Below, one piece after another: positions 1-64,000 of a stretch of DNA of 64,000 nucleotides. The notes beneath the pieces were generated by a model. The model was not told the DNA's origin. It did no database searches and was given only the letters and a program-made list of their open reading frames with translations. Both the position numbers and the translations under genes were made by a program. This stretch comes from an uncultured Bacteroidales bacterium. GTDB lineage: Bacteria > Bacteroidota > Bacteroidia > Bacteroidales > CAZLJX01. The number at the start of each line of letters is the position of its first letter. Within the stretch, counting starts at the first letter, position 1. The stretch lies in assembly GCA_964559985.1 (NCBI GenBank), contig CAZLJX010000003.1, positions 16,450 to 80,449 of the forward strand, given 5' to 3'.

Positions 1-801
1 ACGGTCAAAGCAGGAAGGAGGTCCGCCACGCTGTATATGGCCAAGTACCGTCACTTTTACTTCATAGTCTTTGTATTCTTCTTCAAATTTCCGGGCAATT
101 TCATACGCGCCGCCACCATCGCCCTCGGCAACAATCACCAAACCGCTGGTTTTCTTGCGCTTATTACCGGTTGCGAGGTATTCCCTTAATTTTTCGACAG
201 AAGTTTTAACTTCGGGAATCACAATGGCTTCGGCACCACTGGCAATACCCGAGCGTAAGGCAATAAAACCGGCATCACGTCCCATCACTTCTATAAAAAA
301 CAAACGATTATGAGCACTGGCGGTATCGCGGATTTTATCAACGGCTTCAACCACTGTGTTTAATGCGGTATCATATCCAATGGTACAATCGGTACCATAC
401 AAATCGTTGTCAATGGTTCCTGGTACTCCTATAATGGAAACACCGTGTTCTTCACTCAGCAGGCGGGCACCGGTAAAAGTTCCGTCACCTCCGATCGCTA
501 CGAGTGCATCAATTTCAGCCTTTTTCAGCTGTTCGTATGCTTTTTTCCGCCCCTCAGGGGTTCTGAATTCCGTGCTTCTGGCAGTTTTCAGGATAGTGCC
601 TCCACGCTGTATAATATTGCTGACATGGTGCGACTTCATAATCTGAAATTGTCCGTTTATCATCCCGTGATATCCATGGCGGATACCAATGACTTCCAGT
701 TCATTATAAATCCCGGCCCTGACAACTGCCCTGATGGCAGCGTTCATTCCGGGGGCATCACCACCGGAGGTAAATACTCCAATGCGTTTAATTTTTCCCA
801 T
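1..801 (-). CDS. pfkA: ATP-dependent 6-phosphofructokinase; C-terminal end cut by the window edge
   Basis: Absent from the ORF track because it runs off the window. Hand translation of the reverse strand from the ATG at 799-801 gives [30 protein letters not shown]...[16 protein letters not shown]...[16 protein letters not shown]...[18 protein letters not shown]...[14 protein letters not shown]. These are the canonical PfkA motifs. Confidence 0.9.
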
Positions 802-814
802 ATATTCTGATTTT

Positions 815-1666
815 TTACAAGTTTCTGATTCTTTCGGCAACCTCGTCCATTACCCAATGAGGTGTTGATGTTGCTCCACAAATACCGGCTTTTTCTTTTC
901 CGGAAAACCATCTTTCATTTATTTCTGAAACATCCGAAACATGATAAGTGTTCGCATTTTTGCCTTTACAAATTTCAAACAATAATTTTCCGTTCGAACT
1001 GTTTTTACCACTTACAAAAACTATCACATCATATTTGGCTACAAATTCAAGCAATTGCGGAATGCGGTTTGAAACCTGCCGGCAAATGGTATCATGAATT
1101 TTTAACCATGCCTTTGACTTCTTTTTTATTTCTTCGGCAATCAGGTAAAAACTATCAATGCTCTGGGTTGTTTGTGAAAACAGTTCAACAGGCCTTTCAA
1201 AATCAATTGAATCCAGATCATTTATATTTTCGATTAATAAACCTGTGTACGCTGTTTGTCCTAAAAGCCCTTCCACTTCGGCATGTCCTTTTTTTCCGTA
1301 AATCACAACCTGGCCGTTTATTTTCTTCATGGCTTCATATGCCTGTTTAATCCGTTGCTGAATCTTAAGCACTACCGGGCAGGTGGCATCAATCAGGCCG
1401 ATGTGATATTTTTCTGCGATTTCATATGTTTCGGGAGGTTCGCCATGAGCCCTGATGAGGATAGTTTTCCCGGGGTAATGCTGCATATCGTGCCTTTCAA
1501 CAGTAACTAACCCTTTTTGCTTAAGCCTGTTTACCTCGGCCTGGTTATGTACAATTTCGCCAATACAATAAAGGTTATTTTCTTTTCCAAGCTGTTCTTC
1601 AGCTTTGTGGATGGCTGAGGTGACGCCAAAACAAAAACCCGAACCCGGATCAATCTCTACTATCAT
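815..1666 (-). CDS. ispH: 4-hydroxy-3-methylbut-2-enyl diphosphate reductase (MEP pathway)
   Basis: 283 aa. N-terminus [15 protein letters not shown], plus DATCPVV and DTICRQV, which supply the three Fe-S cysteines typical of IspH/LytB. Confidence 0.92.
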
Positions 1667-1723
1667 GAAAATTAAAAATGGTCACAAATAAATGCGCGGC
1701 AAAAATAATACAATTTTTTGTTT

Positions 1724-2413
1724 TTATGACCCAATAATTGCTTTTGCCTTCTCCAAAACCCACTCCAGTTGTTGCTTTTGCGTAAGGTAACTGTTGTCTA
1801 AAACGATTGCATCGGAAGCCTGAACCAGGGGTGAAATTTTCCGGTTCGTATCAATAAAATCTCTTTGTTTCAGGTTTTCGAGTACCTTTTCAAGGCTGAC
1901 AAGGTCTCCCTTAAGTTTTATTTCGTCAAACCTTCGTTGTGCTCTGACCATCGGATCGGCAGTCATAAAGATTTTCAGTTCGGCCTGTGGAAAAACCACC
2001 GTACCAATATCACGGCCATCCATCACAATGCCCTTATTTAATCCCATTTCCTGTTGCAGGGCTACCAGTTTTTCTCTAACAAATCCCAGTTCACTGATGC
2101 GGCTCACATGCGAAGATACTTCAAGCGAACGGATCGGTTTTTCTACATTTTCACCATTCAGGTAAGTATCAGTGCCGGCAGTGGTATGGTTCACAGTAAA
2201 ATGAATTTTAATCAATCCGATTTGTCTTCGGAGTGAGTCAGTATCAATTTCAGAATTTTTTATTAGCTGATGCTTCAGCGCATATAACGTCACTGCCCGG
2301 TACATGGCTCCGCTGTCGATATAAATATAATGAAGTTCCTTTGCAAGGTCTTTGGCCAATGTGCTTTTTCCACACGACGAGTATCCATCGATGGCAATAA
2401 TGATTTTTTTCAT
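1724..2413 (-). CDS. cmk: cytidylate kinase
   Basis: 229 aa. P-loop IAIDGYSSCGKST, YIDSGAMYRA and DGRDIGTVVFP, all typical of Cmk. Confidence 0.92.
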   Translation of the reverse strand: MKKIIIAIDGYSSCGKSTLAKDLAKELHYIYIDSGAMYRAVTLYALKHQLIKNSEIDTDSLRRQIGLIKIHFTVNHTTAGTDTYLNGENVEKPIRSLEVSSHVSRISELGFVREKLVALQQEMGLNKGIVMDGRDIGTVVFPQAELKIFMTADPMVRAQRRFDEIKLKGDLVSLEKVLENLKQRDFIDTNRKISPLVQASDAIVLDNSYLTQKQQLEWVLEKAKAIIGS

Positions 2414-2458
2414 CCTTATGTTTTTCTGTAAAAATAGTAAAAATCAGCAGTCCGTCAA

Positions 2459-3535
2459 TTAAACTTCAGTAGTTCTGGCAACTTGCTTTTTAATCAGTGT
2501 GTTCAGATTAATGCTGAATGAAAACTGGTGGGTCGATCCGGCAATATGATATTTTGAATTGGAATAACTCAACGACATTTTTTTCAGGTTTAAGGCCATG
2601 CCCCATGAGAAACCTGTGCTGCCCTTTAATTCTTCAACCATCATCTGCTGCCTGCGCTGGTAATTGTATCCAAGGTTCACAGAAAAAGTTTTCACTGGTA
2701 CAAACTCAACGCCCAAAATAATGTGCCGCATTATACCGTCAAAAAGGCCGGTTCCGGCAAATTTTCCTGCCTGTCCTGACGTTTCGTCAGGCAAACCGGG
2801 CTGTTCCGTTTTTCTGTAGTTCAGATCGGGCATTTCAATATGACGTACTGCCAAAGAGAACCTGAAGGGCGCATGAAGCAGCTTTTTTGAAATACCGGCC
2901 TGCACTTCAAAAGGCAGGTTTTCTCTTGAAGTTCCATAGAAAGGCTGAAGCTGGTAACCCGCATTTTTTATAACCAGCGAAACAGCCAGTAGCTGATGGG
3001 GGTTAAAGTAGGTGATGCCTGCATCGGCAGCAATGGCCGACGAAGCATAGTTCTCGTAGTTGGCAATAATGGGTTTAAGGGTAACCCCGAATTGAAACAT
3101 ACTGTCAATGGGGTATGACCAGGCCATATTCAGTGCCGTTTCGCCGGCTGTAAAATTACCGTCGCTATTGCCATATTCATCGGTCTGGGTAAATGATCCG
3201 TAACCCACATGAAATATGCCGGCTGCAAAAGAACCGTATTTGCCATAATCGCGTGTAAATGAAAAAAATGTCTGGTTTATTCCGGCATAATAATGGTTGT
3301 ATGAAAAAGTAGCAATATTATGATTTTCGGGTCTTAACAACGACGGGTTTTGAAATGAAAGCCCTGCATCATCACCGGGTACAGCAACCGATGTGCCACC
3401 CAGTGCAGCAACTTTTGATGTGTACGGAAGGTTAAGGAAATTAAATACCGCTGTTCCACCGACCTGTGAAAATCCTTCCTGAGAAAATATAAACACAGCG
3501 GTTACCGAAATGACGATGGTTTTTATAGTTTGCAT
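2459..3535 (-). CDS. porQ: PorV/PorQ-family outer-membrane beta-barrel, most like T9SS PorQ
   Basis: 358 aa with a signal peptide. N-terminal motif FNFLNLPYTSKVAALGGTSVAVPGDDAGLSFQNPSLL resembles the PorQ/PorV family signature. Sequence is beta-rich with alternating aromatics. Assignment is from memory of the family, not from a search. Confidence 0.65.
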   Translation of the reverse strand: MQTIKTIVISVTAVFIFSQEGFSQVGGTAVFNFLNLPYTSKVAALGGTSVAVPGDDAGLSFQNPSLLRPENHNIATFSYNHYYAGINQTFFSFTRDYGKYGSFAAGIFHVGYGSFTQTDEYGNSDGNFTAGETALNMAWSYPIDSMFQFGVTLKPIIANYENYASSAIAADAGITYFNPHQLLAVSLVIKNAGYQLQPFYGTSRENLPFEVQAGISKKLLHAPFRFSLAVRHIEMPDLNYRKTEQPGLPDETSGQAGKFAGTGLFDGIMRHIILGVEFVPVKTFSVNLGYNYQRRQQMMVEELKGSTGFSWGMALNLKKMSLSYSNSKYHIAGSTHQFSFSINLNTLIKKQVARTTEV

Positions 3536-3712
3536 TGAATAATATTAACCGGTTTGGCAAAATAACGAAATATTTCTGAAAATAGTATTTTCCCCCCTTT
3601 AACAGCATGACAGCCATAAAAATAAATTGATGACAACAGAAATGATAAGAAGAAAAATGAATTATTTATTAAAATTTTCGAGTCACTATCTACCTTAAGG
3701 CAAGTTGAGGAG

Positions 3713-4213
3713 TTATCCCAATTCATTCATTTCACCAAGTTTATCCATTATTGCTGAAACGGCCGGACATATTGCTGCATCTTTCAGCATCACATCAAGC
3801 ACGGCTCTGATATTAGATCTTGAAGTATGCGGATAATCGCGGCAGGCAGATGGCCTTTGCTGATAAACGCTGCAATAATTATCGTCACCAATAAACGGAC
3901 AGGGCATAGCCCGGAAAATATAATCGTTATCTTCGTCAATTTTCAGGTAAGTCTCAGTAAAAACCGAAGGTTTCATGCGAAGAAAACCTGAAAGGCGCGC
4001 TACATCGCGATCGGTAAGCCGCGGGCCCAGCACACGGCAGCAACGGGCGCACGTAAGGCAATCGGTGACTTCAAACACCTGCAGGTGAAATTGGTGAATC
4101 AGTTCATCGATTGGAAAACCCGGTCGTTTTTTTATCTTCATCACCAGTTTTCTATAGTGATCCGGCTTATTTCCGGATGACCTGTTCTCATTATTTTTCC
4201 CTTGCATCATCAT
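3713..4213 (-). CDS. YkgJ-family (CxxCxxCC) cysteine-cluster protein
   Basis: 166 aa. Motifs CLTCARCC and CPFIGDDNYCSVYQQRPSACRDYP match the zinc/iron-chelating YkgJ/UPF0153 pattern. Overlaps the upstream rhomboid gene by 23 nt. An alternative start at MKIKK (4141) is possible. Confidence 0.7.
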   Translation of the reverse strand: MMMQGKNNENRSSGNKPDHYRKLVMKIKKRPGFPIDELIHQFHLQVFEVTDCLTCARCCRVLGPRLTDRDVARLSGFLRMKPSVFTETYLKIDEDNDYIFRAMPCPFIGDDNYCSVYQQRPSACRDYPHTSRSNIRAVLDVMLKDAAICPAVSAIMDKLGEMNELG

Positions 4214-4916
4214 TCGGGTTTGTTATGGCCGGGTCATGGTTTTCAAACCAATGATGGGTGTATGAAGAAAAATATTCAGGAATATTTTCGGTATCATCTT
4301 CACTATCTTCATCCGGTTCATCGTCTTCGGGTTTACGGATAACATATTCACTTTTAAACCACACTGAAAGAGCCATCCCCGATAATGCACCTGCCAGGTG
4401 CGATTCCCATGAAACCTCGCCCGGTTGTGGAAAAACGCCCCACACCATGCTTCCGTAAAAGAAAATGATCAGCAGCGATAAAACTGACAGCCGTGTATTT
4501 TTTGAAATAATACCGCTTACCACCAGGAAAAATGCCATCGAATATAAAAGTCCGCTGGCCCCGATGTGATAAGATGGCCGGGCAAAAAGCCAAACCAACA
4601 GGTGGGTGATTATCCATCCGGAAAAAAGTACCCGGAATGCCAGCCTGGGATAGAAAAAGAAAAGTGCTGTGGTCATCATCAGCAGCGCTGCCGTATTATT
4701 AATAATGTGACTGAGGTTGGAATGGATAAAAGGAGCAAAAAAAATTCCCTGTAATCCTGACAGATTTCTTGGATTGATACCAAATTCCGCAAAACTGGTA
4801 TGACTTCCCTTTTCAAAGATAAAAACCATCCATATAAGAGCCGTCAGCATAGCGGCAATAAAAAGGCTGATGCTGAATCTTCTTTTGTCAGTATTTTGAT
4901 CTTCAATATTTTGCAT
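4191..4916 (-). CDS. rhomboid-family intramembrane serine protease
   Basis: 241 aa, multi-pass hydrophobic. Catalytic-type motifs GASGLLYSM (GxSG) and SHLAGALSGM (His). Acidic C-terminal tail. Its start overlaps the prfC stop by 1 nt (TAATG). Confidence 0.8.
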   Translation of the reverse strand: MQNIEDQNTDKRRFSISLFIAAMLTALIWMVFIFEKGSHTSFAEFGINPRNLSGLQGIFFAPFIHSNLSHIINNTAALLMMTTALFFFYPRLAFRVLFSGWIITHLLVWLFARPSYHIGASGLLYSMAFFLVVSGIISKNTRLSVLSLLIIFFYGSMVWGVFPQPGEVSWESHLAGALSGMALSVWFKSEYVIRKPEDDEPDEDSEDDTENIPEYFSSYTHHWFENHDPAITNPNDDAREK

Positions 4917-6496
4917 TAGAATTCGGAAGTAAAATAAAATTTAATTTTCGGAAAGTTTTGCTGCGACATAGCCAGTTCATATTCCGATTCGGCCAGGAAT
5001 ACATCGCGGCCATGTTTATCGGTGGCGATGTTTTTATATTTCCGTTTTTTAAAATCGTCGAGCTGGGTTTCATTATCTGATTGTATCCAACAGGCTTTAT
5101 GCAGGTTAATGGGTTCGTAGCGGCACGAAGCACCGTATTCGTGCAATAACCTGAATTGAATGACTTCAAACTGCAGCGCACCTACTGTTCCTATAATTTT
5201 ACGGTTATTGAATGTATTTGTAAATAATTGGGCTACACCTTCATCCATTAACTGATCAATTCCTTTTGCCAGCTGTTTCGATTTCATGGGGTCTGCATTT
5301 TCGATGTACCTGAAAAGTTCAGGGCTGAAACTCGGAATGCCCTTAAAATGAAGCGGTTCTCCTTCGGTAAGGCTATCGCCAATTTTAAAATTTCCGGTAT
5401 CGTGCACCCCTACAATATCTCCAGGGAAAGCAAAATCAATCACCGATTTTTTATCGGCCATAAAAGATGTTGGGTTCGAAAACTTGAAATACCTGCCATG
5501 GCGTACATGCAGATAATTTTTATTACGTTCGAAAATTCCCGAACAGATTTTCACAAAAGCAATACGGTCGCGGTGATTAGGATCCATATTGGCATGGATT
5601 TTAAAAACAAAACCTGTAAATTTCTGCTCGTCAGGTTTAATCTGGCGTTCGTGGGTTTCTACCGGCCTTGGCGATGGGGCAATGCGGATAAATGTATCGA
5701 GCAATTCCTTGACTCCGAAATTATACAAAGCACTTCCAAAAAACACAGGTGCAATGCTGGCCTGCAAATAAGGTGATATATCGAAAGCCGGGTAAACCCC
5801 TTCAATCAGTTCAGCATTATCACGCAGCAACGACGCATGTTTTGGACCAATAATTTCAGGTAATTCCGGATCGTATATGCTAATTTTCAACGGATCTTCT
5901 GCTTTGGTGCGGTCGGAACCGGTAAAAAAATAAATGGTCTGATCGAGCAGGCTGTAAATACCTTTAAGATCGCGGCCTTCGCCAATTGGCCATGTAAGAG
6001 GCCGTACCTTTATATGCAGCAGGTTTTCAATTTCGTCGAGCAGGTCGAACGGGTCACGGCATTCGCGATCGAGTTTATTGATAAAAACAATCACCGGAGT
6101 ATTTCGCATCCGGCACACCTGCATCAGTTTTTTGGTCTGACTTTCAACACCTTTTGCAGCATCAATCACCACGATGACACTATCCACTGCGGTAAGGGTA
6201 CGAAAGGTATCTTCGGCAAAATCTTCATGTCCGGGGGTATCAAGTATATTGATTTTGATGTCGTTATAATCAAAGCCCATGACAGAAGTAGCCACCGAAA
6301 TGCCACGCTGGCGTTCAATTTCCATAAAATCGGAAGTGGCAGTTTTCTTTATCTTGTTCGATTTTACAGCACCGGCAACATGAATGGCACCGCCAAACAG
6401 CAGCAATTTCTCGGTAAGGGTTGTTTTTCCTGCATCGGGATGACTCACAATGGCAAACGTACGGCGACGCAGTATTTCCTGGTTTAATGACATCAT
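4916..6496 (-). CDS. prfC: peptide chain release factor 3 (GTPase)
   Basis: [29 protein letters not shown] (G1), DTPGHEDF (G3), NKLDR (G4). I placed the start at the MMSLNQEI methionines (6494-6496) rather than the track start at 6556, because the extra 20 aa are hydrophobic and unlike PrfC. Confidence 0.93.
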
Positions 6497-6906
6497 AACA
6501 TCTGAAAAAGAGCACAAAAATACAACAGTTATGCCAATTACGGCCTTTTGACCCAATTATTTTTCAAAACAAAAAATCGTGACTCCTTTTTCCCTATTAA
6601 AAGCTGATGCAAATACTTATCACATGGCTGTCAATGTTTCATGCTCCCTGTAGCCGGCGAATAAATTCACAAATAAAGCAATTCATGTTTCAGATATGTA
6701 ATAGACCCACCGTAATAGTATATCAATGAATCATAAAAAAAATATGAAATAAGCAGTATGATAATACATAAAAAAATCAGGCTTTATAAAACATCAAAAT
6801 AATTGATAAAACTTCATGTTTTGCCATTTTTTTTACGTATAATTACGAAACTTTTTGTCATTAAAGAGAATGAAATAAAACATAGTAATCATTAATTTTT
6901 AAACCT

Positions 6907-7983
6907 ATGAAAAAACTTTTACTCACAATGGCCAGCCTGCTTAGCCTTGGAATGTTGATGGCACAAACCGATCTGTTTATTTCTGAATATGTTGAAGGAT
7001 CGGGCAACAGTAAAGCAATTGAAATTTATAACCCTACTGCTAACGCCATCAGTCTGACGAATTATTACGTTGCCCGTTTCAGCAATGGTTCAACCGGTTA
7101 TTCCGGAGGTGGAATTACCCAGCTTTCAGGTACTATTCAGCCATACTCCGTTTTTATATTGGTAAACGGGCAAACCACTTCAACTTCAACCTCACCTGCC
7201 TGCAGCCCTGTATTGCAAGGCCTTATCGTCCCCAATGGCGGTTCTATTCCCGGCATGATGGATATTCCTTATCCTTCACCAACCTATATGAATGGAAATG
7301 ACGCCATTGCCATTATGAAAGATATTAATGGTGACGGTACACCTGAGCTTCCTGTTGACCTTTTCGGACAAACAGGATTGCTTGGCACCATTGAAGCCGA
7401 AACAGGATGGTCAAACATTAAAGACACCCTGGTTACCTATTATGTCAAAGTGATTAACGGAACCGATACCACCTGGGTTGAAGTGCAAAGCACCATTGCC
7501 AATTATATTGTCAAAGCCAAGGACAATACCGGGCAATATTACGGGCCATTCTGGATGTGCTGGACAAAAGACCATACCTTGAAACGCAAACCAAATGTTG
7601 TTGACGGGGTTAAAACTAACCCGACTGCTGGTTTTTCTGTTTCTGTGCAGTGGGATACTTTACCGGGTGGCGAAGATATCTGGACCGACCTTGGACACCA
7701 CGATTGTGTAGCTGATCCCAATTACCACAGCGTTGCCACGATAAAAAATACCTTTATTTCGGTTTATCCCAACCCGGCACAGGATGTAATTAATCTTGTT
7801 TCGAACTACCCGGTTGAAAAAATCGAAATTTTAAATATTACCGGACAGGTTATCAGGCAGATAAGCGATGTATCGGGCAATATTATCTCTATCAGTGACA
7901 ACAACCTGAAACCAGGCGTTTACCTCGTAAAGGTTTATACCAATAACCATCAGACAGCCATTCAGAAGTTGCTGATTGAGTAA
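6907..7983 (+). CDS. secreted lamin-tail-domain (LTD) protein with T9SS C-terminal sorting domain
   Basis: 358 aa with a signal peptide. DLFISEYVEGSGNSKAIEIYNPT...YYVARFSNG matches the LTD module at the N-terminus of ExeM/NucH-type extracellular nucleases. C-terminus ISVYPNPAQDVINL...GVYLVKVYTNNHQTAIQKLLIE is a typical T9SS CTD. Confidence 0.7.
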   Translation: MKKLLLTMASLLSLGMLMAQTDLFISEYVEGSGNSKAIEIYNPTANAISLTNYYVARFSNGSTGYSGGGITQLSGTIQPYSVFILVNGQTTSTSTSPACSPVLQGLIVPNGGSIPGMMDIPYPSPTYMNGNDAIAIMKDINGDGTPELPVDLFGQTGLLGTIEAETGWSNIKDTLVTYYVKVINGTDTTWVEVQSTIANYIVKAKDNTGQYYGPFWMCWTKDHTLKRKPNVVDGVKTNPTAGFSVSVQWDTLPGGEDIWTDLGHHDCVADPNYHSVATIKNTFISVYPNPAQDVINLVSNYPVEKIEILNITGQVIRQISDVSGNIISISDNNLKPGVYLVKVYTNNHQTAIQKLLIE

Positions 7984-8003
7984 ATCTTAACAAAAGATAT
8001 CCA

Positions 8004-8035
8004 GGTATCCGGATAAATTCCGGATGCCTTTTTTT
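8004..8035 (+). terminator. putative intrinsic terminator after the LTD gene
   Basis: GGTATCCGGA / TCCGGATGCC inverted repeat (one G-U pair) with loop TAAAT, followed by T7. Confidence 0.5.
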
Positions 8036-8088
8036 ATCTTCAGATAAAACAAACATGTATATGAATATTTTGAATAAATAAAAAGGCA

Positions 8089-10863
8089 ATGAAAAGATTT
8101 TTCCTGTTATTTATAGGTATTTTGATGGTTTATGCTGCTTTTTCGCAAAAAACAACCATCTCGGGTGTGGTCAGGGATGGCCAGACCATGGAAACCCTGA
8201 TCGGGGCAAATGTCATCGTGGGTGCCGGTGTAGGTACTATTACCGATTTTGACGGCCGGTTTATGCTTGAAGTTTCACCGGGCGAATATGAACTGAAAGT
8301 TTCGTATGTGGGATACCTTGAGTATTCAAAGAAAGTTACGGTTGGAAATAAATCGCTGACCTTTGATATCAAACTCGAAACCCTTGTGCTCGATGAGGTT
8401 AGTGTGGTTGCTGATGTGGCCCGTGCCCGGCAGACACCCATTGCATTTACCAATGTATTGCCCGCAAAAATTGAAGAACAACTGGCCGGACAGGACATTC
8501 CGATGGTGCTTAACTCCACCCCCGGAGTTTATGCTACCCAGCAGGGCGGCGGCGATGGTGATGCACGAATTACTATCCGTGGTTTTGATCAACGCAATGT
8601 TGGTGTTTTACTTGACGGTGTTCCGGTTAATGATATGGAAAACGGTTGGGTTTACTGGTCAAACTGGTTTGGCCTCGATGCGGTAACACGCTCCATGCAG
8701 GTACAACGGGGATTAGGAGCTTCAAAACTGGCTTTGCCTTCGGTAGGAGGAACGGTAAATATAATCACCAAAGGGTTTGATACCAAACGTGAAGCAAAAA
8801 TATCGGAAGAAATAGACTGGGAAGGAAAAACAAAAACTACAATCGGTTTTAACAGCGGCAAACTTAAACATGGTTTTGCATTTACCGGAGCAGGTTCATA
8901 TAAAAGAGGAAATACCTATATTGAACAAACCCGGAGCGAAGGATGGTTTTATTACCTGAAACTTGATAAGCGCACCGGAAATCATATTACCAGTATCATG
9001 GCCATGGGAGCACCACAATGGCACGACCAGCGAAGTTATAAAAAGCCAATCGCTACTTATTCGGCTCAAATGGCTAAAGACCTGGATGTTGTGCTTACCG
9101 GAAAAAGAAATGCCTCAAGCCCTGAAAGAAATATTTACCCCATTTATGATATGGGAATTGATTACAATCAGCACTGGGGATATGTTAAACGCGATAAAGA
9201 AGTCTGGAATGCCGATACTACAGCAAGAATTCTTGATGCAAATGCCGACAGGGAAGTTTTAAACGAAACACGAAATTTTTACCATAAGCCACAGTATAGC
9301 ATCCGAGATTTCTGGAATGTAAACGATAAACTGGCAATATCAAACGTTTTATACATGTCAAAAGGGAATGGCGGTGGAACAGGACTTGGTGTTTCATTAA
9401 AAGATTATGTTCATGTCAGTGACTGGGTGCTGGACACAACAAAAGATGATTATGGCCAGATCAACTGGCAATACTTTTATAATTTGAATATTCTGGGAGG
9501 CGGACCTTTCAGCCCCCCGCCCCACAACCACCATCCCAAACTGCTCGAAGCTGTCAATTATGTAATGAGCAGCAACAACGAACATATCTGGTATGGTTAT
9601 GTAGGAACAGCTACTTATAAATTAAACCCGAACTATACTTTTTCTGGCGGGTTGGATTTGAGGTCATATAAAGGAATTCATTACAGGCAAATTATTGATT
9701 TACTGGGTGCCGATTTTGTATGGGATCAGAATGACAACCGTGTGCCGGATAATGACCCTTCGAATATGAAAAAAGTTGGTGATAAAGTTGATTATTATTA
9801 CGATGGCCTTGTCAGATGGGGAGGCGCTTTTGGGCAACTTGAATATTCTGGGGGTTTGTTTTCTGCATTTGTGAATATCACCGGCGCCATCAGTAAATAT
9901 AAACTGGTGCATTATTTTCAGGACAAATCCACCCCATGGAAATCTATTCCCGGAGGAACAATAAAAGGAGGAGTCAATTATAATTTATCGGAAAAAATGA
10001 ATCTTTTCTGCAACCTGGGATATTTATCCAAAGCCCGTGATTTCAGGTATATTTTCCCGAATTACAATCCTAAATTCAGTAATAATCTTGATAATGAAAG
10101 GGTAAAAGCTTTAGAAGTAGGCTATACCTATACTTCTCAGATTTTCTCAGCCAATTTAAATACTTATATTACAAGGTGGGAAAATAAACCATCTCTTTCT
10201 GTAAGGTATGGTGATGAAGGTACCGGCGAAATTCCTGGCATGGATGCATTGCACAAAGGGATTGAACTCGATTGTATTTATAAACCCTTACGCAACCTCG
10301 AAATTCAGGGTTTGGTTTCTTTGGGTGATTGGAAATGGGATAAAAAAGTGGATGATGTAATTATTTATTCCGTTGCCAACAGTTCCGTTATCCTTGATAC
10401 AATAAGTATAGATGCCCGTGATATTCATGTCAGTATGGCAGCACAAACCCAATTTGGCGGTTCGGTACGTTATGAGATTATAAAAGACCTCTATGTGATG
10501 GGAAAAGTTACTTATTTCAGTAAGAATTTCTCTGAATTTTCACCCGAACAAACCATTGACCCTGCTACAGGGAAATCACGCGATTCATGGGAAATGCCTG
10601 CTTATACCATTTTCGACTTCCATGCAGGGTATAAATGGAGTTTCAAGCATTTTGAAAAAACCAGGTTTAGTTTTAAAATCAATGTGCTGAATATATTTGA
10701 TAAAATCTATATCGTTGATGGCAAAAATAATGATTCATACCATCCTGCAGCCGGATATATTACCAGTAAAGGCGTAATAGGCAGCACTTTTGATGCCAAT
10801 TCGGCTACCGTTTTCTTTGGTCCTCCCAGAAGGATTACCACCAGTTTTGAAATAACATTTTAA
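8089..10863 (+). CDS. TonB-dependent receptor with N-terminal carboxypeptidase-regulatory-like domain
   Basis: 924 aa with a signal peptide. ISGVVRDGQTMETLIGANVIV...DFDGRFMLEVSPGEYELKVSYVGY is CarboxypepD_reg-like. Plug-like ITIRGFDQRNVGVLLDGVPVNDMENG. Long beta-rich barrel ending in an aromatic residue (SFEITF). No SusD-like partner follows. Confidence 0.85.
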   Translation: MKRFFLLFIGILMVYAAFSQKTTISGVVRDGQTMETLIGANVIVGAGVGTITDFDGRFMLEVSPGEYELKVSYVGYLEYSKKVTVGNKSLTFDIKLETLVLDEVSVVADVARARQTPIAFTNVLPAKIEEQLAGQDIPMVLNSTPGVYATQQGGGDGDARITIRGFDQRNVGVLLDGVPVNDMENGWVYWSNWFGLDAVTRSMQVQRGLGASKLALPSVGGTVNIITKGFDTKREAKISEEIDWEGKTKTTIGFNSGKLKHGFAFTGAGSYKRGNTYIEQTRSEGWFYYLKLDKRTGNHITSIMAMGAPQWHDQRSYKKPIATYSAQMAKDLDVVLTGKRNASSPERNIYPIYDMGIDYNQHWGYVKRDKEVWNADTTARILDANADREVLNETRNFYHKPQYSIRDFWNVNDKLAISNVLYMSKGNGGGTGLGVSLKDYVHVSDWVLDTTKDDYGQINWQYFYNLNILGGGPFSPPPHNHHPKLLEAVNYVMSSNNEHIWYGYVGTATYKLNPNYTFSGGLDLRSYKGIHYRQIIDLLGADFVWDQNDNRVPDNDPSNMKKVGDKVDYYYDGLVRWGGAFGQLEYSGGLFSAFVNITGAISKYKLVHYFQDKSTPWKSIPGGTIKGGVNYNLSEKMNLFCNLGYLSKARDFRYIFPNYNPKFSNNLDNERVKALEVGYTYTSQIFSANLNTYITRWENKPSLSVRYGDEGTGEIPGMDALHKGIELDCIYKPLRNLEIQGLVSLGDWKWDKKVDDVIIYSVANSSVILDTISIDARDIHVSMAAQTQFGGSVRYEIIKDLYVMGKVTYFSKNFSEFSPEQTIDPATGKSRDSWEMPAYTIFDFHAGYKWSFKHFEKTRFSFKINVLNIFDKIYIVDGKNNDSYHPAAGYITSKGVIGSTFDANSATVFFGPPRRITTSFEITF

Positions 10864-10875
10864 ATGAATTAATTT

Positions 10876-13368
10876 ATGAAAAATCTTATCACTTTCATTG
10901 CCCTTGCTGTATTCACCACAGGCCTTAATGCCCAGACCCGCACTACCATTGCCCAGGCGCGTGCCATGGCAACCGGCACGGTGGTTACAGTAAGTGGTAT
11001 TGTTACGAATGGATCCGAGCTTGGAAACTCCATTCGTTATATGCAGGATCAAACTGCAGGCATAGCCGCTTACAGCAGCACCCTGAGCGGAGTGCTGCGG
11101 GGTGATAGCATCACCGTAACCGGGACACTGAAACTCTATAACCAATTGCTCGAACTTGACCCGGTAGCCAGTTTTACCGTTCACAGCAGCAACAACACGC
11201 TGCCTGTACCACAGGTGATTACTCCTTCGCAGATTGCAGAAGCCTACGAAGCCGAACTCATTCAGATCAACGGTGTAACATTTCAGAATGGTGGAACAGC
11301 TTTTGCCGGTAACACCAATTATAATTTTACTGCCAGTGGTCAGACAGGGGTAGTACGTATGAACAACGGCAACCCTTTGATCGGAACCATGGTTCCCACT
11401 TCAACAGTCACTATGATTGCTATTTGTTCGCAATACAGTTACTCAAGCGCCACTACAGGTTACCAGCTACTGATACGCGACCAGAACGACCTGATAAGCC
11501 AGGCTGCCATAAGTTTCACCACTTCATTATCGGTTGCATCTATCACTCAGAACAGCTTTCAGTTAAGCTGGCAAACCGATGTTGCAGGTACTTCCGAAGC
11601 ATATTATGGCTATACACAAGCATTGGAACTTGGCCAGATACCTTCAACGGGAACCGGAACCGACCATACTTTAAATATTACCGGCCTTGACCCGGGAAAA
11701 ATTGTTTTTGTCAACGCATTTTCAGTCCTTTCGGGCGATACAGCTTTTTCTTCTATCCGCCCGTTTGTTACCCAGTCGGCATCAAGTGGCAACACAAAGA
11801 TTTATTTCACCACCCCGGTTGATAACAACTTTGCTACTACCACCAATGCAAAATTCCTGGACGATCTGGCCGATGATACCCTTTGTGCCTATATCAACCG
11901 CACAAAATATACGCTCGATATGTGTTTTTACAACATTAATCTCAATGTTTTCACCAATGTGCTTAATGCTTTAAATAATGCAGCCACCAGGGGTGTTCAG
12001 GTCAGATTTATTTCCGATGGCGGATCAAACAATTTGGGAATCACGAATCTTGTTTCATCTATTAAAAGACTTACCAGTCCAACCACTTCCGAATATACCA
12101 TTATGCACAACAAGTTTGTGATTATGGATGCCAATTCTGCCGACCCGAATGATCCGCTTGTATGGACCGGTTCGACCAACCTGACCGAAGACCAGATCAA
12201 TCTCGATGCCAACAATGTCATCATCATTCAGGACCAGTCGCTTGCAAAGGTTTATCAGCTTGAATTTGAAGAAATGTGGGGATCCTCTACAGCCAATCCC
12301 AATGCCACATTGGCAAAATTTGGCAAGTTTAAAGCCGATAACACCCCGCACGAACTCATTATCGGAGGCAATCGTGTTGAATGTTATTTCAGCCCATCGG
12401 ACAATACAAACACAAAAATTATCAACACCATTAATTCAGCCAATAGCAATTTAAGCATTGCTACCATGCTGGTTACACGCACCGACCTTGCTTATGCAAT
12501 ACGCGATAAATCCCAGGCTGGTGTTGCTACAAACCTTATTGTTAATAGTTTTGGCGAATGTGGCGATGCTGTTCCACCTATTTTACAACCTGTTCTTGGA
12601 ACCCATTTTGTACAGGACGATGTTGCTCCCGGAACCATGCATAGTAAGTATGTAGTGGTTGATCACAATTCCCCCGGTTCAGACCCTATGCTTTTAACCG
12701 GATCGCACAACTGGAGCAATAATGGCAACAATTCAAACGACGAAAATACGGTAATTATTCACAAAGCAGATATTGCCAACCAGTATTTCCAGCATTTTGC
12801 CTATCGTTTTGTACAAAACAACGGCGTATTCGGCGAATTGACCGATCCGCCGGTTGCCAATATGGACACCGCCTCATGCCTGAAAAACCAGGTTGCCATC
12901 GTTGATGTTCTTGCAAACGATAATTACCAGGCTGCCGTAACGCTTGAAGTTACCGGACATGGTTTGCATGGTTTTGCCGATTTGAGTTTTGTTGGTCAAA
13001 CTATTACCTATACCCCTGTAACAGATTTTGTTGGATTTGATACCATTGTGTATAAAATCTCTTATACTGCAAATACACAATTATTTGATACTGCCCTGCT
13101 GGTGATTGAAGTGAAAAACGGGTCGGCTGTTCAAAGCCTGCCTGCCACAAAATCATGGATATATCCTAATCCTTCCAATGGAACTGTTATGTTACTGAAT
13201 TATACCGAAATCGCAAGCATTGAAATTTATGCAGTCAATGGCGTTAAACTTATCAGCAGGAATGTTGAATCATCTGTAATGGCTACCGGGCTGCAGCCGG
13301 GTGTTTATATGGCCAGAATGAAAATGAAAAACGGAAAGGAATTGATTCAGAAACTTCTGGTGAAATAG
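10876..13368 (+). CDS. T9SS-secreted phospholipase D-superfamily enzyme with two HKD motifs; putative extracellular nuclease/phosphodiesterase
   Basis: 830 aa with a signal peptide. N-terminal OB-like modules of the kind seen in ExeM/NucH nucleases (TIAQARAMATGTVVTVSGIVTNGSELGNSIRYMQDQTAGIAAY). FN3-like segment (FQLSWQTDVAGTSEAYYGYT). HKD 1: MHNKFVIMD...GSTNLTE. HKD 2: MHSKYVVVD...GSHNWSNNG. Cadherin/VCBS-like VDVLANDN segment. T9SS CTD (WIYPNPSNGTVML...GVYMARMKMKNGKELIQKLLVK). Confidence 0.75.
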   Translation: MKNLITFIALAVFTTGLNAQTRTTIAQARAMATGTVVTVSGIVTNGSELGNSIRYMQDQTAGIAAYSSTLSGVLRGDSITVTGTLKLYNQLLELDPVASFTVHSSNNTLPVPQVITPSQIAEAYEAELIQINGVTFQNGGTAFAGNTNYNFTASGQTGVVRMNNGNPLIGTMVPTSTVTMIAICSQYSYSSATTGYQLLIRDQNDLISQAAISFTTSLSVASITQNSFQLSWQTDVAGTSEAYYGYTQALELGQIPSTGTGTDHTLNITGLDPGKIVFVNAFSVLSGDTAFSSIRPFVTQSASSGNTKIYFTTPVDNNFATTTNAKFLDDLADDTLCAYINRTKYTLDMCFYNINLNVFTNVLNALNNAATRGVQVRFISDGGSNNLGITNLVSSIKRLTSPTTSEYTIMHNKFVIMDANSADPNDPLVWTGSTNLTEDQINLDANNVIIIQDQSLAKVYQLEFEEMWGSSTANPNATLAKFGKFKADNTPHELIIGGNRVECYFSPSDNTNTKIINTINSANSNLSIATMLVTRTDLAYAIRDKSQAGVATNLIVNSFGECGDAVPPILQPVLGTHFVQDDVAPGTMHSKYVVVDHNSPGSDPMLLTGSHNWSNNGNNSNDENTVIIHKADIANQYFQHFAYRFVQNNGVFGELTDPPVANMDTASCLKNQVAIVDVLANDNYQAAVTLEVTGHGLHGFADLSFVGQTITYTPVTDFVGFDTIVYKISYTANTQLFDTALLVIEVKNGSAVQSLPATKSWIYPNPSNGTVMLLNYTEIASIEIYAVNGVKLISRNVESSVMATGLQPGVYMARMKMKNGKELIQKLLVK

Positions 13369-13390
13369 TTATAAAAAAAATGCACTTTTA

Positions 13391-13417
13391 AAAGGCCGGT
13401 TACCCGGCCTTTTTTTT
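13391..13417 (+). terminator. intrinsic terminator after the PLD-family gene
   Basis: AAAGGCCGG-TTAC-CCGGCCTTT hairpin followed by a T-run, 23 nt after the stop codon. Confidence 0.7.
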
Positions 13418-13576
13418 ATCCTTGTTATTGCTTTGAAAAATTAAAAAAAATTCAATTTTCACACATCAGTTATCTTAATATATCTAAACCTTTTGTATTT
13501 TTGCCATTTATTTTAAATTGAATTTCATTGGTTTTGAATAACTTAATCATTAAATTTTTTATAGCATTTTTTAAAT

Positions 13577-16222
13577 ATGAAAAGTAAGGACGAAATAGCT
13601 GCAAAATATGATCCCGCTGCAACCGAAGATAAATGGTACAGCTTCTGGATGGAAAATGGTTTTTTTAATGCTGTACCCGATCACCGCGAACCCTATACCA
13701 TTGTTATACCACCACCCAATGTCACAGGGGTACTTCACATGGGGCATATGCTCAATAATACCATACAGGATATTCTTGTAAGGCGTGCACGGATGCAGGG
13801 AAAAAATGCCTGCTGGGTTCCTGGCACCGATCATGCCTCAATTGCTACCGAAGCCAAGGTAGTAGCAAAGCTAAGGGAACAGGGAATAGAAAAATCGCAG
13901 CTTACGAGGGATGAATTTCTGAAACATGCATGGGAATGGAAAGAAAAACATGGCGGAATTATACTCGAGCAACTTAAAAAACTCGGTGCTTCGTGCGACT
14001 GGAACCGTACCTGTTTTACCATGGACAAACAGCGAAGCGAGAGTGTTATCAGGGTTTTTACCGATTTATACAAAAAAGGATATATCTACCGCGGTGTACG
14101 GATGGTTAACTGGGATCCGCAGGCGCTGACAGCTGTTTCGGATGAAGAAGTCATTTACCGCGAAGTTAATTCAAAACTGTATTATGTCATTTATAAGGTT
14201 GAAGATAATGATAATGAATTTATTACAATAGCTACTACCCGCCCCGAAACCATTCTCGGCGATACAGCAGTTTGTGTCAACCCGGCCGACCCCCGGTATA
14301 CAACATTGATCGGGAAAAAAGTAGTTGTACCATTGATAAACCGTGTTGTACCTGTCATTGCCGATGAATATGTTGACATGGAATTTGGAACCGGAGCCCT
14401 TAAAATAACCCCGGCTCACGATATAAACGATTACCGCATAGGACAGAAATATAACCTCCCGTCGGTTGATATTTTCAATCCCGATGGCACTTTAAGCCCC
14501 GCAGCACAAATTCTTACCGGAACCGACCGTTTTGCTGCCCGCGAAAAAATTATCCCTATGCTTCAGCAAGCCGGATTGCTGGTAAAAACCGAAAATTACG
14601 TCAATAAAGTTGGCTTTTCTGAACGTACCGATGCTGTCATTGAACCACGCCTGTCGATGCAGTGGTTTTGCCGCATGAAAGACCTGGGAACTCCTGCACT
14701 CGAAAATGTTATGAATGACAACATTACTTTTTTCCCGGCAAAAATGAAAAATACTTATCGTCACTGGATGGAAAATATACAGGATTGGTGTATATCCAGA
14801 CAGTTATGGTGGGGACACCGTATTCCGGCATGGTACCTGCCCGATAATGATTTTGTAGTAGCCGAGAACGAAGAAGAAGCATTGCAGCTTGCCCGTGAAA
14901 AAACCGGAAATAATAACCTGCAAATCAGTGACCTGAAGCAGGACGAAGATGTACTTGACACCTGGTTCAGCTCGTGGCTGTGGCCTTTATCGGTATTCAA
15001 CGGCATTATAGAACCCGACAACAAAGACATTACGTATTACTATCCGACCAACGACCTGGTAACAGCACCCGAAATCATGTTTTTCTGGGTTGCCCGCATG
15101 ATTATTGCCGGTTATGAATATCGCAACGATAAACCTTTTCAGAATGTTTATTTTACAGGCATTGTCCGCGATAAACAAGGAAGGAAAATGTCAAAATCGC
15201 TCGGCAATTCTCCCGACCCGATTGAACTGATGAAAAGCTATGGCGCTGACGGCGTGAGGGTTGGTATGCTTTTATGTTCTCCCGCAGGAAACGACCTGCT
15301 GTTTGACGAAAACCTTACAGAACAGGGACGCAACTTCGGAAACAAAATTTGGAATGCATTCAGGCTGGTTTCATCATGGCAGGTAAGTCAACAAGCAGCT
15401 CAGCCATTATCGGCTTGTGAAGCAATAAGTTGGTTCGATGCACGCCTTCATCAGGCCATAGAAAACATTGACGATCATTTTTTAAAATACCGCCTCAGCG
15501 ATGCGCTGATGGAAATTTATAAACTGTTCTGGGACGATTTTTCTTCCTGGTATCTCGAAGTGATTAAACCACAGTTCGGATCACCGGTCGATGAAAAAAC
15601 TTACCATGCCACTGTCACATTTTTTGAGGCGCTTCTGAAATTATTACATCCCTTCATGCCTTTTATCACCGAAGAAATCTGGGACCATTTAGGCAATCGC
15701 TCAAAATTGGACCGGATCATTGTTGCCCCTTGGCCAAAGAGCCAGTCTGCTGATACAAGCCTGATCAAAAAATTTGAAGATGTGAAAGAAATTGTTGCAC
15801 AGATCAGAAATATCAGAAAAGAAAAAAATATTCCATTCCGCGACCCTTGTCTCTTAATGATAAAAACCAATAAACACGCTTATAACAAAAGTTTTGACAA
15901 TCTGCTGGCAAAGCTCTGCAACCTGTCATCCATTGAAATGGCCGACAATAAAGTAGGTAACAGTGCATCGTTTGTGATTAAATCCATCGAATTTTTTGTT
16001 CCCTTAACGGGAAATATTGATCATTCATCAGAAATGGATAAGATAAAGGAAGAGCTTGATTATACGCGGGGTTTTCTCGAAAGCGTGATGAAAAAACTCG
16101 GAAATGAAAAATTTGTGGGTAATGCACCGGCACAGGTTGTTGAAATTGAACGCCGTAAATTAGCCGATGCAGAGGCAAAAATCAAAGTACTGGAAGAAAA
16201 ACTGAAACATCTGAAAAACTAA
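13577..16222 (+). CDS. valS: valine--tRNA ligase
   Basis: 881 aa. [15 protein letters not shown] (HIGH), KMSKSLGN (KMSKS), C-terminal coiled coil. Length and motifs are typical of ValS. Confidence 0.97.
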
Positions 16223-16226
16223 CCCC

Positions 16227-16895
16227 ATGAAAAAATCACTGTCCGGTTGGTTGCCCGTGCTTACCTTTATATTTGCCGGTTGCAGTGTAATGAAAGTTTC
16301 ACAACGCGATCCTGCCGATATAAAAGATCTTTATCTGGTTCATCCTGTTTCGGAAATAGAATATGTAACCAAAGGGAACCGGATGCAATACAGCAGAAAC
16401 TTTTCCGATAGCTGCACGCGCATCATGGCTGTCGAATTGCCTGTTTTGCTGCCCGATCGCAATGTCCGGCACATGGAATATGATATAGACACCACCCGAA
16501 TGCTTGAACAAGAAGTTGCCAGATTATTTCAGTACATCGGGGACAGAAAAGAAATTGCAAATTTATGCATCAACCGTACGATTGATGAAATTCTTGCCAG
16601 CCGTAATATTGATTATGCCATGTTTTTATGGGCTACCGGCTATACCCGCACAAACAGCAATTTTGCCGGACAAATTGCTTTAGGAGTAGCTGTTGCTATT
16701 ATTTCTGTCGGAAGTGTTTATTACGCCCCGGTAAAATCAGTTGTCAACCTTAAAGTAATCATCATTGACAGGCAGAATAAGAATATTGCCATGTATAACC
16801 ATCAATACCTGCAAAATTATGATCCGCTCAAACCCCGCGATATGCGCATTGCCCTGAAAAATCTTACACATCGCTATTTTTATAAAAACAGGTAG
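16227..16895 (+). CDS. hypothetical lipoprotein
   Basis: 222 aa. Lipobox-like LTFIFAGCSV. Starts 4 nt after the valS stop. One internal hydrophobic segment (IALGVAVAIISVGSVYY). No motif recognised. Confidence 0.5.
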   Translation: MKKSLSGWLPVLTFIFAGCSVMKVSQRDPADIKDLYLVHPVSEIEYVTKGNRMQYSRNFSDSCTRIMAVELPVLLPDRNVRHMEYDIDTTRMLEQEVARLFQYIGDRKEIANLCINRTIDEILASRNIDYAMFLWATGYTRTNSNFAGQIALGVAVAIISVGSVYYAPVKSVVNLKVIIIDRQNKNIAMYNHQYLQNYDPLKPRDMRIALKNLTHRYFYKNR

Positions 16896-17094
16896 TAATC
16901 CCTTGCTCTTTCCGCAGGCACAATCAACAACATATAACAAAATTATACCGGAAGTCAGGATATCGCAATCAATGCGGATTACATCCATCCATTTTTCCTA
17001 CTCGGTTGTATATCATTCATTCATGAATTATTTATGTGGATTCGGAATTCACCTTTTTTTTATACCTTTATTCAATATTTAAACCGGAACTATT

Positions 17095-18444
17095 ATGGAA
17101 AACCTAATGATTGACTTAAAAGGTCTCTTTCCGTTCATTACTGAGGAAGAGATAAAAAAAATGATGCCGCTGGTTAAAAAACAAACCGAAACTGTATATG
17201 CAAAAACCGGGAAAGGGAATGAATTTCTCGGGTGGGTCACTTTGCCCGGTGAAATAACCCAACCACTGCTGGATGATATTAATGCAACAGCTTATGAACT
17301 TCAAAAAAATTCACAGATTGTTGTAGTAGTGGGTATAGGAGGCTCTTATCTGGGCGCCAAAGCAGTGATGGAAGCCCTGGGGCATTCACTCGGACATTTG
17401 CTCCCGCAGAAAAAGCATCCGGTGGTTTTGTTTGCCGGACACCAGATTAGCCAGGACTATCATGCCGAACTGATGGCTTTGCTGAAACAGTTTGATTATT
17501 CTGTTATTGTTATTTCCAAATCGGGAACTACTACCGAACCGGCCATTGCTTTCAGATTGCTGAAAAACGATCTTGAAGCCAGATACGGGAAACAGGGCGC
17601 TCAAAAGCGTATTGTTGCCATCACCGATAAATCAAAAGGTGCTTTACGCGATCTGGCAGGTAGAGAAGGTTATAAAACCTATGTCATCCCCGATGATGTC
17701 GGTGGGCGCTATTCGGTACTTACACCGGTAGGTCTGCTACCTGTGGCTGTTGCAGGTTTTGATATACAACAACTGGCAGCAGGTGCTGTTTCCATGTCAA
17801 AACTTACTGCCCCTGAAGTGGAATTCTTCAAAAATCCGGCCGCCGTTTATGCAACCATAAGAAACCTGTTGCTGCAAAAAGGAAAAACCATCGAATTACT
17901 GGTCAATTACAATCCGAAATTGCATTATATGGCTGAATGGTGGAAACAACTGTATGGCGAAAGTGAAGGTAAAGAGCACAAAGGGATTTTCCCTGCCAGT
18001 GTCGATTTCACTTCAGACCTGCATTCCATGGGGCAATACATCCAGGACGGGCCTCGAAATATGTTTGAAACAGTCATTTCTGTTCAGAAATCGCAGCAAA
18101 ACCTCATAATTCCTTTTGATGACAGCAACCTCGACAAACTTAACTTCCTTTCAGGGCAATCGTTTGACCAGGTAAATCAGATGGCAGAACTGGGAACCAT
18201 GATTGCCCATGTCGATGGCGGGGTTCCGGTTATCCGTATTCAGATACCCCAGATCAATGCTTTTTCTATCGGACAACTTATTTATTTCTTCGAAATGGGA
18301 TGTGCCATCAGTGGTTATATGCTGGGAGTAAATCCTTTTGATCAACCCGGAGTGGAAGCGTATAAAAACAACATGTTTGCTTTGCTGCGTAAACCCGGAT
18401 TTGAAGATGCAACCAAAAAAATCAACCAACGGCTGAATTTATAA
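17095..18444 (+). CDS. pgi: glucose-6-phosphate isomerase (short ~450-aa form)
   Basis: 449 aa. VVVGIGGSYLGA, ISKSGTTTEP, GGRYSVLTPVGLLP and YGESEGKEHKG are typical of Pgi. Confidence 0.93.
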   Translation: MENLMIDLKGLFPFITEEEIKKMMPLVKKQTETVYAKTGKGNEFLGWVTLPGEITQPLLDDINATAYELQKNSQIVVVVGIGGSYLGAKAVMEALGHSLGHLLPQKKHPVVLFAGHQISQDYHAELMALLKQFDYSVIVISKSGTTTEPAIAFRLLKNDLEARYGKQGAQKRIVAITDKSKGALRDLAGREGYKTYVIPDDVGGRYSVLTPVGLLPVAVAGFDIQQLAAGAVSMSKLTAPEVEFFKNPAAVYATIRNLLLQKGKTIELLVNYNPKLHYMAEWWKQLYGESEGKEHKGIFPASVDFTSDLHSMGQYIQDGPRNMFETVISVQKSQQNLIIPFDDSNLDKLNFLSGQSFDQVNQMAELGTMIAHVDGGVPVIRIQIPQINAFSIGQLIYFFEMGCAISGYMLGVNPFDQPGVEAYKNNMFALLRKPGFEDATKKINQRLNL

Positions 18445-18497
18445 TGTGTTTTATTTTTTTATCATAGATTATTTAACAACATTAAAAACAACCTCTT

Positions 18498-19439
18498 ATG
18501 GAAAAATTACCCGTTCATTACCGTTTGGAGGGAAAAAACCTGTTTCAGTTATTCCTCCTTATCTACCTGTTTATGATCCCGTATTTCTATGCAGCTTTTC
18601 AGTTGCAGAAACTGGCACTCACTGGCGATAACAGTCAGCTGGTCTGGATTGTACCCGTTTTACTGATTTGCCTTATTGGCCTCATCTGGTACTCATATAT
18701 GTTTAAAGGATTGTTTATTTCTGGGTTTTCAGTCGATGGTATCAATATTGATTTTACACCCAAGCCATGGTCTTTTCTCGGAAAAATTATTGGTGGTTTA
18801 ATCCTCACAGTTATTACCATCTGCATATATTTTCCGTGGTATATCAGGGACCTCACTGCAGCTTTTGCCGGCAGGGTTTCGGCCAACAATACTTTTTGCA
18901 GGTTTGAAGGAAAAGGGGGCCGTCTTTTTGTCATTTTTATCCTTTCCATGTTATTGCCGGTCATTGTATTTGCCCTCATTTTTTCACGGGTGGTCGATAT
19001 TAAATCTATGAATTTTTTTGAGCAGTGGGTTTACCAGTTGATCATTCTGCTGATCATAACCCCATTTATGTATCTGATGTACAAATGGATGATAGATTAT
19101 ACCTACAACCAGTTACACATTCGCTGGATAACCAGTTTCTGGCCATCGGTAATGAAACTGGCTGCTGAAATGGCATTAACTGTCATTACATTGGGAATTT
19201 ATTTCCCGGCAGCTGTCGTTAAGCTTTACAACTATTTCATTTCGCAAACCATTGCCGGAAACCCCGGAGAAAATTTCAAATACCGGCTTCATGGTGAAGT
19301 TGACGTTACGAAAGGATTTCTGCTGATTTGGGGACAAGTCCTGCTTTCGTTGATTACACTAGGGTTGTATGCTCCATGGGCCATGGTAAAATGTACCAAT
19401 TTTTTCCTTGAAAAAACCTGGATTGAAAAACAGATATAA
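18498..19439 (+). CDS. DUF898/YjgN-family multi-pass membrane protein
   Basis: 313 aa, about 8 hydrophobic helices. Recurring G(I/L)Y(F/A)PW-type motif: ICIYFPWYIRDL, LGIYFPAAVVKL, LGLYAPWAMVKC. Confidence 0.6.
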   Translation: MEKLPVHYRLEGKNLFQLFLLIYLFMIPYFYAAFQLQKLALTGDNSQLVWIVPVLLICLIGLIWYSYMFKGLFISGFSVDGINIDFTPKPWSFLGKIIGGLILTVITICIYFPWYIRDLTAAFAGRVSANNTFCRFEGKGGRLFVIFILSMLLPVIVFALIFSRVVDIKSMNFFEQWVYQLIILLIITPFMYLMYKWMIDYTYNQLHIRWITSFWPSVMKLAAEMALTVITLGIYFPAAVVKLYNYFISQTIAGNPGENFKYRLHGEVDVTKGFLLIWGQVLLSLITLGLYAPWAMVKCTNFFLEKTWIEKQI

Positions 19440-19463
19440 TATTAATTATTAAAATGTTAATAA

Positions 19464-19495
19464 GGTGGACAAACCATAATTGTTCACCTTTTTTT
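19464..19495. terminator. bidirectional hairpin shared by the convergent DUF898 and flavin reductase genes
   Basis: GGTGGACAA-ACCATAA-TTGTTCACC (9 bp, one G-U pair) followed by T7 on the + strand. On the - strand the same hairpin is followed by a U/A-rich stretch. The flavin reductase stop codon (19484-19486) lies inside the 3' arm. Confidence 0.55.
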
Positions 19496-20083
19496 CTGTG
19501 ATATTTTTTTCTGCTTTGGTTTTTTATCGGCCGAAAAACCGAATTTCCCGATTTGTTTTCCGAGTGCATAATAATTTCCGTGAGCATAACATAACAACCC
19601 GTTTCCGGTAAGTTTGTACTGGCTGATGTTTTTGTCGTAAAGTTCTTCATTGCCATGAATGGCTTTCACCTCGGCCATAAACATGTGGTGCGACCCCAGT
19701 GGTATAATATCAGTTACAGCACATTCGATATTCAGGGGCGACTGAAGAATAAGCGGGGCATTGACTACCGATGCAGGTACAGGAGTCAGGCCGGTTACGC
19801 TGAATTTATCAATATCCCTTCCCGATTTGATGCCGCAGAAATCAGTTTCATCAACCATATCGGGTGTGGTCAGATTGATAACAAATGCCCTTGTACGGCT
19901 GATAATATCGAATGAATAACGCTCCGGCCGCAATGAAATATAACACATTGGCGGACTGGTGCATAAGGTTCCTGTCCATGCTACAGTGACCAGATTATAT
20001 TCTTCCTCATTTTCGCCACAACTTACCAGAACTGCCGGTAACGGATAAATCATGGTGCCGGCTTTTAACAAAATTTTTCCCAT
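19484..20083 (-). CDS. flavin reductase-like (FMN-binding split-barrel) protein
   Basis: 199 aa. YPLPAVLVSCG...YNLVTVAWTGTLCTSPPMCYISLRPERYSFDII...AFVINL matches the flavin reductase-like domain pattern. Lys-rich C-terminal tail KKPKQKKISQKKR. Confidence 0.75.
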   Translation of the reverse strand: MGKILLKAGTMIYPLPAVLVSCGENEEEYNLVTVAWTGTLCTSPPMCYISLRPERYSFDIISRTRAFVINLTTPDMVDETDFCGIKSGRDIDKFSVTGLTPVPASVVNAPLILQSPLNIECAVTDIIPLGSHHMFMAEVKAIHGNEELYDKNISQYKLTGNGLLCYAHGNYYALGKQIGKFGFSADKKPKQKKISQKKR

Positions 20084-20172
20084 TTTACCTGCATTTTGTT
20101 ACTATTTTGATTTTTACAAAGTAAATATACATTTTTTTTCTTTTTTGCAGAAGGAAAATTACAGCCGGCATA

Positions 20173-20204
20173 TTGACTTTGGCATTTAAAATGTTGTATA
20201 TTTG
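20173..20204 (+). promoter_or_regulatory. candidate Bacteroidota sigma-A promoter (TTG-N21-TATATTTG) with no downstream + strand ORF
   Basis: TTG at 20173-20175 and TATATTTG at 20197-20204, separated by 21 nt. This fits the Bacteroides-type -33/-7 consensus TTG/TAnnTTTG. Confidence 0.35.
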
Positions 20205-20209
20205 TATCG

Positions 20210-20273
20210 GTTCCACGGGGTGTGAAAATACCTCAAGAACCCCCTCCCAAGGCTACTGGTCTTGGGTTTTTTT
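20210..20273 (+). ncRNA. candidate ~60-nt small RNA (orphan promoter plus intrinsic terminator), convergent with the nuclease-like gene
   Basis: Lies downstream of the promoter above. 5' hairpin: GGTTC..GGGGT-GTGAAAAT-ACCTC..GAACC. 3' hairpin: CCCAAG-GCTACTGGT-CTTGGG followed by T7 (20267-20273). No ORF. The T-tail orientation fits only the + strand. Confidence 0.25.
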
Positions 20274-20796
20274 ATTTCCAATTCAGTAATTCATCAATAA
20301 TTCCTTCGTTATAATCACGCTTTGTTATTAAGACAACATTATTGTTTTTGATTATCATCAACCCATATAGATCATTGCTCTTCCGGAAAGATTCTTTCAC
20401 ACCATCAACTACGTTTCCCAAATTCATACTATCGCAATTGACGCAATAGAACCTTGCCTGACTTTCATCCCTGATATTATTGTAAAGGGTGTTTTTGGTA
20501 TTCCCTTCAGTAGTTTTAATATCAAAGACGACATCATTAATGTAGCAATCAGGGTTTTTGGTTCTCTCAATTTCCTTCTTTGTTTTATCGTCAACTGCTT
20601 TAGCCTTGAACCTAACCCTTTCGCCATTATTAACAAGTTTTTGGGCAGCAATTAATTCTTTTTTATTTAACGAAACATCCTTCTCTTTTAAACAGTATCC
20701 ACCGGATTTATTATTAAAAGGAATAACAACCTCATGAACTCCTTTTTCGAAGAAGCGCAAAAAATTAATCAACAATAAGCTTTTTAATACGCTCAA
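20272..20796 (-). CDS. stand-alone PD-(D/E)xK-like protein resembling C-terminal nuclease domains of polymorphic/CDI toxins (function tentative)
   Basis: 174 aa. ...AAQKLVNNGERVRFKAK...KNPDCYINDVVFDIKTTEGN has a PD followed 8 residues later by D-I-K, in the context seen in restriction-endonuclease-fold toxin domains. There is no in-frame ATG near the 5' end; the track start is TTG. Overlaps the upstream cyclase gene by 32 nt. Very AT-rich. Confidence 0.5.
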   Translation of the reverse strand: MSVLKSLLLINFLRFFEKGVHEVVIPFNNKSGGYCLKEKDVSLNKKELIAAQKLVNNGERVRFKAKAVDDKTKKEIERTKNPDCYINDVVFDIKTTEGNTKNTLYNNIRDESQARFYCVNCDSMNLGNVVDGVKESFRKSNDLYGLMIIKNNNVVLITKRDYNEGIIDELLNWK

Positions 20797-22159
20797 TCTG
20801 AAGTTGTTTGTTCACCTCACGCAGGTTGTTGGCAGTGCGTGTAAAATACTGATGATTCGAAATAAATTTTACCTGTATTTTATTCCAGTCATTGATGTTG
20901 GTAATCTTATTCTGTGCCTTCAATTCTTCAAATAAGGTATTTGAAACCGGTATGAAATCACTTCGTCCAAGATAGTCGAGATCAGAATCACACATAATTT
21001 TTTCAAGCGTATTTTTTGGTACAGGTGGCAGTTTGGTAGCCATTATCAACTGGCAGATTTTTTCAATCTGTTCATCGGTATATTTATATTTTGGTAAGAA
21101 TTCTTTCGCAATTTCGGTACCAAAAAATTCATGATTGTCATATCCTTTGATATGGCCAGCATCGTGAAATAAAGCGGCTGTTTTCAGCAATAAAATTTCT
21201 TCTTCGCTGACTCCTTCACCCAGTCCTATAAGTTCAACCTGATTGACAACATCAATGGTATGCTTAAAATTATGATACAATAAAAACCTGGGTAATTCTT
21301 TTTCAAGCATATCGAGAATAATTTCCTGCAGATCGGCAAACTGGCGAAGCAGGTATTTAATAATATAGGCATGATTTGGCAGATGCGAAAATCCATCGGC
21401 GCACAGGTGGGGTTTTATTCCCGTAACATTATACATTTCAATGTCGCCAATATATTTTACAGGCATTTTTCCGCAATATTCACATATAAAATATTCACTT
21501 ACCAGCTCATAAGTCATAAGTGAAATGGTGATATTGCCAAATTTACCGGATGATTGCAACCGGCTGGCAATGTTTACTGTATCGCCCTTGATATTGTATG
21601 CCACTTTTTTCCGTCCGAAAGTGGAGACTGTAACCGGCCCGGTATGAATACCAATGCGCAGATCCCAGACATTTTCGCCGTTTTCGAGCGTGCGGTTGGC
21701 TTTGCGGTATAAAAGGTAATGCATCTCCAGGGCTGCCTGTACCACATCGAGCGGGTTGGTGATGTTTTTTACCGGAATACCTCCGGTGCACATATATGTA
21801 TCGCCAATGGTTTTAATTTTCTCAATTTTATACTTCGATACAATGTTATCAAACTGGATAAACATCCCGTCAAGTTCATCAATGATGTCGTGTGATAATT
21901 CAAGATCAGAAATTTTTGTAAATCCCTGTATATCAGCAAAAAGAACAGTGGCCATTTTGAATTTGCTGATCCGTTCTTCATCAGCACTCTGTCCTGATTG
22001 TGTGCTGATCTGCTGGGCAACCTTTATCTGCTCGTCCAGCTTTTTCTGAAGTTCTTCGTTCTTTGCTGTCAGCTCTTTCACCAAACCGGTAAGTTCCTGG
22101 TTATGTTTTATCAACATAGCGATACGTTTGACCAGGTCTTTTTCATTCGGTTTGTTCAT
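20765..22159 (-). CDS. class III adenylate/guanylate cyclase fused to a PDE-like HD phosphohydrolase domain
   Basis: 464 aa. N-terminal coiled coil (ELTGLVKELTAKNEELQKKLDEQ). Cyclase motifs VLFADIQGFT, KIKTIGDTYMC, RIGIHTGPV, GDTVNIASRLQS, so the metal Asp, Lys, Asn and Arg are all present. HD domain: YHNFKHTIDVVNQV...AALFHDAGH...CDSDLDYLG. A TATGTTTG -7-like box lies at 22192-22199 on the - strand. Confidence 0.85.
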   Translation of the reverse strand: MNKPNEKDLVKRIAMLIKHNQELTGLVKELTAKNEELQKKLDEQIKVAQQISTQSGQSADEERISKFKMATVLFADIQGFTKISDLELSHDIIDELDGMFIQFDNIVSKYKIEKIKTIGDTYMCTGGIPVKNITNPLDVVQAALEMHYLLYRKANRTLENGENVWDLRIGIHTGPVTVSTFGRKKVAYNIKGDTVNIASRLQSSGKFGNITISLMTYELVSEYFICEYCGKMPVKYIGDIEMYNVTGIKPHLCADGFSHLPNHAYIIKYLLRQFADLQEIILDMLEKELPRFLLYHNFKHTIDVVNQVELIGLGEGVSEEEILLLKTAALFHDAGHIKGYDNHEFFGTEIAKEFLPKYKYTDEQIEKICQLIMATKLPPVPKNTLEKIMCDSDLDYLGRSDFIPVSNTLFEELKAQNKITNINDWNKIQVKFISNHQYFTRTANNLREVNKQLQIERIKKLIVD

Positions 22160-22418
22160 GACAATAAAATATCTTTTCTATTTCGTCTTTTCAAACATAA
22201 ACTGTTCATTGACCAACATCCGGTTGGTCTGGGACATTTTCAGTTATTATATGGTTTTTATCGGATGTAAAAATTATTACAGGTTCAGGTTTGCATACCG
22301 GGATAATATCGCTGTGGATGTGAAAATATTGTATTATTTTTATCATTTTCATAATCACGGGTATGTGATTAAAAGCAGGAATTAACTTTTTGAACTAAAA
22401 TTACATAAAAAAATTCAA

Positions 22419-23564
22419 ATGTTATCACCCAAACAACAAAATATTATCGAAAAAATCATACATCTTACCATAAATCAAAACCTTCATGCCGATAAAGCCA
22501 TTCAACATCTTTTTGATGCTGAAAATATAGAGGCTTCCGGAGAAAAACAAACCATTGCCAAGATTGCTTATGACATAATCAGGTGGTACCGTTTGCTGGT
22601 TTACCTGCAGGCCTTGCATGGTGATAAAAATATTTTTCATACCTATTTCAAACAAATCGGCTATATTGAGAAACCAGTAATGTCAGGCAGCTTGAACCTA
22701 TCAAGGGCAATGCGTTACGCTATACCCGACTGGCTTGATGATCTGGCATACAAAGAACTTGGAGAAGAATGGGAAAAAGAGCTTTGCTTTCTCCAAACAG
22801 CTGCCCCTGTTTATCTAAGGGTCAATACACTGAAAAACAGTCCTGAAGAATTAACTGAATTACTCGATTCGGAAGGAGTCGTGGTTAAAAAGCTTAAAAA
22901 TCATCCCTATGCGCTGGTAATCAATGAATATGCCAACGTTTTTAATACCAAGGCTTTTCAAAAAGGTCTTTTTGAAGTTCAGGATGCAGGTTCTCAGCTT
23001 ATTGCCCCTATGCTTGACGTCAGTCCCGGCATGCGTGTGATTGACGGTTGTGCCGGAAACGGTGGAAAAACTTTACATTTAGCTGATTTAATGAAAAATA
23101 AAGGTAAAATTATTGCCCTCGATATTTCCGAAGCAAAGCTAAAAACCATCCAGATAAGGGCCTCCCGTGCCGGTATCAATATCATTGAACCAAGGCTGAT
23201 TACATCTACCAAAGTAGTAAAAAGGTTAAACAGCTCGGCACAACGTGTATTGCTCGATGTTCCATGCTCCGGTCTTGGCGTATTGAGGCGTAACCCCGAT
23301 ATTAAATACCATCTGACACCAACCATACTTGAAGAAATTAAAAACAAACAATATGACCTGCTAAAACGCTATTCCCTGATGGTAAAACCCGGAGGCAGAC
23401 TATTGTATTCTACCTGTAGTATTCTGCCATCGGAGAATCAACAACAGGTGCAGCATTTCCTTTCAGAAAGTTCTTGTTTTAAGCTGGTTGAAGAAAAAAA
23501 TATTCTTCCCTCTCAAACCGGATACGATGGGTTTTATATGGCATTGATGCTCAGGGAAGAATAA
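22419..23564 (+). CDS. RsmB/NOP2-family SAM-dependent RNA (cytosine-C5) methyltransferase
   Basis: 381 aa. VIDGCAGNGGKTLHLADLM (SAM motif I), LLDVPCSGLGVLRRNPDIKY and LLYSTCSILPSEN (the two catalytic Cys motifs). Confidence 0.8.
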   Translation: MLSPKQQNIIEKIIHLTINQNLHADKAIQHLFDAENIEASGEKQTIAKIAYDIIRWYRLLVYLQALHGDKNIFHTYFKQIGYIEKPVMSGSLNLSRAMRYAIPDWLDDLAYKELGEEWEKELCFLQTAAPVYLRVNTLKNSPEELTELLDSEGVVVKKLKNHPYALVINEYANVFNTKAFQKGLFEVQDAGSQLIAPMLDVSPGMRVIDGCAGNGGKTLHLADLMKNKGKIIALDISEAKLKTIQIRASRAGINIIEPRLITSTKVVKRLNSSAQRVLLDVPCSGLGVLRRNPDIKYHLTPTILEEIKNKQYDLLKRYSLMVKPGGRLLYSTCSILPSENQQQVQHFLSESSCFKLVEEKNILPSQTGYDGFYMALMLREE

Positions 23565-23568
23565 TTTT

Positions 23569-25116
23569 TCAGTAAACAAAAAACCTTTTAAGTTTACAAT
23601 TTTTCGAGGTGGTCAACCTGAAATAATAAATCCCGGGATTTAACCCCGCGGTATTAAAATATTCGATATATTTTCCGGTAGTCATACTGTTATTAGTAAG
23701 AATTTCAGCCACAATACGACCCATGTTATCCAACACAGCGAGGTTAACTACCTCAGGCCGGCGCAGTTTGAATGAATAATAAACTTTTTCAATGGCCGGG
23801 TTAGGAAATACATTCATTTCATAAACCTCATGCTGAAAGGGGCTTTCGATGGGTGTCTGATTCATATCAACCAAAGCAGTCCATATACTGAGTTGCGTGT
23901 TATCGAGCCTTGTCCAGATTGGCCTTACAATATCGTTATGAGCAGTAATGTTGTTGTAATCGCCAAAAAACACGTACGAAACAGGGAGGAAAGGAGATTC
24001 GCTGATACAAAAATTTTCAAAACTGGTTCCTCCGTCACGCGAAACAGCTAAAAAAACATCGGTATTATTATCATTGTAATAACGCCGGTCGTAAAATACA
24101 AAATAGAGGTAACCATTGGTCTGATCGATGGTCATCCATGTAAAAAACTGGTGGGTGGCCGTATTGTCATCATTTACCCTGACAGGCTGACTCCAGGTGT
24201 TTCCCCCATCGGTTGATTCTGAAAGCCAGACATCGGTATCATCTTCTCCGTTACGCTGATCGGTCCAGTTTACATATATAGTTCCCCTGTAAGGGCTGTT
24301 GCTGGTATCGCATGCAGTTACAGGAAGTCCGTTGCACCTGTATATTCCCGGGACATTGTAATCCCATCCACCCGGCTGGTCAGCAATAAAAATATCATTT
24401 TCGAGCCATGTTTCTCCCATATCGGTTGAACGATCGAACATAATGCCCACCGGTCCCGACCATGCCACATAAACCTCGCCGTTGGGGCCAACGGCCGGTA
24501 CAGCACCTTCCACGGTATTGTCAGAATCAATGCAATCGCCTCCTTGCTGGCTTATGCGGCGTACAGTATTCCAGGTAATGCCGGCATCTTCTGACCGTGC
24601 AAATAAAATCAATGAACTGTCAGATGAAAGGCCGCTTCCGTAGCTATCGAACTGTGTCCATGTAACATAAATATTGTTGTTTCTACGGTCAACCACAGCC
24701 CATTCTTTATCCTGTTCCTTGTTGCCATTGAGAAAAGTAAATGACCCGTTATTCCATGTAACACCATGATTGATAGATTTTTGACAAACAATCCGATCAA
24801 TCCAGTTTCCCTGAAGCGGGTTGGATAAATGAAAAAAATAGAAGGCTCCGGAAGTATCGGTAATAATACATGGATCGCCCCATACACCGTAGGATGATGA
24901 TAAATTCCCTTTTGTCCACGTGCGGCCTGTATCAGACGAATAAAAAAACATGTTGATATTGGCTGCAGCAACCATATAAGTAGGGTTTTTCGGATCGATG
25001 CAAATACCGGGTTCTTCAGGGTTCCCGGTATTGGTTATCATGATATTGCTGTATTGACCCTTAACCTGCAGCATGGCAAGCATTATTATAAACAGTATGA
25101 AAAGAGACCACCTCAT
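23569..25116 (-). CDS. BNR/Asp-box repeat (sialidase-fold) protein with T9SS C-terminal domain
   Basis: 515 aa with a signal peptide. Six SxDxGxTW-type boxes: SSDTGRTW, SINHGVTW, SEDAGITW, STDMGETW, STDGGNTW, SRDGGTSF. CTD: MNVFPNPAIEKVYY...GIYYFRLTTSKNCKLKRFFVY. Confidence 0.75.
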   Translation of the reverse strand: MRWSLFILFIIMLAMLQVKGQYSNIMITNTGNPEEPGICIDPKNPTYMVAAANINMFFYSSDTGRTWTKGNLSSSYGVWGDPCIITDTSGAFYFFHLSNPLQGNWIDRIVCQKSINHGVTWNNGSFTFLNGNKEQDKEWAVVDRRNNNIYVTWTQFDSYGSGLSSDSSLILFARSEDAGITWNTVRRISQQGGDCIDSDNTVEGAVPAVGPNGEVYVAWSGPVGIMFDRSTDMGETWLENDIFIADQPGGWDYNVPGIYRCNGLPVTACDTSNSPYRGTIYVNWTDQRNGEDDTDVWLSESTDGGNTWSQPVRVNDDNTATHQFFTWMTIDQTNGYLYFVFYDRRYYNDNNTDVFLAVSRDGGTSFENFCISESPFLPVSYVFFGDYNNITAHNDIVRPIWTRLDNTQLSIWTALVDMNQTPIESPFQHEVYEMNVFPNPAIEKVYYSFKLRRPEVVNLAVLDNMGRIVAEILTNNSMTTGKYIEYFNTAGLNPGIYYFRLTTSKNCKLKRFFVY

Positions 25117-25419
25117 CGAATATAATTTTAAGTGAATTGCCCTATAAAGTTAAGCTATTTTAATCTGAAAACACAATATTATAGCCCGTTTTTCCGGTTA
25201 CTGAATACCAATTTACGAATGAAAGAAGGTTAAATATATCTCTTTAATAACTTCAAAAATTATAATGAAGACCTATCGTTTTCAAATCAGGCTTATTATC
25301 TAAAAGCAAAGCTGGTAATCAATAAATTATTGTCTTTCATATTTTTATTTTCGGTAAAAAAAGATATATTTGTTTAACATTTGGCCTTAGCAAATCAACC
25401 TGTTCTAAAAAAAAGTCAC

Positions 25420-27795
25420 ATGAAAAAAATATTTTACACAGGAATAGCCATTATTTTACTGGCAGGCATAAACAGCTGTAAAAAAGATGATAATACGATT
25501 AACCCCGGTGATGTGGTTATTTCTGACAAGGTAAAAGTGATCGATGATCAGGCCTGGAACAATAATTTTGTGTCGTTTGACACGGCAAACAATATTATTG
25601 TATTGAATGAAGCCATTAGTACCGTAAAATCCTTTAAAACCGGCGATATTATTCTTTCATCCGCAGGAGAAGGATTATTGAAAAAGGTTAAAAACATCAG
25701 TCAGAGTGATGGCCAGCTTATAATAGAAACCGATTCGGCATGCCTGACAGAGGTTATACAACAGGGATTGATTGAATTTGAAGTGCCACTGACCTCCACC
25801 ATGATAAAAAGCATTGATTACCATTATCCCGGGATGGTGTTAAAAAACACAGACCTGAAAAGTACAGACCAGACCATGTTAGCATGGGATATAAATATTG
25901 TGCTTTATGATTATGATGGCAACCAGGCAACCACAGGCGACCAGATAAAACTTCTAGGTAATTTAAACTGTAACTGGACGATATCCACAAAAATTGATAT
26001 TGGATTTTTTGAGGGCTTAAAAGAGGTAAAATTTGGTTTTGAATCGGGTGAAAACATGGATTTGCAACTGGTTGCCGGATTGCAATATAGTTTTGAGAAA
26101 AAATTTACCCTTGCCACTGTTAATTTTGCGCCTATTACCATCATGGTTGGGCCGGTACCTGTCGTATTTACACCGCAATTTAAAATTGTTGCAGGTGTCG
26201 ACGGGTATGCCAATGCATCGGTAACTTCAGAAGTCGGGCAGAGTATTTCGTTTAACGCAGGGATAAGATATCTGAAAAACCAGGGATGGGCACCCTACCA
26301 GTCTTTTACAAAAAGCCTAACTTTTGACCCGCCTCAGTTGAACATGAATGCAGGTGCAGGTGCTTATGTCAAACCTGAAATGAGTGTGAAATTATATAGC
26401 GTTGCCGGTCCTTTTGCAAACCTTAAAATTTATGGTAAACTGAATGCAAACCTCCTTGAATCGCCATGGTGGAAGCTTTATGGAGGGATGACCATGAACG
26501 CCGGTGTAAAAATGGAAATTTTTAACAGGTTTCAGTTAGATTTTACCGTCAGCGATCTTATTAAGTACGAAATAGTATTAAGTCAGGCAACTACGCCACC
26601 TGTAACCATACCCTCAGTTACAACCACCTCAATTACAGATATATTCCAGTCAGGAGCCACCGGAGGTGGAAATGTAACTTCATCCGGAAATGGTACGGTA
26701 ACGGCAAGAGGTATATGCTGGAATACCTCTCAAAATCCTGTTGTTACAAACAACCACACTTCCGATGGTACCGGGACCGGGAGTTTTACCAGTAATATTA
26801 CAGGGTTAACAGCCAATACAACCTACTTTGTCAGGGCTTATGCTACCAACAGTGCCGGTACCGCTTATGGTAACCAGGTAAATTTTACCACTTCTCCCGT
26901 TCTGCAAATACCGGTAGTGGTTACCGGTAATGCCTCCAATATAACAAGTATAAGCGCTACTGTGGGTGGCGCAGTAACTTCCGATGGCAATGCTTCTGTT
27001 TCAGAAAGAGGGATTTACTGGGGTAGTCAGGCTAACCCTGTAAGCACCGGAACCAAATTGCCAATTGGATCAGGAACAGGTTCCTTTTCAGCGCAACTTA
27101 CTGATTTAATTTCTTCTACAACCTATTATTATGTAGCCTATGCAATCAACAGTGTTGGTGAAGCACGAGGCAGTGAATTAATTTTTACCACTGCTTACCA
27201 GGGGCAACCCGGCACAGTTACAGATATAGAAGGTAATATTTATAATACGGTCATCATTGGTTCACAGGAGTGGATGGCTGAAAACCTGAGAACCGGCAAA
27301 TACAATAATGGCAATGATATTCCAAAAATAACCGATAATAATACCTGGGTCAACCTCTCCGGTTCAGGTTACTGCTGGTATAATAATGATAGTACTGCTT
27401 ATGCGCTGATATACGGAGCATTATATAACTGGTACACCATTGAAACAGGCAATCTCTGCCCCACCGGCTGGCATGTTCCATCAGATGCCGAGTGGAGTAC
27501 TATGGTTGATTTTGCAGGTGGAGCATCAATAGCCGGAGGGAAACTGAAAGCTACCAGCGGTTGGTCCAACAACGGTAACGGAACAGATGATTACGGCTAC
27601 ACAGCCATGCCCGGCGGCTATCGTAACTACGACGGAACATTCGGGTATATCACCAACTTTGGTATGTGGTGGAGTGCCACCGAAAACAATAATAATAACG
27701 CATGGTTAAGAAGTATGTATTACAACAACAACAGCGTGGGAAGAAACCAGAATGCCAAACGTTATGGATTTTCAGTCCGTTGCATTAAAAATTAA
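25420..27795 (+). CDS. lipoprotein with an unassigned N-terminal half, two Ig/FN3-like repeats and a C-terminal FISUMP (Fibrobacter succinogenes major paralogous) domain
   Basis: ATG at 25420 (MKKIFYTGIAIILLAGINSCKKDD, lipobox) is preferred over the TTG at 25381. C-terminus VTDIEGNIYNTVIIGSQEWMAENL...YGALYNWYT...CPTGWHVPSDAEWSTM...GGYR...MWWSATE...YGFSVRCIKN matches the FISUMP pattern. Confidence 0.75.
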   Translation: MKKIFYTGIAIILLAGINSCKKDDNTINPGDVVISDKVKVIDDQAWNNNFVSFDTANNIIVLNEAISTVKSFKTGDIILSSAGEGLLKKVKNISQSDGQLIIETDSACLTEVIQQGLIEFEVPLTSTMIKSIDYHYPGMVLKNTDLKSTDQTMLAWDINIVLYDYDGNQATTGDQIKLLGNLNCNWTISTKIDIGFFEGLKEVKFGFESGENMDLQLVAGLQYSFEKKFTLATVNFAPITIMVGPVPVVFTPQFKIVAGVDGYANASVTSEVGQSISFNAGIRYLKNQGWAPYQSFTKSLTFDPPQLNMNAGAGAYVKPEMSVKLYSVAGPFANLKIYGKLNANLLESPWWKLYGGMTMNAGVKMEIFNRFQLDFTVSDLIKYEIVLSQATTPPVTIPSVTTTSITDIFQSGATGGGNVTSSGNGTVTARGICWNTSQNPVVTNNHTSDGTGTGSFTSNITGLTANTTYFVRAYATNSAGTAYGNQVNFTTSPVLQIPVVVTGNASNITSISATVGGAVTSDGNASVSERGIYWGSQANPVSTGTKLPIGSGTGSFSAQLTDLISSTTYYYVAYAINSVGEARGSELIFTTAYQGQPGTVTDIEGNIYNTVIIGSQEWMAENLRTGKYNNGNDIPKITDNNTWVNLSGSGYCWYNNDSTAYALIYGALYNWYTIETGNLCPTGWHVPSDAEWSTMVDFAGGASIAGGKLKATSGWSNNGNGTDDYGYTAMPGGYRNYDGTFGYITNFGMWWSATENNNNNAWLRSMYYNNNSVGRNQNAKRYGFSVRCIKN
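26611..27192 (+). repeat. two 94-aa in-frame protein repeats in a 300-nt register inside the FISUMP lipoprotein gene
   Basis: Repeat 1 (26611-26892): PSVTTTSITDI...ARGICWNTSQNPV...GTGTGSFTSNITGLTANTTYFVRAYATNSAGTAYGNQVNFTT. Repeat 2 (26911-27192): PVVVTGNASNI...ERGIYWGSQANPV...GSGTGSFSAQLTDLISSTTYYYVAYAINSVGEARGSELIFTT. Confidence 0.6.
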
Positions 27796-28016
27796 AATAT
27801 TGCATTGGTTACCGGTTTGTATTGAGAAGCCTGAAAATTATTTTTATTATTTTCTTGTCAATGCTGCTTAATTCAGATGATAGCAGCCAGGCTGTACGAA
27901 TGTCATAATAAAAAAAAACGACAAATAATTCCTGTAATTTGAATTTTATAACAGAAAAATATTATTTTCAAAGCTTGATATAAAACCATAATTTAATTAA
28001 AATCTGCATTTTATAA

Positions 28017-29000
28017 ATGATAGTCGGAATTTCTTATGATTTAAAGGATGATTACCTGGCAATGGGTTTTTCGGAGGAAGAAGCTGCCGAGTTTGATAAA
28101 CCCGAAACCATTGAAGGTATTGAAAATGCACTGAACGAGCTGGGCTACATGACCGAGCGTATAGGCAACCTGATGCAGCTTGTACCAATGCTGGCAAAGG
28201 GAAAAAGATGGGATATCGTATTTAACATCTGCGAAGGATTTTATGGCATAGGACGCGAAGCCCAGGTGCCTGCATTGCTCGATGCCTTCAATATTCCGTA
28301 TGTTTTCAGCGATGTACTGGTACTTTCACTGACATTGCATAAAGGAATGACAAAAACCATTGTCCGTCATGCCGGAATACCTACGGCCGACTTTATGGTG
28401 GTTGAATCAACACAGGATATTAAAAAAGTAAAGCTTCCCTTTCCGCTTTTTGCAAAACCCGTAGCCGAAGGAACCGGAAAAGGCATTGGACAGACTTCAA
28501 AAATAAAAGATCAAACTTCATTGAAACAGGTATGTAATGAATTACTTGCCCGTTTCAGGCAACCGGTTCTGGTTGAAACATTTCTTCCGGGACGCGAATT
28601 TACCGTTGGCATTGTTGGAACCGGAAAGGATGCACATGTCATTGGTGTGATGGAAATTGAACTGCTGCATACCGCTGAAAAAGAGGTTTATTCATATTTT
28701 AATAAAGAAAATTATATCGGGCGTGTACAATATTCGCTGGCCAGTGATCCTACAGCTGTTCTGGCCGGGAAAACAGCTGTTGACGCCTATCGTGTTCTGG
28801 GATGCCGCGATGGTGGCCGTATTGATATGAGATGCGATGCTGCCGGCATTCCAAATTTTATTGAAGTTAATCCTCTCGCAGGACTTAATTATGTGCACTC
28901 CGATCTTCCTATCCTGGCTTATAAAGCCGGATACTCCTTTACCCAACTGATTGAAATGATTATGAATTCAGCCTTAAAACGTTTAAAAAATGGAAAATAA
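28017..29000 (+). CDS. D-Ala-D-Ala ligase-like ATP-grasp ligase, paralog 1 (not the housekeeping Ddl)
   Basis: 327 aa. ATP-grasp pattern: PLFAKPVAEGTGKGI, VLVETFLPGREFTVGIVG, GGRIDMRCDAAGIPNFIEVNPLAGL. The N-terminus is unlike canonical Ddl. Confidence 0.8.
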   Translation: MIVGISYDLKDDYLAMGFSEEEAAEFDKPETIEGIENALNELGYMTERIGNLMQLVPMLAKGKRWDIVFNICEGFYGIGREAQVPALLDAFNIPYVFSDVLVLSLTLHKGMTKTIVRHAGIPTADFMVVESTQDIKKVKLPFPLFAKPVAEGTGKGIGQTSKIKDQTSLKQVCNELLARFRQPVLVETFLPGREFTVGIVGTGKDAHVIGVMEIELLHTAEKEVYSYFNKENYIGRVQYSLASDPTAVLAGKTAVDAYRVLGCRDGGRIDMRCDAAGIPNFIEVNPLAGLNYVHSDLPILAYKAGYSFTQLIEMIMNSALKRLKNGK

Positions 29001-29964
29001 TCTGCTTGCTATTGCCTATAACCAGGTTATGCCCAATGCCAAACCCGACGAACTGGATGTACTCGATGAAGTGAAACTGGTGAGAGAAACCGCCGAAAAA
29101 ATGGGATATCGCGTTGCCGAAGTGCCAGTTTCGATGAATCTTCGCGAAGCCCGTGACTTATTGGTATCGCTGAAACCTTTTTTAATTTTTAACATTGTTG
29201 AATCAATTGAAAACATTGGCGATCTTATCTTTTTTGCACCTGCTTTGTTCAGCTCGCTCGGAATTCCTTATACAGGCACAAAGCTTGAAAGTATGTTCAT
29301 TACATCCAATAAAGTACTGGCTAAAAAAGAAATGCTGGCCAACAAACTCCCTACTGCAGCTTGGTTTGAACCACAGCAGGTGCATCGGGTCAGGCCGGAT
29401 CGGAGATATATTTTAAAACCCATATGGGAAGAAGGTTCGCTTGGCCTTGATGAAGAAAATGTTTTTTGGGGGAATAACGATGCTATGAAGCATAAAATAA
29501 GCAAGTTGAGCCGCGATAAATTTTTTGTGGAGGAATATATTCATGGCCGCGAATTTAATGTTTCGATGCTTGCCGGTGAAAACGGGCCTGAAGTGATGCC
29601 CCCGGCCGAAATGCAATTTATCGGTTTCCCTGATGATAAACCAAAAGTAATGGGATATACGGCCAAATGGGTCGAAAATTCTTTTGAATATCACAACACT
29701 CGACGCACTTTTGACATGAAACCAGAGGATGAAAAACTCAAAGGAATTATTAACCAGATTTGCCTTGATTGCTGGAAAATTTTTGATTTACGCGGCCATG
29801 TCAGGGTTGATATGCGGTTTGATGAAAATACCCAGCCTTATATCCTCGAAATCAATACCAATCCATGTATCACCCCCGGAAGCGGTTTTTATACGGCCAC
29901 CGAATATGCAGGGTATTCTTTTGAAAAAGTATTAGAACGAATTATTAAAAACGCTATACAATAA
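28990..29964 (+). CDS. D-Ala-D-Ala ligase-like ATP-grasp ligase, paralog 2
   Basis: 324 aa. YILKPIWEEGSLGLD, FFVEEYIHGREFNVSML, GHVRVDMRFDENTQPYILEINTNPCITPGSGF. Overlaps paralog 1 by 11 nt. Confidence 0.8.
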   Translation: MENNLLAIAYNQVMPNAKPDELDVLDEVKLVRETAEKMGYRVAEVPVSMNLREARDLLVSLKPFLIFNIVESIENIGDLIFFAPALFSSLGIPYTGTKLESMFITSNKVLAKKEMLANKLPTAAWFEPQQVHRVRPDRRYILKPIWEEGSLGLDEENVFWGNNDAMKHKISKLSRDKFFVEEYIHGREFNVSMLAGENGPEVMPPAEMQFIGFPDDKPKVMGYTAKWVENSFEYHNTRRTFDMKPEDEKLKGIINQICLDCWKIFDLRGHVRVDMRFDENTQPYILEINTNPCITPGSGFYTATEYAGYSFEKVLERIIKNAIQ

Positions 29965-29965
29965 T

Positions 29966-30451
29966 ATGATAAATAAAATTTCTTTCCGTACAGATCCCCG
30001 CAGCGAGGATATAGGGAATATCAGGGATATTGTTGCCTCAACAGGTTTTTTTCACGATTACGAAATTCCTGTTGCTGTCGAACTTGTTGAAGAAAGATTG
30101 AAAACAGGCGAATCAACCGGTTATTTTTTTGTATTTGCTATGGATGGCGAGAAAACAATCGCCTACGCCTGCTATGGTGAAATTCCATGTACAAGTGGCA
30201 GTTATGATCTTTACTGGATAGCAACCCACAACGATTATCGCGGAAAAGGTATTGGTCGCCTCCTGCTTGCCGAAACCGAAAAAGAAATTCTGAAAAGAGG
30301 CGGCAGGGGTATTTATGTCGAAACATCATCGCAAAGCAAATACCTGCCTACACAGAAATTTTACGAAAACAATCAATATATTCTGGAAGCGCGAATCAGG
30401 GACTTTTATGAGCCAGGCGACGACAAACTACTCTATGTCAAACGCTTATAA
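29966..30451 (+). CDS. GNAT-family N-acetyltransferase
   Basis: 161 aa. LYWIATHNDYRGKGIGRLLLAETEKE is the acetyl-CoA-binding motif A (R/Q-x-x-G-x-G/A). Starts 2 nt after the ATP-grasp 2 stop. Confidence 0.8.
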   Translation: MINKISFRTDPRSEDIGNIRDIVASTGFFHDYEIPVAVELVEERLKTGESTGYFFVFAMDGEKTIAYACYGEIPCTSGSYDLYWIATHNDYRGKGIGRLLLAETEKEILKRGGRGIYVETSSQSKYLPTQKFYENNQYILEARIRDFYEPGDDKLLYVKRL

Positions 30452-30457
30452 TATTTT

Positions 30458-33400
30458 TTATCCTGTTAACTGAAACCTGAGGCTAAATCCGAAATTGGCT
30501 TTTGTGGTGCGGTATGCGGTTGAAAGCCTTGGATTATCTAGGTTATAATCAAAAAATACCCGTAAAGTGAAGTTATCCGATACCTGGTAATCAGCCGATG
30601 ATTTCAAAGCTGTGGTGCGCGAACCACTTGCAGGCTGATCAATTTCTTCAACCAGTCTTCGTGTAAAGGTTACATTATCGCGGATAGAAAAATCGAGTCT
30701 GACATTCAGATCGCTCTGTGCATTGGTATTACCGATTTTCACCTTTATCTGGTTGAAACGGTAGCCGGCACCAATTACAAATTCCGTATTCCTTGATTCG
30801 TTCAACTGATTGTTTGCCATGCTGAATGCGAGATTGCGCGACCGTTTTATCTCAAAGCGGGTCGTCATACTGTTGACCCATGTCACATCGGCAGCAATAA
30901 GTGGCGAAAATTGCTCATTAATGGTAATATTGCTGATATCATAAGCGGGTATGAAATTATTCACCCTGTCTCTCACTTCGCTGAATCCATCACCGTTGGG
31001 ATCGGCAAACCGGTTATTTGAAATAAAACTGCCAATAGAAAAGGTTGACAGGTATCCATGGCTCATATTGACCGACCGGGCATATTTTTTCACGGTTTCA
31101 ATTTTACCCAGTCCGTCGTAAGTAATTCTCCAATTGGGTTTTATTGCCAGATATGAAGGGAAAGTTTCAAGGCTGACCCTTGAGGGCGATGTTTTGGTAT
31201 AAGCGGCAATAAATGCAGGAATAATAACCTGTTGCGAAGTTGGTCCGTATCCCGAAGGGAAACCGGTTTCAGGGTCGGGTTCCAGATTTTGCCCGAAATG
31301 TTCACGTTCAAGCCGGCGTGCAATTTCGTAACGGTAATTACTCATACGCAAAAAAGCTTCCGATTGTTCGTTTTTATCAATCTTATCAAAAGCTGTACGC
31401 AGACTAAAAAACGAAATATTAAAATTTCCTGATACCTGTTGGCTTTGCGGGCTGTATAATCCATCGGGCCCGGTATGAAAATCTCCTGTTGAATCGATGA
31501 TATAAAATTCCGAATACCTTTTTCCGTAAGTCCTTGTTCCTGTTACATCTATTTTGAAACCGGGGAGTGGTTCAATGGATGAGCGAATTGAAATATTCTC
31601 AGAATAGGTCATGGCAAAAGGGGTATTTAAAGCAGGATCTTTGCTGAGCCAGCCATTTCTGATGGCTTCGATGGGAAAATCTCTGTCCTGTATCCCCGAA
31701 ATAAAAGCCCAACCTGGAGCCATGGCATCTTCTGAAAAAACAGAACCCAGGTATTCTGTATTTCTCATGTAACCCGGAAGTATACTTCCATTGGTCTCAT
31801 TCACAGTAATGGAAATATTTTTAACACCCATCAGGAACAGCAAAGTACGCTCAAAAACAATGATAACCGGATTTTCGGTCACTTCACGCTTTCCGGTGAC
31901 GATAATATTTACATTTTCGTAGTTTTTATCCGCAATAATAGTAATCCTGTTTTCATTCACCAGGTTAAATTTGATCTGAATCTGTGTAGAGTCAATCATC
32001 GCTTTTACCTGAATGTCTTCGGTGCCCAGATTGTGAAGAATTATCCGTGGCTCGTTTGCTTTGAGCGAAATACCGGATTTTGTATATGTTACGGTTTCGG
32101 TCTGCTTTTGTGCCTGACGTTGCTTAGCCGGCTTTTTATATTTTTTATCAAGTCTGTCGAAATATTTCACCTTTGAATACAAACCCTGAAGGGTGAAAGT
32201 AGTAGTTAATGATTTATTGTTTGAATTTTTTATAGTATTGCCAAGGTCATGTCCCAGTGTTGGTTCAGGCCCTTTTTCCCAGTTGTATGTACCACCATAG
32301 CGCAGGTTGGCCGAAACCCAGCTCAGGAATTTAATCTTGTTAATGGGTGGTGTATAGGTAAGGCTGAAACGATGTTCGTAACCGGTGGTTGTGCCAAGCC
32401 CTTTTATTTCGCGCATTATTGAATCACGCCGGGCCTCATAACTTTCGTCTTCCCTGTCAATCCTTCCATAAGGCTCGTCGATACGGGCATCATTGTCTGC
32501 TGCAAATTCAAATTTTAACGCCCGTGTTATATCATATTTAAGGTCATATTCGCGTTTCCACATCCACTCCTTATTGAAAGTGGGTTCAAACGACTGGTTG
32601 GTGTTATATAAATTTCTAAGCAATACTTCATTATATTTCCGGTTCATGTTGGTTCTGAAACCAAGCTGACGTGGGGCATAAAAGAAATTGAAATCACGGA
32701 TCAGTCCTATTTTATTAATTACTTTAATACTTTTAAAAGGGATAACCGGTTTAGGATTGCTGTTGAAAATATAATTAATGCTTCCCGAATAATTACGTAA
32801 GGTGTTATATTCTGTATTTATATTTCGGGAAAAAACTTCGTTATAGGAGTATGATGCACTCCAGTTCGAAATGCTGTAAAAATGCGTTTCTCCCTGCGGC
32901 TGTATGCCTATATTTGTAAAATTAAGTGCCCTGCGCCTCGTATAATCCTGTACCTTATGTTTAATATCGCGCTTTTCACCTTCATCAAGGTTTGGGTTGT
33001 TGAGCGTCACTTTTAAAGGAATATCCGGATCGACCGGGTTGTACTGCGGATTTGAAAACGATTCGGAATAACCGGCATACATGGGTATTTTTACACGTGC
33101 TTTTTCAGGGAAAAATTTCCCAAGTTCCACATTTCCGGAAGCATCGTACTGATATATTTCGGCTTTACTGCGTTCGCTGACTTTCTTTTCAATACTTCCA
33201 AATCCGGGCTGCACTGTGCTGCCGGTAACATTGATCGTGGCAAAATCGGCAAGTTTTGCCGATACACGGGCATTGGCAGCCCATCCGCCATCTTCCACAA
33301 AATCAGAAAGCCTGAGCTCATTCACCCATATTTCAGCCGATTTTGATCTGCCATCATCCGCTGCATCGCCAAAAGGCTGTTTCGGATTACGTATCCCGAT

Positions 33401-36400
33401 CATCAATGAGCGTACATCAGCCAGATTGGGATTTCCCTTAATCCTGATAATATTATTGCCTGTTGACTGTGCATAAACCGTATTCATCCTGACATTGGTG
33501 CCTTGCATACGCATGGCATCATTACGTTGTTGTTTCAGCGCCAGCAACTCTTCAAAAGCAAAATCGAAACGGTTTTCTGAAGGCCATACCGAATTTGGAG
33601 AGTGGTTACCCCATGGCGAAACCTGAAGCGGAATTTCATATTCATAATAATTATCCTGGTTGTCAGATCCAAGGCGGATAAAAATATGCAGGTCGTTGTC
33701 GCGAAGCGCCGTTTCATCGTGTCGTGCTTCGGCATGGACTTCCATTTTCAATCTTTTATACTGACGGCAGTCAATCCTCACATTACGAAAAACAGCTTTT
33801 GAAAACCCGTCATTTAACGAATCGACACGAAGAGCGAGCGATTGTTCGTTTTTCAATATTTCCTGCTGTGTCGAAATATCACGCTCACGTGTTATGCCCG
33901 GAGGCAACATATAATGGATGGGGGTACGGCGAGAATCTTCTTCAATATTCACCGAGCTTACATCAAACGGACTGGCCGACAAGTCGTTATCTTCAACCAG
34001 ACTTTCGCTCTCATCCTTCATCACCAGGTTATATTTACGCCATTCGCCACGCACAAGGGCAAATTTAGCCATACGGACTATCACACGGTTATCAAAACCA
34101 TACATAAACAGTCGCATAAATCTTACCGAACGGAAATCTTCAATACCTCCATAAACCCTGTCAGGACTGTAAATAGGAATTTTGACATGGTACCAGCGGA
34201 CTTCCTTTGTTTCATTATTGATTTTAATATTTTTTGTTATGATATTGACAATGTATTTGTTGTCAATATTGAGGTCCTCAGGCCTGAGTGGTATTTTATA
34301 CTGAAAGTAGGCCTCTGTTTCATTCAGGGTATTGTCGTTGTTTATGTCTTCAATATCGGGAATAGAAGTGGCTGATTGCACTGTCTGGGTTCCAACAGCA
34401 GAGTTCCCGTCGGGGTTTGAGAACTGCTTGTACCGGTCAAGAATATTTAATCCCTGGTCATCATAATCGCCACCTTTGAAAAAATGAAAATTATCGCTCG
34501 AAGGGTCATTGACAAGCTGGTCATAAATTTGCTGTGGCACTTTTCCCTGCAGTGAATTCGGAAAATTATATTTTTCGTGGAAGAAGTTTTTTTCATCTTC
34601 ACCTCCCAGACCATCAAAACCAACATCCTGATAGGTGCGTGCTCCCGATTCATTATCAAAACCAGGAGAGATAAACTGTTTTCGCGAGACCCTACCCCAT
34701 GATGTTGTATCAACCAGGGTAACATTCGATGAATTGGGCAAGCCGTTTTCGAAGCTTTTACGGCCATCGCGCAGTATATCTTCCGAAATATCGCCAAGGT
34801 TAATGTACAGTGCCGGGTCATCATCGTTGCGCACAATTCCTGAGTCGGCATCTTCAAGGTAAGGGTCAAGCATATAAAACTCAAGGTATTCTATGTTGGC
34901 CAGCTCAAAATCATTGGTCGATATTTTCCGCATCATTCCACCCCAACGGTTTTTCGGGTTCGAAAAACTACCGGTTGCCGGGTCAATATGAGTGGTGTCG
35001 TAATTGTAAGGCCCACGTTCGCGTGGATAAAAACCCAGATCCAGGGTTGTTAAATAATTCTGTACCTGGCTTTGCAACTGTTTGTTGAATAAATCGTTCT
35101 GATTCCAACGCATCACATAAAGGCTCTTCCGCTGCGAACTCGATACCGGTGAGCCCGATTCGTAAAGGCTGGGTTCAATGGTGTACCATGTAAATTTTGC
35201 CCTGCCAAAGCCATACCTGATATCGTTGATAGTTCCTGCATTGGGAAATAGCTGTGGTTGTCCCTGTGGTACCGAAGCCAGCGACCAGCCCGAACGTTCC
35301 TGTATATTAATTTCAGACTTACTTGATTCAAAATCATCAATATACGATTCTCCTTTTTCGGTCAGTGCTTTTGAATGTCCGGGCCTCAGATAAGCATATT
35401 CACCCGAGAAAAGAATATTCGACATTTCCTTGGTCTCGATAAAAGGAATATAATCAACCATTTTTGTCAGAAACGGGACATCATGTTTATAGGATCCGTT
35501 AAATCCGTAAATGGTGTTCGATATGGGTTCATCGCCAATGTTTACTTTCTGGGTCAGTGGCTTTTCGTTAAGATTCAGTACCGTAGCACCCAGCACAAAG
35601 TCATCATTCAGTTTATAGTCAAGATGAACACCTGCCATCCGTTTACTCTGAATAGAAAACATAGAGTTGCTTTCGAGTGAAATTTTTATTGGTGTTCCCG
35701 ATTCGAGCAGCCCTTTGTTTAAAATAGTAACTTTTCCCATGGTATAATCTACCATATAATCGGTGTTCTCATTCAGAATGACTCCTCCGGCAATTACCTT
35801 TACGGAACCTTGCGGTATATTCGGAGCATTAAGCATAATTTCTGAACCTCCGGCCGACATATATTGGCCCTGCAGCACAAATTTGTTTTTACTTGTAATT
35901 TGCCGGGCTACCGTAAGGGTTGAATCATAAAGCTCCGGAAATGCGTATTTTTTGGCTACCAACGAGTCGCGAGGGTTATTTCCCAGAATTTTTTTATACA
36001 GATATCGTCCGAAGGGTTCTCTGACAGGGAAAATAATCCGGCCGTTGGAAGGGACAATGGTATAACCTTCTATAAAATCAAAAACACCATCCCCGTTGGG
36101 AACAGGTTGTTGCTGCATGTTTAGCCGGTCAAACTGCATTACCCTGAGTAAACTGACACCCTTCACAGCACCTTCGTTAAGTTTATAAACATTTCCTGCC
36201 GAGTCGCTTTTGTAAAGAATATCGAGTACAAAATTTTCGGGATTGACCTGGTATGCATTGATAGAATAGATATTTTTCATCATCAGATCCCATGTCGGTT
36301 GCGATGGTGTAAGGCTGGTAGGTTTAAGTAGTTTAACAATCAGACACTCAGGAGCTGCAACCCCATCGGTCGATAATTCACCGACTTTGAAAGTTTTCCC

Positions 36401-37831
36401 TCCTGCTGTATATTCGAAGGCAACAGCAAGCACTTCATCGGCAGTAAGTGCATTATTCAGTGAGATATATCCCAGTTTCTGGTTTAAGCGATACTCGGTA
36501 GGCGCCAGTTTGCGTGCATTTTCAAGCTTATCGTAATCTTTCCCGCTGGCAAGGCCGAGTGAATTACTTAATATCTGGGTAGTCTGGTTGATATTTCTAA
36601 CCCCAGTCTGCGATGTAATTGTCTGATACAGGGTATTCAGACTATCATACGGATAAAACCCCGCATTTGCTGTCCATCTCGGGTTTGAAATATTGGTTCC
36701 GCCGGCGAAACTGTATCCTTCGGCAAGATCGGTAAATGCAATGATATTCCTTGTATTTTCAGTTGTATTGCTGCGGTTTGTAATCCAGACTTCAATTTTA
36801 TTGATGTTCACCGCTGAATTGATCACCGGCAGGGTCGACATAGCTGTATCATATACATCTTTGAAAAAATGACCTATAAAAAAATGCCGGTTGGCATCGT
36901 ATTTGTCAATTTCAACATCAAAATTGTTTTTCTGGGCTCCCCCCTGAACTTCAATAACCTGTGTTTCACTTTCCTGTTGCGATAGTACAGTGGTAACCCT
37001 AAGCTTGCCAAATTTTAGCTCTGTCAGAATCCCGAAAAGACTCTGGCTTCCGGTGATAAGTGAGCCGGTCAGTGGCAATGAAACATTCCCTGCTTCAATG
37101 CGTTGAATAATATCGTCTTCCTTACCTTCGAACCGGAGTTTCATTTTATTCTCAAATTCAAAAGTCGCTTCGGTGTTATAATTAACCTGCATTTCAAGGT
37201 TTTCGCCAATTTTTCCGGTAACATTCATCTGAATTTTTTCCTTGAAATCGAAATTGGTGGTTTTCTGCAATTGCTCAGGCAGGGTCGGGTTGGCAGTTTT
37301 CTGGTAATTAAGGCCAAAAGTCAGCTCAGCCGAACCCTGGGGTTTAATATCAATGGTGTTTGAACCAAAAATGGTTTCAAAAATTTCACCTCCCACATGC
37401 AGTTGAGGTATCAACGAGGTCTGGTGCTGAAAACTTTCGCTTTTAAAACGCTGCCGCCAGTACGTACGTTCAGCCTTTTCAAAATTGTATTTACGGAAAT
37501 CGTTGTAATCCATCGAATATGGAGTACGGTAATTCAGATTTCCAATCTTTGAGCGAAATTCATATTGATTGTTTTCAGGATTGTATTCAATCTCGTCTGT
37601 AACATTTTGTGGATCTTTCAGGTATAACGGTGATGATGGTTGTTCTTTTTCAAACGGAATTTCAGAACGGTCACGAAACGGAAAAGGCAATTTTGCAGTA
37701 GTATCACCAGTAATTACCGTATCTTTCCCGGTTTCAGGAAAAGCCGAAAAATGCAGCGAAGCTCCGCTTGTCAGAACAACCAGGGCTGTAACAACTGAAA
37801 ATAATGTGATATAACGGATTAACGACTTCAA
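30458..37831 (-). CDS. sprA: T9SS translocon/cell-surface protein SprA (Sov)
   Basis: 2457 aa, signal peptide, beta-rich throughout. Size and N-terminal region (LPFPFRDRSEIPF...LYLKDPQNVTDEIEYNPENNQYEFRSKIGNLNYRTPYSMDYNDF) are typical of SprA. Lies directly downstream of ruvA. Confidence 0.92.
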   Translation of the reverse strand: MKSLIRYITLFSVVTALVVLTSGASLHFSAFPETGKDTVITGDTTAKLPFPFRDRSEIPFEKEQPSSPLYLKDPQNVTDEIEYNPENNQYEFRSKIGNLNYRTPYSMDYNDFRKYNFEKAERTYWRQRFKSESFQHQTSLIPQLHVGGEIFETIFGSNTIDIKPQGSAELTFGLNYQKTANPTLPEQLQKTTNFDFKEKIQMNVTGKIGENLEMQVNYNTEATFEFENKMKLRFEGKEDDIIQRIEAGNVSLPLTGSLITGSQSLFGILTELKFGKLRVTTVLSQQESETQVIEVQGGAQKNNFDVEIDKYDANRHFFIGHFFKDVYDTAMSTLPVINSAVNINKIEVWITNRSNTTENTRNIIAFTDLAEGYSFAGGTNISNPRWTANAGFYPYDSLNTLYQTITSQTGVRNINQTTQILSNSLGLASGKDYDKLENARKLAPTEYRLNQKLGYISLNNALTADEVLAVAFEYTAGGKTFKVGELSTDGVAAPECLIVKLLKPTSLTPSQPTWDLMMKNIYSINAYQVNPENFVLDILYKSDSAGNVYKLNEGAVKGVSLLRVMQFDRLNMQQQPVPNGDGVFDFIEGYTIVPSNGRIIFPVREPFGRYLYKKILGNNPRDSLVAKKYAFPELYDSTLTVARQITSKNKFVLQGQYMSAGGSEIMLNAPNIPQGSVKVIAGGVILNENTDYMVDYTMGKVTILNKGLLESGTPIKISLESNSMFSIQSKRMAGVHLDYKLNDDFVLGATVLNLNEKPLTQKVNIGDEPISNTIYGFNGSYKHDVPFLTKMVDYIPFIETKEMSNILFSGEYAYLRPGHSKALTEKGESYIDDFESSKSEINIQERSGWSLASVPQGQPQLFPNAGTINDIRYGFGRAKFTWYTIEPSLYESGSPVSSSQRKSLYVMRWNQNDLFNKQLQSQVQNYLTTLDLGFYPRERGPYNYDTTHIDPATGSFSNPKNRWGGMMRKISTNDFELANIEYLEFYMLDPYLEDADSGIVRNDDDPALYINLGDISEDILRDGRKSFENGLPNSSNVTLVDTTSWGRVSRKQFISPGFDNESGARTYQDVGFDGLGGEDEKNFFHEKYNFPNSLQGKVPQQIYDQLVNDPSSDNFHFFKGGDYDDQGLNILDRYKQFSNPDGNSAVGTQTVQSATSIPDIEDINNDNTLNETEAYFQYKIPLRPEDLNIDNKYIVNIITKNIKINNETKEVRWYHVKIPIYSPDRVYGGIEDFRSVRFMRLFMYGFDNRVIVRMAKFALVRGEWRKYNLVMKDESESLVEDNDLSASPFDVSSVNIEEDSRRTPIHYMLPPGITRERDISTQQEILKNEQSLALRVDSLNDGFSKAVFRNVRIDCRQYKRLKMEVHAEARHDETALRDNDLHIFIRLGSDNQDNYYEYEIPLQVSPWGNHSPNSVWPSENRFDFAFEELLALKQQRNDAMRMQGTNVRMNTVYAQSTGNNIIRIKGNPNLADVRSLMIGIRNPKQPFGDAADDGRSKSAEIWVNELRLSDFVEDGGWAANARVSAKLADFATINVTGSTVQPGFGSIEKKVSERSKAEIYQYDASGNVELGKFFPEKARVKIPMYAGYSESFSNPQYNPVDPDIPLKVTLNNPNLDEGEKRDIKHKVQDYTRRRALNFTNIGIQPQGETHFYSISNWSASYSYNEVFSRNINTEYNTLRNYSGSINYIFNSNPKPVIPFKSIKVINKIGLIRDFNFFYAPRQLGFRTNMNRKYNEVLLRNLYNTNQSFEPTFNKEWMWKREYDLKYDITRALKFEFAADNDARIDEPYGRIDREDESYEARRDSIMREIKGLGTTTGYEHRFSLTYTPPINKIKFLSWVSANLRYGGTYNWEKGPEPTLGHDLGNTIKNSNNKSLTTTFTLQGLYSKVKYFDRLDKKYKKPAKQRQAQKQTETVTYTKSGISLKANEPRIILHNLGTEDIQVKAMIDSTQIQIKFNLVNENRITIIADKNYENVNIIVTGKREVTENPVIIVFERTLLFLMGVKNISITVNETNGSILPGYMRNTEYLGSVFSEDAMAPGWAFISGIQDRDFPIEAIRNGWLSKDPALNTPFAMTYSENISIRSSIEPLPGFKIDVTGTRTYGKRYSEFYIIDSTGDFHTGPDGLYSPQSQQVSGNFNISFFSLRTAFDKIDKNEQSEAFLRMSNYRYEIARRLEREHFGQNLEPDPETGFPSGYGPTSQQVIIPAFIAAYTKTSPSRVSLETFPSYLAIKPNWRITYDGLGKIETVKKYARSVNMSHGYLSTFSIGSFISNNRFADPNGDGFSEVRDRVNNFIPAYDISNITINEQFSPLIAADVTWVNSMTTRFEIKRSRNLAFSMANNQLNESRNTEFVIGAGYRFNQIKVKIGNTNAQSDLNVRLDFSIRDNVTFTRRLVEEIDQPASGSRTTALKSSADYQVSDNFTLRVFFDYNLDNPRLSTAYRTTKANFGFSLRFQLTG

Positions 37832-37871
37832 ACGAGCAGGCGGAACAATAATGTTGAACTTGAATACGGCA

Positions 37872-38456
37872 TTACAAATGCTTTAATGATAGTTTAATTA
37901 ACTCTTCAACGGTAAGATTATTGTTTTGAGCCAACAAAGAATCAATGACTTTCTCGGTAGGTTGCCTTGAAAAACCAAGCATCACCAGGGCAGAAACTGC
38001 TTCTCCCCTGACCTGGGTGTTTAATCCCGGTATGCCAGTAATATCAATGCTTGCTGATTTACCCACTTTATCTTTCAGGTCAACAATGATACGTTGGGCA
38101 GTTTTTAAACCAATCCCCTTAATGCTCTTTAAAAGATTAACATTTCCTTCCATAATGGCCTTTGCCAGATCGGCTTGTGTCAGTGACGAAAGCATCATAC
38201 GCGCCGTATTGGCGCCAATACCCGAAACAGAAATCAACAGGCGGAACATATCCCGCTCAGCCTTATCGTAAAAACCAAAAAGCAATTGTGCATCTTCACG
38301 GATAACCTGGTGAATATATAACTGAACATCGGTTTTTGCCGAAATATGTGTATAACAGTTCAGTGTTATCTGAATTAAGTATCCAACACCCGAAATGTCA
38401 ATCACTGCATGGGTAGGAGAAATATCAGTAATTCTGCCTTTTATGTATTCGTACAT
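37872..38456 (-). CDS. ruvA: Holliday junction branch migration complex subunit RuvA
   Basis: 194 aa. MYEYIKGRITDISPTHAVIDISGVGYLIQI, and helix-hairpin-helix motifs SVSGIGANTARMML and IKGIGLKTAQRII. Confidence 0.95.
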   Translation of the reverse strand: MYEYIKGRITDISPTHAVIDISGVGYLIQITLNCYTHISAKTDVQLYIHQVIREDAQLLFGFYDKAERDMFRLLISVSGIGANTARMMLSSLTQADLAKAIMEGNVNLLKSIKGIGLKTAQRIIVDLKDKVGKSASIDITGIPGLNTQVRGEAVSALVMLGFSRQPTEKVIDSLLAQNNNLTVEELIKLSLKHL

Positions 38457-38710
38457 AATACAATTTTATCGTTAAAATGGTCAAAAATAATGTTTTTTTT
38501 GTCTCCTGAAAAATGCACAAAGGATTTGTTATCGGGGTTTTTTCGTTGTATCGCAGATATGATTTAATTTTGCAGATCCTAAATCAGGAAAAGTATGGGT
38601 AAGTTTCTGTAATAAAAACGAAAAAATGAAAAACTGTAAAAACAATTTGCTTTGTTGTCCTGAGTTGATTATAAATTAAGAAAAATTCTATTGCAGTTAC
38701 CTGATCGTCA

Positions 38711-39121
38711 TTATTTTGATTTGGCCTTTGGATTGGCAAGGTATTTATCCATAATTACCAGCAACTTACTGATATTAATTGGCTTAACAATATATTCGTC
38801 GCAGCCTGATTCTATACCTTTTTCTTTGCCAAATTCAATATTATAGGCCGTTTGAGCAATAACAGGAATTTTGTATTTACGTTTTATTTCGACCGTGGTG
38901 TCAAACCCGTTCATTTCAGGCATCCGGATATCCATCAGGATAAGGTCAATTTTTGAATTTCCCTGCAGGATGCTTAATACTTCTTTTCCATTGTGTGCCC
39001 TGATAATTGCTACATGGGTATCGGCCAGCACTTTTTCAAGAAATTTGAAATTAACATCCTCATCCTCAGCTATAAGGATTACTTTTCCGGGCCATTCAAA
39101 AACAATGGGGTCAATATTCAT
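38711..39121 (-). CDS. stand-alone response regulator receiver (REC) protein
   Basis: 136 aa. ILIAEDEDVN, LILMDIRMPEMNGFD (phospho-acceptor Asp), PVIAQTAY, YIVKPI. Confidence 0.85.
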   Translation of the reverse strand: MNIDPIVFEWPGKVILIAEDEDVNFKFLEKVLADTHVAIIRAHNGKEVLSILQGNSKIDLILMDIRMPEMNGFDTTVEIKRKYKIPVIAQTAYNIEFGKEKGIESGCDEYIVKPINISKLLVIMDKYLANPKAKSK

Positions 39122-39190
39122 GGTTCACCTCGATTTTTGAGTTTTTAAATTTACATTTTTTTTTTAACCTAAAAAATAAAAATTTACCCT

Positions 39191-40249
39191 TTAGCTGTTT
39201 ATTTTTTCAATATCAATCTCCGGCAATGGATTTGCTGTTGTTTCAAGAAATAATTTCCGGTTTTTAAAAATATCAATGGCAAGGTACAAGGCATTGCGGA
39301 ACGAGTTGGGCGATGCCACGTTTTTTCCTGCTATTTCATAAGCCGTACCATGATCGGGCGAAGTACGGATAACCGGCAGGCCTGCCGTATAATTGACTCC
39401 CGAATCGAAAGCAAGTGCTTTAAAAGGTGCCAGTCCCTGGTCGTGATACATGGCCATAACAGCATCGAATTGCGAAAATACCCCGGCGCCGAAAAATCCA
39501 TCGGCAGGGAAAGGGCCAATGGCTTTGATGCCTTCATCCCTTGCTTTTTCAATGGCTGGTATTATTATCTCAGTTTCTTCATTGCCGATTACCCCACCAT
39601 CGCCATTATGCGGATTAAGCCCTAATACAGCAATTTTGGGAGATTTGATGGCAAAATCTTCGAGTAACGAACGTTGCAACAATCTAAGTTTTTTCAAAAT
39701 CAGTTCAACAGTCAGGGTCGATGCAACATCTTTTAATGGAATGTGCCCTGTTATTACACCCAGTTTCATACTATCGCTCACCAATAACATCAATACTTCC
39801 CGGGTTGCTGTTTTCTCGCGCAGATATTCTGTATGCCCTGCAAACCGGAATTTATCGCTCTGAATATTATTTTTATTAATGGGGGCCGTAATAAGAATAT
39901 CAATTTTTTTATTGATCAGGTCATTCACAGCCATTTCGAGCGAAATAAATGAAGCCTGCCCTGCAATTTCGGTAGATTTGCCAAGTTCAACCCTGACATT
40001 ATCGTCTAGACAGTTGATGATATTTGCCCTTTTATGGTTTATTTCATTTGCATCTTTAACATTATTAAAGCTGAAATTATCTATGTTAAGGGCTTTACGG
40101 TGATAGGCCGATACTTTTGGTGATCCGTACACAACAGGGGTGCACATTTCAAGAATTCGGGGATCGAGCAGGGTTTTTATGATTATTTCATACCCGATGC
40201 CGTTGATATCCCCCTGCGAAATTCCTGCAACAATACGGTCGTTTTTCAT
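39191..40249 (-). CDS. pdxA: 4-hydroxythreonine-4-phosphate dehydrogenase
   Basis: 352 aa. GDINGIGYEIIIK, FAGHTEYL, MYHDQGL, IRTSPDHGTAYEIAG. Confidence 0.92.
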   Translation of the reverse strand: MKNDRIVAGISQGDINGIGYEIIIKTLLDPRILEMCTPVVYGSPKVSAYHRKALNIDNFSFNNVKDANEINHKRANIINCLDDNVRVELGKSTEIAGQASFISLEMAVNDLINKKIDILITAPINKNNIQSDKFRFAGHTEYLREKTATREVLMLLVSDSMKLGVITGHIPLKDVASTLTVELILKKLRLLQRSLLEDFAIKSPKIAVLGLNPHNGDGGVIGNEETEIIIPAIEKARDEGIKAIGPFPADGFFGAGVFSQFDAVMAMYHDQGLAPFKALAFDSGVNYTAGLPVIRTSPDHGTAYEIAGKNVASPNSFRNALYLAIDIFKNRKLFLETTANPLPEIDIEKINS

Positions 40250-40251
40250 AT

Positions 40252-41709
40252 TTAAATATTTTGATGGTTTTTTAATTCGATATAATCATGTATAAATGCA
40301 GCAAGCAGCCTTACTCCCGAACCGGTGCCTCCTTTACCGCGATAAGAATCTGTTTTGGTAATGAAAGCAGTTCCGGCTATATCCAGATGAATAAAAGGCG
40401 AAGTAGCAAATTTTCCAAGAAATTTCCCAGCTGTAATTGCTCCGGCTTCTTTTCCACCTACATTTTTCAAATCAGCAATATCCGATTTGAGGTATTCCCC
40501 ATATTCTTCCCAGAAAGGAAATTCAACAAGCCGCTCATGGGTTTTTTCGCCTGCTGCAAAAAGGGCATTTTTCCATATTTCTTCTATATTTCCCATAGCC
40601 GCAATAGCATGACTGCCTAATGCTGCTGCTGCCGAACCGGTTAGGGTTGACATTTCAATGATAAACTCAGGATGATATTTTGCAGCATAACTCAAAGCAT
40701 CGGCAAGGATAAGCCTTCCCTCGGCATCGGTATTCAACACTTCAACAAACAGCCCGTTGTGCATTTTTATTACATCTCCCGGCACGTATGCTGTGCGGCC
40801 CGGCAAATTATCTGTTACGGGAATCAATCCGACAACATGTACCGGCAGGTTCATTGATGCGATATACAACAAAGTGCAGGCTACGGCAGCACCACCAGCC
40901 ATATCGCTCTTCATACAATCCATACTGTCTTTCGTTGGTTTAAGGCTAAAGCCACCGCTGTCAAAAACAATGCCTTTGCCGACCAATACAACTGGTTGGT
41001 TGTTTATAGCTCCTTCCGGTTTCCATTCCATGATGGCAAAAGCCGGAGGTTGGCTGCTGCCACGGTTTACCGCAAGTAAACCATTCATGCCGTTTTCTTC
41101 AATCTGCGCTTTATCAAGAATTTCAATTTTAAGCCTGCATCGATCAGCATTTTTTTTCATTTCCCTGATAAACACCTCAGTACCAAAAGATGAATAAGGC
41201 TCGTTCACCCAGTTACGACATAAAAAAACCATATCCACAAGACAGCTGAGTTGTTTAATTTCATAATCAGTGATCTTTTCAGAAAATATTTCAATGGTAC
41301 TAAGGGTATGGTTTTCTTTCTTAGCCTGGTAATTGATAAATTGATAGGCACTTAACGCAAGACCCTCGGTAAAAGCAATAAGTTGTTGGTTATTACAGGG
41401 GCATTGATCGCTGATCGCAATCATGGTTTGTTTATTATTCTGCAAATGCAGCGCAATTTTTGCAGCTGTTTTCCGCAGTTTTTCCAAAAAACCGGATGAT
41501 AAGGACTTATCGGGGATCACTACAAAATATAAAAACCTGGTGTACTGATTAATAAACACAAAATCCTCTTCCTTTACAAAACATTCTGAAATATAGCTGA
41601 TTTCTGGTTCACCCAACCCGAAAACAGAAAAACCGGTGGTTTCAGGAACGAGAAAAATGGTATTATTTTTCGCATTTATAACATCTATTTTGTTAATAGT
41701 CAATTTCAT
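40252..41709 (-). CDS. pepA: leucyl aminopeptidase (M17 family)
   Basis: 485 aa. VGKGIVFDSGGFSLKP, MKSDMAGGAAV, and the M17 signature NTDAEGRLILADAL. Confidence 0.9.
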   Translation of the reverse strand: MKLTINKIDVINAKNNTIFLVPETTGFSVFGLGEPEISYISECFVKEEDFVFINQYTRFLYFVVIPDKSLSSGFLEKLRKTAAKIALHLQNNKQTMIAISDQCPCNNQQLIAFTEGLALSAYQFINYQAKKENHTLSTIEIFSEKITDYEIKQLSCLVDMVFLCRNWVNEPYSSFGTEVFIREMKKNADRCRLKIEILDKAQIEENGMNGLLAVNRGSSQPPAFAIMEWKPEGAINNQPVVLVGKGIVFDSGGFSLKPTKDSMDCMKSDMAGGAAVACTLLYIASMNLPVHVVGLIPVTDNLPGRTAYVPGDVIKMHNGLFVEVLNTDAEGRLILADALSYAAKYHPEFIIEMSTLTGSAAAALGSHAIAAMGNIEEIWKNALFAAGEKTHERLVEFPFWEEYGEYLKSDIADLKNVGGKEAGAITAGKFLGKFATSPFIHLDIAGTAFITKTDSYRGKGGTGSGVRLLAAFIHDYIELKNHQNI

Positions 41710-41896
41710 AAAAAAATAATTACCATTTGGGTAAAACGGGTAAATTTAACCTAAATTATGTAAACGCCAATAAATGATGCTGGAAACAAAGCTACTCGTA
41801 TCGATTACTTACAAAAATTTTATCAAAATCAGGAAGAAAAATTGTTATATTTAGATGCCAGATATTAAAATATAATAATACCAACACACTAACAGA

Positions 41897-43192
41897 TTAA
41901 TATTTAAAACCTACTACCAGCATATCGTCAATTTGCGGGCTGGTGCCTTTCCAATTATCCATCCGTTGGACTATTTCGGCAAGCTGTTTATTCATAGGCA
42001 TCTGATTTATTTCTTTGAAAACCTCAAGCAGCTGTTTTTTCAGAAATTTCCGGTCACTGTTGTGTTTAAACTGATCGACATAACCATCGGAAAACATATA
42101 TACGCAATTGCCTTTTGACAGTTTAAAAGAAATTTCTGAAAATTCACTGTTTATCGGGTAATGCCCTACCGGCATGCGATCGCCTTTATATTCAATGGGA
42201 TTCGACCCGCCATCAAGCACAATAAGCGGATGATAAGCTCCTGAATAGCGTGATTCGCCTGTTTTTATATTGATAAGGCAAAGGGCAATATTCATACCGT
42301 CTTTGGGCTCGTTGCCGGTTTGTCCTTTGTGCAAGGCTTCCAGCAGGTTTTCTCTCAGCCTGGTAAGAATGATATTAACCGGCAGTGTAGAATCAATGGT
42401 TGTAATTTCATTCAATAGTGTAACCCCCAGAATACTCATAAAAGCTCCAGGAACACCATGACCTGTACAATCGGCTACAGCCAGCAGGACAAAGTCCTCA
42501 AAACCCCGCAACCAGAAAAAATCGCCACTGACAATATCACGGGGCCGGTTATACACAAATGATTCAGGAAAGTATTCAGCCAGTGCATGTTCCGATGAAA
42601 GCAATGCTTTTTGTATGTTTTTTGCGTAATACAGGCTATCGGTGATATCTTTGTTTTTTTGTTCGAGTTCAAGGTTTTTTTGCTGCAGTAATTGGTTTTT
42701 CTCGTGAATTTCGCGGGTACGTTCTTCCACTTTTTTCTCCAGGCCGGCATTCAGTTCTTTAAGCTGGGCATTCTGAATTTCGAGCTGTTTGTCCTGGAAA
42801 TAACTCCTTATGGCTTCGGTAACTGTCATTGCAAGATCGTTGGGTTCCCATGGTTTTGCAATATAACGGTACAGGTTGGCATTATTGATTGAATTGGTAA
42901 CCCCTTCCATGGTTGCCTGTCCGGTAAGCAATATTTTTAAAGTTTTTGGTGATATCTGGTGTATATTACCCAACAGCTCATCACCTTTAATCAGTGGCAT
43001 CACATAATCTGAAATTACTACCGGAACCTCGTCTTTTTCAGTCAGCAGATCGTTGATCAGGTCTAAAGCATCGGTCGCATTTTCGGCTGTTTCAATCCGG
43101 TATTCTTTGCCAAATTTGTCCTTCAGTTCTGTTTTCAGGCTGTCGAGAACCATTTTCTCGTCATCGACACATAAGATGTATGCTTTATTCAT
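41897..43192 (-). CDS. response regulator with PP2C/SpoIIE-type serine phosphatase output (RsbU-like)
   Basis: 431 aa. REC (ILCVDDEKMVLDSL...VISDYVMP...KPW), coiled coil, then PP2C-like VSGDFFW...VADCTGHGVPGAFMS...MFSDGYVDQ...DDMLVVGFKY. Confidence 0.85.
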   Translation of the reverse strand: MNKAYILCVDDEKMVLDSLKTELKDKFGKEYRIETAENATDALDLINDLLTEKDEVPVVISDYVMPLIKGDELLGNIHQISPKTLKILLTGQATMEGVTNSINNANLYRYIAKPWEPNDLAMTVTEAIRSYFQDKQLEIQNAQLKELNAGLEKKVEERTREIHEKNQLLQQKNLELEQKNKDITDSLYYAKNIQKALLSSEHALAEYFPESFVYNRPRDIVSGDFFWLRGFEDFVLLAVADCTGHGVPGAFMSILGVTLLNEITTIDSTLPVNIILTRLRENLLEALHKGQTGNEPKDGMNIALCLINIKTGESRYSGAYHPLIVLDGGSNPIEYKGDRMPVGHYPINSEFSEISFKLSKGNCVYMFSDGYVDQFKHNSDRKFLKKQLLEVFKEINQMPMNKQLAEIVQRMDNWKGTSPQIDDMLVVGFKY

Positions 43193-43599
43193 TATTCATT
43201 CATTTCAAGTATTACTAATCCGTTTTTAATGGTGTCAACGAGTTCATCTTCTGTCCAGGGTTTATGAAGACATCGAAGCAGATTGGCATTTTTTTCGGCA
43301 CGTTCAATGGCTTCTTTATCGGCCTGACCGGTAAGCATAATTTTTACAATTCCCGGGTATTTTCTGTGCACTTCAATCAGAAACTCATCGCCTTTTATTT
43401 TAGGCATCAACCAGTCAGATACAATGATAATAATGGCTGAGCCCTGCTCTGCAAGCTCATCAATAATATCGAGAGCGTCGGTGGCATTTTCGGCAGTTTC
43501 GTAGCCGAACTGCGAGCCGAATTTATCTTTCAGTTGTGCTTTCAGGCTATCGAGAATCATTTTCTCATCGTCAACACATAAAATCACTTTATTGCTCAT
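43192..43599 (-). CDS. stand-alone REC protein, close paralog of the REC domain of the next gene
   Basis: 135 aa. VILCVDDEKMILDSLKAQLKDKFG...ETAENATDALD...VSDWLMPKIKGDE...HKPW aligns almost position for position with the N-terminus of the REC-PP2C protein. Confidence 0.85.
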   Translation of the reverse strand: MSNKVILCVDDEKMILDSLKAQLKDKFGSQFGYETAENATDALDIIDELAEQGSAIIIIVSDWLMPKIKGDEFLIEVHRKYPGIVKIMLTGQADKEAIERAEKNANLLRCLHKPWTEDELVDTIKNGLVILEMNE

Positions 43600-43611
43600 A
43601 TTTTTTCAAAT

Positions 43612-45336
43612 TCAATTGATTGGTAAAAAAATACTGAAAGTAGTTTTGCCGGGTTCACTTTCAACCTCAATTTTCCCGTTATGCTTATCAATAATGCGCT
43701 TTACAATATCAAGGCCAAGGCCGCTACCCTCTCCTGCCGGTTTGGTGGTAAAGAAAGGCTGGAAAATTTTTTCTTTAATTTCAGGAGGTATTCCACTTCC
43801 ACTGTCGGTCATATCAATTCTTACATATCCGTTCTGCTGCGAAACACCTATAATAAGTTTCCCTTTGTGTTTCATGGCCTGAAGTGCGTTATGGATAATA
43901 TTGGTCCAAACCTGGTTCAGTTCATCGGGGAAACATAAAATCTGTGGAATTTCGCTGAATTTGCGTGTAACATCAACACCTTGTTTTATCTGGTTGTGAT
44001 ACAGGGTTAAAACCGTTTCGATTCCATCAACAATATTGGCTTTGATCATTTCGCCCGATTGATCGATGTGAGCAAAATTTTTCAGTGCAAATACCACTTT
44101 CGAAGCCCTTTCGGTCGCTGTATTGATATTTTGTGTACTCCGCTGCATGCCGGTAAGTTTATATGCCATTTTCAGAATGGTTTCAGAGTTTGGATCGCGA
44201 AAAAGGGGCAAAAAAGGATCTAAACCAGCATAAATACCCATGTCAACCAACGTATCGGCAATGCTGTCGGTATTTTCTATTTGTTTATCTTCGAGGTAAT
44301 TACGTATTTCACGTTTAATGCTTCTTTCTTCTTTTGAAGTAATGATATTCTGGTTAAGAAGTGCTGCATCAACAAGTTTAAAAAACAAAGACCGCTGATC
44401 TTCGGCAAGTGATTGTATAAACGGCGGTAAATCTGACATCAGCGGTTTTAAGGTATTGGCAATATTCCCGACCGATGACCTGATGGCACCCAGTGGCGTA
44501 TTAATTTCATGCGCTACACCCGCTATCAACTGCCCGAGAGCAGCCATTTTCTCTGATTCAATGAGTTTTCCCTGAGTACGTTTCAGGTCATCAAGGGCAT
44601 TGGTAAGTTCCACAGTACGTTGCGTCAGCGATGCTTCCCTGATTTGTATCTGCTCAAGCATGTAATTATATTCATCAACAAGGCTGCCTATTTCATCGTT
44701 GCCAATTTTATGCACCCTGACACCATAATTGGCATCTTTTGAAATCCGTTTGGTGGTTTCGGTCAGAAAAAGCAAAGGCCGCGACAATATCCGCTGCAAA
44801 CGTAAAGCCAGGAAGTAAGTAGCAACCAAAACCCCGAGAACAATGATTAAAATGCTAACCACATAATTGGTAATTTTTTCTGTCAGCATTTCTGTTGACA
44901 CCTTAAGATAGATGGATCCGATTACTTTATCCTCGTAATGGACAGGTTCAAACACATGCAAAAAACTACCTTCAAACCGGTAATATGTTTTTTCTGCAGG
45001 ATGTGGTGCCAGGATTGTATCGTTGGGGTTTTTAAAATAACTCGAAAATACGGTATTATTTTCGGTATAAACCACTCCTGCAATCACAGTAGGAATTGCT
45101 TTAAGGTTTTTCAGCGTTTCATCGGCACTTTCCTGTGCATCAAAAGCAAGTGGTACACTACAGTTTTCGGCTACAAGCCTTGCATTTACCACCGCATTGT
45201 TGATCATTTCTTTCTTCAGATCGGAAATATCTTTGATAATCACAATGGTAATTGCCAACAGCAGCGAAAACAGCGATACGGCAAGAATAATCAGTATCAG
45301 CTTATATTTAATGGATAAATTTTTAAAAAAGCCCAT
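43612..45336 (-). CDS. membrane sensor histidine kinase (2 TM, ~130-aa outside loop, HAMP, HisKA, HATPase)
   Basis: 574 aa. TM1 LILIILAVSLFSLLLAITIVII, TM2 VVSILIIVLGVLVATYFLAL, HAMP-like segment (GNDEIGSLVDEYNYMLEQI), H-box IAGVAHEINTPLGAI, N-box NIIHNALQAM, G-boxes DSGSGIP and GEGSGLGL. Confidence 0.85.
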   Translation of the reverse strand: MGFFKNLSIKYKLILIILAVSLFSLLLAITIVIIKDISDLKKEMINNAVVNARLVAENCSVPLAFDAQESADETLKNLKAIPTVIAGVVYTENNTVFSSYFKNPNDTILAPHPAEKTYYRFEGSFLHVFEPVHYEDKVIGSIYLKVSTEMLTEKITNYVVSILIIVLGVLVATYFLALRLQRILSRPLLFLTETTKRISKDANYGVRVHKIGNDEIGSLVDEYNYMLEQIQIREASLTQRTVELTNALDDLKRTQGKLIESEKMAALGQLIAGVAHEINTPLGAIRSSVGNIANTLKPLMSDLPPFIQSLAEDQRSLFFKLVDAALLNQNIITSKEERSIKREIRNYLEDKQIENTDSIADTLVDMGIYAGLDPFLPLFRDPNSETILKMAYKLTGMQRSTQNINTATERASKVVFALKNFAHIDQSGEMIKANIVDGIETVLTLYHNQIKQGVDVTRKFSEIPQILCFPDELNQVWTNIIHNALQAMKHKGKLIIGVSQQNGYVRIDMTDSGSGIPPEIKEKIFQPFFTTKPAGEGSGLGLDIVKRIIDKHNGKIEVESEPGKTTFSIFLPIN

Positions 45337-45346
45337 AATCCCAGGA

Positions 45347-47701
45347 TTAGAAATTATATGAAATACCTGTCATATAGATTGATCCGATATTATCGGCAAA
45401 GCCAAATTCGCGATGTTTCCCGAAAAGGTTCCGGGCCGACAGGTAAACCTGGAGTTTCGATCTGAACAGGTAAGTTATTTTTGTATTTAAAATAAAATAA
45501 GCATCAATTTTATGTGTAAAATGGCCATAATTACCGGTACGGTCAGCGGCAAAATTTTCATAGCTGAGCCCGGTATATACCTGCGAAGAATAATAATAAC
45601 CATTGAGATTGAAATTCCACCTCTCGCCTGGGGCATAATTGATTTCGACACCTCCAAAACACGAAGGGGTTGATTTTGTACTATACTGTGTGGGATTAAT
45701 CTTTACCCTTTCATACATATGCAAAATATGGTTAAGTGTATCGTTTACCAACAAACCTAATGACTCAAGGGTATCAAAATTGACTGATGTTTCACCTTTA
45801 AGAGTGGTTTTCTGAATTGTAGCGAATAATTTCATTTTCAAATTATTACCCAATTTAATACTGAATGTCGGTGTCAGGCCAAACTGAATGGCAGTAAGGT
45901 CGTAATTATCGAATACAATATTCACTTTTGCTGTGGCATCCTGGATAGAATCAATGGTAATACTTGGAAAAACACCGGTATATTTAACATTTGGATACAG
46001 GTCGCGGTATACCATAGTACCTATAAAATTTGTCAACCGATTTGCAAATGCCTCAACATCAATATCTGCGCTGGACGATAATTTACTTCTCCATCCAAGT
46101 TCAATGGTCTGATTGGTCAGGTATTTGATATTGGGTTCGGTGCCCCAGTTGGTATTGGCATATATATTGGTCACATCCTGATTACCAAACGCCGAAAAAC
46201 TCAATGGCCAGATAATACGGCAGTTCATATTGGCATAGGTATCGAGCAGGAACGGAGCGCGGTTTGCCCTTGAATGCACAGCACGCAGCATGTTGTTTTT
46301 ATTGAGGCGGTAAGTGGCTCCAATTTCGTAATTAAACGACAGGTTATCATTAATACTGAAAATATCAAATCTCAAACCTGAAATCAACCTGAGTTTCATG
46401 GTAGGTCTCCATTCGGCAAGCATTGATAATGCAGGCATAAACATTCCACGGGGCTTATCGCCATAACGGTCGCGAAACGACCCCATATATAACTGCCTGT
46501 CTTTCATCAATCCTGAATTGTTGGCGTAGGTCTGGCGGATATTGAAGCCCGGCCTCAGCGAAAATTTTTCTTTCGAAAAATCGTATTCCATATTGACATC
46601 GGCAATATTGCACCTGTCAGAATGAAACGGGAATACTCCGTTACGCTCATCAAATGAGTACGAAAACTGAGAATAGAAATTACCTGTTTTAAATCGGGCA
46701 TTTACATAATATCCCCATGAATCGAGCTGGGCAATTGAGGTAGAAAAAGCGGAGAAATAAGGTTTCTGGTTTAGCGTGGTTTGATAACCGGTTGAAACAT
46801 TCAGGCTTGTTTTTTCCGAAATATTGTAATCTAAAAATGCATTTACACCAAAATGCTCCAGTGAAACATTTCTTTGTTTATAACCTCCATTAAATTCATC
46901 GAAAGTAACAAAAACCGGATCGAGCGAATCACGGTAAATACGCAACATCATGCTGATGGAGTCAAAATCGGTATATTTCATTTTGGCCCAGTCGTAATAT
47001 TGCTCATCCCACCGTTCCCTGTGGCGGTAATTCCCCGTTACAGAGATTTTTATTTTATCCTCGTGGTTATACCCATACCCTGCATTGATGACAGTGGTAT
47101 TATTGCTGCCATACTGCCCGTTAAATGAAACATTTGATCCGTATTCCTTGGCATGGGATGTGATAATATTTATTACCCCTGAAGCAGCATTTGGCCCATA
47201 TAAAGCCGAAGCAGGCCCACGCACTACTTCTATCCGTTCCACATCGTCGATATCAACCGGAAAAGCTTCCCAATATGTTCCACCCGAGTAATAACTGTAA
47301 ACAATGCGGTTATCAATCATTACCAGGATGATATTATTGTATGGCACAGCGATATAAGAATTTCTGAGTACATCATCAAACCCACGGATATGCACATCAT
47401 AATTGCCGGGTGTCATTTCACGTACAATCAAACCGGGAGCCAGCCTGAGTGCTTCAGGGATACTGGTTGCCCCTGATTTAATAATTTCCTGCTTCTTGAT
47501 GATGGTAACCGAAAGCGGAGCTTCAAACAAATCTTCAGGTTTTTTCGATGCAGAAACAATGACATCCACATCGAGCAATTCATCGAGCGACATTATATCA
47601 TAAACGCTTTCCTGCGCCCAGGACCAACCTCCGAAAAGGAAAACAATCAGTATAAAAAGCAGCCGTTTATTCATTTCCTGGTTATTTATATACTTTGGCA
47701 A
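45347..47701 (-). CDS. TonB-dependent receptor-like outer-membrane barrel
   Basis: 784 aa. Signal peptide, plug-like EAPLSVTIIKKQEIIKSGATSIPEALRLAPGLIV...IRGF and VERIEVVRGPASALYGPNAASGVINIIT, C-terminal aromatic ISYNF. An alternative start MNKRLLF (47674) would remove the 20-nt overlap with the upstream gene. Confidence 0.8.
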   Translation of the reverse strand: MPKYINNQEMNKRLLFILIVFLFGGWSWAQESVYDIMSLDELLDVDVIVSASKKPEDLFEAPLSVTIIKKQEIIKSGATSIPEALRLAPGLIVREMTPGNYDVHIRGFDDVLRNSYIAVPYNNIILVMIDNRIVYSYYSGGTYWEAFPVDIDDVERIEVVRGPASALYGPNAASGVINIITSHAKEYGSNVSFNGQYGSNNTTVINAGYGYNHEDKIKISVTGNYRHRERWDEQYYDWAKMKYTDFDSISMMLRIYRDSLDPVFVTFDEFNGGYKQRNVSLEHFGVNAFLDYNISEKTSLNVSTGYQTTLNQKPYFSAFSTSIAQLDSWGYYVNARFKTGNFYSQFSYSFDERNGVFPFHSDRCNIADVNMEYDFSKEKFSLRPGFNIRQTYANNSGLMKDRQLYMGSFRDRYGDKPRGMFMPALSMLAEWRPTMKLRLISGLRFDIFSINDNLSFNYEIGATYRLNKNNMLRAVHSRANRAPFLLDTYANMNCRIIWPLSFSAFGNQDVTNIYANTNWGTEPNIKYLTNQTIELGWRSKLSSSADIDVEAFANRLTNFIGTMVYRDLYPNVKYTGVFPSITIDSIQDATAKVNIVFDNYDLTAIQFGLTPTFSIKLGNNLKMKLFATIQKTTLKGETSVNFDTLESLGLLVNDTLNHILHMYERVKINPTQYSTKSTPSCFGGVEINYAPGERWNFNLNGYYYSSQVYTGLSYENFAADRTGNYGHFTHKIDAYFILNTKITYLFRSKLQVYLSARNLFGKHREFGFADNIGSIYMTGISYNF

Positions 47702-48233
47702 TCCGGAGTATATCTGCTGCCAGAATGCGTTCTTCGGTTTTCAATGATGTCATATTGACAAATATTTTGGGTTTGTCGTTTTGCAGCCCGAATCCGATGG
47801 ATACATCACCACTTTCGACATATTTTGATAATCCTGTAATAGTTAGTATTTTTCTTGCTTTAACAATGCTTACCGATGATTGTACGCCCGGCATAATATA
47901 GGCCAGATCACAACCATCAAGGTTACCTTCAAGTTCAGTTACCAGTACTGCACGAATCTTATAACTTGCCGGAAGTTGTGAAATGAGTTCGTTTTTAAAG
48001 ATTTTGGTTTCATTATCATAAATGATCAGCATCACAATATCGGTGCGGTTACCAATGGCATTGTCAAATTTAATTACCTTTTGAATCAGGGCTGCCTGAA
48101 TGGCAATTGGAACCTGCAACCCCTGCCCGGAAATTTGTCCAGGAATAATAAACAAAAAGGCAATGAATACCAGCCTTTGGCAATAATGCCGGCAAAATTC
48201 TGCAATATAACTGATATATTTGCCTTTTCTCAT
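47682..48233 (-). CDS. YfiR-family (DUF4154) periplasmic protein
   Basis: 183 aa with an N-terminal hydrophobic leader. The segment ...GCDLAYIMPG...KILTITGLSKYVESGDVSIGFGLQNDKPKIFVNMTSLKTEERILAADILRIAKV follows the DUF4154 pattern (C-x-hydrophobic run, TVSD-like, G-x-I-x-F, R/K-hydrophobic-x-F-x-hydrophobic-N, S-x-x-L-L-R-L-A). Confidence 0.7.
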   Translation of the reverse strand: MRKGKYISYIAEFCRHYCQRLVFIAFLFIIPGQISGQGLQVPIAIQAALIQKVIKFDNAIGNRTDIVMLIIYDNETKIFKNELISQLPASYKIRAVLVTELEGNLDGCDLAYIMPGVQSSVSIVKARKILTITGLSKYVESGDVSIGFGLQNDKPKIFVNMTSLKTEERILAADILRIAKVYK

Positions 48234-48299
48234 CTTATATGCCTGATAGCTCTATTTTGATCTTCTTATTTACGGTTAATATTTCCGGTTTAGGTTTAA

Positions 48300-48328
48300 C
48301 AAAAATAACATTTTTTTTTTCTTTTCAA
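48300..48328 (-). promoter_or_regulatory. candidate promoter of the yfiR-like operon
   Basis: On the - strand, TATTTTTG (complement of 48300-48307) lies 67 nt upstream of the start, with TTG (complement of 48326-48328) 18 nt further upstream. That spacing is slightly short of the usual 19-21 nt. Confidence 0.3.
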
Positions 48329-48585
48329 TGAAAAATTGTGTTTGTATAAAAAATAAGATTATTCTCTGATCCTTTAAACATTGAATGTTTTTTCAGACTA
48401 AATACAATGATACAATTTACTAAACTTACAAAAGACAGAAACAAAATGAATGGTTTTTAAGTTAAAGAAATGGTTGCTGTTGAATGAAAAAAATGAAGTT
48501 CATTAAACTATTTTAAATTTACAGTATCAAATTAACAATTTATTTCAAAATAATATAGTTTTATCAACAAGATAATGTTTTTACA

Positions 48586-51072
48586 ATGAAATGGAATTTT
48601 TTGATTTACATTGCTATTACCTTACTACTGATAATTAGTAATTTACCCGGATCATATTCACAGCCACAGGGAAAACAACAGGGCATGCCAGCCGAAGGTA
48701 TCCTTTCGGGCATTGTAAAAGATAAAACCACGGGGCAGGGTATTGAATATGCCAGTGTAGCGCTTTATAAAATGAAAGACTCAAGCCTGGTAAACGGCAC
48801 TATTTCAAACCAGAAAGGCGAATTCCGTTTCGAAAAACTACCTTACGGTATGTACAAAGTTCACGTAAAATTCTTAGGTTTCGAAGCGACAGATATTCCA
48901 CGTGTGCTTGTATCGCCGAAAACTCCTGATGTAAATCTTGGAGAAATTATACTTCAGCCTGCCTCAAAATTGCTTGATGATGTAAACGTTACCGCAAAAA
49001 AGGAAATGATGACTTATAACCTCGATAAGAAGGTTTTTACTGTTGACCAGAATATTGCAGCACAAGGAGGAACCCTTGCCGATGTAATGCAGAATATTCC
49101 TTCGGTAAATGTTGATATTGACGGCAATGTCAGCCTCAGGGGCAGTGAAAACGTATCCATCCTGATTGACGGAAAACCTTCGCAGATAGGTAGTGTTGAT
49201 GAGATACCGGCTTCATTGGTCGAAAGCGTTGAAATTGTTACAAATCCATCAGCCAAATACGATCCCGATGGTGTGTCGGGCATCATCAATATCGTCATGA
49301 AAAAGAAAAAAGAACCCGGCTATAATGCTATGTTGCAATTAAATGCCGGAACCGGAGACAAATACAACGGAAGCCTCAATTTCAACTACCGATACAACCG
49401 TTTAAACTTATATATCAACAGTGCATTCCGCCAGTTTGCCATGAAAGGGGCCAGTCTCACTGACCGTGAATCTGTTATCCGCGATACACTTTCCTATCTT
49501 TCCCAGGATGGCAGCTTCAGACGAAAAGGACAATTCGGCAACATTACCCCAGGTTTTGATTATTCTGTTACTGATAAAACCCGCATTTCGGGATCGGCAA
49601 CTTTTGGCTTAAGAGGATTCGCAACCAATGAAAATACAAACTATCAGAATAAAAATTATTTATCGGAAAAAATTCTAGAAACCCAAAGATATTCAGATAT
49701 TCAGATGAGCAGCCATAATATGGAATATAGCCTTGGATTCAAACACAGCTTTGAAGAAAAAAAACATGAGCTTAGCGCAGATATTTTTTATTCGTCAGAT
49801 GAAGGAGAGAACACCAATGATCTATCAACCGATTTACTATTCCCGATTTACCACAATAGTGACCAGCTGCAAAAAACCAAAAACCTGATGAATTCAGATG
49901 TACTGACCCTGCAAACCGATTATTTACGCCCAATTGGCAATGGCGGCCGGCTCGAAACCGGTCTGAAAGCCACATGGAGGCAAACCGATTATGACTATTC
50001 TTTCAGTAATTTTGACAGCATTGTGCAGCAGTGGGTAGCCGATGCAAATTATACCAATCATTTTGTTTATGCTACTGCTGTTTATGCCGGTTATGCCATG
50101 TATGCAGGATTTTCAGGTGCTTTTTCGTACCAGGCAGGGCTAAGGTTAGAGCAAGCTTATACCCATGGCAATCAAAAAACGTCTGATATGCAGTTCGATA
50201 AACCCTACTTCAGCCTTTTTCCCACCTTATCGCTCAAATATGACATCAGTGAAACACAAGCGTTGCAGGCAAACTATTCGCGAAGGGTCAACCGTCCGGG
50301 ATTTATGCATGTCAATCCGTTTAAAAATTTCTCCGATCCTTATAATATTTCAGCCGGGAACCCAAGACTTGATCCGGAGTATGCCAACACAGCAGAATTA
50401 AGCCACCAGGCAAGATTTGGTATGACAAACCTGACAACAACATTATTTATCAGGCAAACCGACAATATGATTACCCGAATTACCACCATGGATACTACAG
50501 GCATTGCACTTACTACATTTCAGAATATCAATAAAAACAGGAACATGGGTGCAGAAATAGTAGTGATGCAACCCCTTGCCAGGTGGTGGAAAATAACCGG
50601 AAATTTCAGCTATTTCAAAGCACAGTTATCCGGATCGGGCATTTCGGCAAAAAGCTTAGAGAGTAACAGTTGGACAGCCAGACTGGTATCGAATATGAAT
50701 CTGCCCTATGGTATAGATTTTCAGATTATGGCCAATTACCGCTCACCTGTGGTTTCAACCGGTGCGGGAGGAGGACCCGGCAGGATGTTCGAAATGGGAA
50801 GTATAGGCAAAACAAAAGAAACCTATTCGGTCGATCTGGGCATGAAAAAAGAAATCGTCAAAGGAAAAGCCTCCCTTACCCTTAGGGTGAGCGATGTTTT
50901 TAAAACTTCAAAATACAGAAATACCTCCTGGGGTGATAATTTTACCCTTAATACAACACGAACCCGTGAAAGCCGTATCGTTTTTATAGGTTTCAGTTAC
51001 AAAATCAACGAATACCGCAGGCCTAAAGAAACCAGACGCTCTGAAGACCAGATGCAGGAAGAATATGAATAA
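48586..51072 (+). CDS. TonB-dependent receptor-like outer-membrane beta-barrel with CarboxypepD_reg-like N-domain
   Basis: 828 aa with a signal peptide. LSGIVKDKTTGQGIEYASVALY...GEFRFEKLPYGMYKVHVKFLGF, plug-like VSLRGSENVSILIDGKP and VESVEIVTNPSAKYDPDGVSGIINIV, then a long beta-rich barrel. Confidence 0.8.
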   Translation: MKWNFLIYIAITLLLIISNLPGSYSQPQGKQQGMPAEGILSGIVKDKTTGQGIEYASVALYKMKDSSLVNGTISNQKGEFRFEKLPYGMYKVHVKFLGFEATDIPRVLVSPKTPDVNLGEIILQPASKLLDDVNVTAKKEMMTYNLDKKVFTVDQNIAAQGGTLADVMQNIPSVNVDIDGNVSLRGSENVSILIDGKPSQIGSVDEIPASLVESVEIVTNPSAKYDPDGVSGIINIVMKKKKEPGYNAMLQLNAGTGDKYNGSLNFNYRYNRLNLYINSAFRQFAMKGASLTDRESVIRDTLSYLSQDGSFRRKGQFGNITPGFDYSVTDKTRISGSATFGLRGFATNENTNYQNKNYLSEKILETQRYSDIQMSSHNMEYSLGFKHSFEEKKHELSADIFYSSDEGENTNDLSTDLLFPIYHNSDQLQKTKNLMNSDVLTLQTDYLRPIGNGGRLETGLKATWRQTDYDYSFSNFDSIVQQWVADANYTNHFVYATAVYAGYAMYAGFSGAFSYQAGLRLEQAYTHGNQKTSDMQFDKPYFSLFPTLSLKYDISETQALQANYSRRVNRPGFMHVNPFKNFSDPYNISAGNPRLDPEYANTAELSHQARFGMTNLTTTLFIRQTDNMITRITTMDTTGIALTTFQNINKNRNMGAEIVVMQPLARWWKITGNFSYFKAQLSGSGISAKSLESNSWTARLVSNMNLPYGIDFQIMANYRSPVVSTGAGGGPGRMFEMGSIGKTKETYSVDLGMKKEIVKGKASLTLRVSDVFKTSKYRNTSWGDNFTLNTTRTRESRIVFIGFSYKINEYRRPKETRRSEDQMQEEYE

Positions 51073-51192
51073 ACTTTTAAAGTTCAACATACCTTAACAA
51101 ATCCAAAAATATTTTATTTTTTCGGAAATCGTTATAATCAACTTAATCATTGCTTAAGGCTAAATGCTTGTTTTTCTTTCAGCATTTATGCT

Positions 51193-51351
51193 TCAGGGTT
51201 TCATGCAATTAAATTTCGACAAATATTTGCTCCGTGCTTTTTTAGGATCCATGCCCTGGGCAATATAAATTTTTGTTCTTGAATCAATTACAACTTCAAT
51301 CATTTTTTTCATATCGGGTGATTTAAAAGCACTTGTCCTTTTATCGTACAT
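51193..51351 (-). CDS. possible 52-aa small ORF in an otherwise non-coding gap
   Basis: Hand-translated, below the ORF-track cutoff: MYDKRTSAFKSPDMKKMIEVVIDSRTKIYIAQGMDPKKARSKYLSKFNCMKP. ATG start and TGA stop. No motif recognised. Confidence 0.2.
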   Translation of the reverse strand: MYDKRTSAFKSPDMKKMIEVVIDSRTKIYIAQGMDPKKARSKYLSKFNCMKP

Positions 51352-51891
51352 TTATTTTTTCCTTTCAATTTATAAACAGTTTCTATATTTCACATGCTGA
51401 ATTTTTATCGACAAAAATTTGAAAAATCATTTATGGTGACTAAAAAAAATGCACCGATAATAAACAATTAATGCAAGGTCTGAAGAATTTCCCCAGAATG
51501 TTTAAAAAATTTCCTGATTTTACAGTTGGTATTTATCAAAACCAGAATGTTTGTAATATAACGCTTAATTATGAGAATAGTTTGTAATGAGTAAAATATT
51601 CATCAATATTTTAATTTTATACTGATTTAATGCATATAGGATTGTCGGAGTATATTTTTAAATGCCAGTTTAATTTTTTAGAATAAAGTAACTTTCTTTT
51701 TGAAAATACGAACCGATGTTATAAAAAACCTGTAACTGATAAAGGGATTCTATGGCTGGAAAAACCGATTGAAACATAAGAACCGGAATTTAAGGAAAAA
51801 AAGTTGAAAAATATTTCAACAGAAGTATCTGCAATCCTGACAGATTTTTTATATTTATGCACGGATAATATTGATTTAAAAGGTAAAAAAT

Positions 51892-52686
51892 ATGTCACTC
51901 AAATGCGTTTTAGGATTTCATCAATGGGATGGTTGCACCTGCACCATTTGTGGAAAAATAAGAAATGAGCAACACATACTGAACGAGGATTGTGAAAAAT
52001 GCTCAAAATGTGGTTCGGCTATTCCAAATCAACACAACTGGTCAACAGATTGTCAGAAATGCTCAAAATGTGGCAAAACACGCGATGTTGAACACCATTG
52101 GATTAAAAATTGTGAAAAATGTTCGAAATGTGGTAAAACCCGGACCGATCAGCACCATATGGTGGATGGAATTTGCCAGGTTTGTGGAAACGGCATTTTT
52201 ACCGACGAAACCAACGGGCTTGGATATAAAATCGTTAAAATTGGTACACAGATTATTATGGCTGAAAATTTTGCCCGGATTCCGGCATCCGGTCATTACT
52301 GGGCCTATGACGGGGAAAAGAAAAATGTTGTGAAAAACGGATATCTGTACGATTGGGAAACCGCAAGGTCAATTGTCCCGAAAGGATGGCATCTTCCTTC
52401 AAAAGAAGAATGGGAAACTTTAATGAAATTCTTAGGTGGAAAAGACAAAGAGGTTTATGAACAAATGAAACCGGGCGGAGAAAGCGGATTTGAAGGATTA
52501 TTCAGCGGCTGGCGGTTTGTACGTGGCGCTTTTAACAGCCTTGGGGCAAGTGGTTATTACTGGACTGCCACCGAAGAGAGTGATAAAAAAGCCTGGTTTG
52601 TCAAAATGAGTGCCTATAAAAACCGCGTGGAAATAGATAAAGGAGACAAAGGATTAGGCCTGAGTGTGAGACTTTTCCGCGATTAA
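51892..52686 (+). CDS. leaderless protein: N-terminal Cys/His tandem repeats fused to a FISUMP domain
   Basis: 264 aa. C-terminus GYKIVKIGTQIIMAENF...GYLYDWETA...PKGWHLPSKEEWETLMKFLGG...GWR...GYYWTATE...GLSVRLFRD matches the FISUMP pattern. No hydrophobic signal peptide or lipobox at the N-terminus. Confidence 0.7.
   Translation: MSLKCVLGFHQWDGCTCTICGKIRNEQHILNEDCEKCSKCGSAIPNQHNWSTDCQKCSKCGKTRDVEHHWIKNCEKCSKCGKTRTDQHHMVDGICQVCGNGIFTDETNGLGYKIVKIGTQIIMAENFARIPASGHYWAYDGEKKNVVKNGYLYDWETARSIVPKGWHLPSKEEWETLMKFLGGKDKEVYEQMKPGGESGFEGLFSGWRFVRGAFNSLGASGYYWTATEESDKKAWFVKMSAYKNRVEIDKGDKGLGLSVRLFRD
51919..52194 (+). repeat. coding tandem repeat, about 4.5 units of 20 aa / 60 nt (H-x-W-x3-C-x-K-C-S-K-C-G-K-T-R-x3)
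   Basis: TGT(G/C)A(A/G)AAATG(C/T)TC(A/G)AAATGTGG recurs at 51991, 52051 and 52111, exactly 60 nt apart. Protein units: HQWDGCTCTICGKIRNEQ / HILNEDCEKCSKCGSAIPNQ / HNWSTDCQKCSKCGKTRDVE / HHWIKNCEKCSKCGKTRTDQ / HHMVDGICQVCGNG. Confidence 0.8.
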
Positions 52687-52759
52687 AGCTATTTTTCCTG
52701 TCCGGTACAATATCCAGACAATTTAAAATCAAGCATCAAATTGATAATTGACCGGAAAT

Positions 52760-53302
52760 TTATTTTTTCCCCGGGTTAAAAACCTGCATCATAAAATCAT
52801 CTATCCATCCGTTAGGAGAATTAAGCCATTTTCTGCGGCAGCCCGCTGTTTCAAAACCGATTTTACGAAACAGGTTGAGGCTTGGTACATTATCTGATGG
52901 TATATTGCAATAAACCTGTAAACAACCCAGGGTCTTAAAACAATAATCCAGCATAAGCCTGATGGCTTCAGCGGCATACCCTTTCCGTCTGTATTTCGTG
53001 TCGGCAATTAAAATTCCTATGCCACATCGAAGGTGGTACGGATCAAAATCAAAAATATCAATGGTGCCGATGGTGGGGTATTTCTCATCAGGTGTATCGG
53101 TGGCTTCAATCATCATTCGTAGCTGGCAGGTCTGATATATATCAAGGTGGGCCATTTCGAGGTATTTTTTCAGCACAAATTTCGAAAACGGAGCATGGGT
53201 ATCGCTTATCATCCAGACTTCAGGGTTGTTTTCCCAGTCATATATCAGGTCGATATCTGTTATTTCCGGGGGCCTCAACCGTACTTTATTACTGGTAAAC
53301 AT
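52760..53302 (-). CDS. GNAT-family N-acetyltransferase (RimJ/RimL-like)
   Basis: 180 aa. VRLRPPEITDIDLIYDWENNPEVW... and GILIADTKYRRKGYAAEAIRLMLDYCF, typical of Acetyltransf_3/RimJ-like proteins. Confidence 0.75.
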   Translation of the reverse strand: MFTSNKVRLRPPEITDIDLIYDWENNPEVWMISDTHAPFSKFVLKKYLEMAHLDIYQTCQLRMMIEATDTPDEKYPTIGTIDIFDFDPYHLRCGIGILIADTKYRRKGYAAEAIRLMLDYCFKTLGCLQVYCNIPSDNVPSLNLFRKIGFETAGCRRKWLNSPNGWIDDFMMQVFNPGKK

Positions 53303-53309
53303 GTCAATA

Positions 53310-56075
53310 TTAGTTTTTATACCTGTTCAGTGGCATAATAAATGCATCGGGAAAGCCTTTTGCTGCAATTTCGGTTTTAAACTGTTTTGCCTCTTTTAGT
53401 CCTTTTATCTGTCCGACATAATAGCGGAAAATGCCATCATTCCCTTTATATTCATTCACTCCATCAATGCTGTTGAAAAATTTCAGATCAACGGGATTGC
53501 GCAATGCAATCAATTGTATGGTATACAAATCCGATTCGGCCATTTTAGGTTTATGCTGAATCAGTTTTTTCCGGGCGATAGCCTGGGTTTGCATTACCTG
53601 CAAATCATCGGAAGTGATAATGACAGCATTGCTGAATCCTGCATCAATGGCATGGTTAAGAATAGATAAAGCCCTGCTTTTTGATTTAAACTGCCCCACA
53701 GCATAGATATAATTGTCAGTAGTCTGGTAAAGCCAAACATTTGGAATACTGTCTTTGGCATATTTGGTAAAATAACCCGGTGACAATGGTTTTGGCGATT
53801 GCATCAGCATGACGGTATAGTACAATGGTTTTACCAATCTCAGGCGTTCAGGAACAACAGGCGGTTCAATGCTGATTTTATCGTTGTTTGACCGGAGTAT
53901 TTTAATATCGGCACGCCGGTTATAACTGCGTCCCTCAGGATTGTCGGTGCCATCCGGATTAGTATTGATAGCAACATTCATGGAATTACCAAGTCCTTTA
54001 GCTACAAAACGCATGGGGTCAATTCCTTTTTCGGACAGATAATTCACCACACTGGCAGCCCTGCGTTCTGAAATTGTTTTATTCCCCAGTTCACTTCCTT
54101 TTGAATCGGCATGTCCGGTAACTTCAACATACAGGGAGGGGTTTTCATTCATCAGCCGGTAAAGTTTTTCAATCTCAACCTGGCCATCGCGACTTATTTC
54201 ACTGCTGCAATAATCAAAAAAGATGCTTTTGATAGAATAATATTCACCACTGGCAACAGAAAGCGGATCGAGCCTCAGATTCAATTCCAGTTCGGGCCGG
54301 TTATAACTTTCCGGAATTGTCAGGTTAGCAGAAGCATTATAATAACCTACTCCCTCAGCTTCAATTTTATAACGACCCGGTGGCAGCAAAATGCTAAACT
54401 TGCCGGAATAGTTTTCATAAGTCATTGATCCTTTATATAAACCTGCTTCGGTAACTTTTACCCTGAAATTGTCATCGGCGATATTGTTATCAGTCAGGGT
54501 TATGGAGGCTACGACTTTAATCTGTTGAATAACTGGTGCAGCAGGTTCAGAATTTACAATTTCAGTGGTACTGGTTTCATTAACCTGGTTATTCTGGCTA
54601 ACAGCAGGTTGTTCAGTAACAACAGGCTGTTCGGTGTTGGTCTGAGGCACATTATTTACTTCAGATTGTGTAATTTCAGGCTGAATAACTTCTGGCTGCG
54701 ATTGCACAGCCGTGTCGGTTTTTGTTTCAGCCAATACTGGTGAAGTATCGGGTAAAGGCAATTCGGGTTCTTCAGGAATCGGAAAGATCAGCTCATACAG
54801 ATCTGACCTGCCTTCGCCTGAAAATTTTGTGTAAGGCATTATTGCCCGCGATTTGCCCCTGAAAGGAACAAAAAACCAGTCATCATCAAGGGTGTTTACC
54901 GGATAACCTAAATTTACCGGTGCCGACCATTGTGTTTTACCCACTTTTTCGCTTTGACAAACATCGAATCCACCCATGCTGTTGTGCCCTTCGCTGCTGA
55001 AAAACAAGGTATTGCCATCAGTAGTCAGGAACGGCGTTTCTTCATCAAACTGCGTATTGATGGTCATGCCAAGGTTTACCGGTTCGCTCCATTTACCTTT
55101 TTCATCGGTTTCGGTATACCAGATATCTTTTCCTCCGATTCCCCCGGAACGATCGCTGATAAAATAAAGTCCTTTTCCGTCGGGTGTAAAACAGGCATGT
55201 GTCTCATTACTTTTTGTGTTGATTGGCCGGGGAAAAGGTTTTAAAGGTGACCAGCGGTTATTTTCGTTTTCGGTATAAAATAAATTCCCATTGCCAAATT
55301 CTGAGATATATAAGACAAGGGTTTTGCCATCGGACGATAGGCTTGACGTATAAAAATTACCGTCGGAACCCAGTTTTTGCGTCATTTCTTTAGGTTTTGC
55401 CCAGTTTCCATTATCGTTTGACACCGAAAAAAGCAGTGCAAACGGAAGGTATTCACCATAATCTTTATCGTAAACCATTTGTACAGAAGTATAGTAAAGT
55501 AATTTCCCATCATGGCTGATAACCGGGCAATATTCATTATCAGACGAATTGATGGATTGGGGTAAAGGATTTATTGAAACTTCTACAGGCTGCTGCATCA
55601 TCTGTTTGGCATTGTTGCAGGTAGCCACCTGCTGGGCAATGTAATCATGATTGTACGTATCTTTTACACTTAAAAATGACTTATAAAGCAAATATTTGGG
55701 AATAGCTTCGTCAAACCTGCCCGACAGTCGGTATGCCTTGGCCAGGTAATAAACTGCATCGATAGGAGCATGGACTTCTTTAACCGATCCTTCTTTAAAA
55801 TCGGGAGAAACATTATCGGCAGCCTTTTCAAGGTAAAATATGGCATTTTCCATTTCGCCGGGAGTCATCAAATAAGAAAAACCCAGGTTAAAATAGATAT
55901 GCGAATTACCCATTCCTTTTGAAATCATGTTTAAATATACCGGTATGGCTTTGTCGTAACTATCATTCATGAAAAATTCGCCGGCTTCGACAAAATATTT
56001 CTTGTACAATTTGTCCTGGGCATTTACTCCCGTAACCGTAAAGAGCACTATCAGAAAAAATATGTATCGCCCCAT
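53310..56075 (-). CDS. multidomain OmpA-family protein (TPR-like, TolB-like PD40 beta-propeller, Q/E/P/V-rich linker, CarboxypepD_reg-like, OmpA_C, two SPOR-like repeats)
   Basis: 921 aa with a signal peptide. PD40-like repeats (SHDGKLLYYTS, SSDGKTLVLY, FTPDGKGLYFISDR, LTTDGNTLFFSS). OmpA_C: IFFDYCSSEISRDGQVEIEKL...VEVTGHADSKGSELGNKTISERRAASVVNYL...NRRADIKIL. C-terminal SPOR-like YTVMLMQS...YAVGQFKSKSRA and YTIQLIALRN...FRYYVGQIKGLKEAKQF. Confidence 0.8.
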   Translation of the reverse strand: MGRYIFFLIVLFTVTGVNAQDKLYKKYFVEAGEFFMNDSYDKAIPVYLNMISKGMGNSHIYFNLGFSYLMTPGEMENAIFYLEKAADNVSPDFKEGSVKEVHAPIDAVYYLAKAYRLSGRFDEAIPKYLLYKSFLSVKDTYNHDYIAQQVATCNNAKQMMQQPVEVSINPLPQSINSSDNEYCPVISHDGKLLYYTSVQMVYDKDYGEYLPFALLFSVSNDNGNWAKPKEMTQKLGSDGNFYTSSLSSDGKTLVLYISEFGNGNLFYTENENNRWSPLKPFPRPINTKSNETHACFTPDGKGLYFISDRSGGIGGKDIWYTETDEKGKWSEPVNLGMTINTQFDEETPFLTTDGNTLFFSSEGHNSMGGFDVCQSEKVGKTQWSAPVNLGYPVNTLDDDWFFVPFRGKSRAIMPYTKFSGEGRSDLYELIFPIPEEPELPLPDTSPVLAETKTDTAVQSQPEVIQPEITQSEVNNVPQTNTEQPVVTEQPAVSQNNQVNETSTTEIVNSEPAAPVIQQIKVVASITLTDNNIADDNFRVKVTEAGLYKGSMTYENYSGKFSILLPPGRYKIEAEGVGYYNASANLTIPESYNRPELELNLRLDPLSVASGEYYSIKSIFFDYCSSEISRDGQVEIEKLYRLMNENPSLYVEVTGHADSKGSELGNKTISERRAASVVNYLSEKGIDPMRFVAKGLGNSMNVAINTNPDGTDNPEGRSYNRRADIKILRSNNDKISIEPPVVPERLRLVKPLYYTVMLMQSPKPLSPGYFTKYAKDSIPNVWLYQTTDNYIYAVGQFKSKSRALSILNHAIDAGFSNAVIITSDDLQVMQTQAIARKKLIQHKPKMAESDLYTIQLIALRNPVDLKFFNSIDGVNEYKGNDGIFRYYVGQIKGLKEAKQFKTEIAAKGFPDAFIMPLNRYKN

Positions 56076-56487
56076 TTTCTGGTCAGATTATTGTGTTTCA
56101 ATATTATATAAAGCTTTTCAATCCCTTTCTGACAAATATATAATTTTATTATTTTTTTTATACCAATAAGTTATTCACAAAAACAGGTGAATTTCTGTTG
56201 TTTCGGGAGTTGTATATTTGAAATTTACTGATATACAGTATATTACATTTAAATAGCTTTCGATTAAGATATTTGATAAATTAGTTCAGAAAAAATGTTG
56301 ATTAAGAGCCGGCTGACAAAATCATGCAGAATAATTTACTGATTGACACCCTCTGACAGGAAATGCCATTTATTATTAACGCTCACCAAAAAAAACCTCA
56401 AATTTCCTGGTTCCAAAAAAAATCAAATTTATACCTGCTTCTCTTGAGCTTCCCGAAAATAAATTAAACCCTTGAAAATGAATTTTC

Positions 56488-57801
56488 TTAATCTGAAGTA
56501 TCAAAGTTTTTCAGGTAGTAAATTATCCGGTTGAGAAACTGTCCGGCCAGCATTCCGTCAATAATGCGATGATCGTATGAAAGAGACAGAATTACTGTAT
56601 AACCGATTCCCACAAAATCGCCTTGCTGGGTTTCAACTACAATGGGACTTTTGGTGATACTTCCAATCCCAAGCACTGCTGCTTCGGGCTGGTTAATGAT
56701 GGGTGTTCCGGCCATTGTTCCAGCACTTCCAAGGTTGGTAATGGTAAAAGTCCCCCCATGTATATCATCGGGGGACAGTTTTCCTGCACGGGCTTTGAGT
56801 GCCAGTTCGTTGATTGAACGTGCCAATCCCCTGAAATTTTTTATCGCTGCATCTTTTACCACCGGTACAATAAGGTTCCCATCGGGCAGAGCAGTTGCCA
56901 TACCAATATGAATCGCCTTTTTTATAAGAATGTTATCATTGTCGACTGATACGTTAATCCGCGGAAAATCGATCAAAGCTTTTGACACTGCTTCAAAAAA
57001 AACCGGCGTATAGGTCAGTTTAAAACCCTCGCGTTTTTCAAAAGAATTCTTTACACGGTTGCGCCATTCAACAATATGGCTCACATTGGTTTCGGCAAAT
57101 GAAGTGACATGGGGCGATATTTGTTTTGACCTGACCATATGGGCTGCAATCAGCTTTCTTACCCGATCCATTTCAACAATTTCAACCTGATCATCAGCGA
57201 TGGTTTTATGGGCAGCAACAGGAGCAATAACAGTATTGATCTGAGGATCAGTCATTGCCGGCTGATCTAAAGAAATGGTTTTTTCATTTTTACCCGCCAG
57301 GTGCAATATCACATCATTTTTGGTGATGCGGCCGTTAAGACCACTGCCTTGAATTTTCTCAATACTTTGCATATCAATTCCTTCACTTTGTATCATTTGA
57401 CGAACCAGTGGTGAAAGAAATTTGCCGGAAATGGTATTTGAATGCTGACGTAGCTTTGTAGCATGAATCATTGAAATTTGCTTGGTTTGAAAATTTTTTT
57501 CCTCCAATTTTGTTTCTTTAATGGAGACCTGAGAATGACTTTCAGACTGTTCAGCAACTGTTCCGGTTGATAATATAGCAATCATTTGTCCAATTTTAGC
57601 TACTTCGCCTTGTTTTACCAATATTTCCGATAAAACTCCATTTCCCGGCGAAGGTATTTCCGAATCAACTTTATCGGTAGCTATCTCAACCAATGATTCA
57701 TCCTCTTTTACAGGTTCACCTGCATTTTTAAGCCAGCGTGTAATGGTAGCCTCAATGATGCCTTCGCCCATCGCCGGAAGAAATATTTCAATCTTAGCCA
57801 T
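56488..57801 (-). CDS. 2-oxoacid dehydrogenase complex E2 (dihydrolipoamide acyltransferase)
   Basis: Start placed at MAKIEIFLPAMGEGIIEATITRWL (57799-57801). Lipoyl motif EIATDKVDSEIPSP, peripheral subunit-binding segment (LSPLVRQMIQSEGIDM), catalytic LSYDHRIIDG. No E1 or E3 gene is adjacent. Confidence 0.88.
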   Translation of the reverse strand: MAKIEIFLPAMGEGIIEATITRWLKNAGEPVKEDESLVEIATDKVDSEIPSPGNGVLSEILVKQGEVAKIGQMIAILSTGTVAEQSESHSQVSIKETKLEEKNFQTKQISMIHATKLRQHSNTISGKFLSPLVRQMIQSEGIDMQSIEKIQGSGLNGRITKNDVILHLAGKNEKTISLDQPAMTDPQINTVIAPVAAHKTIADDQVEIVEMDRVRKLIAAHMVRSKQISPHVTSFAETNVSHIVEWRNRVKNSFEKREGFKLTYTPVFFEAVSKALIDFPRINVSVDNDNILIKKAIHIGMATALPDGNLIVPVVKDAAIKNFRGLARSINELALKARAGKLSPDDIHGGTFTITNLGSAGTMAGTPIINQPEAAVLGIGSITKSPIVVETQQGDFVGIGYTVILSLSYDHRIIDGMLAGQFLNRIIYYLKNFDTSD

Positions 57802-57924
57802 AACATATGTTTTGTAATGAAACAACCCAGCAAATATTTTGTTTTGCCACATTAATCATATAAATATTTAATGGGTTGAAAAAATTTTGTATCTTTAAGC
57901 ACCTTATAAATTAAGAAATTTTAT

Positions 57925-59052
57925 ATGAACCGGATTATTGTATTAGGAGCAGGCATGGTAGGCAGGGCAATTGCACTTGACCTTTCAAAAAAAAACCTGG
58001 TAACTGCTGTCGATATTGACGATAAAGCTCTATCGATGCTCACAAAACGTCAGAATATTACCACACAACACCTCGATATTTCAAATCCGAAAGCACTGGC
58101 AGTAGCCATCGCCGATTTTGACCTGGTTATATCGGCCGTACCTGGTTTTATAGGTTACCAGACTATTGTAACCACCCTTAAAAATAAAAAAAACCTGATT
58201 GATATTTCCTTTCTTCCCGAAGATGTTCTTCCGCTCGATCACCTGGCAAGACAAAACGGGGTTATTGCCATTACTGATTCTGGTGTTGCGCCCGGCATGC
58301 CCAACCTGATACTGGGTTATCACAACGAATTGATGAAGATCGAAAATTTTGAGTATTATGTAGGTGGTTTACCTAGAATGCGCAGTTTCCCGTTTGAATA
58401 CAAGGCCCCTTTTTCTCCCTGCGATGTGATTGAAGAATACATCAGGCCTGCAAGATTTGTCGAAAACGGGAATGTAATCACCAGCCCCGCCATGAGTGAT
58501 CCGGAAATAGTTGAATTTAAACAGATCGGATCACTTGAAGCATTTAATACCGATGGCCTGCGATCGTTGATTTATACCATGTCACATATTCCGAACATGA
58601 AAGAAAAAACATTGCGTTATCCGGGTCATATCAGGATGATACAGGCACTTAAAGCGGCCGGTTTTTTTGAAAAAGAGCCCATTGAAATGAATCATGCATC
58701 TGTTTCACCCTTTGAATATACCTCGAAAATACTTTTTAAAGCATGGAAACTCGACCCCGATGAGGAAGAATTTACCATTATGCGCATCATTATTGAAGGG
58801 ACTGATAAAGGAAAACAGCGAAAAATTATATACGAACTTTTTGATGAATTCGACAATATAAGAATGATGTCATCCATGGCACGTACAACTGGATTTACCG
58901 CTACTGCAGCTGCACAGATGATCATTGACGGAGTTTTTACCCAGCAGGGTCTGTTTACCCCCGAATTGCTGGGAAAATACCCGTCGTGCTTTGATTACAT
59001 CATAAACTACCAGCGCGAAAGAGGAGTTATTTACCACAAAACCGAAGAATAA
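57925..59052 (+). CDS. saccharopine dehydrogenase-family NAD(P)-dependent oxidoreductase
   Basis: 375 aa. Rossmann motif MNRIIVLGAGMVGRAIALDL. Length and C-terminal region are consistent with the saccharopine dehydrogenase-like family. Substrate not inferable. Confidence 0.75.
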   Translation: MNRIIVLGAGMVGRAIALDLSKKNLVTAVDIDDKALSMLTKRQNITTQHLDISNPKALAVAIADFDLVISAVPGFIGYQTIVTTLKNKKNLIDISFLPEDVLPLDHLARQNGVIAITDSGVAPGMPNLILGYHNELMKIENFEYYVGGLPRMRSFPFEYKAPFSPCDVIEEYIRPARFVENGNVITSPAMSDPEIVEFKQIGSLEAFNTDGLRSLIYTMSHIPNMKEKTLRYPGHIRMIQALKAAGFFEKEPIEMNHASVSPFEYTSKILFKAWKLDPDEEEFTIMRIIIEGTDKGKQRKIIYELFDEFDNIRMMSSMARTTGFTATAAAQMIIDGVFTQQGLFTPELLGKYPSCFDYIINYQRERGVIYHKTEE

Positions 59053-59126
59053 CAAATTGTTCTGCAATAAAAATACATTGTATTAAATTTTACCGTTGTC
59101 ATATACAAGCATAAAAATATAACAAG

Positions 59127-61133
59127 ATGACCCGAGAAGATTTTCAAAAAGCTATATTACAGGGAATTCCCGATGTAATGCCGGAGTTGAAACCTTACGA
59201 TACTGCTGTAAACCATGCACCAAAACGGAAAGAAATTCTTACACCCGATGAAAAAAAACTGGCCGTTGCCAATGCACTTCGCTATTTTCATCCCAAACAT
59301 CATGCGGTATTAGCTCCCGAATTTGCCGGAGAACTTAAAAGATACGGCCGTATTTACATGTACAGGTTTAAACCCGGGTACAAAATTTTTGCCCGCCCCA
59401 TTGATGATTATCCGCACCGCTCAAAACAGGCAGCTGCCATCATGCTGATGATCAGCAATAACCTTGATGATGCCGTTGCACAGCATCCTCACGAACTGAT
59501 TACCTACGGAGGAAATGGTGCAGTTTTTCAAAACTGGGCACAATACCTGCTCACCATGCAATACCTGGCCAATATGACGGACGAACAAACACTGGTGATG
59601 TATTCAGGGCACCCCATGGGGTTATTTCCTTCACATAAAGAAGCCCCGAGGGTTGTAGTTACCAATGGTATGATGATTCCGAACTATTCATCAAAAGATG
59701 ACTGGGAAAGATATAATGCTTTGGGTGTTACCCAATATGGACAGATGACTGCCGGATCGTATATGTATATCGGGCCTCAAGGGATTGTGCATGGCACCAC
59801 CATTACCATACTCAACGCAGGACGTATGATTGATCAGGACAGGAAAAGTAACGAAATGAAACTTTTTGTTTCGAGTGGTCTTGGAGGGATGTCTGGCGCA
59901 CAACCCAAAGCTGCTGTAATTGCAGGAGTAATCGGTGTAATTGCCGAAATAAACCCGAAAGCTGTCAAAACACGCCATGAACAGGGATGGGTTGATGAAG
60001 TGTTTACCGACCTTAATACCCTTGTTGCCCGGATAAGAAAAGCAAAAACGGAGAAACAAAGCGTTTCTCTGGCATTCCAGGGCAATGTAGTTGATTTATG
60101 GGAAAAATTCATTGCCGAAGATTTGCAGGTTGACCTGGGTTCGGACCAGACCTCGCTGCATAACCCATGGGCGGGAGGTTATTATCCGGCCGGTCTGAGT
60201 TTTGAAGAATCGGTAAAAATGATGGCCGACCATCCCGACGAATTCCGTAATAAAGTACAGGAATCGCTTCGCAGGCATGTTGCTGCCATTAATACACTGG
60301 CAAAAAAAGGAATGTATTTTTTTGATTACGGCAATGCTTTTCTTCTCGAGGCAGGAAGAGCCGGTGCTGATATTTATAATGCAAACGGGCAATTTCGTTA
60401 TCCTTCATATGTTCAAGACATTATGGGTCCCATGTGTTTCGATTACGGATTTGGCCCATTCCGATGGGTTTGCACTTCTTCAAAGCCAGAAGATCTTGAC
60501 ACGACCGACCATATCGCTATGACTGTACTGGAGGAAATGATGAAAGATTCACCAACCGAAATTACTCAGCAGATGAATGATAACATCAGCTGGATAAAAG
60601 GCGCCAAAAAAAACAAACTGGTGGTTGGCTCCCAGGCCCGAATCCTTTATGCCGATGCCGAAGGGCGTATCCGTATTGCCCTTGCGTTTAACAAAGCCAT
60701 CAGGGAAGGAAAAATTTCAGCTCCCATCGTTCTTGGCCGTGACCATCATGATGTATCGGGTACCGATTCTCCATTCAGAGAAACATCAAACATTTACGAC
60801 GGATCACGTTTTACAGCCGATATGGCAGTTCAGAACTGTATTGGCGACAGTTTCAGGGGTGCAACATGGGTTTCGATTCACAATGGGGGTGGAGTTGGAT
60901 GGGGCGAAGTGATTAACGGCGGCTTTGGCATGTTGCTCGATGGCAGCCCCGAATGCGACAGGCGCATCAGAATGATGCTCCACTGGGATGTCAATAATGG
61001 TATTTCACGGCGCAGCTGGGCCAGAAACACCGGGGCTATCAGCACCATTCAAAGGGCCATGAAAGCAGAACCACTTTTAAAAGTTACCTTGCCAAATCCG
61101 GTTGACGAAAAACTTTTAAATTCCATCCCATAA
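59127..61133 (+). CDS. hutU: urocanate hydratase (long ~670-aa form)
   Basis: 668 aa. ITYGGNGAVFQNW, YMYIGPQGIVHGT, SSGLGGMSGAQPKA, GRDHHDVSGTDSPFRETS. Confidence 0.93.
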   Translation: MTREDFQKAILQGIPDVMPELKPYDTAVNHAPKRKEILTPDEKKLAVANALRYFHPKHHAVLAPEFAGELKRYGRIYMYRFKPGYKIFARPIDDYPHRSKQAAAIMLMISNNLDDAVAQHPHELITYGGNGAVFQNWAQYLLTMQYLANMTDEQTLVMYSGHPMGLFPSHKEAPRVVVTNGMMIPNYSSKDDWERYNALGVTQYGQMTAGSYMYIGPQGIVHGTTITILNAGRMIDQDRKSNEMKLFVSSGLGGMSGAQPKAAVIAGVIGVIAEINPKAVKTRHEQGWVDEVFTDLNTLVARIRKAKTEKQSVSLAFQGNVVDLWEKFIAEDLQVDLGSDQTSLHNPWAGGYYPAGLSFEESVKMMADHPDEFRNKVQESLRRHVAAINTLAKKGMYFFDYGNAFLLEAGRAGADIYNANGQFRYPSYVQDIMGPMCFDYGFGPFRWVCTSSKPEDLDTTDHIAMTVLEEMMKDSPTEITQQMNDNISWIKGAKKNKLVVGSQARILYADAEGRIRIALAFNKAIREGKISAPIVLGRDHHDVSGTDSPFRETSNIYDGSRFTADMAVQNCIGDSFRGATWVSIHNGGGVGWGEVINGGFGMLLDGSPECDRRIRMMLHWDVNNGISRRSWARNTGAISTIQRAMKAEPLLKVTLPNPVDEKLLNSIP

Positions 61134-61564
61134 TGTCTACTTTAACATATTCAATATTAATGAAATATAAGTTATTACTTTGTATTACTTTTTTCCTGAC
61201 CAGTTTTTTTTCATGCGAAAAAGACCTGAATACTTATCCTAAAGGCACTTTCAAAGGAACATGGAATGTGGAAGAAAATGGTTCACTGAGCGGAATCAGA
61301 CGCTACCAGGCTGTTATAAGCCAGTCGGGTATCAATGACCGGGTTTACCTTGTGAATAATTTTTATAAAACAGGAATGGAAACAGAGTTGTATTTTTCCT
61401 ATGCTGCAACCGATAGTTCATTTACTGTGGATGGTCAGGTAATAGGTAGTTATTTTATCAACGGTACCGGAAAATTTCACAGCGACCAGCTGCTCGAATG
61501 GCATTTTTATGTCAATCAGTCAGGTGGAAATATCAATGAAGTGGAAGCTGTTTTCCGCCGTTAA
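61133..61564 (+). CDS. hypothetical small lipoprotein
   Basis: 143 aa. Lipobox-like LTSFFSCEKD. Start overlaps the hutU stop (TAATG). Its stop overlaps the convergent ispF stop (TTAA at 61561-61564). Confidence 0.45.
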   Translation: MSTLTYSILMKYKLLLCITFFLTSFFSCEKDLNTYPKGTFKGTWNVEENGSLSGIRRYQAVISQSGINDRVYLVNNFYKTGMETELYFSYAATDSSFTVDGQVIGSYFINGTGKFHSDQLLEWHFYVNQSGGNINEVEAVFRR

Positions 61565-62043
61565 TCTGTTTTATAAATCAGACAAACTGCATACGCCGAT
61601 ACCCCTTCACCACGACCAACATATCCCAGTTTTTCAGTTGTGGTTGCTTTTACAGAAATCTGTTGAACATCAATCCTGAGAACATCGGCCAGGATTTGCT
61701 GCATCCGGGGTATATCATCTTTTATTTTAGGTTGCTGCAGGCACAATGTACAATCAATATTACCAATTGCATAGCCCTCGGTTTGTAATAATCCCGCAAC
61801 ACGGGCCAATAAAATTTTACTGTCAATTCCTTTGTATTCAGAAGCATTATCAGGAAATTGTACTCCAATGTCGCGTAAAGCGGCAGCCCCAAGCAAAGCA
61901 TCACAAATGGCATGTATCAGTACATCGGCATCGGAATGGCCAACGGTTCCTTTACTGAAAGGGACGATGATACCTCCCAGGTTAAGTGTTTCACCTTCAG
62001 CAAGCCGGTGAACATCAAAACCAAATCCAACCCTGAAATTCAT
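61561..62043 (-). CDS. ispF: 2-C-methyl-D-erythritol 2,4-cyclodiphosphate synthase (MEP pathway)
   Basis: Start placed at MNFRVGFGFDVHRL (62041-62043). The track start at 62079 would overlap porV. HSDADVLIHAICDALLGA and ATTTEKLGYVGRGEG are typical of IspF. Confidence 0.93.
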   Translation of the reverse strand: MNFRVGFGFDVHRLAEGETLNLGGIIVPFSKGTVGHSDADVLIHAICDALLGAAALRDIGVQFPDNASEYKGIDSKILLARVAGLLQTEGYAIGNIDCTLCLQQPKIKDDIPRMQQILADVLRIDVQQISVKATTTEKLGYVGRGEGVSAYAVCLIYKTD

Positions 62044-62047
62044 CCGC

Positions 62048-63220
62048 TTATTGTTTGTTGCCGACGGCATCAAGATCAAATAAAATGGTAAAACGTAAAG
62101 TTTCGGCTAATGGATTCTGCGCAAGATTGTTGGTCGGTACCAGATAAGAAAAATCAAGACCAAATACATTCAGTTTCAAACCTAAACCCGCAGTAAAATA
62201 TTTACGGTTTCCTTTGATGCGGTTTTCGTAAAAATAACCTGCCCTGATAGCAAACTGTTTTGCATACCAGTATTCTGCACCGACAGAAATCATAATTTCT
62301 TTCAGTTCTTCTTCAAAACCATAGGGGGCGTCATAAAAAGACTGAAACATTCCGGCAGGAACTGATACATTTGGATCTCTGCCTTTAACGATGCTATCGT
62401 TAGCGGCATCCCTGACGGGAGGAGACGGAACAAGCAGTTTATTCAGGTCGGCAGTAACCATGAGCGAATTATATTTGTCGAGTTCCATTTTCAATGCACT
62501 GCCCAACCGCAGATTTATCGGAAGAAAATATTTTTTATCTTCGGTATATTTAATTTTTGAACCAACATTTGAAAATAAAAGTCCAAAAGATAAATTGCTC
62601 TCTTTTCCATTAATTTTCATTTTATCGGTGTAAAAAACCCCGACATCCATGGCAAAAGTCCGACCTGGCCTGGCATTTTCGTTATTGATACCCCCGGTAA
62701 GATTGGAGTTGATAAAACGCCCGGCAAGGCTGCCTGATATGTTATCGTAAAATTTGCGTGAATATGCCAGATCGACCGAAAATTCGCGGGGATTGAAATT
62801 AATCAGCGGATTACCTGTCTGATCGGTAAACTGAATACTTCCCAGGTCGAAGTACAGCAAAGACCCTGCAACTACCTGGTTTTCATCAAGACGGTAATAC
62901 CCTGCAAGGTAGCCAAGATTTATATCATCGACCAGCTTACGTAACCACGGAGTATACGAAATGGCAACACCGGCATTGTTTTGAATAAATGCATATTTAG
63001 CAGGATTCCAGTGCATTGAATTGGCATCGGGCGTAGTAGCAACCCCGGCATCGCCCATAGCACTAGCCCTCGAATCGGGAGCAATCACCAGAAAAGGAAC
63101 AGCTGTCCAGATACTCCTGATGTCCTGACCGATATAATTTACTGAATCGATATATTGTGCTTTCACCGGAATTGCTGCCAGTAAAACAACTGTAACAATA
63201 AAACAGATATTTTTTAACAT
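62048..63220 (-). CDS. porV: T9SS outer-membrane shuttle/channel protein PorV (LptO)
   Basis: 390 aa with a signal peptide. WTAVPFLVIAPDSRASAMGDAGVATTPDANSMHWNPAKYAF matches my memory of the PorV N-terminal signature. Beta-barrel-like remainder. Lies immediately downstream of a porU-like gene. Confidence 0.85.
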   Translation of the reverse strand: MLKNICFIVTVVLLAAIPVKAQYIDSVNYIGQDIRSIWTAVPFLVIAPDSRASAMGDAGVATTPDANSMHWNPAKYAFIQNNAGVAISYTPWLRKLVDDINLGYLAGYYRLDENQVVAGSLLYFDLGSIQFTDQTGNPLINFNPREFSVDLAYSRKFYDNISGSLAGRFINSNLTGGINNENARPGRTFAMDVGVFYTDKMKINGKESNLSFGLLFSNVGSKIKYTEDKKYFLPINLRLGSALKMELDKYNSLMVTADLNKLLVPSPPVRDAANDSIVKGRDPNVSVPAGMFQSFYDAPYGFEEELKEIMISVGAEYWYAKQFAIRAGYFYENRIKGNRKYFTAGLGLKLNVFGLDFSYLVPTNNLAQNPLAETLRFTILFDLDAVGNKQ

Positions 63221-63336
63221 AAAAAAACCGTTAGTCTTAACTAATTTCCTGAAAATATTTTCGCTACAAAAAAAATCAGTAAAAAATCACTGAAAAATGT
63301 TGCAAATATATATGAAACAATCGAAACTGAAATTTA

Positions 63337-64000
63337 TTATTTTAAAATGACCAATTTTTCATATTTTTCGACAGACTGGCCTGTTGTACTTTTAATTTTC
63401 AGACGGTATACATAAACACCTCTGCCAAGCCGGTCGCCGTATTCATCAAATCCATCCCATGGAATAGGCCCGCAACGAAAACCCGAAGCCGGTATTACCT
63501 GGCTGAATGTTTTAATAATCCTGCCAGTAACTGTAAATATTTCCAGCACCACTTCAAGATCCTGGTTGGCCATATTATGCTCAAAATAAAATTCGGTATG
63601 TGTGGTAAAAGGATTGGGGTAATTGAGCAAATGTCTGATAAGTGGTTCTGAAGCTTCGGTTACCACAAAATCGAGACTCTTTTCAGAAGATATATTATTA
63701 ATATCCCAGACTTTAAAATTCACCCTGTGCTCGCCGGTCTCCATTTCAGGCAGTTTATACACTACTTTACCTTGCTGATAGTTATCCTGACCTGCCTGAT
63801 AATAATCATTTAATACCAGCACCTGTTGACGATTATTGTCAATGATGGCAGTAATATCATGGCCTATGGCATTGCCGGTAGTATTAATACCCGATGAATC
63901 GGACAATACGGCAAGAAGTACCGGAGACTGGTCTGTGGTTCCTCCGTTGACAAATTTTTCATCGTTCATATATAATTTAATCTCCGGACCCTCCTGGTCA
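63337..64000 (-). CDS. porU: T9SS C-terminal signal peptidase/sortase PorU, C-terminal part (5' end beyond window)
   Basis: The reading frame stays open upstream of the track ATG to the window end; hand translation gives ...DQEGPEIKLYMNDEKFVNGG.... GINTTGNAIGHDITAIID and a CTD-like end (NYPNPFTTHTEFYFE...GVYVYRLKIKS...KLVILK). porU-porV adjacency is the usual arrangement in Bacteroidota. Confidence 0.75.
   Translation of the reverse strand, partial: DQEGPEIKLYMNDEKFVNGGTTDQSPVLLAVLSDSSGINTTGNAIGHDITAIIDNNRQQVLVLNDYYQAGQDNYQQGKVVYKLPEMETGEHRVNFKVWDINNISSEKSLDFVVTEASEPLIRHLLNYPNPFTTHTEFYFEHNMANQDLEVVLEIFTVTGRIIKTFSQVIPASGFRCGPIPWDGFDEYGDRLGRGVYVYRLKIKSTTGQSVEKYEKLVILK

Follow-up and report, generated by a model that had tools for sequence, protein, structure and literature searches.

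A solo toxin cassette of phage origin, consisting of the end of a nuclease toxin gene and a convergent small-RNA gene, probably lies side by side with an unrelated gene encoding a nucleotidyl cyclase fused to an HD domain in the genome of an uncultured Bacteroidales bacterium. The small ORF encodes a CdiA_C-type toxin domain, is homologous to the C-termini of phage head proteins and shows no linkage with the cyclase gene. A preliminary description of the stretch of DNA analysed here (64,000 nt, hereafter called the window) had viewed the two genes as one module. The features of the locus, numbered by their position in the window, are the following:

20765..22159 (-), cyclase-HD gene, 464 aa, ATG start
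20272..20796 (-), 174-aa ORF, TTG start, encoding a solo CdiA_C/Bp1026b-type PD-(D/E)xK nuclease domain
20164..20751 (no strand assigned), phage-derived cassette: toxin C-terminal coding region and convergent small-RNA gene with its promoter
20206..20750 (no strand assigned), hypervariable segment, present as two alleles among conspecific strains
20178..20204 (+), predicted Bacteroidetes-type promoter of the small RNA (exact pattern match), with a -33 element TTTG at 20178-20181 and a -7 element TATATTTG at 20197-20204
20209..20273 (+), predicted small RNA of about 65 nt (RNAfold and terminator scan; the 5' end is a prediction)
20209-20241 (+), 5' hairpin of the small RNA
20246-20266 (+), terminator hairpin of the small RNA, a terminator-like site in the scan
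20267-20273 (+), U-run of the small RNA, overlapping the complement of the toxin stop codon (20272-20274)

The small ORF had been compared to the restriction-endonuclease-fold toxins of contact-dependent inhibition (CDI) systems on account of an NPD-x8-DIK motif, which is indeed present, and this assignment was borne out. CdiA_C (PF18451) is its sole Pfam match above the curated cutoff (E-value 2.4e-10, 40.9 bits for a cutoff of 26.6, residues 80-153); NCBIfam gave nothing above curated cutoffs for either this ORF or the cyclase-HD protein. The AlphaFold2 model (pLDDT 85, pTM 0.80) is one compact domain, for which Foldseek found a single significant match in the PDB, 4g6v_A (probability 1.0, E-value 6e-4, TM-scores 0.49 and 0.58, all 132 target residues covered). 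The same chain was the only match of the family profile against the PDB (E-value 5e-7). This unique fold and profile relative (PDB 4G6V) is the CdiA-CT of Burkholderia pseudomallei 1026b, a PD-(D/E)xK tRNase that shares with the small ORF a KNPD...D core and a conserved Q, at about 19% sequence identity. The conserved E, NPD and DIK, corresponding to (D/E)xK, and the Q column are all kept in the window allele. At the position of D-N-Y in the solved toxin, the small-ORF family shows a canonical DxK and, unlike the CdiA-CT of 1026b, the small ORF is accompanied neither by a CdiA delivery region nor by a CdiI-like immunity protein. In BFVD, the model had eight matches of probability 1.0; the proteins matched are CDI-toxin-like, MuF and minor capsid proteins of phages. 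The small ORF has the restriction-endonuclease-like fold of CdiA-CT and is a predicted nuclease.

The two ORFs overlap by 32 nt, as first described, the frame of the small ORF being +1 relative to that of the cyclase gene. The absence of any in-frame ATG in the 5' part of the small ORF, which was noted at the outset, extends to GTG, only TTG codons being available (20796, 20775, 20772 and 20760), and no TAnnTTTG promoter motif was seen upstream on reading the sequence. Homology of the toxin domain begins at residue 16-17 (about 20748-20751), and the similarity to residues 702-853 of the homolog P0122 starts 14 nt past the cyclase stop codon. Non-ATG starts are called in all four stand-alone CT (toxin C-terminal domain) ORFs. 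The low GC content previously reported for both genes holds clearly for the small ORF alone (33.2%), the cyclase gene (38.6%) not being clearly low compared with the whole window (40.6%). The suggestion that the DNA had been acquired stands as regards the foreign origin of the small ORF; its phage source and the convergent small-RNA gene had been missed.

In all remote homologs of the small ORF, the domain forms the C-terminal end of a Portal_Mu/Phage_Mu_F/VG15 protein, and the homologous Portal-MuF genes sit in Mu-like head modules. At the nucleotide level, blastn against the phage contig L093 aligned positions 20164-20316 of the window with L093 7982-8136 (82.6% identity) and positions 20606-20750 with L093 7566-7710 (70%). 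This homology spans the whole cassette and ends at both of its edges, as delimited by a three-way alignment; the cassette begins 14 nt after the cyclase stop codon and lies upstream of the flavin-reductase promoter region. The small RNA and its promoter are 89% identical between the window and the phage, for about 45% between the CT proteins. By its sequence, the cassette represents about 150 codons at the 3' end of a Portal-MuF polymorphic-toxin gene from a Mu-like Bacteroidetes phage, together with the element that follows this gene. An orphan toxin-CT remnant, mentioned as an alternative in the preliminary description, was close to the truth.

The Bp1026b-type tRNase domain was already listed among MuF toxin domains by Jamet et al. 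2017 (PMC5576092), according to whom about 89% of the MuF toxins then described have a small immunity ORF downstream. Bacteroidales examples of MuF polymorphic toxins and polyvalent phage head proteins are also available (PMC11699363). Whereas in the homologs of the small ORF the nuclease forms the C-terminal end of Portal_Mu/Phage_Mu_F proteins whose genes lie in Mu-like head modules, the window carries the C-terminal cassette only, without MuF domain or prophage: tblastn over the entire window detected no portal or MuF sequence, and an N-terminal Phage_Mu_F domain within a phage head module is found in the homologs but not in the window ORF. The CT domain stands alone, devoid of trafficking domain and of proper start, and its homology is to the 3' end of full-length toxin genes, as in solo toxin cassettes. 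Such cassettes were reported to occur as toxin-immunity pairs (Zhang et al. 2012, PMC3482391). The cassette of the window resembles solo or orphan toxin cassettes in being a start-less C-terminal toxin module followed in 3' by a partner element, and in being variable between strains, with conserved segments able to serve as recombination anchors. It differs from them in that it is isolated between housekeeping genes rather than included in an array next to a full-length toxin gene, its full-length counterpart being found on a phage, and in that its partner is a predicted RNA and not a protein immunity gene.

A previously unnoticed predicted small-RNA gene lies directly after the toxin stop codon on the opposite strand, at the position occupied by the immunity ORF of MuF toxins, both in the window and in related phages. 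Its promoter and its terminator both face the + strand. The + strand RNA is predicted to fold at -27.3 kcal/mol (RNAfold, z = -3.2, MFE frequency 0.73), whereas the opposite strand folds poorly (z = -0.5). This fold is preserved in the small RNA of phage L093, where a U-A pair is replaced by C-G in a compensatory manner, and a 42-nt promoter segment shows at most two mismatches among the window, the conspecific strain L001 and the phage. The -7 element follows the consensus TAnnTTTG, as given in the part of PMC4747536 that cites Bayley et al. The full -33/-7 pattern is not enriched over the whole window (4 found, 5 expected), the promoter being a consensus match. No Rfam family corresponds to this RNA, and a search of positions 19900-20900 at a permissive E-value gave nothing meaningful. 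The lack of an immunity-like ORF after the small ORF, stated earlier, is confirmed, as no ORF of immunity size is found in 20084-20271; the window contains no homolog of the ORFs found behind the CT genes of L012 and L093.

The same promoter-hairpin-terminator architecture recurs, with unrelated RNA sequences, at six other loci (L001, L094, L095, L096, L009 and L012), and most cassette loci share the promoter motif and its distance to the toxin stop codon. In IMG/VR, this motif lies behind 19 of 21 toxin-extended Portal-MuF genes, compared with none of the four genes devoid of extension; as background, it follows 10 of 430 ordinary long ORFs, two of the 430 having both motif and T-run. A strict test demanding the promoter and a perfect terminator was positive for 11/27 cassette loci and 0/606 control ORFs (p about 9e-17), the cassette loci not being all independent, as they represent roughly 15-20 distinct RNA sequence types. 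In related phages, the gene following the toxin encodes a gpG-like Phage_tail_S protein after a gap of about 100 nt, and no protein immunity ORF is present. The small RNA is found with LPD3-type extensions too, but not with one PBECR2 RNase extension; therefore, it is not specific to the CdiA_C-type nuclease. This lack of specificity would weaken a model in which the RNA mimics the substrate of the nuclease, and would leave room for a role in the regulation of a phage late operon. A scan of IMG/VR with the 18-nt promoter core gave two matches, both due to chance and without CT nearby. Several of the small RNAs share a GGGG...CCUC hairpin with G-U pairs. As pure speculation, this hairpin is faintly reminiscent of the acceptor helix of tRNA-Ala; no tRNA gene is present in the window for a comparison with tRNA-Ala. 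When RNAalifold was applied to the shared 5' hairpin, the MAFFT alignment lost the structural register.

Between conspecific strains, the cassette segment is hypervariable, with 40-77% identity in 100-nt windows for 95-100% in its flanks. One allele, found in the window and in L007, is intact, and the other (L001, L002 and L003, three independent samples) carries a frameshift and an in-frame TAA. In their alignable 5' part, the alleles have a dS of 1.07 and a dN/dS of 0.16, the dS of the flanking genes being 0.055-0.061. The persistence of two alleles with a dS of about 1 between nearly identical flanks implies that they were repeatedly exchanged or retained and did not simply decay. Lying between two core genes, the cassette is probably exchanged among strains by recombination, with its conserved catalytic core and the conserved promoter segment of the RNA as likely crossover anchors; in some strains it is already a pseudogene.

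The favoured reading of the cassette may be laid out as follows. On the phage, the nuclease would be packaged with MuF and injected, and the small RNA would fill the role played by the immunity gene in ordinary toxin-immunity cassettes. As in type I toxin-antitoxin systems, it may be an antisense RNA that pairs with the toxin-bearing mRNA in its 3' untranslated part; alternatively, it may bind the nuclease itself. Convergent antisense RNAs overlapping the 3' end of the toxin gene are known from the type I loci txpA/RatA, bsrG/SR4 and Fst/RNA II; RalR/RalA is a type I system whose toxin is a nuclease, and such loci are often associated with prophages. The likeness lies in a small-RNA gene that converges on the toxin gene, has a promoter to itself and ends in a terminator at or over the 3' end of the toxin, features predicted here from sequence. 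Unlike the small membrane peptides of type I systems, the toxin is a nuclease domain of 150 aa that usually occurs as a fusion to a large structural protein, and, unlike type I antisense RNAs, the small RNA has no pairing site detected in the toxin coding region, since trans base-pairing of the small RNAs with their own CT coding region is not better than that of shuffled RNAs. In the window, the toxin part has neither an ATG or GTG start nor a promoter motif of its own, and is therefore probably silent or barely translated. The small-RNA gene, whose promoter appears intact, is most likely the part of the cassette that is expressed, if any is.

A purifying-selection signal together with an intact catalytic motif is compatible with a translated and functional nuclease; a TTG located 5 nt after the cyclase stop codon could allow reinitiation, and no terminator separates the two genes. 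The cassette could be a domesticated toxin-antitoxin module, in which the nuclease is translated from the cyclase transcript through a TTG or reinitiation, the small RNA restrains it, and the whole serves chromosomal addiction or abortive infection. Besides the intact catalytic E, PD, DxK and Q in the window and L007 and the low dN/dS, this reading can invoke the stand-alone toxin homologs of other Bacteroidetes chromosomes, one of which lies beside a toxin-antitoxin/defence islet, and a TAnnTTTG-like motif read just upstream of the TTG start of the homolog P0131. However, such a motif was not seen before the toxin ORF of the window, none of the four stand-alone copies has an ATG start, the conspecific allele is disrupted in three independent samples and the selection signal may date from the time when these alleles were phage genes. 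Domestication is consequently regarded as unlikely.

The cassette, RNA-like element included, might also be the functionless, decaying debris of an old illegitimate recombination with phage DNA, its hairpins representing only a phage intergenic terminator region. The pseudogene allele, the missing start codon and low GC content of the toxin ORF and the rarity of the lineage in databases agree with this: protein searches returned one match when word-indexed with the small ORF and four with the CT profile, and no CT relative was detected by pattern scan of IMG/VR and JGI metagenomes or by tblastn against 50,697 isolate phage records. An inert relic is nevertheless less probable still, as it fits poorly with an RNA promoter segment almost invariant in two host alleles and a phage, with very divergent alleles held between nearly identical flanks, and with a terminator whose form would be functional for the antisense direction only and which is coupled to a promoter at numerous independent loci.

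The gene next to the cassette encodes an N-terminal coiled coil, a class III nucleotidyl cyclase domain and an HD phosphohydrolase domain. All the motifs first listed (FADIQGFT, KTIGDTYM, GDTVNIASR, YHNFKHTIDV, FHDAGHIKGYDNHEF and DSDLDY) were found in its translation. The cyclase half matches Guanylate_cyc (Pfam, E-value 1.3e-39), has the metal-binding Asp pair and the transition-state Asn and Arg of class III cyclases, and the best PDB matches of the protein are AC9, AC8 and AC5 (about 1e-38). The HD domain is supported as a generic member of its family (Pfam HD, E-value 1.6e-10), while the resemblance to class I cyclic-nucleotide phosphodiesterases that had been put forward is weaker. The PDEase_I score of the HD half (20.9 bits) is below the cutoff of 24.8 and concerns profile positions 1-52 of 238 only, so that the catalytic domain is not covered above the curated threshold; searched alone against solved structures, the HD half has only class I phosphodiesterases as top matches (PDE9A, E-value 0.009; TbrPDEB1, E-value 0.03), which span just the first two metal-binding motifs. 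From its sequence, the protein may be able both to synthesise and to break down a cyclic nucleotide. More than 7,466 homologs are known, nearly all of 462-470 aa and with about 62% identity. Among 14 aligned members, the catalytic and HD residues are invariant, and FADIQG, IGD and GDTVNIASR are invariant or nearly so. Compared with L001, the dN/dS is 0.044. The neighbours of the cyclase-HD gene are housekeeping genes, and the small ORF has around it PGI, DUF898, flavin reductase, the cyclase and RsmB. The cyclase-HD protein is a conserved core signalling enzyme of Bacteroidales that lies outside the cassette and is functionally unconnected to the small ORF.

Its adjacency to the small ORF was surveyed at loci gathered by a metagenome profile scan, a contig scan with the single protein having given one locus. 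In other lineages, none of 83 homologous loci has a CT domain within 3 kb of the cyclase-HD gene, the search having detected it in the window, which served as positive control; the downstream ORFs fall into 17 clusters among 69 loci. A widespread enzyme with variable neighbours had been named in the preliminary description as a ground for rejecting its own proposal. That proposal, a Pycsar- or CBASS-like module in which a nucleotide second messenger made by the cyclase switches on the nuclease next to it, the anti-phage effector, and the HD domain resets the signal, can appeal to a class III-type cyclase adjoining a nuclease-fold protein on the same strand with a 32-nt overlap and to weak, generic PADLOC matches of PycC on the cyclase domain (best E-value 2.5e-14), but can scarcely be maintained, as the two domains do not co-occur elsewhere in a conserved operon, the cyclase belongs to a conserved core family, is constant in length and is neither patchy, accessory nor associated with defence islands, the nuclease ORF has no PADLOC match and no nucleotide-sensing domain (cNMP-binding, SAVED, CARF or similar, as searched with Pfam, PADLOC and the model), its homologs are phage head-protein C-termini, the overlap is an incidental open frame upstream of the homology start, and the conspecific nuclease allele is a pseudogene beside a cyclase conserved at 99%. 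Two further candidates were rejected. A programmed frameshift from the cyclase into the CT frame is not compatible with the sequence, as this frame is +1 relative to the cyclase and would therefore not be entered by a -1 slip on the AAAAAG run. No cyclase-HD homolog has a C-terminal extension, which counts against this frameshift and likewise against a former cyclase-HD-nuclease fusion. Refuting a new cyclase-plus-nuclease defence system prevents a false lead, and the cyclase-HD fusion, a very abundant and uncharacterised enzyme of Bacteroidales, merits study in its own right.

Polymorphic toxin cassettes are defined by pairs of toxin and immunity proteins. A whole group of phage MuF-borne cassettes has no immunity ORF and shows instead, abutting the stop codon of the toxin, a conserved unit made up of a predicted promoter, a structured RNA and a terminator. 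It is tentatively proposed, as a possibility, that in Mu-like Bacteroidetes phages and in the chromosomal cassettes derived from them the head-protein toxin domain, whether of CdiA_C type or LPD3, is partnered by a small RNA rather than by an immunity protein, this RNA being the immunity factor or antitoxin of a polymorphic toxin. The RNA might act as a cis-antisense of the 3' region of the toxin mRNA or as a direct inhibitor or decoy of the nuclease. If so, the chromosomal copy would provide orphan immunity or antisense interference against related phages. Should the RNA neutralise or regulate the toxin, RNA-based toxin-antitoxin logic would reach phage-delivered polymorphic toxins, the tolerance of these phages to their own nuclease would be explained, and small chromosomal cassettes such as the one described here could be immunity or anti-phage elements.

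The region 20164-20751 is best explained as a solo toxin cassette derived from the MuF toxin gene of a Mu-like phage, carrying a nuclease domain (hereafter CT) and a predicted convergent small-RNA gene. It lies beside a gene encoding a class III cyclase fused to an HD domain (cyclase-HD).

Features of the cassette and of the adjacent gene
20765-22159, (-) strand: ORF of the cyclase-HD protein, 464 aa, ATG start
20272-20796, (-) strand: small ORF encoding the CT, 174 aa, TTG start
20178-20181, (+) strand: predicted -33 element, TTTG
20197-20204, (+) strand: predicted -7 element, TATATTTG, exact match to the consensus TAnnTTTG
20209-20241, (+) strand: 5' hairpin of the predicted RNA, antisense to the small ORF
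20246-20266, (+) strand: predicted terminator hairpin
20267-20273, (+) strand: run of seven U, overlapping the complement of the CT stop codon

The two ORFs and their 32-nt overlap are exactly where the preliminary description had placed them, and all the motifs that it quoted are found in the translations. As it also stated, an in-frame ATG is missing near the 5' end of the small ORF (as is any GTG), the only start candidates being TTG codons at 20796, 20775, 20772 and 20760, and no immunity-sized ORF is found 3' of it. The drop in composition reported for both genes is clear only for the small ORF (33.2% GC), given that 1-kb windows elsewhere span 29 to 47%; the cyclase gene has 38.6% and the window 40.6%. 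The kilobases with the lowest GC content, 51001-52000 and 48001-49000 (29.1% and 33.0%), may be other acquired segments. Further along, the genes at 23569-25116 and 25381-27795 code for a BNR-repeat protein that has a T9SS sorting domain (Por_Secre_tail) and for a protein with a Fib_succ_major domain (according to the Pfam annotation of identical genes in the conspecific contig L001), which is consistent with a Bacteroidota host.

The PD-(D/E)xK fold that had been guessed for the small ORF proved correct, and the domain identifications of the preliminary description were largely right. Residues 80-153 match CdiA_C (PF18451) above the Pfam cutoff (E 2.4e-10). The AlphaFold2 model (pLDDT 85, pTM 0.80, 9-sequence alignment) has a single significant Foldseek match in the PDB, 4g6v_A (probability 1.0, 132/132 target residues aligned), which is also the only PDB sequence retrieved by the family profile (E 5e-7). 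This structure is the CdiA-CT of B. pseudomallei 1026b, a member of the PD-(D/E)xK family. In the window allele, the positions conserved in the family (E, NPD, DxK and Q) are all kept. A 21-nt insertion (7 codons, KAKAVDD; window ~20570-20590), common to both host alleles relative to the phage homolog, corresponds to model residues 53-63, the sole low-confidence loop (pLDDT below 50).

Out of 1.84 billion representatives searched exhaustively with HMMER, only 10 proved to be relatives of the small ORF, and in most of them the CT domain forms the very end of a larger protein, on its C-terminal side. According to Pfam, the CT-bearing proteins combine Portal_Mu, Phage_Mu_F and CdiA_C, or Phage_Mu_F and CdiA_C, or VG15 and CdiA_C. 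Their genes belong to Mu-like head modules with the order Gp36, portal, MuF-CT and gpG-like Phage_tail_S, and structural matches in BFVD are phage proteins annotated as 'CDI toxin-like', 'MuF-like fusion' or 'minor capsid'. The portal/MuF proteins with a CT have the architecture of MuF polymorphic toxins; the Bp1026b tRNase domain is already among the MuF toxin domains (Jamet et al. 2017, PMC5576092) and MuF delivery is listed for Bacteroidetes (Zhang et al. 2012, PMC3482391). Homology to residues 702-853 of the closest phage CT protein (P0122) starts at ~20748-20751, i.e. 14-17 nt past the cyclase stop, and the 32-nt 'overlap' is therefore no more than a frame that happens to be open upstream of the acquired DNA. 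Nucleotide homology with the phage contig L093 covers 20164-20316 and 20606-20750 and stops at both cassette edges. Neither a portal or MuF remnant within the window nor an empty site was found. Stand-alone CT homologs from other Bacteroidetes chromosomes have unrelated neighbours, never a cyclase, and the called starts of all four stand-alone CT copies are non-ATG. One stand-alone relative, P0132 (256 aa), is encoded directly after an asparagine synthase (L010:6001-9813), at the edge of an islet encoding HicA, HepT/MNT, a CAP12-PCTIR TIR protein and a DNA methyltransferase.

The cyclase-HD gene is a conserved core signalling gene. Its product matches Guanylate_cyc (E 1.3e-39) and HD (E 1.6e-10), its catalytic and HD residues are invariant among 14 aligned members, none of which has a C-terminal extension, and its dN/dS is 0.044 versus a conspecific strain. 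The HD domain had been called PDE-like: the best matches of this half among solved structures are indeed all class I phosphodiesterases (E about 0.01), but they span the first two metal-binding motifs only, and PDEase_I reaches 20.9 bits over its first 52 profile positions (cutoff 24.8), so that the term is a reasonable lead and not demonstrated membership. More than 7,466 homologs (about 466 aa) were scored, and among the uncharacterised signalling proteins of Bacteroidales this is one of the best conserved and most abundant; among the 120 matches listed, nearly all have 462-470 aa and about 62% identity, and they come from Bacteroidales MAGs, Salinivirgaceae being the nearest named lineage. 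The protein carries an adenine-type Lys (KTIGD), and the second substrate-specifying position (Y-x-IKGDTVN) is occupied by N, S, E, D or T across the aligned family.

The proposal that the cyclase and the nuclease form an effector system is refuted. Using the CT-domain HMM on six-frame translations together with tblastn, no CT domain was detected within 3 kb of cyclase-HD in any of 83 loci (80 from metagenomes plus L004, L005 and L008); strong scores were obtained for the window, used as positive control, and the conspecific L001. The first ORF downstream of cyclase-HD falls into 17 clusters over 69 loci, and the neighbourhoods of homologs sharing 77%, 66% and 58% identity are unlike that of the window. 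This is the outcome that the preliminary description had itself named as refuting its proposal, a signalling enzyme of the housekeeping type that is widespread and whose neighbours vary, and the best-supported view is that the cassette lodged beside this gene by chance.

The ~80 nt located after the CT stop share 89% identity between the window and L093, the CT proteins sharing about 45%. The predicted promoter that they carry includes TAnnTTTG, the -7 consensus given for Bacteroides in PMC4747536, and the 42-nt promoter segment is conserved in the window, L001 and the phage with no more than two mismatches. The + strand folds with -27.3 kcal/mol (z = -3.2, MFE frequency 0.73), compared with z = -0.5 for the opposite strand, and in L093 a compensatory change (U-A to C-G) preserves the fold. 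In the L001 allele the sequence differs but the architecture is the same. No Rfam family matches the predicted RNA. A GGGG(C/U)GU..AAA..CCUC(UG) hairpin with G-U pairs is found in the window (20216-20239), in L093 and in four Portal-MuF loci (L111, L117, L119, L121), whose RNAs otherwise differ in sequence; it could be either a common protein-binding motif or a trace of shared ancestry and, speculatively, it resembles the tRNA-Ala acceptor helix, for which the window contains no tRNA gene that could serve as comparison.

Five further loci (L094, L095, L096, L009 and L012) show this arrangement 3' of the CT, with RNAs of unrelated sequence: at 56-82 nt from the end of the search window there is an antisense TAnnTTTG, and after it come a hairpin and, at the stop, a U-run. 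L010 carries a longer version and L097 has no terminator; z values of the candidate RNA folds are between -1.8 and -4.4. Another 26 Portal-MuF loci from IMG/VR were surveyed for C-terminal extensions of at least 130 aa. The antisense -7 motif is present 54-78 nt past the stop in 19/21 loci with an extension and in 0/4 without, and the toxin stop codon lies within the terminator stem in several of them (L103, L115, L117, L119). The extensions are CdiA_C-like or carry LPD3 ('large polyvalent protein-associated domain 3'; L102, L104, L107-L109, L113, L125), the latter being followed by an antisense promoter and a structured RNA of the same kind. The element is absent behind the PBECR2 RNase extension of L101 and one unassigned extension. 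Among ordinary long ORFs used as controls, the promoter motif is rightly placed in 10/430 and accompanied by a T-run in 2/430. A strict test (promoter plus perfect-stem terminator) was passed by 11/27 cassette loci, non-duplicate yet not fully independent, and 0/606 control ORFs (Fisher p about 9e-17). Whereas about 89% of described MuF toxins are followed by an immunity ORF (Jamet et al. 2017, PMC5576092), none was found after the toxin in the phages related to this cassette.

Among same-species contigs (cyclase 99% identical), the flanks share 95-100% identity and 20206-20750 only 40-77%. The allele of the window and L007 is intact. That of L001, L002 and L003, seen in three independent samples, is a diverged homolog disrupted twice, by a 2-bp indel within a run of A and by a TAA that lies in frame in the NPDC-Y-IND motif. 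The indel (L001:6480-6500, window ~20640) affects a nine-A run, slippage-prone in principle, but the TAA of this allele is fixed in all three samples. In the alignable 5' part, dS is 1.07 and dN/dS 0.16, whereas each of the flanking genes has a dS of about 0.06; divergence thus took place while the alleles were coding, and they are either much older than the DNA around them or imported. The window allele is mosaic, its 5' half being nearest to the L001 allele and its CT C-terminus and RNA body nearest to the phage; the swapped unit, flanked by conserved anchors, is therefore the toxin C-terminal part plus the RNA body, as in the scheme described for toxin-immunity cassettes (Zhang et al., PMC3482391).

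A rival view, in which the toxin is translated and held in check by the predicted RNA, draws support from an active site that is intact and a dN/dS that is low. The toxin part has neither a canonical start nor a promoter, and it decays in sister strains; judged from these sequence features, it is probably silent in the window chromosome and the predicted RNA gene would be the likelier active part of the cassette. This RNA might act as an antisense of the 3' portion of the mRNA that carries the toxin, a proposal that resembles the type I systems txpA/RatA and Fst/RNA II. No pairing site was found inside the CT coding region. Alternatively, it could bind the nuclease. Its occurrence with LPD3 cassettes too speaks against a mechanism tied to a single enzyme.

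Taken as a whole, this is an unusual variant of a known element, the solo toxin cassette of MuF or CDI type, in which a predicted small RNA, convergent and conserved, takes the place of an immunity protein. No RNA partner of polymorphic toxins was found described in the literature searched, and the pairing of a toxin domain with a small RNA provides a testable lead.
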